64,000 bases of DNA from Octopus vulgaris (GCA_951406725.2 OX597827.1:43214001-43278000); one strand, 5' to 3'; shown: positions 1 through 64,000, counted from the stretch's first letter. Made by a program: numbers and translations. Notes: generated from the sequence alone by a model not told the origin.

Positions 1-647
1 ACTTTATTTTTTTGTTTTTTCATATTTTTTTTTGTTTTGTTATTTTCTTCTTGAGTGTTCCTTTCATTTCCACAGGTTTTAAATGAGGTGGGCCTTTAAA
101 AACAAAACCATAAAAGAACTCTTATCTGGTCGCTCTTCTCTGGCCAGGTTTGAACTCGCGTCGGTCGTGTTCGTTGTCTTTCTTCAGTCCACATCATCAC
201 CATGCTTTCTTTTTCTCTCCTTCGTTTCTCCTACTCCTCCTCCCCTCCTCCTCCTCCTCCTCCTCTTTCTCCAGTCACTTCTTGATATGATCTTCTTCCT
301 CCCCCTTCAGTGTGTGTGTGTGTGTGTGTTTCCTTTTGTCAAATACTCTCACCGCACCTTCTACATTTCTCTTATTGCTCTATGTTTTTCTTTTCGCTGA
401 CCTTACCCCGCTGCCACCACCATCACTCTACCACTACTTCACCCATCCCTCTCTCTCTCTCTCTCTCACCCTTCCCCCCTCTCTCTCTCTATCTCTCTGT
501 CTATCTATTTATCTATCTTTCCCATTGGTCTTGATTCTGTACATCCAGTTATGTAAATAATAAAAAGTGTGTTTGGCAGTCTTCCCAATGATTTTCTTGT
601 CTGAATAGTGTTACCGTACATGTGTACATACTTGTGGTTTGTGTGTG

Positions 648-684
<37 letters not shown>

Positions 685-1197
685 ATATAGATGTGTGTAT
701 ATGTGTATGTGCATGCATATTTATCTGTGCATACGTATGTGTTTGCAAAGATGTGTATGTACATGTATGTTTGCATATGTATGTGTGTTTACATACGTAT
801 GTACGTACATACATACGTATATGCAGGTATATGCACTCACACTCGTGTCTGTAATGTGATTATTGTATGTGTGTGTGTGTGTGTGAGTGTGTGTGTGTGT
901 GTGAGGAGACACGTGTGGTCTGACACATCTCCATACACACACACACACACACATACACACACACAACTGACATAATTTAGCATATAAAAAAAGAGATACA
1001 AAACGAACGTCTGTACACACATACACACACACACACGCACACGCACACATACACACACACACACACGCACACATGTTGTCACAGAGACATCCACTCACAT
1101 GTATGCACGCAGGCCATAAATATTCTCCGTAACCTACCAAGAAAATGGTGTCCGTAATGGTTACGTAAGTGTATGCATTAATGAAAACTGGATGAGA

Positions 1198-1235
<38 letters not shown>

Positions 1236-1416
1236 CATACAGGCAGACAGGCCGACAGACAGATTGAGAAACAGACTGCAGGGTAGAAGTCTGAGAAAGG
1301 GGAGAGAGGTGGTGTTTGTCTGGGAAAGACAAGCGATGGAGCAAATGAGAGAATGAAGAGAAGATAGTTGGGCTGCAGAGTCTGTCTTTCTTTCTTTCTC
1401 TTTCTTTGTTTGTGTG

Positions 1417-1454
<38 letters not shown>

Positions 1455-1458
1455 ACGT

Positions 1459-1497
<39 letters not shown>

Positions 1498-1616
1498 ACT
1501 TTGTCTCTAGTCATACGCATATATTACATAGACTTGTAGTGGTTGAGGAGAAAAAGAGAAAGAGAGAGTGGGGAGAATAATGAGATAGATTTACAATATA
1601 TATATATATATATATA

Positions 1617-2020
1617 GGTGCAGGCGTGGCTGTGAGGTAAGGAGCTGGGTTTCCAACCACATGGTTCTGGGTTCAGGCCCACTGCGTGGCACATTAGGAG
1701 AATGTCTTCTACTTTAGTCTCAGATGGATTTGGTAGACGGAAACTGAAAGAAGCCCATCATATATATTCATATATATATATACATATATATGTGTGAGTG
1801 TAAATATATGTATATGTTTGTGCATCTCTGTTTGTTCACCCACCGTCGCTTGACAACCAATGTTGGTGTGCTTATGTCCCTGTAACTTAGTGGTTTGGCA
1901 AAAGGGACCGATAGAATAAGTCCTTAGGTCAATTTGTTTGTTCGACTAAAGGCGGTACTCCAGCATGGCCACAGTCATCTGACTGAAACGAGGGAGAAAG
2001 AGAGAAACAAGTAAAAGAAT
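1617..2020 (+). mobile_element. tRNA-headed SINE family A (CORE-like), full-length copy
   Basis: A-box/B-box-like head (gtggctgtgaggtaagg...ggttcagg), internal (TA/TG)n and tail ggcggtactccagcatggcc...gtaaaaga. More than 10 homologous copies occur in the window. Confidence 0.8.
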
Positions 2021-2037
2021 AAATATATATCATCATT

Positions 2038-2071
<34 letters not shown>

Positions 2072-2695
2072 TATACATGTCCAGCCCATGCCACCATGGA
2101 AAGTGGACATTAAGTGGTGGTGGTGGTGGTGGTGGTGGTGGTGGTGGTGATCATGATCATCATACATATATTGAGAGAGAGGGAGAAAGAGAGAAAGATG
2201 GATAGCAAGATGGATAGATAAATGACTTGATAAACAAAAGGAGAAAAGTAGTTGATAATATCGAGAGGGATAGGTCCTGAAACAGATACATAGACAAAGA
2301 GGGAGAGAGAGAGAGAGAGAGAGAGTGGGGGAGAGGTGGCGACTGAGGAATTCGATTTTGTGAAGAGGAGAAAAAGAGAGAGAGGGAGTAATTGAAAGAG
2401 AGAGAGAGGGAGTAATTGAGAGAGAGAGAGAGAGACGGAGAGAAGTGGAATGATAAAGAGAAATGGTGAGAACGACTGGTCTTTATCCACCCACGACTAC
2501 CCCCAACTACTGCCAAGTACTGCCAATGTGAAACAAACAGTGTGTGTGTGTTTGTGTGTGTGTGTGTTTGTGTGTGTGTGCATACATATGTGTCGTAAGT
2601 ATCCGCTTCGGATTAAATGTATAATAGTATAGGTTACGTAAGATTACAAGGACGTGTATCTCCATACTCCTCTGTGTGTGTATACATGTGTGTGT

Positions 2696-2750
<55 letters not shown>

Positions 2751-2919
2751 CATATATATGCTGCAGAGGTGGGCATTGTGCCAGCTGCATTTGTTGCATC
2801 TAGATTGCATAACAGAGCTTTGCAGAGAGCTGCCACTGAATGTCGGGCCACGTGTATTTTTATGTTGTGTCTGTATGTGTGTGTACATGTGTGTGCAAGT
2901 ACGTACTCGTATACTCAAT

Positions 2920-3504
<585 letters not shown>

Positions 3505-3781
3505 ACTGTTATTTATGTGTGTATCCATCTTGGCATTACATAGCTAGACCTCAGTTTTGTTCATTTGCTCTATAACTCAATGTAACTAGTGTGTGTGTGT
3601 GTGTGTGTGTGTGTATGCATATACACCCACACACAAGCAGAAGCTGGGAACAATAGTGCTCAGCTACAAAAGGTAGAGTAAAATGGTGTTTTAGTCAAGT
3701 CAGACAAACTTCACAAACTATTATTCAGTGTTTCACATAACCTTTCAGCGAGCAGTTGTGACGATACAGTCAATATATATA

Positions 3782-3840
<59 letters not shown>

Positions 3841-3859
3841 TTACATATATATCTACATA

Positions 3860-3975
3860 GGCACAGGAGTGGCCCACTGTGTGGCCCCTTGGGCAAGTGT
3901 CTTCTACTACAGCCTCGGGCCAACGAAAGACTTATGAGTGGATTTGGTTGATGGAAACTGAAAGAAGCCCATCGC

Positions 3976-4015
<40 letters not shown>

Positions 4016-4213
4016 TTGTGTCTGTTTGTACCCCCACTATTATTTGTCAGCCAACGATGGTGTATTTACATCCCCGTAACTTAGCGGTTCAGCAAAAGAA
4101 AATGATAGAATAAGTACTAGGCTTACAAAGAGCAAGTCTTGGGGTCGATTTGTTCAACTAAAGGTGCTGCTCCAGCATGGCCATAGTCAAACGACTGAAA
4201 CAAATAAAAGAAT
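3860..4213 (+). mobile_element. SINE family A copy with a deletion in the head
   Basis: Contains the CORE-like ccttgggcaagtgtcttctac motif and the family A tail. Confidence 0.8.
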
Positions 4214-4710
4214 ATATTGATTAAAATACGCTATGATTTAATTCAGCCATGTTGTTGTTGATGATGACAACGATGATGATGATTTTTTTGTTATTAACAA
4301 CAAGGGCACGGATGAGGGAAGACAACACATGGACAGAAAACAATTTGTGTGGGGATCTACATAAAAGGGGGCAGAGAAAGAAATGGAGAAGACAGTAAAA
4401 TGCGATAAAAGTTTACATGGTATACAATGTATGTGATAACATGAAACTGGAGGGACTCCAGCTAGGGGGCCAATCAAGGAATCACACAGGTCCAGGATGA
4501 CCCTGACCACAAAAGGCACGAGCCTGCTCGCCAATTTTGTTTTGTATATTTAAACAGATTAGGTGCTTATTTCTCTGCAGTTCAAATGCTACAAAAAAAG
4601 ACTCTGAGGAGAGCTCAATAAGGACCGAAAATTGATTAAGGCTGTTTATCATTTTTTGCATTCAAAGGAGAAGTGGTTAAATTAACCATGTTTGTATGTC
4701 TGCTATGTAG

Positions 4711-4765
<55 letters not shown>

Positions 4766-4782
4766 CAAACGCACACACACGT

Positions 4783-4815
<33 letters not shown>

Positions 4816-4900
4816 TATATATGAATTATGCAAATATTCATGGATATGTTCTTGTTGCCGTTAGTAATGGTGTCCTTTTTTTTTTTCTTGTATTTTGCAG

Positions 4901-5015
4901 GCGGGCCCATTTACGTCATTGTCTTGAAAACTTGAAAGATCTTGTGCCGTTGGGCCAAGACTGTACTCGGCACACAACACTAGGTTTATTAACTAAAGCT
5001 AAATCATTTATTAAG
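4901..5015 (+). CDS. MXI1: Mad/Mxi1 (MXD family) internal exon: end of basic region and helix-loop-helix
   Basis: A pyrimidine tract ends in ttttgcAG at 4900. The exon reads (g)[38 protein letters not shown] and is followed by the donor GTcagt at 5016. The peptide closely matches vertebrate Mxi1 ([32 protein letters not shown]). Phase 2 in, phase 0 out. Family assignment is firm; paralogue naming is nominal. Confidence 0.95.
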
Positions 5016-5110
5016 GTCAGTATTGATATTTTTTTTTTATCATCATGATATATTCATGCATATACCTGGAGACATACATGTGTCTTTGCATGTGTATATG
5101 TTAACATGTC

Positions 5111-5174
<64 letters not shown>

Positions 5175-5233
5175 AATATAAATATATATATTTAGATGTA
5201 TATAATATATACATTTATATATATATATATGTG

Positions 5234-5293
<60 letters not shown>

Positions 5294-5421
5294 TATATAT
5301 ATGTATATGTGTGAATATATATGTATGTATATGGATTTATGTATATATGTGTGTATATATATGTTTATATGACTATATATATATATATGTATGTATGTAT
5401 ATATATATATATCTATATATG

Positions 5422-5467
<46 letters not shown>

Positions 5468-5910
5468 TGCATATGATATATGTGTGAATATACATACATA
5501 CTATATATATAAATATAACCTAAACTTAAAGTTCTGTTTATCTGTAGATTTATTTTGTGTAGGCTAGACTCCGTTTTTGTCATGATAATATGTCCCACAT
5601 TGTGTACTCTTAGACACCTTGCGTACTCTTGTGAAAAATCTGAAGTGGAATTTAATCCCTAGAAGCCTTACAGTAGAAGAATTTTGCTTGACTGTTATAC
5701 CAATACATCACAAAAAAAAAGTCATCCCTCTTTCTAACAACAAAGAACACGAAAAGAATGTACTGAGCTTGACATGCACAAATACACACATACCTACACA
5801 CTGAACAGTACTCTTTGATAAAAACACAACTCATAAAAAACATACACATGGATATGCTCACTCTGAAATTCATAAAACATTTATACTAAAAGACATTTGT
5901 AAATACTAAC

Positions 5911-5942
<32 letters not shown>

Positions 5943-6360
5943 ACACACATATATATATATACACATATGTATATACACACACGTATATATATACACACAC
6001 ACACATATATATATATATATACACACATTTTTGAAAAGATTAGTAAGGATGGCTTTTTTTGGAGATAATTTTTATTTCAATAATAATCTTTACAAAACCA
6101 AATTTAAAATTATCAAAAAAAAAGCCATCTCTACTCATCTTTTCAAATATATAATACTGTACCAAGAACTTTCTTTTTCTTATTCTACTGTGTGTATATA
6201 CATATATATCTACATACCCTCTCTCTCTCTTTCGGAGAGGCACAAGCACCTACACGCACATATACACACACGGCAGTAACTTCCGCCTGCCAAATTCAAT
6301 CACAAAGCTTCGGTCGGCTCGGGGCTATAGCGGAAGACACCTACCCAAAATGCCACATAC

Positions 6361-6402
<42 letters not shown>

Positions 6403-6999
6403 ACTCACATACACACACACACACATATATATATATATGTACACACATACATACACATCCTGACTGACATTCGTTTACAAACTCCCATCCTGGAAAAGTT
6501 ATCAATTTTATGCCTTTTCATTAGCTCTTATTCTGTCTCAAAATTTTCATTCTCTCTAAACACTAGTCTGCTTGACTCCATTGCATTTGTCTCTCATATT
6601 GACACAGAGTTAGGTAGACGGATAGATTTCAATAAGACAATGGTAGAATGTACATGTAGTATGTGTATGTGTGTGTGCTATTATGGCAGTCCAGAAATAT
6701 AGGACGAATGCTGCCGCTGATTAGCTCCAAGAGGTCATTGCCTCTAGCTAGCTATGTGACACACGAACCTGTGTCCATTATAACCTTCGAACAGGGGAGA
6801 TCAGCTGCTTCTCCTTGCTGGTCAGGCATCTGCAGATTAGTTTCAGGGTATTTGCCCTTTATCAATGCAGAGCAGCCGAACCCAGCATATATATATATAT
6901 ATATAGTGTAGTTATGCACACTAGGTCATAATGTGCTTCCTTGCATTATTGTAGGTTTTAGATGATGCTTCCACACCGGTTAGGCAGACAGGCCAATAT

Positions 7000-7029
<30 letters not shown>

Positions 7030-7034
<5 letters not shown>

Positions 7035-7706
7035 TTAATGTTTATTTTCTATGCTGGCATGGGTTTGACAGCTTGACAGCTGCTGAAAGGCCCGATCCAC
7101 TGCACCCAGACCCACTGTCTGGTTTGGCATGGTTTTTACAGCTGGATGCCCTTTCTGATGCCAGTCACTTTACAGATTGGACTGGGTGGTTTCCACATGT
7201 CACCATCACTGGTGAGGTCTGTTTTGGCATGGGTTTTATGGCTGGATGCCTTTCCTTTACACACACATACAGACACACATATTTTCCTATATATGTGTAT
7301 GTATATGTGTACATATATATCATCATCGTTTAACGTCCACTTTCCATGCTAGCATGAGTTGGACGATTTGACTGAGGTCTGGCGAACCAGATGGCTGCAC
7401 CAGGCTCCAATTTGATTTGGCAGAGTTTCTACAGCTGGATGCCCTTCCTAACGCCAACCACTCCAAGAGTGTAGTGGGTGCTTTTACACGCCACCAGCAT
7501 GAGGGCCAGTCAGGCGGTACTGGCAACAGTCACGCTCAACTGGTGCTTTTTATGTGCCACCAGCACAGGAGCCAGTCCAGCGGCACTGGCAACGACCTTG
7601 CTCGAATGTTTTTTTGTGTGCCAGTAAGGCAACACAGGTAACGATCATGCTCGAATGGTGCTTTTTATGTGCCACCAGCACGGAAGCCAGTTTGTTGCTC
7701 TGGCAA
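7030..7706 (-). mobile_element. Two adjacent copies of retroposon family C, with (GAT)n tails
   Basis: Conserved catcgtttaacgtccacttttccatgc...ctacagctggatgcccttcctaacgccaaccac block, repeated near 17970, 19803, 24524, 28469 and 36966. The (CAT)n runs mark the 3' tail on the minus strand. Confidence 0.7.
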
Positions 7707-7965
7707 TGTGTGTGCATATATCAAATTTTACTAGGAAAAAGTTGGTAGTGACTGCGAAGTTTCATCTTACCAATGGCAACAGATAACACGACACTTCGTA
7801 GTCACTGTCAACGTTTTCCTCATACAAATACATCCTTACATCCTTACTCAGCTAAAAAGCTTTGTGTGATCCTTCAAGTTAATAATTCATAGCTTTTTAT
7901 GTATGACTTCACACAAAGCAAACGTTAACGTCTATCGATCTATATGTATACACACACATATGCAC

Positions 7966-8066
<101 letters not shown>

Positions 8067-9142
8067 TGTGTGTGTGTATATATATACACATATTAATACA
8101 GGTATACAATGATGAAGCGGAAGCAGGTCAGCGTGAAATGACGTAAGTGCAATTAACTGCAATTTGCAAGAACCACCGTGTATTCATTGAACAAGATTGC
8201 AACATTGCATCAAAACTATTTTTAGATGGAAGCAAAAGAGGAGCCTACATTCAGGGTGGACAGACCAATGCAGTTATGTTTGTGTGTGTGTGTGTGTGTG
8301 TAGTGTGTGTATGTATGCATGTGCATGTGTGTGTGGTTGTGGGTGGTGGTGTTTATTCTGCATATTAATATATTCCGTACTATGTTTGAAGTACATTTTC
8401 TTCTATTTCGAAATAAACAACACATACAAAAAAAAAAACAGCAAAAAAACAAATGTGTTTGAGGGTGTATATGTGTGTGTGTGGAGGGGGATGGGTGTAT
8501 TTGTTGTGTGTATAAATATATTCAGCAGTAAAAGCAGTGCCCAGCATGGCCACCGCCTCTGGCTGGAGCCAGTGAAAGTAAAGTGCTGGAAGTAATTTAT
8601 TGTGTGTGTATGTTTGTATAAATCCATCCTGTAACACCTGTGAAGTACTCTGTGTGTGTGTGTGTGTGTGTGCGCATGTATGCATGTGTGTGTGCATGCA
8701 ATCATGTGTGTGTTCCCACAGCCTGGGCGTGTTTGTAAGAGCATTGTTAAAGTACTCATAACATGTTGCTTTGAAATATTTGTAGAAGTGTCATTGACAT
8801 CGACTCAATTTCTCGCCACCCACAAGATAGACGATGCCAGTAAATTCAAGAAATATTTTCGTATGCAATGCAATATTAGTACACACACACACACAGACAT
8901 TCACATGTATATGTATGTGTGTATGTGCATATATGCATGTGTGCATATATTTATATATATATATATATACACATATTGAGGTATAGTGGAACAATGAGAG
9001 AAATAACTACATATATCTTCTTAATCATCCCCCAAAAAGTACCATTTTCACACACAAATGAAACTCTTGCAATTTTTCGGTCGATTAACAAAAAAATGTA
9101 TGTGTATATATAGATATATCTATATAAACACATATATATGCC

Positions 9143-9181
<39 letters not shown>

Positions 9182-9909
9182 CTCTATCTATATATATATA
9201 TATATATATATATATTTAAAGATAGCTAGATAGATAGATAGAGGCATATATATTTGTTTATATCTATCTATCTCTCTCTATCTCTCTATCTATCTATCTG
9301 TATATATATATATATATATGTAGTAAATCCCAAGAAATGAAGAGCAAGCTAAAAGCAACAACACGAGAACGTGGTACATGTAAAGTATTAGCAGATGCTC
9401 AGGGAAGGAAATAAAGATGGCTTAACGTTTTGAGCAAAGCTCATCTTCAAGTATACATACATACATACACACACACACATACGTACGTGCAAAAGAAACT
9501 GACATGGATTCTCCAAATCCAATCTATTAGCGGCACAGTGAAGATCTGTAAGACATTCCCAAAACTCTCCATCCAAGATTCTTATGTGAATGGATGCACA
9601 CACAACAGCTCTACCAACACACTCAATCACTTATTTACAAACATCGGGAGATCTCTTAACTCTAAAAGCCTTGTCACTTTGTTAGCGACTGGTTTGAACT
9701 CTCAAGAAGAACATAAATTAAACTCAATGAAAGAATACATTCATACATACATACATATATACATACATACATTATATTATATTTGAATATATGAATTTGA
9801 ACATTTTCTGACTTTGATCTGCTTTACTTAGAAGCTTATAATACAAATGTAAGCCACACACTGTTAATACAAATATTTAATCTTCTGTGTATGTATGTGG
9901 GTTTACAAG

Positions 9910-9943
<34 letters not shown>

Positions 9944-10116
9944 ATTTATATCTACAAATTTTACATCCAAGTTGTGTTATTGCCAACACATCTCTGAATT
10001 CCTGTACACCCGTGTGTGCAATACACATATGTTATATACAGATATATGTATATGCATGTGTATACATACATAGATAGATATAGATATTTATATATGCATA
10101 TATATCTTTATATCTA

Positions 10117-10149
<33 letters not shown>

Positions 10150-10209
10150 CTCTCTCTATATATATATATATATCTATCTATCTGTCTCTCTTATATATAT
10201 GCATATATA

Positions 10210-10258
<49 letters not shown>

Positions 10259-10869
10259 CATACCACACATACATATTTTTATTTAATACTTCATTGTTTT
10301 TTTTTTTAAATTTTATTATTTTATTCTATTTTATTTTGTTTTATTTTCATAAGCTATCTTGGGTGGGACAGTGTTTTGCAAAGTTTGTAGGAAATTTGTA
10401 AATTCGTTCTGCATCTCTTCAGTTCCCGTCGCTTGCCTTGCACCCCTTTTCTACCCTGCTCCTTCCGTGCGTTCATGTTTCCCTGTCACCCCCCCCCCCC
10501 CCCCCCAGTTGCAAGGCATTGGAGGACACATGGAATAAGAAGCAGTTATGGCTGGCAGCATGTGTGTGTGTGTGTGTGTGTGTGTGTGCTTGTGGGGTGG
10601 AGATGGGCGGGGGTGTGGGGCAGTATTCTAGAGGTTGCTCTGACCTCCACCCCCTCCACCCTCCTCTCGCATCTGTCTTTCCACTTGTTGAATACTTACC
10701 AAAATATTGGCCATGACTTATTCCTCCTCCACTTCACTCTTTGTTTTTATTCCTCATTTGATCACTCTTTCTCTCTCTCTCTCTCTTTTCTTCTCGCCCT
10801 TTCTCTCTCTCTCCCCCTCTCTCTCTCTGTTTTATCATTTTTCTCTTCTCTGGTCATGTTTTAATATTT

Positions 10870-11562
10870 TGGTTTGGTGGTGATGGTGGTGATGATGCTA
10901 ATTCATGGTGGTGGTGGTGGTGGTGGTGGTAGTAGTAGTAGTAGTAGTGGTGGTGGTGGTGTTGGTGCTGTTGCTGGTGGTAGTGGTGGTGCTGCTGCTG
11001 GTGGTGGTGGTGGTGGTGGTGGTAGTAGTAGTAGTAGTAGTGGTGGTGGTGTTGGTGGTGCCGGTGGTGGTGCTGCTGCTGTTGCTGGTGGTAGTGGTGG
11101 TGGTGCTGGTGGTGGTGGTGGTGGTGGTCATGATGATGGGTGTGGTTGCTGTGGTTCTGATACTAGGTGGGGGTGGGGGGACGGGGGGGTTGTAGTAGGA
11201 CTGAGGGGATGAGAATAGGAAGTGTTGTGTATGCATGCACTTGCGTGTGTATATGTGTGTGCATATGTGTGCACCTTATACATATACACATGTATGTATA
11301 TTCAATGTGTGTTTATACATACATACATACATCTATGTATGTAATTTATATATATATATCCACTCACATGGACTCTTATATATGAGAACATTGCTAAAGT
11401 GCTCAGCATGTTCATGTTGAGAAGAGTGTTGAACATGGTAAGAATATGTCAAGGACATCTACTCAGATTTCGGTCCTCTCCACACATACCCACCCCTGCG
11501 GAGGCTAGCCAGAGGGAAAGTCAAAATTTTTTATAACATTTTAATTAAATCAACCTTAAAAA

Positions 11563-11633
<71 letters not shown>

Positions 11634-13010
11634 ATTAACATGCAGGAAGAAAAGTTTTCCTTTATTTTTAGCTTCTACCACTGACTTTTGGGACATACTA
11701 TATATTGATTGTGGTGGTGGTGGTGGTGATGGTTGTGATGTTAGTGGTAGTTTTGGTGGTGGTGGTGGTGAGATTGTGGTGGTTGTGGTAGTTTGGTAGT
11801 GGTAGTGGAGGTTGTAGTGGTAGTGGTAGTTTTGGAAGTGGTTGTGGGGGTTGTAGTGGTAGTGGTAGTTTTGGTGATGGTGGTGGTTGTGGTGAAGGTT
11901 GTGGTAGTTTTGGTGTTGGTGGTGTTAGTGGTAGTTTTGGTAGTGGTGGTGGAGGTTGTGGCAATAGTACTGATGTTGGTGATGATGGTAGTGGTGGTGG
12001 ATGTGGTGGTGGTAGTTGTGGTGGTGGAGGCAGTGGTGACATTAGTGGCTGTGGTGTTAGTTGGTAGTTTTGGTGGTGCAGATGGTGGTGGTGTTGGTGA
12101 TGGTTTTGGTAGTGGTGGCCCTGGTGGTAGTAATGGTGATGGTTCGTTGTTACATATGTTGTACTTGGTGAACTAGCACTAGATGTGGTGGGGGTGGGGA
12201 TGGCAGTGGTGGTGGTGGTGGTGTCTGTTCTAGTGCGGTTATTGTTACTGCCTGTTCATTCCTGATCGATTGAGACCTATCTAAGAAGTTCCGGCCATGA
12301 CCCACTCGTTTCGTTTCCCACTTTTCCCTTTCTTTTTTTCCCCCTTTTGTATTTCTTTTTTGTTTTACATCTGTCAGAACATAACTGTTTATCTAAGACC
12401 TACATTTGGCTGCTATTTCTAGCTGTTTAATCAACCACATAAAAGTGTAGTGCTTGCAGTAGAGGTGGTTGTTTTCATACTGAGACTGGTCATGATGATG
12501 GTGGTGGTGGTGGTGGTTTTAGTGGTGATTGTGACTTTGGCAACAATGTTAGTGATGTTGGTGGTGGTAGTGGTGGGTGTGGTGGTGGTAGTGGTGATGG
12601 CAGTAGTGGTGGTGATGTGTGTGACTTTGGCAGCAATGGTAGTGGTGTTGGTGGTGGTGGTAATGATGATGGTGGTGGTAGTGAAAACGGTGGTGTGGTG
12701 GTGGTGCTAGTGGTGGTGGTGGTGGTGGCTGTAGTTTTGGCAGCCATAGTAGTGATGCTGGTGTTGATGGTAGAGATGGTGTTGATAGTGGTGGTGGTGG
12801 TGGTGGTGGTGGCAGCAGCTGTAGTGTTGGTGATGGTGGTGATGTTTGTGGCTTTGGCAGCAATTGTAGTGGTGTTGGTGGTAGTGGTGGTTGTGGTGGT
12901 GGCAGTTGTGGTGATGGTAGTGAAAATGGTGGTAGTGGTGGTGGTGGTTGTAGCTTTGGCAGCAATAGTAGTGAAGCTGGTGATGTTGATAGTGGTGGTA
13001 GTGGTTATGT
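10870..13010. repeat. Degenerate (GGT/GTA)n triplet-repeat fields with higher-order units
   Basis: Three fields at about 10870-11150, 11700-12130 and 12480-13010. The marker (g)actttggcagcaat recurs about every 90-115 bp in the last field. Confidence 0.85.
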
Positions 13011-13364
13011 GTCCCCCCCCCCCCCCGTGGTTGTATTTTCTGCTTCTGTAGCAATGTTTGGTAGTGGTTGTGTAGGTAGATAGGTAGGTAGGTAGGTAGG
13101 TGGTGGCAGTGGTGGTGATAGTGGGACTTTCAGGGAGAGAGATTTTTAGCAATCATCCCCCCACCCCCGCCCCTACATCACCCCACCCCACCCTCTCTTT
13201 TAGTTGTAGAATTGTTTATTTTCATTCACATGTCAGGGCGGGTGGGGGGGTGAGGCGTCTTTGTGTATCTGTGTGCGTGAGTGTGCAGTATCTGTGTGCG
13301 TGAGTGTGCACATGTGTGTGTCTGTCCGGTATGTTTGTAATGTAGAGTGTGTATATGTGTGTGT

Positions 13365-13695
13365 GTGTGGTGTAGTGCTTGTGTGTGTCTGTGTGTGTGT
13401 GTGTGTGGTGTGCTTGTGTGTGTGTCTGTGTGTGTGGTGTAGTGCTTGTGTGTGTGTGTGGTGTAGTGCTTGTGTGTGTGTAGTGCTGTGTGTGTGTGTG
13501 TGTAGTGCTTGTGTGTGTGTATATGTGTGTGTGGTGTAGTGCTTGTGTGTGTCTGTATGTGTGTGTGTAGTGTAGTGCTTGTGTGTGTCTGTGTGTGTGT
13601 GTGTGGTGTAGTGCTTATGTGTGTGTGTGTGTGTGTGGTGTAGTGCTTGTGTGTGTCTGTGTGTGTGTGTGTGGTGTAGTGCTTGTGTGTGTGTA
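13365..13695. repeat. Minisatellite: gtggtgtagtgctt core with variable (GT)n
   Basis: About a dozen tandem units of tgtagtgct(t) separated by GT dinucleotide runs. Confidence 0.9.
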
Positions 13696-14109
13696 TGCTG
13701 TTTGTGTAACATCTCCAAAGCTGACTTGATGTTTTGCAAATAATGTCATGGTCACATCCCCATGTTGGTGGAGGGGGTGGTGGTGTGACCGCTGGGTGGC
13801 GATGGTGGTGGTGGTGGTGGAAATTGAAGGTGATGATAAACTTAGAAAGGAAGCGGTGGGGAGGGGGTTACTTAATTAATGCTGGTGGTGATGGTGGTGG
13901 TGGTGGTGGTGATGTGGGGGGGGGTTGTTGTTGATGTTGGTCCTGTTGGTATTGGTGGTGTTGGCTTTTTTTTTTTGTCAGTAGAGCTTGCGGGGGGGGG
14001 GGGGGATGATGTGTGTGTGTGTGTGTGCTTATTTTCATAAGGGGAGGGAGGAGCGAGTGCAGTTGTTAAAGTGTAAGGCTGGTGTTGATGGTGAGGACGA
14101 GGAGTAGTT

Positions 14110-14140
<31 letters not shown>

Positions 14141-14440
14141 AGTAGAAAGAGAGAAGACAGACAGACAAACAGACATACAAGACAGTAGTGGTGATGGCAG
14201 TGGTGGCGGTGATGACGGGTGGGTGGAGGAAATGGGCGGGGGTGGGGCGGGGTAGGACTTCAGTGTTTTTATTTTATTGAAAATGTTACAAGGAGAAACT
14301 AAAACAATGCAAATATGTTACATATGTTATTTCAACACTGTCAGGCAGAATGGACCAGGCTGCTGCTGCTGCTGCTGGTAGCAATAGCAGCAGCAGCAGC
14401 AGTAGTAGTAGTAGTGGTAGTAGTAGTAATGGTGGTGGTG

Positions 14441-14485
<45 letters not shown>

Positions 14486-14822
14486 TAATGGTTGTGGTCG
14501 CGGTGACAGTGGTAGTAAGTAGTAATGGTGGTGGTAGTAGTGATGGTGGTGTTGGTAATAGTAGTAGTAGTAATGGTGGTGGTAGTGGTAGTAGTAGTAG
14601 TAATAATGGTGGTTAGTTGGTGGTGGTGTGGTTGTAATAATGTGATAGTGCTAGTGGTTAGGTGGTAAGTCGGTGGTGGTAGCTGGTAGTTATAGGTGAT
14701 AGTGCTGGTGGTTGTGTTTTTGCTGTTGTTGTTAAGCAGCAGGTACTGCTGCTAGCTGGGGTGGAGGGGGCTGGTGCTGTTGTTTATTTATCCCTAGGTT
14801 AGCTCCCAAAGGCATACTCTTA

Positions 14823-14965
14823 ATCATCATCATCATCATCCAATGTTTTAAATCTGAGTTTTGTCCCTGTTAACAGGGGTGGCCTGATCCACGTCAGTGC
14901 CATAGCAACAGGCCTCACACCATCTTGCCATCTTGCCTGGTTTTGGGCGTCCTCCTTTTTCAAAC
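14823..14965 (-). mobile_element. 3' terminus of an RTE-like LINE
   Basis: The minus strand reads KKEDAQNQARWQDGVR..., resembling the A.NR..WR motif at RTE ORF ends, followed by a short 3' UTR and a (GAT)n tail. Confidence 0.45.
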
Positions 14966-15897
14966 AATCTCCTCCACCTTTTCCTCAGTCCAGCTCCAAG
15001 ATAGCCAAAGCCTCAAAGCCTCTCTTCTTTTCTTTTTTTCCATTCTATCCATCTGTTGGGGAGTCCTACCCCTTTCCTCAGGTTGTATCCCTTTCATCAG
15101 ATTGTACCCCTTTCCTCAGGTTAGGTATGGGCTATGATTTTGAAGGCAATTCTTCTTCAGATGACACTGATCATCTTTTTTCTTTAAAAAACATAAAATG
15201 GAAGGACACTTTGGGTTACTGCTGTTCCTAGATACATTATATAAAAAAAAAAAAAAAAAAGGAAATTACATTTGACCGTCAGGGCAATGATGACCATCTA
15301 ATCATCCTTAAGGCTGCCTGATGACTTTCATGCTCAGTGTCTTCAGCCATATCCGGCCTGAAATATTCTACCAGTTTTGCATTCAAACTGATTAGATCCA
15401 GCCTCTCACGCCTGTCCTACAATGCTATTCTATAAATAAACAGCTGTATCCTTGGTAACTCAAAGCCACGAGTAATGCATGTTTAATTCAAAACAATGTG
15501 AATAAATTAACCATTGCACTTGACAATGTAATCTGAATGCGAAAGGGTTGAAGTGAAGAAGAATTGTGCACAATCGGCCTCACTACCTTGTCCTTGACCC
15601 ATCTTCAGTCCAGTGGCAAGACCCAGTCAAGACAACTGAGAATGGAGAAAGATGCAGTGGACGATCAAGATGTTTTACTAGCGCCATCCTACTCTCTGCA
15701 CTCCATAGTGTCTTGCTGCAGCCACTTCTCCTTCTGTTGAACTATGAAGGTTTCTTTCGCAGAGTCTACCAGATTCCAGTCTTCACAAAGCTGGGACCCT
15801 GACAAGCGTTGCTATAGAACCTGGGAACAGTAGTTACTAAGATGTGGTTTCATGCCCTTCAAAATCCGAACCCCACTACCGGTTGCAGATAGAGCAT

Positions 15898-15940
15898 GCT
15901 TTGCTGATGAGGTTTAATAAGACCAAAACATGTCCAGAGT
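15898..15940 (+). ncRNA. Minimal type I hammerhead ribozyme relic (G12>A)
   Basis: gctttg-CTGATGA-ggttt(aata)agacc-aAAA-catg-TC-cagagt: stems I and II, a palindromic tetraloop and a GUC site are present, but GAAA is mutated to AAAA. Confidence 0.65.
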
Positions 15941-16393
15941 TGTCATAACACTGCTATAGTTCAGACATACTTTCCACTGACGTTCATATTTAATAATGAA
16001 TTTTAATTAAAATCATGGGATGGGAGGGAAGTTGTCTCTCCCCCATTCTTTCCCCCTTTTTTTTAGGATTTAATTGAAAATTATTAGCTTGCTACACGGA
16101 AGTATATGCAAGCACCAATTTTTTTCCCCTCTGTCTGTCTGTGTGTGTGTGTGTGTGTGTATGTGTGTGATCTGTATTACATCAGTGACTATTTTGGATT
16201 GTAACTGTTTCTCTCTCCACACTATCTCCGTCACTCACTCACTCGTCACTCAACACAAACACTCTCTGATCCACCCCCACCCTCCATCTTTATCTCTCCT
16301 TCTTTATCCCACTACACTGAAATTTGTTACTTTACTCCACTCTTTTCTCCCCCCCCTCCGCCGCCGCCGCCAGTTTCTCTTTTTCACTCCTCC

Positions 16394-16428
<35 letters not shown>

Positions 16429-17825
16429 ACCTCTTTCTCTCTTTATCTTTCCATGTCCTTGTTTCTCTCCACCACCACCACCACCACCACCACCCTCGGG
16501 CCTTCTGTCCCACAGTCCACCTCTTCTATCTACACTGTCATATCACAAGTGCCATCTAAAAGACACAAGCCACCCATCCACCTCCCCCTCTCCAGCCATG
16601 CCACTCACCACTTGTCAAGAGAGCAAGCTGTTGTTTTGTCTTCATTGTCAAACCAGCATCTTGCCAATGTAGTTGTTGTTGTTGTCAACTGCAGCACTGC
16701 CAACTACGACGACGATGGTGGTGGTGGTGGTAGTGGTAGTTTAGTAGTATCGGTAATGGTAACAGTTGTTAGTAGTGGTGATGGTGGTGGTGGTATCATG
16801 AGGTTTTCATTTGGGGGAGGAGAGAGGGGATGGAGGAGATAATTAATAATGAGAATGGATCAGATATGTGATTAAATTGCATAAGGTGTGTGTGTATGTG
16901 TGTGTGTGTGTGTGTGGTTATGTTTGTGTGTGTATGTGCATAAATTTGTGCATGTACACGTGTGTGTGTGTGTATCTGCCACAAAGTTAATTAAATATTG
17001 GGTTATCTCTCTGTTTGTGTGAGTGTGTGTGTGTGTGTTTGCATGTCTCTTCACACTCATGTGTCTCTGTGTGTGTATATGTTTACATGTTCTTGCGTGT
17101 GTGTGTGTGTGTGTGTGTATTGCTGAGATATATATGCTTGTGTGCTGGTTAAATAAATAGTTAAATAACATGTGCGTGTGTGTGTGAACTGTGAGATTTT
17201 GTTTCAAGGTATGTGTGTCACTTTATTATATGTGCGCATGTACGTGTGTGTGTGTGTGTGTGTGTGGTATACAACAGTTAAATAGTGTGTGTGTGTGTGT
17301 GGTATACAACAGTTAAATAGTGTGTGTATGTGTGTAGATGAACTGAGGTTTTGATTTGGCATGTTGGACTATTTAGTATGTGAATGTGTGTGTATGTATG
17401 TATACATGTGTGTGTACATATACAAGTGTGTGTGTATGTGTGTATGCACATACGCACACATACCACGTGGGTGCTTTTATATAGCACTGCACAGGTGCTT
17501 TTACACCACCAGAGGGACTGTTCTTAACACTTCTGCTGTGGAGCACATGTCTCCTTGAGAACAACAAAGTGCCATATATATATATATTTTCATTTCATCT
17601 AGTTTCAGCTCACGAGCTGTGGCCATGCTGGGGCACCGCCATTCGGTGTTGCTACATGATTTTACTTCACAAATGCTTTTTAGCCATTGACATTTGGTGC
17701 AGGAGAGAGTTTGATGCAGCTGCCCTCATCTGCACCTCCTGCTGTGAAGTCGGTTCATCTGGGACACCTGACAGGAAGAGGTCTAGCTTTATTTTGAAGA
17801 CATATATATATATATATTTTATATA

Positions 17826-17875
<50 letters not shown>

Positions 17876-17969
17876 GCCACTTTGTTGTACTCGAGAAAAC
17901 ATGTGCTCCACAGCAGAAGTGTTAAGAACAGTCCTTCTGGTGGTGTAAACCACATATGCAGGGCTATAT

Positions 17970-18138
17970 AAAAGCACCCAGCAGACTCTGTAAAGTGGTT
18001 GGCATTAGGAAGGGCATCCAGCTGTAGAAAAGCCATGCCAAATCAGACTGGAGTCTGGTGCAGCTCCCCAGCTTGCCAGCTCTGATCAAACTGTCCGACC
18101 CATGCCAGCACGGACAACAGATGTTAAATGATGATGAT
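17970..18138 (+). mobile_element. Family C retroposon 3' part
   Basis: ggttggcattaggaagggcatccagctgtagaaa...gttaaatgatgatgat. Confidence 0.7.
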
Positions 18139-19723
18139 AATGACTTATGTATGTGCATAGGTGCAGGTGTGGCTGTGTGGTAAAATCTTTGCTTCCCAAC
18201 CACATGGTTCCGGGTTCAGTGCCACTGTGTGTCTTCTATTATATTTTTGGGCCGACCAAAAGCCTTTTGAATCAGGTTGGTAGAGGGGAAACTGGAAGTG
18301 AGAAGACCTTTGTTCACGTTAGCAGACTGACTGTTCTTCGGCTCTAAGATGTCTTCTTGCAGACCCAAACACAAACATTGGAAGAGATTGACAAGAAGAT
18401 AGAATTGGCTGAAGACAGCATGAGACTACAAGCTGACAGGCAGAGAATGGCAGGGGAGGGACGAGAGGCTAAGGGCACCTTAGCTGACTGTATTGGACCT
18501 AGCGTGAAGTAATCTCTGTAGCTGAAGAAAACAGACACACACAGACAGATAGGCATTGATGGGGAAAGAGACGAACAGACAGACAAGTCTAACCAGACAC
18601 AGATATTAAAGAAGCAGACAAACTTTGATAAGTAGAAAGGAAAGGAGGGAGAGGAGCCGGCTTGACTGGAGTAAAGTTGTATAAATGGTAATGATTTTGT
18701 TAAATTTCAAGTTGTCTTGGGTTAGAGAGGGAGGGGCAAGGCAGGGTTGGTGGGGTGTGGGTGGGGGCTCAAGCAAAGGTGGTAGGGAAGATGGTTATTT
18801 GGGAGGAAGAATATGTGTAACAGTGTTGGTGCAGCTGTCTGTCTGTCTGCCTGTCTCAAGGGGTGGAGCAGGGAGTGGAAGAATAAGAAAGTGTGTGTGT
18901 GTGTGTACATGTGTTGGAGCATAACAGACAAACAGACAGGGCTAAAATAAAAGAGCAGATAAGGATGACAAGGAGGGGACAAAAAGGCACAGAGTCACTG
19001 TTGTTATTGATAAAGACTACAAAAAGCAAAGCATTGTTTTGTCCAACACTAGTAATTATATGTGCCCCTGCACCCTTAATTGTTTCTTATTTAAGCAAAA
19101 AGGCCATAAATTTTGAGGTGAGGGGCAGGGAGGCTTAGTCAATTTTATCAACTCCAGTACTTCACGGATACTTCAAGTTACTGTAAGGCGAAGTTAACCT
19201 CAATCAGATTTGAACTTAGAACATAATTGTTCCTAACATGAGGCATATGGCCTGAAATCTGAGAGGAAGGGATCAGTTGAGTAAATCCACTCCTTTACTT
19301 CATTAGTACTTTATTTTATTGACCCCTGAAAGGAATGAAAAGCTAAGATTACCTCAAATGGGACTTGAACTCAGATTGTTAAGACTTACTTTGAATTAGA
19401 GGCTCCTACGTCTTGAGACGTATGAAGCAGTGATTGCGGTTCTTTGCTTCTCTCAAAGTATCCATTCCATGTTCTGTGTACCATCTTGCTTGTCCCTGCG
19501 CTGATCATTTGTTGCCAATTCATTTTTGGGAGTCCTCTCCATCTCTTTTGATCTGTTTTTCTACTGACAAGTCCTTCGCATGCGGGTCATATTACATGAT
19601 CCAGCCCTACACTCTAGACAACTGGTAGAACATGTTGGTGTGTGTGTGTGTGTGTGTTGCTGTTTAGCCCTAAGAAGATCTTTGGTCAAAGATATTTTGT
19701 CCATGATCATTCCATCTGTAAGC

Positions 19724-19754
<31 letters not shown>

Positions 19755-19802
19755 TATCCGTCTTTACATATATATACATGTATATATATCCAATATATAT
19801 AT

Positions 19803-20030
19803 ATCATCATCATCATCATCATCATCGTTTCACGTCCATTTTCCATGCTAGCATGGGTTGGCTGGTTCGACTGGGGCCTGGGAAACCAGAACGTTGCACC
19901 AGGCTCCAGTCTGATCAGGCTATGCTTCTACAGCTGGATGCCCTTCCTAATGCCAACCACTCCATGAGTATAGTGGGTGCTTTCTGCATGGCACTTGCAC
20001 AGGGGCCAGAGGAGGCTGGCAACGGCTTTT
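19803..20030 (-). mobile_element. Family C retroposon copy
   Basis: (CAT)n tail plus the conserved family C block. Confidence 0.7.
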
Positions 20031-21135
20031 CCCATGTGCCATTTTAGATATATATATATTTATATCCATACTATCTAATGTGTCTTTTTTTGCAAGAGAG
20101 CAGCATATATGTGTGTTTGTATGTGGTAACTTGGCTGCTATTTCTTGCTGTTCAAGCTACCCGGTGGAGGGGACAGATTGAGAAGGCAATTGCATATCCC
20201 TGGTGCAGTGGGTGCCAGTGGGTGCGCATGAATGTGTAATGTTAAACTGATTGATGGAATAAATTATGATAGCAATGACAAGCACCCCCCTCCCACCGTG
20301 TCATCACTTAATTGTTAGGTTTGCTTAAAGATTACATGTGGGTGGGGGAGACGGGGGTGTAGTGAGAGGAGAGGAGGATAGAGGTGGAGGGGTGTGCCTG
20401 TTACTAAGCGGCAGTGCTTGCTGGTGGTGGTGGTGGTGGTGGAGATGGTGGTAAAGGAATTGGTGAACAGCGCTGTGTAGAGAGTGTGGTGAGGTGGGGT
20501 GGGGTGGGAAAGAATGACAAAGGTGAATTGGTTACTAAGAGAAGAACTGTGATGGTACATGGGTGTGTGTGTGTGTGTGTGTACAAGTGCCCAAGTGCTG
20601 CGTGTGTGTGTGTGATGTGATGACGATGACGTGATGCTGATGTGTGAGGTGAAGGAGTTGGAGAGCCTAATTTCTTTCCGTGTAATTACCCTCTCTTCAT
20701 AATTAAACATAATACAACGAACACACCCACCTCCAACCTGATATTGTGTGACATCTCAATGCAACTCCTTCCTCTCCCCCCACCCCCCACCTTTCATTAA
20801 TATGTCTCGCTCTCTGTGCATCTTGCACGCATCTTCTTAGTCACTGATACTGCCAGGGATGATGCTGGGACTGGCGGCAGGGGGTGGGGTGGGGTATGTT
20901 TTGTAGGGGTGGTGTCAGGGATAATGGTACCATGCGTTTTGGAATATAAGGTAGCAAAGTGCAGAGTAGGCGTTAAAAGTTGAATACGGAGCAATAAGGT
21001 AATGAAAAATTGTGTGTGTGTGTGTACGTATGTGTGTACATTAGTGTGTCAAAAATAGATTATGGAAAGGTGTTTAATTAAGATATCCTCATTATTTGTA
21101 GTAGAGTAAATATGCATGTGTATACAAACACACAC

Positions 21136-21220
<85 letters not shown>

Positions 21221-21613
21221 CACACATATATATATATACATATACATATACACACACATATATATACATATACACACACACATATATATATACATATACA
21301 CACACACATATATATATACATATACACACATATATATACACACATACACACACATATATATATACATAAATATATAAATAACCAGGAAATGGAGAAAACC
21401 TCAGATTAACGAACACATCAACTGGACCACATTCATAGGCTGTTTTTTTAATACAAAGCATGGCATAACAAATAGGTGACGTAACATATCTTACAGCTGT
21501 TTCTGATCAGTTGCCAAAATGTTGTGTATAAATGAATGCGAGAATAAAGTTCTCCATCTTCATAAGGCATTCGAATTAAGGCATGGAGCTTCACCAGAGT
21601 AAAAAAACAAGCA

Positions 21614-22038
21614 GGCGCAGGAGTGGCTGTGTGGTAAGTAGCTTGCTAACCAACCACATGGTTCTGGGTTCAATCCCACTGCGTGGCATCTTGGGCAAGT
21701 GTCTTCTGCTATAGCCCCGGGCCGACCAGTGCCTTGTGAGTGGATTTGGTAGACAGAAACTGAAAGAAGCCTGTCGTATATATGTATATATATATATGTA
21801 TGTATGTGTGTGTGTGTTTTGTGTGTCTGTGTTTGTCCCCCTAGCATTGCTTGACAACTGATGCTGGTGTGTTTATGTCCCCGTTACTTAGCGGTTCGGC
21901 AAAAAGAGACCGATAGAATAAGTACTAGGCTTACAAAAAGAATAAGTCCCGGGGTCGAGTTGCTCGATTAAAGGTGGTGCTCCAGCATGGCCGCAGTCAA
22001 ATGACTGAAACAAGTAAAAGAGTAAAAGAGTAAAGAGT
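21614..22038 (+). mobile_element. SINE family A, full-length well-preserved copy
   Basis: Head ggcgcaggagtggctgtgtggtaagtagcttgc with B box ggttcaatccc, CORE-like cttgggcaagt and a (gtaaaaga)n tail. Confidence 0.85.
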
Positions 22039-22274
22039 ATACAATATAAACAAAGGGAAGAAGGAAGAGGAGAGAAAACATGGCCTGGACCAAAAGTCTA
22101 GAAGTCTAACATGTTAAAAGAATAAAATTTACCATCTGGGGCTACGAGGTAAGGCCAATAAAAGAGTGAGCTTAATTGAAAGTACCTGGAGCCTTTGAGT
22201 AACAATGTGTTACTGTACATGTGTATTGAATTCCTGTAAATTATTGCTTCTGGTGAATCAACAGAGATTTATAC

Positions 22275-22369
<95 letters not shown>

Positions 22370-22459
22370 CCTACCTATCTATCTATCTATCTATCTATCA
22401 TCTATCTATCTCTATTATATGTGTGTGTAAATAGATAGATAAATAGGTAGGTAGGTAGG

Positions 22460-22501
<42 letters not shown>

Positions 22502-22856
22502 GATATACAGACAGACAGATTATAGGGAATGGAAACTAGAATTTAGTGCAGCCCTACAGCTCAACAAATCCCACCAAACTGTCCAACCCATGCCAGCATG
22601 AAAAACAGATGTTAAATGATGATAAATTCGTATATATATATGTATACACACACACATACACACTTATATATACACACACACACACACACACAAACATACA
22701 TGTAATATTGTCTCGGACCAACTTAACACCTTTGATTGATGTGCTGAGAAAATTGGATTGAAATACTTGGATACAAGGAACGGCACCTGGCTGTAGAATG
22801 CTGCTTAAAGAAATTATGAGCAGATGGAAGAAGCAGATGTGGAAAGGACAACAATG

Positions 22857-22929
<73 letters not shown>

Positions 22930-23081
22930 ATTCATAAAGATGCTATGAATATATATACCTCCACAATATACTTTTCAACCATGGTTTATATACATATATA
23001 CACATATATAAACATACACATATACTTATACATCTATCTATCTAGCCATCTATATATATGTGTGTGTGTGTGTGTGTGTAT

Positions 23082-23113
<32 letters not shown>

Positions 23114-23151
23114 AAATGTATGGACAGTCACACACACACACAGCAATATAT

Positions 23152-23189
<38 letters not shown>

Positions 23190-23240
23190 CCACATACATA
23201 TAGATACATATATACATGTACATAGATACATAGAGGAACG

Positions 23241-23319
<79 letters not shown>

Positions 23320-23732
23320 TACGATTTATTTATCTGTTTCTTAGTTTCCTTACTTGTGGTTTTGATAAACAGAATTCTGTTATTAGAGACCCGACAACAG
23401 TAAGGAGTAGAGGTAGCTAGATCAGAAAGTCTGCGAGTAACTAACTCATTCTTTTGAGATTTGAAACTCTCCACTGGATGCTTACATGTTTGGCATCGAG
23501 CCCTGCTATGCCACCTCCAAGTCCCCTCACCTTTCATCCCCCCACTCCATGTTCTTTCTTTCTGTTTCAACAATGTTTTTGGAATTTTTTTTATTAATAT
23601 TTTTATCATTCCTTTTGCTTGTGTTCTGTTTATTTTCCTCATTTTGTAAATAAAACCTTGGTTACTCGGCTAGGCACTGAGTCTTTGAATCTTGTCTCTC
23701 ATTTCTCCATAGCTATTTTTCTCTAATTCATC

Positions 23733-23817
<85 letters not shown>

Positions 23818-24031
23818 GTGTGTGTGTGTGTTGTGTGTGTGTGTGTGTATTTATATATATATATATATACACATACCCACACTCTCACATACACATACAC
23901 ACACACACAGGCTTATGCAAACACACACATACATCTTATGTATTTCTTTCATTGGCTTTCTTCTCTCCATTCCCTTCCAGTAAGGTCTTTGAAGTTTCCG
24001 GTTGGTTAGGTTTCTGGTTGCAAACAGGCTC

Positions 24032-24065
<34 letters not shown>

Positions 24066-24523
24066 AAGAGAGAGAGAGTATGACTGCAAGGATCAGACTC
24101 ATGTGTGTGTGTGTATAGGGACTTTTGCAGACACAAGAGCAATATGTTGTTGTGTATGTGCATGCGTACAGAGAGAGAGAGAGATATATATGCGTGTGTG
24201 TGTGTGTGTATGTATGTATTTCTATCTGTATGTATGTATGTATTGTATGGAGTATTTTGATATTTAATGCCAAAAGTAGTCGTGGGTAGGAGTGATGGGG
24301 AAGAGCGATACAGACACAGACAAGGATAGAAATAGGAATGAAGGAAGGGAACCTTTAACTCACTCAGACATCACTCCTCCTGTTTGCATATAATGAGACC
24401 CTGAAATTAATCTAAAACAGGGGTGGGGAAACTCTTTTAATATGATGGGCAAAAATTTCCAAAGATAAAGGTCCGCGGGTGGGTCACATGTTCTAACTCT
24501 TATATCTGTGTAAATCTTGTATA

Positions 24524-24909
24524 TCATCATCATCATCATCATCATCGTTTAACATCCGTTCTCCATGCTAGCATGGGTTGGACGGTTCGACCGGGGATCT
24601 GGGAAGGCAGAAGGCTGCACCAGGCTCCGGTCTTATCTGGCAATGTTTCTACAGCTGGATGCTCTTCCTAACGCCAACCACTCCATGAGTGTAGTGGCTG
24701 CTTTTTACGTACCACCTGCACTGGTGCCAGGCGAGGCTGGCATCGGCCACGGTCGGATTGGTGCATTTTACGTGCCACCTGCACGGAAGCCAGTCGAGGC
24801 GGCACTGGCTTCGGCCACGATTCGGATGGTGCTTTTTACGTGCCACCAACACGGAAGCCAGTCGAGGCGGCGCTGGCATCGGCCACGATTCGGATAGTGC
24901 TTTTTACGT
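24524..24909 (-). mobile_element. Family C retroposon with an internal tandem array of about 63 bp
   Basis: Family C block followed by about three units of gtgcttttacgtgccacc...ggc(a/t)tcggccacg(a/g)t(t)cggat. Confidence 0.75.
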
Positions 24910-25130
24910 ATCTATCTATATATCTATGCATAATTCGATAGACATTAATATAAATAAGTTTAACGCATTAAATTAATGAGTAACATCTTCATAAATACTG
25001 CCACTGAATTTGGGACGTTTATATTACTTATGGGGTATTCTATATTTTTCAGCTAGAGTGTAGTTGGGTCTCGAGAGGGTGGTACAAACCTAGCAATAAT
25101 ATACAGACATCTGTCAATATATATATACTT

Positions 25131-25550
25131 GGACGCAGGAATGGCTGTGCGGTAAAAGGTTTGCTTCCCAACCACATGGTTCTGGGTTCAGTCCCACTGC
25201 ATGGCACCTCGGGCAAGTGTCTTCTACTACAGCCTTGGGCCAACCAAAGCCTTGTGAGTTGATCTGGTGGAAAGAAACTGAAAGAAGCTCGTTGTAGATA
25301 TGTGTGTATGTGTGTGTGTGTGTATATATATGTATGTATTTGTGTGTCTGTATTTGCTTCCCCCCCCCCCAACATCGCTTGACAACCGATGCTGGTGTGT
25401 TTACGTCCCTATCACTTAGCAGTTCGGCAAAAGAGACTGCTAGAATAAGTACTAGGCTTACAAAAATGCAAGTCCTGGGGTTGATTTGTTCGACTAAAGG
25501 CAGTGCTCCAGCATGGCCGCAGTCAAATGCCCGAAGCAAGTAAAATAAAA
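25131..25550 (+). mobile_element. SINE family A, full-length copy
   Basis: Homologous end to end with 21614-22038. Confidence 0.85.
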
Positions 25551-26020
25551 TTAAAACACTCACACACACATTGACACACATGCAATGCATACATGCAGAG
25601 CAATCTGTAACATCTCGCGATAGGAGGCCTAAAGTATTATCTAACTGCTGTTGTCACTGGAAACATTTTCTTTCGCTTGGAAAATTTCCAGGTACTTGAA
25701 CACCTCCAGCCAATGGAAACCAGTTCTCTTCGCTCAGCAATCTCTCTCATAGTAGTACATTTTCTATGCCTTCTGCTTCACAGCATCAGCGAGGGCATGT
25801 GCACCGGTATCATTACATACACTCATCTCACCGAAAGATATTCCTGAATTTTTATACCAAAAACACTCCCCTGTTGCAATCTAGAACGCCTTGACTTTTT
25901 TACCTTTCACTTCTCACCTTGCTAATTATGCCTGGATGTCTAAGCTTCTCTTGTAGAGTCTTGATACTCTTCCTTATCCCAGCCGCCTCTTTGATTATTT
26001 TTCCACATCTGTCTATCATG

Positions 26021-26384
26021 TTTTACTTGTTGCAGTCATTAGATTGTGGCCATGCTGGGGCATTCCCTTTAGAAGTTTTTTAACTGAATGAATCGACCCC
26101 GCCTCCCATCCGTACTTATTTTCCTTTTAATCCAAGTTCTATTTGTCTCTTTTGCCCGCCCACTAAGTTACGGGGATGTAAGTGGTGACGAAGAACAAAT
26201 AAACTCACATGCACACCCTCATACGATGGGCTTCTTTCAGTTTCCATCTACCAAATCCACTCGCCAAACTTTGGTCGACCCGAGGCTATTGTAGAAGATA
26301 CCAGCCCAAAGTGTCGTACAGTGGGACTGAACCGAGTCCATGTGGGGGAAGCAAGCATCTTACCACACAGCTATGCCAATGCCT
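26021..26384 (-). mobile_element. SINE family A, diverged copy
   Basis: Reverse-complement homology to the family A head, core and tail. Confidence 0.75.
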
Positions 26385-26504
26385 ATAAAAAAATCCTGTG
26401 AGCACAACCTCTACCTGTTAAGTCTTTATGGTTTTGTGTCCTGTACCATTTCCACCCTGCCCCATGTCACCTTCTATCCAGCTGAAACTTTGTCCCATCT
26501 GCAG

Positions 26505-26602
26505 ATTCTATTAGCGAGTCTTTATATTTACTGATCTTGTCAAATTCTTTCGCCGCTATAATGTGATCGCAAGGAATACACATGTCAATTAATAAACACA
26601 CC
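26505..26602 (-). mobile_element. Dong/R4-like LINE endonuclease fragment abutting (TAA)n
   Basis: Reads KVCLLIDMCIPCDHIIAAKEFDKISKYKDSLIE, nearly the same as the peptide at 56975; a (TTA)n run lies at 26603-26650. Confidence 0.7.
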
Positions 26603-26651
<49 letters not shown>

Positions 26652-26659
26652 CATCATTA

Positions 26660-26855
26660 TTTACTCTTTTACTTGTTTCAGTCATTTGACTGTGGCCATG
26701 CTGGAGCACCGCCTTTAGTCGAGCAAATTGACCCCGGGACTTATTCTTTGTAAGCCAAGTACTTATTCTATCGGTCTCTTTTGCCGAACTGCTAAGTGAC
26801 GGGGACGTAAACACACCAGCATCGGTTGTCAAGCAATGCTAGGGGGACAAACACA

Positions 26856-26927
<72 letters not shown>

Positions 26928-27014
26928 TATGACAGGCTTCTTTCAGTTTCCATCTACCAAATCCACTCACAAGGTTGGTTAGCAAGCTACTTACCACACA
27001 GCCGCTCCTGCGCC
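26660..27014 (-). mobile_element. SINE family A copy about 100 bp upstream of the zipper exon
   Basis: Reverse-complement of family A with an internal deletion. Confidence 0.85.
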
Positions 27015-27115
27015 TATATTATTATTATTATTATTGTTATTATTATTATGATTATTATTATTATTATCATCAGCAGCATCATCATTATTATTGTTATTAT
27101 TGTTTACCCCTGTAG

Positions 27116-27290
27116 GCACTTGAAGAAAAGGAAAAGCGAAATACTCAACTGCTAGACAAATTAACGAAAGACAATGGACATTTACAAAGGAAGATAGATG
27201 AATTATCAGAAATAAATTGGTACCGACCAGAACGGAGCATCAGTGAATGTAGCACTTCAACTAATTCCACTAACTCAGCTTCAGAATCAG
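27116..27290 (+). CDS. MXI1: Mad/Mxi1 internal exon: leucine zipper and Ser-rich segment
   Basis: Acceptor cctgtAG ends at 27115. The exon reads ALEEKEKRNTQLLDKLTKDNGHLQRKIDELSEINWYRPERSISECSTSTNSTNSASES+g, then donor GTatgc at 27291. Heptad leucines (L2, L16, L23, L30) match the MXD zipper, and the phase 0 start fits the previous exon. Confidence 0.9.
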
Positions 27291-27608
27291 GTATGCAACC
27301 ATTCCGTATTACGCTACTTTCTTTGTGTGTGTGTGAGTGTGTGTGTGTATGTGCGCGCACGAATGTGCGTCCTTTTGTGTGTGTGTGTGTGTGTGTGTGT
27401 ACAGATTGAGATAATTTGGCTTGGCTGTATGAACATTCAATGTGATTTGGGAGTCAAGTTTTGGCTGCTATTTCCAGCATGGTAGTATCTCTTAGATACC
27501 CTAAATTATAATTTTAATAATAATCATTACCTTTGAAAGTTTTTATTCCCATGCTGGCCACTTGATAAGATCGATATTTAAATAACGATCTTATCCTTAT
27601 TTATATAA

Positions 27609-27648
<40 letters not shown>

Positions 27649-27890
27649 CACAGATAGTGTGTCTATAGCCAGCTGGAGGAGATGTCTTCCTGGGGCTACA
27701 ACCTACAGTAGCATCCACCCTTATGGGTTAGCCATATTCAAATGGCAAATATGCGTCACGATGTGTTACCGCTACTGTTTATAACTCGCTCTGAGATTTA
27801 TCATTGTTATATTTATATATATGTATAAATGGCGGTGCCCCAGCATGGCCACAGCTCATAAGCTGAAACTGGAAAAATCAAAATCAAAAT

Positions 27891-27959
<69 letters not shown>

Positions 27960-28468
27960 AATATATATATATATATACAAATATATATGTATATACCTTT
28001 TGAGTGTGGTCATTGCCAGTACCGCCTGACTGGCCCTCATTCCGGTGGCACGTAAAAGCACCCACTTCACTCTCGGAGTGGTTGGTGTTAGTACGTTTCA
28101 AAAAACAATGCAAATGTGTAAGAAAAAAAAAATTTAATCATAGTAATTATAATTAAATTTATGCATTGTCATTCTCATCAGTGTGGGGAACCTCTTGAAG
28201 AACCTCAACAAATTATTTTAAAAAATCAAATCTGGGAATCAGACCCTCAATCCCATAATCGTGAACACGCCTAACCACTAGGCCACATGCCTTCACATCA
28301 TATATGTCATCATTGTCGTTTAACATCCTTCTTCTGTGCTCGCATGGGTTGGATGGTTTGACAGGAGCTGGTCAGGTAGGACCTTGCTCTAGATTTCTGT
28401 CTGTTTTGGCAGGTTTTTTATGGCTGGATGCCCTTCTTAACATCTAACATGCAGCAGAGTGGAATATA

Positions 28469-28826
28469 TCATCATCATCGTTTAATGTCCACTTTCCATG
28501 CAAGTATGGGTTGGACGATTTGACTGAGGTCTGACAAACCAGATGGCTGCACCAGACTCCTGTCTGATCTGGCAGAGTTTCTACAGCTGGATGCCCTTCC
28601 TAACGCCAACCACTCCGAGATTGTAGTGGTGGCTTTTACATGCCACCAGCACGAGGGCCAGTCAAGCAGTACTGGCAATGGCCACACTCAAATGGTGCTT
28701 TTTATGTACCACCTGCACAGGAGCCAGTCCAGCAGTGCTGGCAACGACCTCGCTCGAATATTTTTTCATGTGCCACCAGCACAAGTGCCAGTAAGGCGAT
28801 GTAGGTAACGATCATGCTTGAATGGT
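28469..28826 (-). mobile_element. Family C retroposon copy
   Basis: Collinear with 7321-7670. Confidence 0.75.
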
Positions 28827-29131
28827 ATACATATATATATGTATATATATATATACATATACATATATATGTATGTGTTTACAATGGGCTTCCATACAGT
28901 TTCCATGTCCCAAATTCATTCACAAGCCTTTGGTCAGCTTGGGGTTAAAGTAAAAGACACTTCTTGCCCAGGGTGCCACATAGTCGGATTGAAACCCCCA
29001 AATACATGGTTGTAAAGCAAGCTCCTTCTTAACCATACAACCTTACAACAAAATTTTTTAGATATCCTTAACATTCTTTGTTGCTGTTGTTATTGTTGTT
29101 GTTAATTATATTTTATGTTTTTGTTTTTCAG

Positions 29132-29274
29132 ATGATGTGGACATCTTAGGATATAACAGTACGCAAAGTGATGACAGCGAGGACCGAAGTAGCATCGACA
29201 GTGACGGCTTTGTGTCCGGCACGGGACAGCTGTCGCTGGACACCAACTCCAACCGCCCCATCCCATTGCTATGA
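29132..29274 (+). CDS. MXI1: Mad/Mxi1 last coding exon: acidic C-terminus to TGA
   Basis: A long T-rich tract ends in tttttcAG at 29131. The phase 1 start completes Asp, then DVDILGYNSTQSDDSEDRSSIDSDGFVSGTGQLSLDTNSNRPIPLL*, resembling the MXD tail (EEI[D/E]VDVE...SS...SDEGY). Confidence 0.88.
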
Positions 29275-30418
29275 CTCTCTGCGAGGAAGATACATCGCGT
29301 TGTCAACGGTAACCGCAGAGCCAGCTGTGGTGGCGATGACGACGATAACGACGACGACGACTACAATGACGACGACGACGGCAAAAGTGGCGACGACAGT
29401 GATGGAGATGATGTTGAAGAGGAAGAGGTGGAGGAGGAGGAGGAGCGGGTGTGGGTGTGGGTGCAAATGCAGGAAAGGAACGGGGAGCGGGGGATGGGAA
29501 AGAAAAGACTCGTGGCCAAGGCGGAAGCTCGTGGCACATTTGTCATTGTAAACGGCAACAACTTCATTGGCGGACATGCAGACAAACGCAAGTGTCACCA
29601 TCGCCTTTGTCGTTGTCCGATAGACTTTTCTTCACCGGATGACCATAACCATAACAACAAGAACAACAGCAGAAGCAGCAACAACACCAACACCAACAAT
29701 AACAACAGCAGTCGCAGCGTTAATAAATGTTGCTCTTACTACGACAGCAACACTCACCCTAGCAACAGCAACATCGACAACAATCACAACAATAACAACA
29801 TCAAATATTGCTTTTACCATAGCAACACTCACCCTAGCAACAACAGCATCAACACCAAAAACAATCACATCCATAATAACACCGATCACAACCAACGTGG
29901 CTGTAGTTCCGACTGCGACCACCACTACTGCTACACCAGCAACCACGGCAACAGCAGCACAATCACCGTCGTCATCTTCATCACCATCACCTACAGCAAT
30001 TACGACAACAACAACAACAAGAACATCAACAACAATAATAACGATGATGATGATGATGATGATGACGACGACGATGATGATGATGATAATAATAATGATA
30101 ATAATAATGAAAATGTGAGTGTTGTGTGCGAGCGCACGGCTGGAAAGAGCAAAGCTGCGGACTGCGGGACGGCGGCGGTGTCGGCGAGGGGGTTTGCGAA
30201 GGATGTGGCAGTGGAGAATGAGGAAAGGATGCTTAGCAAGAAGCAGAGCAGATGCAGTGACAATGGCAATGACATCAACTGCACCAACATCAACAACAAC
30301 AACAACAACAAGTGTGTAACAAACTTTACAAACATGCTCTATACGAACAACACGATGAAGGATATGATGATGATGATGATGAAGAAGAGGAGGAGGAGGA
30401 GAAAATGGAAGTCACTGA

Positions 30419-30479
<61 letters not shown>

Positions 30480-33116
30480 GTTGCATAATTGGAACTCTAT
30501 TTTAAAAGTGTTTTTTGCTGCCAAACATATATACAGAGTAGGTTGTTCACCTACCATGATACCACTACAACCACCACCACCACCACCACCACCACTATTA
30601 CTACTACTTTACCCTGACCTTCACCCACACCCACAGACCCTGCTACAAACACGCCTCCACACACACAAGCCCTATGCGCCACCAACTTGATTGTTCTTAC
30701 CTGCATACACACATACTTTATGAGAAAAAGAAAAATAACAAAAATATACCAAAACAACACCAAACAGTAGACAAAAATACAACCAATAAAATGTCCACCC
30801 TTCCTGAGTCACACCATCCCTGCCCTCCACGCCCCACCCCCGTCACCCTTAATCCAAGCAAAACCACTGCCCTCTACAGCACTTCCTCACCTACCATCCA
30901 ACATATCCCCTTTAACCACTTCCTGTCATATTATAACTACTAGAACTTTTGTGTGCCAAGAAGACAACCCTTAACCCCTATCCACTTTATTTTCATGGCC
31001 CCGTTTGATCCCCCTCTAAAAAACAATGGCTTAACCCCCCCCACAAATTACACTGTTCTGTCTTAAAAACAACAACTGTGCATCAATGTAGTTCTTGATT
31101 ATGTACTATAAGAAAGAAGGAAAAAAGAACACACACACAAAAAAAAGAAAAATATTTAACCGGCAGGATGGTCACAGTTAGAAAGCCTCTGGTCACTGAT
31201 CTTTTGGATCAAGGCCAATTTGGGTGGGATTAACAACCACAGTAACTTATACTTTAACTCTTCCTCCCTCCCCCCGTCCACATCCCTTTCTCTCTCTCAT
31301 TCTTCTACTACTACTACTACTACTGCTACTACTATCACACTTCTTTTCCCTGTGCCATGGAGCGCTGTGTCTTACCGCCTCCTTTCAGCCTATGGAACTT
31401 GGGTCCCAGAGGCTAGCCTTGCCCACATGTGCACCTCTAGCAAACACCGGTTGCCATTGGGTGAAGAGCCTGCCTCTACAAGGCTGTCAGGCCACAAGCC
31501 TGCTAGAAATTGCAGCCACATCTTCCACAAATCATTAATTCCACTGTCTTAAATGGAAGAAAAAGAAGAAAAAAAAATAAAGGGTACATTGCATTATTAT
31601 TATTATTATTATTATTTTTATTTTATTGTTTTTTTTTTCCTATTCTTATAATTGTTAAGGCAGCAAGCTGGCAGAATCTGTCACACACTGGACAAAACGC
31701 TTAGTGAAATTTCATCAGTCTTTATGCTTTAAGTTCAGATTCTATCAAGATTTAGTTCACCTTTCATCATTTTAGGGGTCATTAAAATAATACCCATGAA
31801 ACATAGCCCTTCCCACAAAATTCCTAGGCATTGTGCCTAAAATACAAAGGATCATCATTATTATTGTTATTGTTATTATTATTATTATCATTATTATTAT
31901 TACTACTATTGCTGTTATTATTATATAGTCCTAGATGTACATTTCATCTGAATAAAAGACAGGATGGTCACAGTTGGAAGGTGTTTGTTCATAGGTCTGA
32001 TAAATAGGGCTGACCTGGGGTTAAACAACAACAGTAGTGCCAACAGTGTGGTCTGACCAGCACTTTTCTATCTTCACCCCCTAATACCAAGTCCCCCCCC
32101 CGAGACCCCTGACTACACCCCCCCACCCACACACAAACTCCTATACACATGATCTCTACCTCCAACCACAGTTTGTGACTCCCTCCCCCTCTGCAGCTTA
32201 GCTATGCCTTCTACCCAATGCATCCTCTCTTGACAGCTTCTCTCCATATTCTTTACTACACACGCATACACACACACACATACACACATACACACGTGCG
32301 CGCACTCTCTTCCCACCCATCCCGTATCTTTCCTTCTGCCACGTCGCCACAACCGCCACAACCAATAAATAACACCCCCACCCCCTGCCTCACCTTCAAG
32401 AAAACTAAACCCCCTACCACCATCCTGCCCCTTCCCCCAAAGTTAAACCAGTAACAAATCTACTTTCTGACTAAAAACCTCTTTTCACAATTTTTATTTA
32501 AAAAAGATGAATGGAAAAAAAAATATATATATATATAAATAATTAATAAATAAATATGAAAAATATTTCAGATGACAAAAATACAAAAAAAATTATTATA
32601 AAACATACATACATACATCATATATATATATGTGTATATTTACATATATATATATATACATATATATATGTATATACATATGTATAAACATGTACATGTA
32701 TATGTGTGTATATATATATATGTGTGTACATATGTATATGTATGCATATATGTGTGTGTGTATATGAATATATATATATATGCATACACTCAAACATACA
32801 CGTGTATATATATATATATGCATGTATGTTTGTATGTATTTCTATGTATGTAAATAAATAAAGAAATGTTGAAAAAAAAGTTTAATATTGATTTTAGAGA
32901 TTTAAAAATAAAATAATATAAAAAAACTCCCCAAAAATAAGATAGAATTTTAAAAAAATGGAAAAAAAAAACAAAAACGAAGAAATAGAAACAGCAAATA
33001 AATAATTTAAAAAAACAAAAAACAACTTTTTAATCCAGGTGTAATGTACCCCCAAAATGTGTGAGTGAATATACTATATAAATATATATACATACACACA
33101 TGTTTATATATATGTA

Positions 33117-33188
<72 letters not shown>

Positions 33189-33200
33189 TATATATATATC

Positions 33201-33232
<32 letters not shown>

Positions 33233-34418
33233 ACAGAATTTATGAAATGAGAAGTCTCCCCATACTTTCCCATTAACAATTATGATGATGATGATGGCAA
33301 TGATGATGGCAATGATGATGATGATAATGATAATGATAATAATATGGAGGACAATGATATGGGTAATAATAATATTAATAATGATAATCGTAATGATAAA
33401 TCATGCTGACAAGTGGCAGTGAAATAACGATGATGAGGATATTAACGAAGGAGGTGCGGGCGACGACGACGACAACTAATGATGATGATGATGATAATAA
33501 TGACTGTTGTTGTTATTATTGCTGTTGTTGTTGTTGTTGTTATGGTGTGAGAAAGGTTAAATAGATATAATAACAACAACAACAACAACAACCAAAAGAC
33601 TAATTTTTAAAAAAACAAAATCAATAAATAATGAAACCAGACTATGATGAGATTGCATGGAAGCATGAATTAGCTGTGTGTGTGTGTGTGAACCAAATAT
33701 ATATATGTGTGTGTGTATGTATATACATATATACATACATGCATGTATATATATGTGTGTGTGTGTGTGTGTGTATATCTTCAAGTTATGGACTATTGGA
33801 AACTGTAAACAAAAGCTAAACACAAACAACAAGCATGAACGTCTCCTCTTCCTCACATTAAACTGAGCTATTGCAATGTTTGTATGTGTGAATATATGTA
33901 CATACATACATATATATATATATATATGTATGTATGTATATATTTGTTTTGTTTGTATAAACAAGAATCTCCACAGATTTCCATCATAAACATGTATCAG
34001 TTCCCCCCCACCCGCCCACCCTCCCACTTTATTATTATTATTATTATTATTAATTTTTTTTTCTTCATAAGAACAAACCAAAATGTAAACAAAGCAAATA
34101 CACACCCACTACATATATATACGTATGTGTACACATACATACATACATACATACATACACATGTATACATATATGTGCATATATATATATATATATATGT
34201 ATTTATATGTTTACGTATGTGTGTATATGCAGCTTTTTTTTTTTCCGTTAATATATATATTAAAAAAAAAAAGTAAAACGATAATGTTGATGATGATGAT
34301 GATGATGGTGATGATGGACTCATACTGAGATAAAGACAGTGTTTGTGATAACAATACTGGCGTTAAAACTTTTAAAATAGATGCCGGAAGAATGTTTTTA
34401 TCATTTGTGTGCATGTAA

Positions 34419-34458
<40 letters not shown>

Positions 34459-34966
34459 GTATATATATATATGTACATAATGTCAAAGAATTTTAGTACG
34501 TAAAGACGGAATAAACAGACTTTATTATTATTATTATTATTATCATTGTCATTATTATCATTATTATTATTATTATTATTATTTTATTATTATTATTATT
34601 ATTGTAATAAACCCTGTTCATTCCATCTTGCATTAAAATTTTTTTGTGTATATATATACTCTACGGATACTCGCAGATTTCCGCATGCATATCCAGTAAA
34701 TGGAAAAGTCCTACTGTATGATAGCATCTGGTAGCTGATATCCGAAGAGGAGCTTTGTAAAAAGCAGTATAAGATTATTACCCATTATGTACATTTTATA
34801 TATATATACACACACACATATATATACACACACACTCAGCCACACATATATTTACAATTCAGTTTATTTTCTGGTTTTTTTTTCATATTTTCTCTTAACT
34901 TCTTTTTTTTCTCCAACTTTTTTTTTGTTTGTTTTCACATGCAATATTAAGAGAAGAATTTACAAA

Positions 34967-35061
<95 letters not shown>

Positions 35062-36965
35062 AAAACAGAAAAAAATAACAATCATAATAGCAACAGGTTA
35101 ACGAACTTTAAGAATAAAATTGTGTTAATTAAAGTAGAGGTGGTCAGGGTATGTTGCCGTCAGTGATTAATTCTTCATCATCTCTCATTACAACCCTCCT
35201 CACAATGACGATGACAACAACAACAACAACAACAGCAGCAGCAACAATAACATAACCAGTAATAGCGGCAGCGGTAATTAACATAGGAGTTTGGGTGTTG
35301 GTGTTAGTAGTGGTGAGTAGCAAGTAGTGCTGTTTAATGGGGGTGGATAGCGTGTACACAAATGACGACGATGATGCTGATGATGATGATGATAATTGCA
35401 ATCAGGTGATGTAACAATTAAATGGCTTGGGGTAGGCTGGGGATGTCTTTTCTGGTGGTGGTGAGGTGTGGTGAAATTTGATTACTTTTTTTTTTATTTT
35501 AAACAGCCTTAACCACTATTACTGGTAAAGTGCAGATCCAAATGTCATAATAATAATAATAATAATAATCTTTACTACTATAGAGACAAGGCCTGAAATT
35601 TTGACAGCTGTGCTGGAAATAAGTCAATCACATCAACCCCCTATCTTCTGCTGGTACTGATTTTATTGACCCCCGAAAGGGTGTAATGCAAATTTGACCT
35701 TGGCCGAATTTGAACTCAGAACGTGATGACAGACAAAATGCCTCTAGGTATTTTGTCTAACGTGTTTGAATAATAATAAGAATGATGATGATGATCATCA
35801 TCATCATCATCATCAGCATGGTAATCTAATGACTCAAGGCTTGTGGGATGGGGTGAGCAACGCAGTCTCTTTCAGCTGAATCAGTAAAGCCTCAAACAAA
35901 TTTCTATCTTATGTCAATGTTGTGAGTTCCAATCCCACTGGTGCGGTTAAACTTTGCCTCTTGTCCCTCTGCGGTCAATGTCATTAACTGTACCCCCCAT
36001 CCACCCACCTACACTTACCTGATAAATTTGAGACTTAGAAAGTAAGGATAATGATGACGATGATGATGATATTCATAATTTTCTAGTTAACCATTGTTTT
36101 AGTGAAACATGAACAGTACATCATAACGGCACCACCATCATCATCACCACCATTTCCATCACCACAGAGCAAGCCAGTGACAAAGCCTCTACCATGTCAA
36201 TCAGCCTGCTTGTAATAGCAGCCAAATCTCACTCAAATTATTATACCCAAAAACTATTGGATAATGTAGTGCTGGATGCTCTGTGTCTGTGGGAAAATAT
36301 GACCAAGTGGTCAAAGTTTGAATGATTTTGGGTCATAGGTCAGGTCTGCTGGATCAGGACTGACCCAGGGCTATACAACAACAAGAATCATACGTGTTTG
36401 AGACATAGCATGTTTCTGTCCACTTGTGGGCTTTGTCGGTCAGTGACTGTGGTGTTGGTGGTGGCAGCGGTGGTGGTGTACCCTCCATACATATTTAGTT
36501 TCTTCATGACATCTCCCGATCATTTGTGTGTGTGTGTGTGTGTGTGTGCGTGAAGCTACCTGTTCAAGCCTTTTGTGATGTAAGAGGTCTGTTGTAGGGT
36601 GGATGGTGTGTGTGTGTGCGTAATTGTCAGAACCAGTTGGTCAAGCATCAGACAAAACGCCTTGCATGTATTTAGCTCCAACATTTTTACATCCTGATGA
36701 TCAAACTCTAACAAACTTCCAGCATCATCTCATTTGCCATTTATCCTTTCCCCCTTGGGTAAGGGTTGGAATTATATATATATAGATATACCATCTTATA
36801 TCTTTCTTCTCCCTATCTCTTTTCAACTGGCCAGTATCTCCTCACTTGCAACATGTCTGTTTTTGTCTCTCTATTCATATTCTAATTTCTTATCTCCAGG
36901 CACAAGGCCCCCCCCTCCTTCAATTGAGGGGTCTTTCCTTGGAAGGTACTTGGTGGTCTCTTTGC

Positions 36966-37152
36966 TGCTGGTGCCACATAAAAACCCCTCAGTACACTCT
37001 GTAAAGAGTTTTGCGTTAGGAAGGGCATCCAACCATACAAACCATGTCAAAGCAGACAGTAGGGTTTGGTGCAGTCTTCTGACTTTCCAGCTCTTGTCAA
37101 CCCATCCAACCCATGCGAGCATGGGAAATGGACAATAAATGATGATGATGAT
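36966..37152 (+). mobile_element. Family C retroposon 3' part, diverged
   Basis: gcgttaggaagggcatcca...catccaacccatgcgagcatgg...aatgatgatgatg. Confidence 0.6.
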
Positions 37153-38816
37153 ACATACGAGTGTGTGCGTGTGTGTTTGTGTTTAGGTAATTACATATCA
37201 GTTCAGTGGTGATGGTATCGGTGTTAGTGGTGCAACTAAGTCAAAGAAACTTCAGCTTTATCACTAAAAAAAAAACAACTTCTGTCCCTATCAAACATCT
37301 GCCTTCAAACTAAAGTACTTTGTTGTAGGTGTTCTATTTGAGTTCCCTCCCTTTGTAAAAGCAGTCAACTGTTGTAACCAATGGCAATATTGCTCCCAAA
37401 TTGCGATATGAATAAAATTAAAATAATAAATAACTAGAATATGGCTGATTTTTGTGTAGGTCCCCTGGTCTGGCTAGGTTTACCTTACAGAAATACCAGT
37501 GTCTGTTCAGAGAATAATGTTGACTGTTATTTCTTTGGTGTCAAATACCTGTAATAGCTACGTGTGAAATAACCAGCAGACTTCATGGAGGGTGATTCTT
37601 TTTCTCACTATTGAAATCCTTTCACATTTTTGCTTTTTCTGTCTGATAAACTAGACAGGTGGTTTCACTCATTCATTCATTAGTCAGTGTGGACATTTCA
37701 TAGGAAGGTTCAGTACTTCACTAAACTTCAGCTGACTATAATAGCATTCACTCAGAAGAGAAGAGACAAACCCACTAGGCAGGATGTTAGTCTTTTTCAC
37801 CTTGTTTTACACACATGTATATATATATATATGTGTGTGTATATGTATGTATATATATGTATATCTATATGTATATGTATGTATATATATATATATATGT
37901 ATATGTATGTATATTCCACAGTTATTAGAAATTGCGTCATGTGGAATAAAGTGCCCCGACAATCTATTTCTTGTCTCTCTCTCTCACTCTCTCTCTCTCT
38001 CGGTCCCTCCTCATGATCGAGTGGTCAGTACTTTGGATGACCAACTGGCAGATCACAAGTTCATGTCCTGCCACCAGCAGTATAGAATATCTATTCATTC
38101 CATGAGTTTGTTAAATCGTGACTGAATTTTCTTAAGTTCTTGCATTCACAATAACTAGTCCACCACTGTTAGTTAGGCTGTCAATAGGTACCACACAATA
38201 TATTTCTTTCTTTTTGTTTTGTTGTTGTTTCATTGCTTTCTGAGATGGAGCTGAAAGTTTAGTTCCAAGTCATTCTTGCTGATAAAGAAAAACACAACAA
38301 TAGCAAGATAGATATACAAAGCTGCATCATTGTCAGAAAACAGATCTAGCAAAGAATCATTTAGGCGTCATTTTAGATATTTGGATATTTTATATATTTT
38401 TCTCCTTTTTTTTTTCTTTCTGAAAAGCAGTGCTCCAGCATGGCCACAGTAAAATGACTGAAACAAGTAAAAGAGTATGTAGATATGACATGAATGTAGA
38501 ATTTTGTAAAATACGGTTTAATGATATTGAAACTGTTGGCTCTCTTTTGCTTAGCTCTACAGTAAATCTGGAGTTAAGCTTCACCAGTATTACATAGAAT
38601 CCTTATCGTGAGTTCAGAAGAGCACCATGCCATCACACATCCCTCTTCCTCCTCCTCCTCCTCCTCTTCCTCTTTTCCAAGGTTTTTTTTTCCATTTGGA
38701 ACTGGTAAAGAAACTTAGAGAATCACATAGGAAAGTGGTGCTGTTTCTATAAAGATCTCGCACTCTCACAGAACCAGTACATATCATACATATATATATG
38801 TATGTATGTATGTATG

Positions 38817-38847
<31 letters not shown>

Positions 38848-40405
38848 AATCATTTTAATGTCCACTTTTCTATGGTAGTAATATATTGGATTGAATTTGT
38901 TGAGGCAGATTTTCTATGGCCAAAGGCCCTTCTATGACCAAGGCCCTTCATGTGCCAAACCTCACCTGTTTTCCATATGACCAGATATGTTTTCACAGAA
39001 GACAGGAAATAAAGAACATCACTTGTAAAATGCTGATGCTTACCATGCAATCCTTCTTCTGATCTGGAACTCCTGTCTGAAAAAATCTTGTCACCTCTTT
39101 GGCTATCTTTAAGTCTTTCCCTTATAAATATGCTGCAGAATACTTGTAGCGTTTGCTCTAAATTGCTGCTGTGTAATATATATAGAAACAACCCCGAACT
39201 ACTACAGGCTGGTCCTTCTTGGAACTGGTAGAGAAGCTGAGGTACCCATAAAGCAGCGGGGGGAGCTATAGGACTTGCCCCTCGTTACCACACACCGGCC
39301 CACATGCCCCCTTGCCTTAACGATTGGATTGGCAGCTATATCATATCCAACTGTGTCCCTCCCACCAGTGCTTGCTCCATACCCAGATAAGAAAAAAAAA
39401 TGATTAGGGACTTGTTATTAGCTACTGTAATCACACACAACGCATCCAGTACAGGGCCAGATGTAGATTCAAATATCCCTGCGTGAATATATAGATAGAG
39501 AGAGACATATCTTAATTTAGTTCTTACATCAAAGGGTTGTGTTAATGATTATTGCTATATATAATGAACAGGGAATCTAAATATTGCTTGCATGTGTTGA
39601 AGATAGGAGTCAGTTCTCTTTTATTATTTTTTTTGTTTCTGGTTAAACTTTTTTCTTTTATATTTGCCAATATTCTACCTTAAGATTTTTATTCCCTTTC
39701 TGTGTTTTTAACTTGATTATTATTATTATTATTATTTTAATTTCTTGTAAATTTGATTTTTTTTTTTGGTATAATTCTTATTTTATTTTTTTTTCGTTTA
39801 TAGTTTTAAAACCTAATTCTAAATTTTAATAATATCAGTGATAAAAGTAATAATAATAATGTTTTTTTTAATAATTTTAATTAACAATTTAAAAAAAATA
39901 ATAATAACGATAATATAAAAAAAATTGTTCAGAGTTCTTTAAAAAGAATTTTTTTTTCAAAAAGTAAAATGATATAAATTAAAAAAAAATATATATATAT
40001 ATTGAAAGGTTGTACAAAAAAAAAATATTAAAAAACTGGAATACACCAAATGAAAAAAATCTAAGATGTAAAAAAAATCAAAAAAATAATTGAATATATA
40101 CATATGTATGTATATATATGCAAACACACACATGTATGCAATCATTCATCTGAACATGTCATCAGTGTGTGTGTGTGTGTGCACAGTCGTGTGTGCGAGT
40201 GTGTATAAAAATATATATATATATATGCACACGTGTGTGTTTATATATATAATATATATATATATATACACACACAAACACTCATGTGCATACACCTCTC
40301 CACACACACATGCACTCATAAACGCGCATCTGTGAAACCAGTTAATCCCATCCATGCATGCACGGCAAAATAGATGCGCATATACATGAGTGTTTATATA
40401 TATAC

Positions 40406-40446
<41 letters not shown>

Positions 40447-40768
40447 CATACATATATACATATATATATATGCATATACATATATATATATACACATATG
40501 TATGTATGTGTGTGTGTATGTATATATGTGGATATTTTTTAAACAAAAATTATGAAAATTATGTACATTGGGCTAAAAATAAAATTTGACAAAAAAAAGA
40601 AAAAAAACCACATCAACAATAAATTTCAAATGTTTGTAATATCGTTTTTTTTTTATATATCTATATCTATATATAGCGTAGTTTTTCTACTTTAGAAAGT
40701 GAGTGACAGTGAGAGAGAGAAAGAGAGGAATGTATACAGAGCAAACACCCGCACCAATACATACATAC

Positions 40769-40812
<44 letters not shown>

Positions 40813-41436
40813 CAATAATAATAATTTCTGCACAAATAAAACAAATTATATTCTAAATGGTTCGTTATTCAGGGTGCAGTGTGTTACGGGGGTGAGCAGA
40901 TGCATTGTTATTTTTTTTTCCTTTTTGGTGGGGTGGGTGGGGGGATGTGGGTTGTGGATAGTATTAGGGCCGGCTGAGTGGAATTGACATTGGTGGGTGG
41001 GGGATGGGGGGATCGGGTTTGGAATTATTTTGGTAGTGTTTTCCTTTCCAAACAAAGTAAATATAAAATTTAAAAAAAAAAAAATTTTTTTTAATTGAAA
41101 GAGTGAATATATGTATGTGTGAATGTTTATGCATGTATATGTATCAGGACAATTAACCACCCTCCCCCCTAGGACAATTCCTCCCCACCTGATGACACTT
41201 AACCCTCTCGGTTAATTACTCCCTCTCCAATATTATCTGTTCTCGGGAGTAGTTGTCCATGGCTGGGTAAATGTCCTAGACTCATATGTATATATAAAGG
41301 CATGGAAATAGAAATATATTTTCTAGTTGTATGAAGATGGGGAGAAATATACTCAAATCAGATACATACGTATACACACTTTATGTTTATGTGTGTGCAT
41401 GTTTGTATATATGTGTGTATATATATATATATATAA

Positions 41437-41489
<53 letters not shown>

Positions 41490-41491
<2 letters not shown>

Positions 41492-41720
41492 GGTGACGAG
41501 CTGGCAGAAACGTTAGTACGCCAGGTGAAATGCTTAGCAGTATTTTGTCTGCCGTTGTGTTCTGAGTTCAAATTCCGCCGAGGTCGACTTTGCCTTTCAT
41601 CCTTTCAGAGTTGATAAATAAAGTACCAGTTATGCACTGGGGGTCGATGTAATCGACTTAATCTCTTTATCTGTCCTTGTTTGTCCCCTCTATGTTTAGC
41701 CCCTTGTGGGCAATAAAGAA

Positions 41721-41723
<3 letters not shown>
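41490..41723 (+). mobile_element. SINE family B (Meta-domain-like), long-tail form
   Basis: Head gagctggcagaaacgttag...gagttcaaatt. The central gcctttcatcctttc...gataaataaagtaccag resembles, from memory, the MetaSINE domain. Tail gccccttgtgggcaataaagaaata. Confidence 0.75.
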
Positions 41724-41759
<36 letters not shown>

Positions 41760-56960: not shown

Positions 56961-57433
56961 GATCAGACAAAAAGGTGTGTTTATTAATTGACATGAGTAT
57001 TCCTTACGATCAGAATATAGCGGTGAAAGGATTTGACAAGATCAGTAAATATAAAGACTTGCTAATAGAAATTGAAAAAATGTGGCATCTCAAGGCAACT
57101 ATAGTACCAGTGATTGTAGGATCTCTTGGAATGATAAAAAACAAAGGTACTGAAACCTATTTAAAAATGATACCAGACTTACCATCCCTACAGGAGGTGC
57201 AAAAAATCGTGTTAACTGGAACGACTCATGTACTGAGAAGATCATTTATCGCTGTGAAAACAACATCCATTCATGAATTGATTTATTTATTAATTTGTTA
57301 AATACATATTTTACCTGTGAATTTGCGTGTGTAATCTGGGAATGTATACAATGAGCTTCTCTGCCCTAGGTGTACGGAAAACACTCGGCGAGAAATGGAA
57401 GAAAATTTGAAGAAAATTTGAAGAAAGAAGGAA
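56961..57433 (+). mobile_element. 5'-truncated Dong/R4-like LINE (restriction-like endonuclease C-terminus plus 3' UTR) in (TAA)n
   Basis: CLLIDMSIPYDQNIAVKGFDKISKYKDLLIEIEKMWHLKATIVPVIVGSLGMI...VQKIVLTGTTHVLRR is typical of the R4-clade RLE domain (D...K..KY..L..E...MW...P..VG.LG). Flanked on both sides by (TAA)n. Confidence 0.8.
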
Positions 57434-57460
57434 AATAATAATAATAATAATAATAATAAT

Positions 57461-58424
57461 AGAGATCATGAAGAAAAACGATGCTTTCTAATTGATGTAT
57501 CAATACCAGCAGATGACAACGTATCTCTAAAAGAAATGGAGAAACTTTCAAAATACAAAGACCTGGAAATAGAGGTAACTAGAATGTGGAATCTAAAAAC
57601 AGAAACAATTCCTATCATAGTAGGTGCATTAGGCATGATAAAAAAATATTCAGACAAATACATAGAGAATACCAAACTCATTCCCTATGGATACCGTATT
57701 TATTACAACTCGTGGCTTGTAAACGTATCTAACTCGCTTTCGCTCGTTAGATACGTTTACAAGCCACGAGTTGTAATAAATACGGTATCCATAGGGAATG
57801 AGTTTGGTATTTTATTTATTACACACGAATAAACGACCATATTTAACAAAACCATTCACCTTGATATCGACAACAGTAGCCATCTTGTTGATAGATCTAC
57901 CTGCACTGCAAGAGTATCGACGAGCAGACGAAATATGTTGTGATTTTTTTGGCAACAAAAAATTGAATTACCACCAGAAATGTTTATATTTTATGTGTAT
58001 ATGGCTTTAAGTGATATCTGGTATAAAAAAGATAGTATGTTTGTTTAATTACATGGCTACATTCTACCTGCTCGTGAAAGTAATGAATGAAGTTTAGTTG
58101 TAACTTATAATGACAAAAGTAGTGCCGTCACCGTGACCTCGGGTCATCACCATGGATTGACCAATCAGAAGCAGCGCTCGCAGTATCTGACATATGTTAG
58201 ATACCAAAAATATCTCAAAGTGTTCTCACTCACATGTGTGTAATAAATAACAAAAACACTAGGACTTCCAAACACATATAAGATACAGAAAATTGCACTA
58301 CTAGGCACTGCACACATCCTACGCAGAACACTTTCAATACAGTAACCATCAGAGCATCACAACAAATCACAGCACATACCCAAGGCACACAGTGAAGTGA
58401 AAGCACGCTATAAAAATAAAACTA

Positions 58425-58427
<3 letters not shown>
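57461..58427 (+). mobile_element. Second Dong/R4-like 5'-truncated LINE (different subfamily), interrupted by an insertion
   Basis: CFLIDVSIPADDNVSLKEMEKLSKYKDLEIEVTRMWNLKTETIPIIVGALGMIKKYSDKYI [insertion] TKTLGLPNTYKIQKIALLGTAHILRRTLSIQ*, with (TAA)n on both sides. Confidence 0.8.
57665..58246. mobile_element. Non-coding insertion of about 580 bp with a perfect 66-bp palindrome
   Basis: It splits the Dong-like frame, which rejoins cleanly when it is removed. ATA (or TA) is repeated at the junctions, and the arms lie at 57668-57733 and 57746-57811. Confidence 0.75.
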
Positions 58428-58492
<65 letters not shown>

Positions 58493-58502
58493 TGATGATG
58501 AT

Positions 58503-59510
58503 GATTTCTTCATTAACCATAAAGGTTTACATTAAGAAAAACATTATGGATAGCACAGGACAAAACAAAAGAATATATGTGTGTGTGTTGTGTGAGTGTG
58601 TGTGTTGTTGTGAGGGTTTTGCGTGTAAACAAGAAGAACAAAATTTTAAAAATCAAAAATGGGTGGTCCTCAATAGAGAGGAGACGTTCGAGGGCTGCTC
58701 ATAGAAAAACCCCATAAATTAACCATGGGTACTCTGAGTTTTGGGGCAGGTACCTTTTTTCCATTCCTTTTTTTTTTCCTGTTACAAGCATATGCTCAAG
58801 GCAGGCCCGTTCATCTGCACCATTCTCGCCACTTTCATCCACCTTTCAGCAAATAGACTAGAAGACGACACTTCCCTCTCAGCCCTTATTTTCCTTTTCA
58901 ACTGAAACTTGAAAAAGTTGATCAGGGATTGACCAAAGAGAAAAATGCAGCTCCTTCGATCTCGTCCACTATACAACCACTTTCGCCATGGCGACCTGGC
59001 ATATAAACGCAGCCTTTCCTTCTCGGTTAAAGGGAGGCGATGGGGCCATTTTCACTATGGATTCAGTTGACAGCCGTATCCGTCCCACTCGCGACGGCAG
59101 GTATTCGACATAAGCCCACAGGTCAGCAATGCTCGCGCACTGGACGAGTGCATACAGGACTGTCTTGTCGTCCTGAGCGCACATCGGACATGCTCAGCTG
59201 ACGCCACTTCCGTGCCTGTAAAGTTTATCTCGAACAGGCAAAGCTCCCCCACAATGGATTCAGTTGACAGCCGGATCCGTCCCACACGCGACAGCAAGTA
59301 TTCGACATAAACCCACAGGTCAGCATTGCTCGCGCACAGGACGAGTGCATGCAAGACTCTCTTGTCGTCCTGAGCGCACATCGGACATGCTCGGCTGACG
59401 CCACTTCCGTGCCTGTAAAGTTTATCTCGAACAGGCAAAGCTCCCCTGTAGCACTGCCAGGCCAGAGATTTTTGGAAGTTATCCATCGGTCCCGGGCCGA
59501 AAGTTCTCCA
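58503..59510 (-). mobile_element. 3' fragment of a Tx1/L1-clade LINE (zf-RVT-like region plus 3' UTR)
   Basis: KSLAWQCYRGALPVRDKLYRHG...CPMC...HALVLC...LW matches the W...R.ALP...CP.C...H...C zinc-binding region downstream of L1/Tx1 reverse transcriptase. Contains a 197-bp internal tandem duplication. Confidence 0.75.
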
Positions 59511-59624
59511 GAAAATAATAATAATAAACTTGTGCGTTTGTTTCCTGTTACACGAATGAGACGGAGATAAAGTCGAAGGCTGTCAACGTGTCACCGACAA
59601 GCAGCGAGTGAGTGGGTGGCAGTA

Positions 59625-60007
59625 TTGGAAGCACTCCGTCGGTTACGACGACGAGGGTTCCGGTTGATCCGAATCAACGGAACAGCCTGCTCATGAAATT
59701 AACGTGTAAGTGGCTGAGCACTCCACAGACACGTGTACCCTTAACGTAGTTCTCAGGGATATTCAGCGTGACACAGAGTGACAAGGCCGGCCCTTTGAAA
59801 TACAGGTACAACAGAAACAGGAAGTAAGAGTGAGAGAAAGTTGTGGTGAAAGAGTACAGCAGGGATCACCACCATCCCCTGCCGGAGCCTCGTGGAGCTT
59901 TAGGTGTTTTCGCTCAATAAACACTCACAACGCCCGGTCTGGGAATCGAAACCGCGATCCTATGACCGCGAGTCCGCTGCCCTAACCACTGGGCCATTGC
60001 GCCTCCA
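59625..60007 (-). mobile_element. tRNA(Arg-like)-derived SINE family D, full-length
   Basis: The minus-strand head ggcgcaatggcccagtggttagggcagcggactcgcggtc...ggtttcgattccc has A and B boxes but no acceptor stem, then about 310 bp of unrelated body. It may belong to the octopus OR SINE group (not verified). Confidence 0.65.
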
Positions 60008-60815
60008 CATTGGGGGGGGGGCAGTAGGGCAAGTAAAATAAGCGTTAATGAAAAAAAGAAGCGTTTGTCATGCTCCTCCGATATTTTCCTTTTATTCTTA
60101 ATTCTAGTGCAATATATTAAGTGACACAGGAAAAAGAATTTGATATTTAATTTCATTTGACACAAGTAATTTAATCACTAGGTCGTTTTTTTTTTCAGTC
60201 GAACACCTGGAATACTGGGTTTTGAAGCTGACGCACGATCCGTTTACATTTTATTTATTTTCAAATTATTTATATATTTATTTATTTATTCATTACTTAA
60301 AGTACACTACAGTCAGTCATTAGTCACAATGGATTGGTATCAGAGAATCACAAGCCGACGTAAGTACTCTCTGACCCAGCGAAAAATGCAGGGCATGACG
60401 GCTAGATGGGGGTGGGGTGAAGCTTGCACCTGCACACTTTCACATTTGAAAAAAACTGGTGCATTGTATCCTCCAAATTATAGTGCGTTACCCCGACGAG
60501 GAATTGAACTGCAACATCATGTTCATGAGCGGAACACTCTAACCACTTGGCCACGTGCCTTTACAATTTTTAGTTCATATTTTTCTCTTTTGTCTTTTAT
60601 ACTTATTTCGTTATGAAGCGAAGGAAGACAACTCGCCCGGACATAATTTTTTAAGAGGAGTATTTCTTGAACTATCACCAGCGTTCTTGTATTTTAAAAT
60701 AAACAACATTTTTTGCAGAGAACGGTTATCGTTTAGAGAAACTGAAGAGATGCTTAGTCCACGCTAGATATGAAACCAATGTTTTTTTTTCTAAACTATT
60801 ACGCTACACATGCAA

Positions 60816-60865
<50 letters not shown>

Positions 60866-60867
60866 TA

Positions 60868-61370
60868 TGCAGCGTGGAAGGTGTTTATAAGCCATTTAAG
60901 AAACACACAAAAGCCGTTCGATTCACTTCAACATTTAAGTTTAATTTGTCAAAATATTTTCGTCGCTAAAATCCGCGACCTGTTCACTGTCAAAAATCCG
61001 TGCTGCATCTGAGAAAGTAACAGTTAGTTCGTCATATATATGTACGTATGTATGTGTGTATGTATGCGTACATACGTACATACATACATACATACATACA
61101 CACATGTATGCATACATACACACATACATACGTACATATATATGGCGAACTAACTGTTACTTTCTCAGATGCAGCACGGATTTTTGTCAGTGAACAGGTC
61201 GCGGATTTTAGCGACGAAAATATTTTGACAAATTAAACTTAAATGTTGAAGTGAATCGAACGGCTTTTGTGTGTTTCTTAAATGGCTTATAAACACCTTC
61301 CACGCTGCAATTGTTTTCGTTTCAGCACACGATCTCAGATCAAATTACTTGCTATGCGAGTACATCTCCG

Positions 61371-61372
<2 letters not shown>
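60868..61372. mobile_element. Inverted pair of Penelope-like terminal repeats in (TA)n
   Basis: 200-bp arms at 60868-61067 and 61110-61309 with two mismatches seen. The right copy runs about 60 bp further, each arm holds a hammerhead fold, and the whole is flanked by (TA)n. Confidence 0.6.
61183..61232 (+). ncRNA. Minimal type I hammerhead ribozyme-like motif, G3:C8 core variant
   Basis: tttgtca-GTGAACA-g-gtcgc(ggatttta)gcgac-GAAA-atat-TT-tgacaaa. A mirror copy lies at 60945-60994 on the minus strand. Confidence 0.6.
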
Positions 61373-61448
<76 letters not shown>

Positions 61449-61469
61449 TTATTTATATATATATCACAG

Positions 61470-63447
61470 CTGCATCCTCGATACACGAGAAAAGCCATTG
61501 CCAAGAAGACTTACTGAAAGTAAGATTGTTGCCATGTGATGCCCTTATGTGACTTTTAAGCCTGGCCAAGCTTTTACACATTTTATTACGTACTAGAGGA
61601 CTGTGCTGGCTGGCAGGAGAAACAGGTGTCACCATATGCACTCTCTTAACACGTCTTTTTAGATCTTCAACTGAGAGGGATACCCTTCCACATTTCACAC
61701 AAGTTTTGCTATGAATTTTAATAAGCACATCATTGTTTATCGTGGGTCAATTTCTATGAGAATTTTGATGGCTCACCAGGCCTGCACGACACAAACATCT
61801 CCGCCCACAAACCACACACATAAAAAGCAACACTCTCTCACTTTCCACAGATTCCTCCCTTTTAAGCCCCTCCTAATTCTCTCATACTTCACTCTCTCCC
61901 TCTCAAACCTTGAACAACCATCATGCACTATCTTCCTCCATCCATCATGGTCTTGTATTTTCCTCTCCCATTTACCAGCTGCAATTCCTGTCTGTATTAG
62001 AGCATTTTAAAGGCAATCCTTAAACTTAGTTTAGGTTTATGCGCTGGTCCCCTACCATCTTCCAGCTCACCATACAATAGCTGCTTGGGCATTTGGTATC
62101 CTTACCAAATGTCCTCCCACCTCAAACGTCTTTGCAAAATCATTGACTCTATACTTCTACTGCCACTCCTCTCAATCACCTCCACATTACTAATGGCCAT
62201 TTTCCAATTTATGCTCCAAATTTTCCTCAGACAGTATTGATGAAATCATTTCACTTGCCTTACCTGCCTACGGTAAACAACCCATGTCTCACGTCCATAT
62301 AGCAAAGATGGGAGGACGCATCTATTATATAACTTAACTTTAATTTGTGAAGATATGTTGTTTCCACAGACGCTTATCAAGCCTACCAAAAGCACTACTA
62401 GCCCTGCTGATTCTGTATGAAATTTCATCATCGAGACCAGCAATGCTCAGGGTACGTCATAAATAAATAAATCTAGGTACAGTCTTCAACCTTTAACCAT
62501 TCACAATTATAAAAAGTTCTTCATACATCTTGGAGGGAGCAGGCTAATTACATTATAACGTTTTTTTTAAATATTGATTGTTAGACCCAATGCTGCACAT
62601 GATGCAGAAATCGCATTCGCCATGTGCTGCATATCTTTCTGAGAATGTGCCAACAAGTCACAATCATCTTCATACAGAAACTCAACGAGGTGAGAATGCA
62701 GAACTTTCGTTTTGGCACAGAGTATTGTGAGATTGAACAGTTTTCCTGTTGTCCTATACCTTATATAGAACCCTTCAGGGCAATCTTTAAAACCTATTTG
62801 AAAGACTATTGCGAAATATATAGCAAACGGTGTAGGGGCAGGAATATCCCCTTGCTTTACACCATTTTCTACAGAAATTGGATCTGATAAAGTACCTCCA
62901 GCATTAACTCTCACTTCCATCTTGTCTTGAAGTTGTCTAAGCATTCTCACAAATTTTTCAAGGCATCCTAGCTTTTTAAGGATCTCCCAATGTGCAATTC
63001 TATTGATAGAATCAAAACACTTTTGTTAGGTCAATGAAAACCTGATATAAGTCCATATACTGTTAGATGCACTTCTCTTGCAACTGTCTAGCTGAAAATA
63101 TCTTATCCATAGTACTCCTACTATCCCTATACCCACATTACGATTCTGGTAGAAGCTCATTAGCAATGTGCAGAAACAATCTCTCCAGCATTACCTTACA
63201 GAGGACCTTTCCCGCAACAGCTAACAGACAGATGCCGCGATAATTATCACAGACATCCTTTCCACATTTAGATTTATATAGTATCTCCGTAGTTGCATCA
63301 CGCCAATCCGGAGGCACCTCTTCACTTTGCCAAACCCTCTGAATCACATCCGTCAACATTGCACAAAGATGATCACCACCATATTTATATATCTCTGCAC
63401 CTAGTCCATCCATACCAGGGGCCTTTCCATTGTTTAATTTGCTGATT
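61470..63447 (-). mobile_element. Decayed RTE-clade LINE (reverse transcriptase plus C-terminal zinc fingers)
   Basis: RT motifs GKAPGMDG, PPDWRDA, CDNYRGICLL..AGKVL, GVKQGD and FLYEDDC (YADD degenerated), with stops and frameshifts. The C-terminus includes CVVCGRRCLCRAGLVSHQNSH. Confidence 0.9.
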
Positions 63448-63494
63448 GCTGATATATAATATCCTGAAATATGCATATATATTCCGCTTTTGTT

Positions 63495-63845
63495 CTTTCT
63501 TTTACTTGTTCCAATCATTTGATTGCGGCCATACTGGAGCACCGCCTTTAGTCGAACAAATCGACCCCAGGACTTATTCTAAGCCCAGTACTCATTCTAT
63601 CGGTATCCAACATGGGTTGTCAAGCGATGCGGGGATGGGGGGACAAGCATAGACACACCTACACACACACACACATATATTTACGATGGGCTTCTTTCAT
63701 TTTCCGTCTACCAAATCCACTTACAAGCCTTTAGTCGGCCCAAGGCTATAGTAGAAGGCACTTGGCCAAAGTACCACGCAGGGGGACTGAACCCAGAGCC
63801 ATGTTGTTGAGAAGCAAGCTTCTTACCACACAGACATTCCTGCGC
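63495..63845 (-). mobile_element. SINE family A copy at the 5' edge of the RTE fragment
   Basis: Reverse-complement homology to family A. Confidence 0.8.
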
Positions 63846-63850
63846 ATATA

Positions 63851-63903
<53 letters not shown>

Positions 63904-64000
63904 AAAATTGCGAAAATAATCTGGAACTCGACTGAGGATAGAAAACACCAAATGACCCGTCCTTGTTTTATTTGTATCGTCTGTCTTAATTGTTTTTCTT

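Follow-up and report, generated by a model that had tools for sequence, protein, structure and literature searches.

An Mxd gene of Octopus vulgaris ends in a TGA codon followed by C, and its reading frame then stays open for another 471 codons. We wanted to know whether this second frame is translated as an extension of the protein or is a repeat-rich 3' untranslated region (UTR) that is open by chance. The window that we analyzed is a stretch of 64,000 nucleotides (GCA_951406725.2 OX597827.1:43214001-43278000, one strand), in which positions are counted from the first letter. It contains the last three coding exons of the gene; earlier exons lie upstream of its start. The features of the locus are collected in Table 1.

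Table 1. Features of the Mxd locus and of the open frame that follows its stop codon.
Feature	Position	Strand	Basis
Mxd coding exon, most of the bHLH (start approximate)	4899..5015	+	tblastn of P0001; donor AAG/GT after 5015; Pfam HLH in P0001
Mxd coding exon, leucine zipper and Ser/Thr-rich stretch	27116..27290	+	100% identity to P0001 residues 98-155; splice sites
Last Mxd exon, coding part up to the annotated stop	29132..29274	+	identity to the end of P0001
TGA-C, first stop, leaky context	29272..29275	+	sequence; no other letter in contigs of X2, X9 and X17
Second open reading frame, in frame, 471 codons, ending in TGA 30688-30690	29275..30690	+	translation
Part of the extension with coding-like periodicity, ~345 codons	29275..30325	+	periodicity model
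Predicted hairpin 24 nt past the stop, candidate readthrough stimulator	29299..29343	+	minimum free energy structure; core pairs p ~1
First in-frame ATG beyond the stop, weak context	29467..29469	+	five out-of-frame ATGs upstream
Single-copy patch, gap-free alignment to an X20 contig	29474..29572	+	18 differences in 99 nt, 11 listed
Weak 3' splice-site-like sequence, TAG, 14/20 pyrimidines	29600..29624	+	would permit an in-frame junction of previous exon and extension; contigs of X2, X9 and X17 unbroken there
Tail lacking coding periodicity, with poly-Met, a basic cluster, a 21-Leu run and poly-Pro	30326..30690	+	translation; periodicity
3' UTR after the second stop	30691..31846	+	same-species contigs, depth similar to exon; separate contigs

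The gene encodes P0001, a 202-aa Octopus vulgaris protein with an HLH domain (Pfam E 6e-14) that its source names Max-dimerization protein. The TTL motif, which is specific to Mxd within the bHLH-zipper proteins (PMC3177325), is present in exon 4899-5015, and the combination of a bHLH-zipper with this motif led us to assign the gene to the Mxd/Mad family, with which it has the motif in common; P0001 and P0004 are both named Max dimerization protein or MXD by their sources. The initial annotation had used the label Mad/Mxi1, of which the Mxd/Mad half stands (HLH, TTL motif and single-copy type) and Mxi1 does not, being the name of a vertebrate paralogue. The N-terminus of P0001 presumably resembles a Sin3-interaction domain. 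A total of 466 coding nt precede the last exon, and the bHLH exon is separated from the zipper exon by a 22-kb intron (5016-27115). The homologues vary directly upstream of the last exon (P0004, P0006, P0007, P0010): cuttlefish-like proteins occur with or without a 15-residue insert, for which tblastn found no match within the window, and the Mxd protein of O. bimaculoides is without the end of the previous exon.

The homologues of Octopus bimaculoides, Argonauta hians and Acanthosepion pharaonis all end at most 12 residues from the same place, which shows that the Mxd stop is old and rules out a recent nonsense mutation as its origin. Homologue lengths range from 141 to 222 aa, and no extended form is present in the 8 clusters and 10 members of the family that were compared. 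As the initial annotation had stated, the terminal TGA (29272-29274) is followed by C, a context reported to be the leakiest of all stops (PMC13278127) and found at only 5 of 71 control gene ends. The base at +5 is U, and the context differs from the UGA-CUAG motif. That motif is a readthrough signal known from mammals.

The frame beyond this codon is indeed without a stop until TGA 30688-30690. The 62 stop triplets that the + strand of the extension contains are all in the two other frames (47 and 15), which reach at most 133 and 164 codons, while one frame of the - strand reaches 259. The predicted extension is rich in Asn (16%) and Asp (10%). A 420-aa open reading frame had been noted at an offset of 153 nt; it is in frame, and its start is a bacterial-style GTG (29428), the first in-frame ATG being at 29467. 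It had further been claimed that all (GAT)n tracts are read in phases without stops; the last of them (30364-30382) is read as Met and not as Asp, and the phase of the tracts shifts after about 30330.

Triplet repeats can keep a frame open by chance, and we therefore determined how often this happens. In the kind of shuffle that the initial annotation had called for, block-phase shuffles with blocks of 30 to 400 nt (3000 trials), the frame was fully open in only 0, 0, 0.03, 0.17, 0.43 and 2.1% of the trials. For a genomic null, 100 stretches of 10 kb at round coordinates (1 Mb) were searched, which gave 105,408 stop-to-stop intervals. Eight of these reached 471 codons, namely four dinucleotide repeats and four transposon-like frames, and none of the eight was triplet-rich. 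The numbers of triplet-rich frames in the same 1 Mb were 27, 13, 3, 2 and 0 at 200, 250, 300, 345 and 400 codons. The two longest had 355 and 387 codons, so the null still has some long frames in its tail; these closest chance analogues have no evident gene (L161 + 1263 and L182 + 2547). Extrapolation yields about 1.5e-6 such triplet-rich frames per stop; the 95% bound is 2.8e-5. Among 29 non-overlapping triplet-rich windows of 1413 nt, the longest of the six frames had 340 codons, with a median of 192.

We also examined the second open reading frames of 71 control genes. Of 85 transcription-factor loci, 51 were judged by eye to be true gene ends, and 47 remained after removal of 4 that had no stop within the locus; the other 24 controls were GPCR genes, namely those among 30 loci that had a full domain. 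The maximum in any + frame was 106 codons in these controls, which are unmatched for triplet-repeat-rich 3' UTRs. They showed no excess of second frames in frame 0 and thus no sign of widespread readthrough. Several single-exon forkhead and bHLH genes (L032, L033, L037, L076) lie within open frames of 950-1440 codons, far beyond what their domains need, and long low-complexity frames may perhaps be common in transcription factors of the octopus genome.

These results demonstrate that the 471-codon frame exceeds the local chance expectation. They bear directly on the main rival explanation, according to which the extension belongs to a long but otherwise ordinary 3' UTR, in which compound triplet microsatellites make up the first 1.4 kb, slip by three and leave the frame open by chance; readthrough would then be a basal leak, the products of which are cleared by quality control because of their hydrophobic tail. 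BAG6 is described as clearing readthrough products (PMC10364623). This explanation draws on the three triplet-rich non-coding frames of at least 300 codons per Mb, on the fact that (AAC)n, (GAC)n and (TTA)n are free of stops in every frame, and on the selection of the locus from a genome scan. It requires, however, an event with a frequency of 1e-6 to 3e-5 that starts exactly at the stop, in frame and at a TGA-C. Moreover, most long chance frames are purer repeats, with a periodic match mostly of 0.6-0.9 as opposed to 0.50 in the extension. Taking this together with the evidence given below, we consider an extension that is open by chance rather unlikely.

Next to its length, the frame has a coding-like signal. 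A periodicity model was trained on 51 genes and identified the correct frame for 76 of the 77 coding windows that had been held out (median 0.29). It preferred the readthrough frame by 0.09-0.55 per codon in six successive 300-nt windows (29275-30324). The signal is not specific, since 400 kb of sequence contained 23 places with same-frame runs of at least six windows; most of these were repeat-poor and transposon-like, and three were triplet-rich. All six triplet-rich periodic runs that we inspected have stops in every frame.

The later windows of the extension showed no frame preference (0.009 and 0.003), as would also be expected of a UTR. From about 30325 onwards the phase of the tracts changes, giving poly-Met, poly-Arg, poly-Leu and poly-Pro, and the run of 21 Leu is encoded by a perfect (TTA)n microsatellite. 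Read one base back, 30273-30488 is Gln/His-rich with poly-Asp/Glu and poly-Ile, and ends at TAA 30486. The tail is at least as protein-like in another frame as in the readthrough frame. The change of phase may reflect a past frameshift, an assembly indel near 30270-30345 or simply non-coding sequence, and selection probably does not act on the microsatellite sequence of the last 120 codons, through which a ribosome would merely run.

We then analyzed whether the region is transcribed together with the gene. Nineteen of the 24 sequencing runs listed, which come from seven studies of one organism and whose types were mostly guessed, contain at least half of the sampled words. Four of the 24 were compared in detail: X2, X9 and X17, from the same species and three studies, and X20, from a related animal. 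The contig comparison skipped the repeat tracts, so that the lengths and frame of poly-Asp/Asn and poly-Leu, as well as the splice junction, lie outside its coverage. The contigs of X2, X9 and X17 pass the Mxd stop without any other letter across 29129-29400, and in X9 and X17 the stop and the sequence up to 29957 or beyond lie on a single contig. The stretches 30124-30246 and 30643-31288 are represented on separate contigs. Upstream of the last exon the contigs carry 484-695 letters, which is consistent with a spliced mRNA having 466 coding nt there. Within the species, the variants in the extension were two missense SNPs and one in-frame length variant, and none created a stop; the length variant, in X9, shortens the sequence across the poly-Glu tract by 3 nt, and an indel of this size within a triplet repeat is expected even without selection. 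An AATAAA hexamer is present within the extension (29722-29727); the contigs continue through it, and X9 has an A>G at its first base. Contig joints with sides of 21-38 letters inside repeats were treated as artefacts.

In its major form, the Mxd mRNA therefore keeps the stop unedited and is not spliced around it, rare forms being invisible in contigs. This weighs against two other routes into the extension. One of them is minor splicing past the stop into an extension that is coding, such as a junction between the penultimate coding exon and the acceptor-like site at 29624. That site is in frame, has a TAG and 14/20 pyrimidines, and Mxd is alternatively spliced near its end in relatives (an extra 15 residues in P0004, an earlier donor in P0007). 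Against it, the contigs of all three same-species runs are unbroken at the stop and at 29624 and have no supported joint, although contigs drop rare forms. In addition, the best donor within the last exon matches the consensus at 4 of 7 positions, so that no good donor was found there, and splicing leaves unexplained both the open frame 29275-29623 and the synonymous bias at 29503-29541 described below. We regard splicing as improbable.

The second route comprises a separate protein that starts at ATG 29467, through reinitiation or on a shorter transcript, and recoding of the stop by A-to-I editing or selenocysteine; together these are very improbable. The ATG lies just upstream of the conserved patch, and it has a weak context, is preceded by five out-of-frame ATGs and leaves the frame match with Mxd unexplained. 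Cephalopods edit their mRNA heavily, and editing of UGA to UGG had been put forward as another way into the extension; no G was found at 29274 in the contigs of three of three same-species runs, contigs being blind to rare editing. With regard to selenocysteine, the 84 Rfam matches (up to E 1) obtained for 29000-36000 included no SECIS element.

To see whether the extension is under selection, we used the related animal X20. Its last Mxd exon differs at 10 of 156 nt, and the six differences listed are all synonymous. In the extension only the 99 nt of the patch could be aligned, at 80% likeness, exon and patch being on separate contigs. The patch is single copy in the genome (G000; the searches skip common words), and a repeat or transposon origin was rejected. 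In the readthrough frame, which has no stop in the patch, 5 of 9 changed codons are synonymous, as compared with 3/9 and 1/9 (with a stop) in the other + frames. Permutation of the changes gave p 0.025, and pS (6/10.2) exceeded pN (5/28.8) with a Fisher p of 0.017; this bias rests on the 11 listed of 18 changes, at positions 29503-29541. It concerns a frame that was specified beforehand, which a UTR open by chance does not account for. The divergence of the patch (11/39) equals the synonymous rate of the exon (6/20.5 sites), as would hold for DNA evolving neutrally; after calibration the likelihood ratio is for this reason only 2.6-3.4. The unique stretches 29573-29650 and 30124-30246 gave no X20 alignment, lack of cover not being proof of absence; that most of the extension is unaligned fits a UTR. 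From the patch we infer that the extension may be under weak purifying selection.

A stimulatory RNA structure is an optional feature of programmed readthrough, and the initial annotation had proposed a 7-bp stem (29277-29283 with 29314-29320) just 3' of the stop. The complementarity exists; the pairing probability, however, was at most 0.003 in five of five folding windows, and the stem does not fold because 29313-29318 pairs locally. Instead, the hairpin 29299-29343 was predicted, preceded by a small one at 29281-29298. The former had z values of -2.8 and -3.5 in two of six 60-nt windows, the -3.5 being the best of 18 windows, and of -0.4 to -2.1 in most of the longer ones.

Searches for the extension as a protein found no related protein, which also speaks for the chance explanation. 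Extension residues 58-125 had no match among proteins of 259-825 aa; a 66-aa patch had two matches among 1.84 billion representatives, both to unrelated repeat proteins at 32-33%; a 60-aa patch (30106-30285) gave no candidate in the protein search, the Atlas search with the extension no usable match, and Pfam three matches, all under the cut-off. A degenerate motif of the last exon occurred 0 times in metagenome contigs. Blank protein searches would be expected whether the region is a UTR or an extension absent from the annotation.

Readthrough is the simplest account of these features taken together: the frame is very long, it is in phase with Mxd and begins immediately at a stop that is old and has the leakiest context, a predicted hairpin lies behind this stop, and there is a hint of constraint on the protein. 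We therefore consider readthrough of the Mxd stop, giving a predicted disordered isoform of 674 aa, the best reading of the locus, with a probability of about 0.6. Of the original proposal of readthrough, the core is retained: it is the best reading, passes the nulls and receives weak support from X20. Its stem is unsupported, and the coding-like signal extends over about 345 of the 471 codons only.

According to this reading, a fraction of the ribosomes would insert an amino acid at the TGA-C that ends the 202-codon frame and then continue. UGA can be decoded by near-cognate tRNAs for Trp, Arg or Cys, and such a tRNA would act here, possibly helped by the hairpin 29299-29343. The product would have 674 residues and be threefold longer than P0001, with a tail predicted to be disordered, acidic and Asn/His-rich. 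As the long form would retain the Sin3-binding N-terminus and the bHLH-zipper, it should still pair with Max, and the tail may alter strength, partners or half-life in some tissues. By analogy with Drosophila Dfr/Vvl, we consider this the most likely function of a long form.

In a more speculative variant, octopods independently evolved insect-style readthrough, and the basic cluster and 21-Leu run anchor the 674-aa Mxd in a membrane or hand it to BAG6, so that Max is drawn away from Myc where readthrough is high. SREBP is a bHLH-zipper factor anchored in the membrane. We rate the variant as very doubtful, because the 21-Leu run is a perfect (TTA)n in the part without coding signal.

The closest known system is Drosophila Drifter/Vvl, whose readthrough isoform Dfr-L has a disordered extension of 286 aa that changes transcriptional output (PMC8417969). 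As described there, it shares with the octopus gene that it is a transcription factor with a long, low-complexity, disordered in-frame extension, a predicted hairpin 3' of the stop, and poor alignability between lineages. Dfr-L differs in that its stop is UAG, it is a dipteran POU-family protein, and it was shown by antibody, mass spectrometry and mutant, whereas the Mxd candidate involves UGA, 471 codons and a bHLH-zipper repressor of a mollusc, and is known from sequence. No fly orthologue is available for comparison, since Diptera are reported to be without Mxd (PMC3177325).

Among 52 species, abundant readthrough was reported to be confined to Pancrustacea, with readthrough regions that diverge fast and vary in length (PMC5100048). 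Like the cases described there, the octopus locus combines UGA-C, a long 3' UTR, a predicted disordered extension, a regulatory gene and what may be selection weaker than in the first frame (PMC5100048, PMC13278127). Unlike the top Drosophila cases in these accounts, it has U at +5 and not the enriched A. In the octopus, cephalopod and mollusc literature, searched by titles and abstract starts and with subscription journals outside the coverage, no nuclear readthrough gene of a cephalopod was found among the papers listed. The phrase "stop codon readthrough" is absent among the best matches for Mxd, Mxi1 and Mad1, and, judged by titles and the beginnings of abstracts, the papers listed on ribosome profiling in octopus and squid included none on cephalopod data.

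Readthrough of this kind is thus already known, mainly from insects, and what is likely new here is a candidate in a cephalopod Mxd. For regulators, readthrough extensions that are long and rich in repeats are considered a hallmark of Pancrustacea. If our reading is true, the 471-codon extension of the Myc antagonist Mxd would be a molluscan case and rank among the longer extensions, the current annotation, in which the protein stops at 202 aa, would miss the long form, and a three-frame test across cephalopod genomes would be worthwhile. It would also mean an independent origin in another invertebrate lineage with a large brain, and provide cephalopods with a recoding route that is independent of RNA editing.
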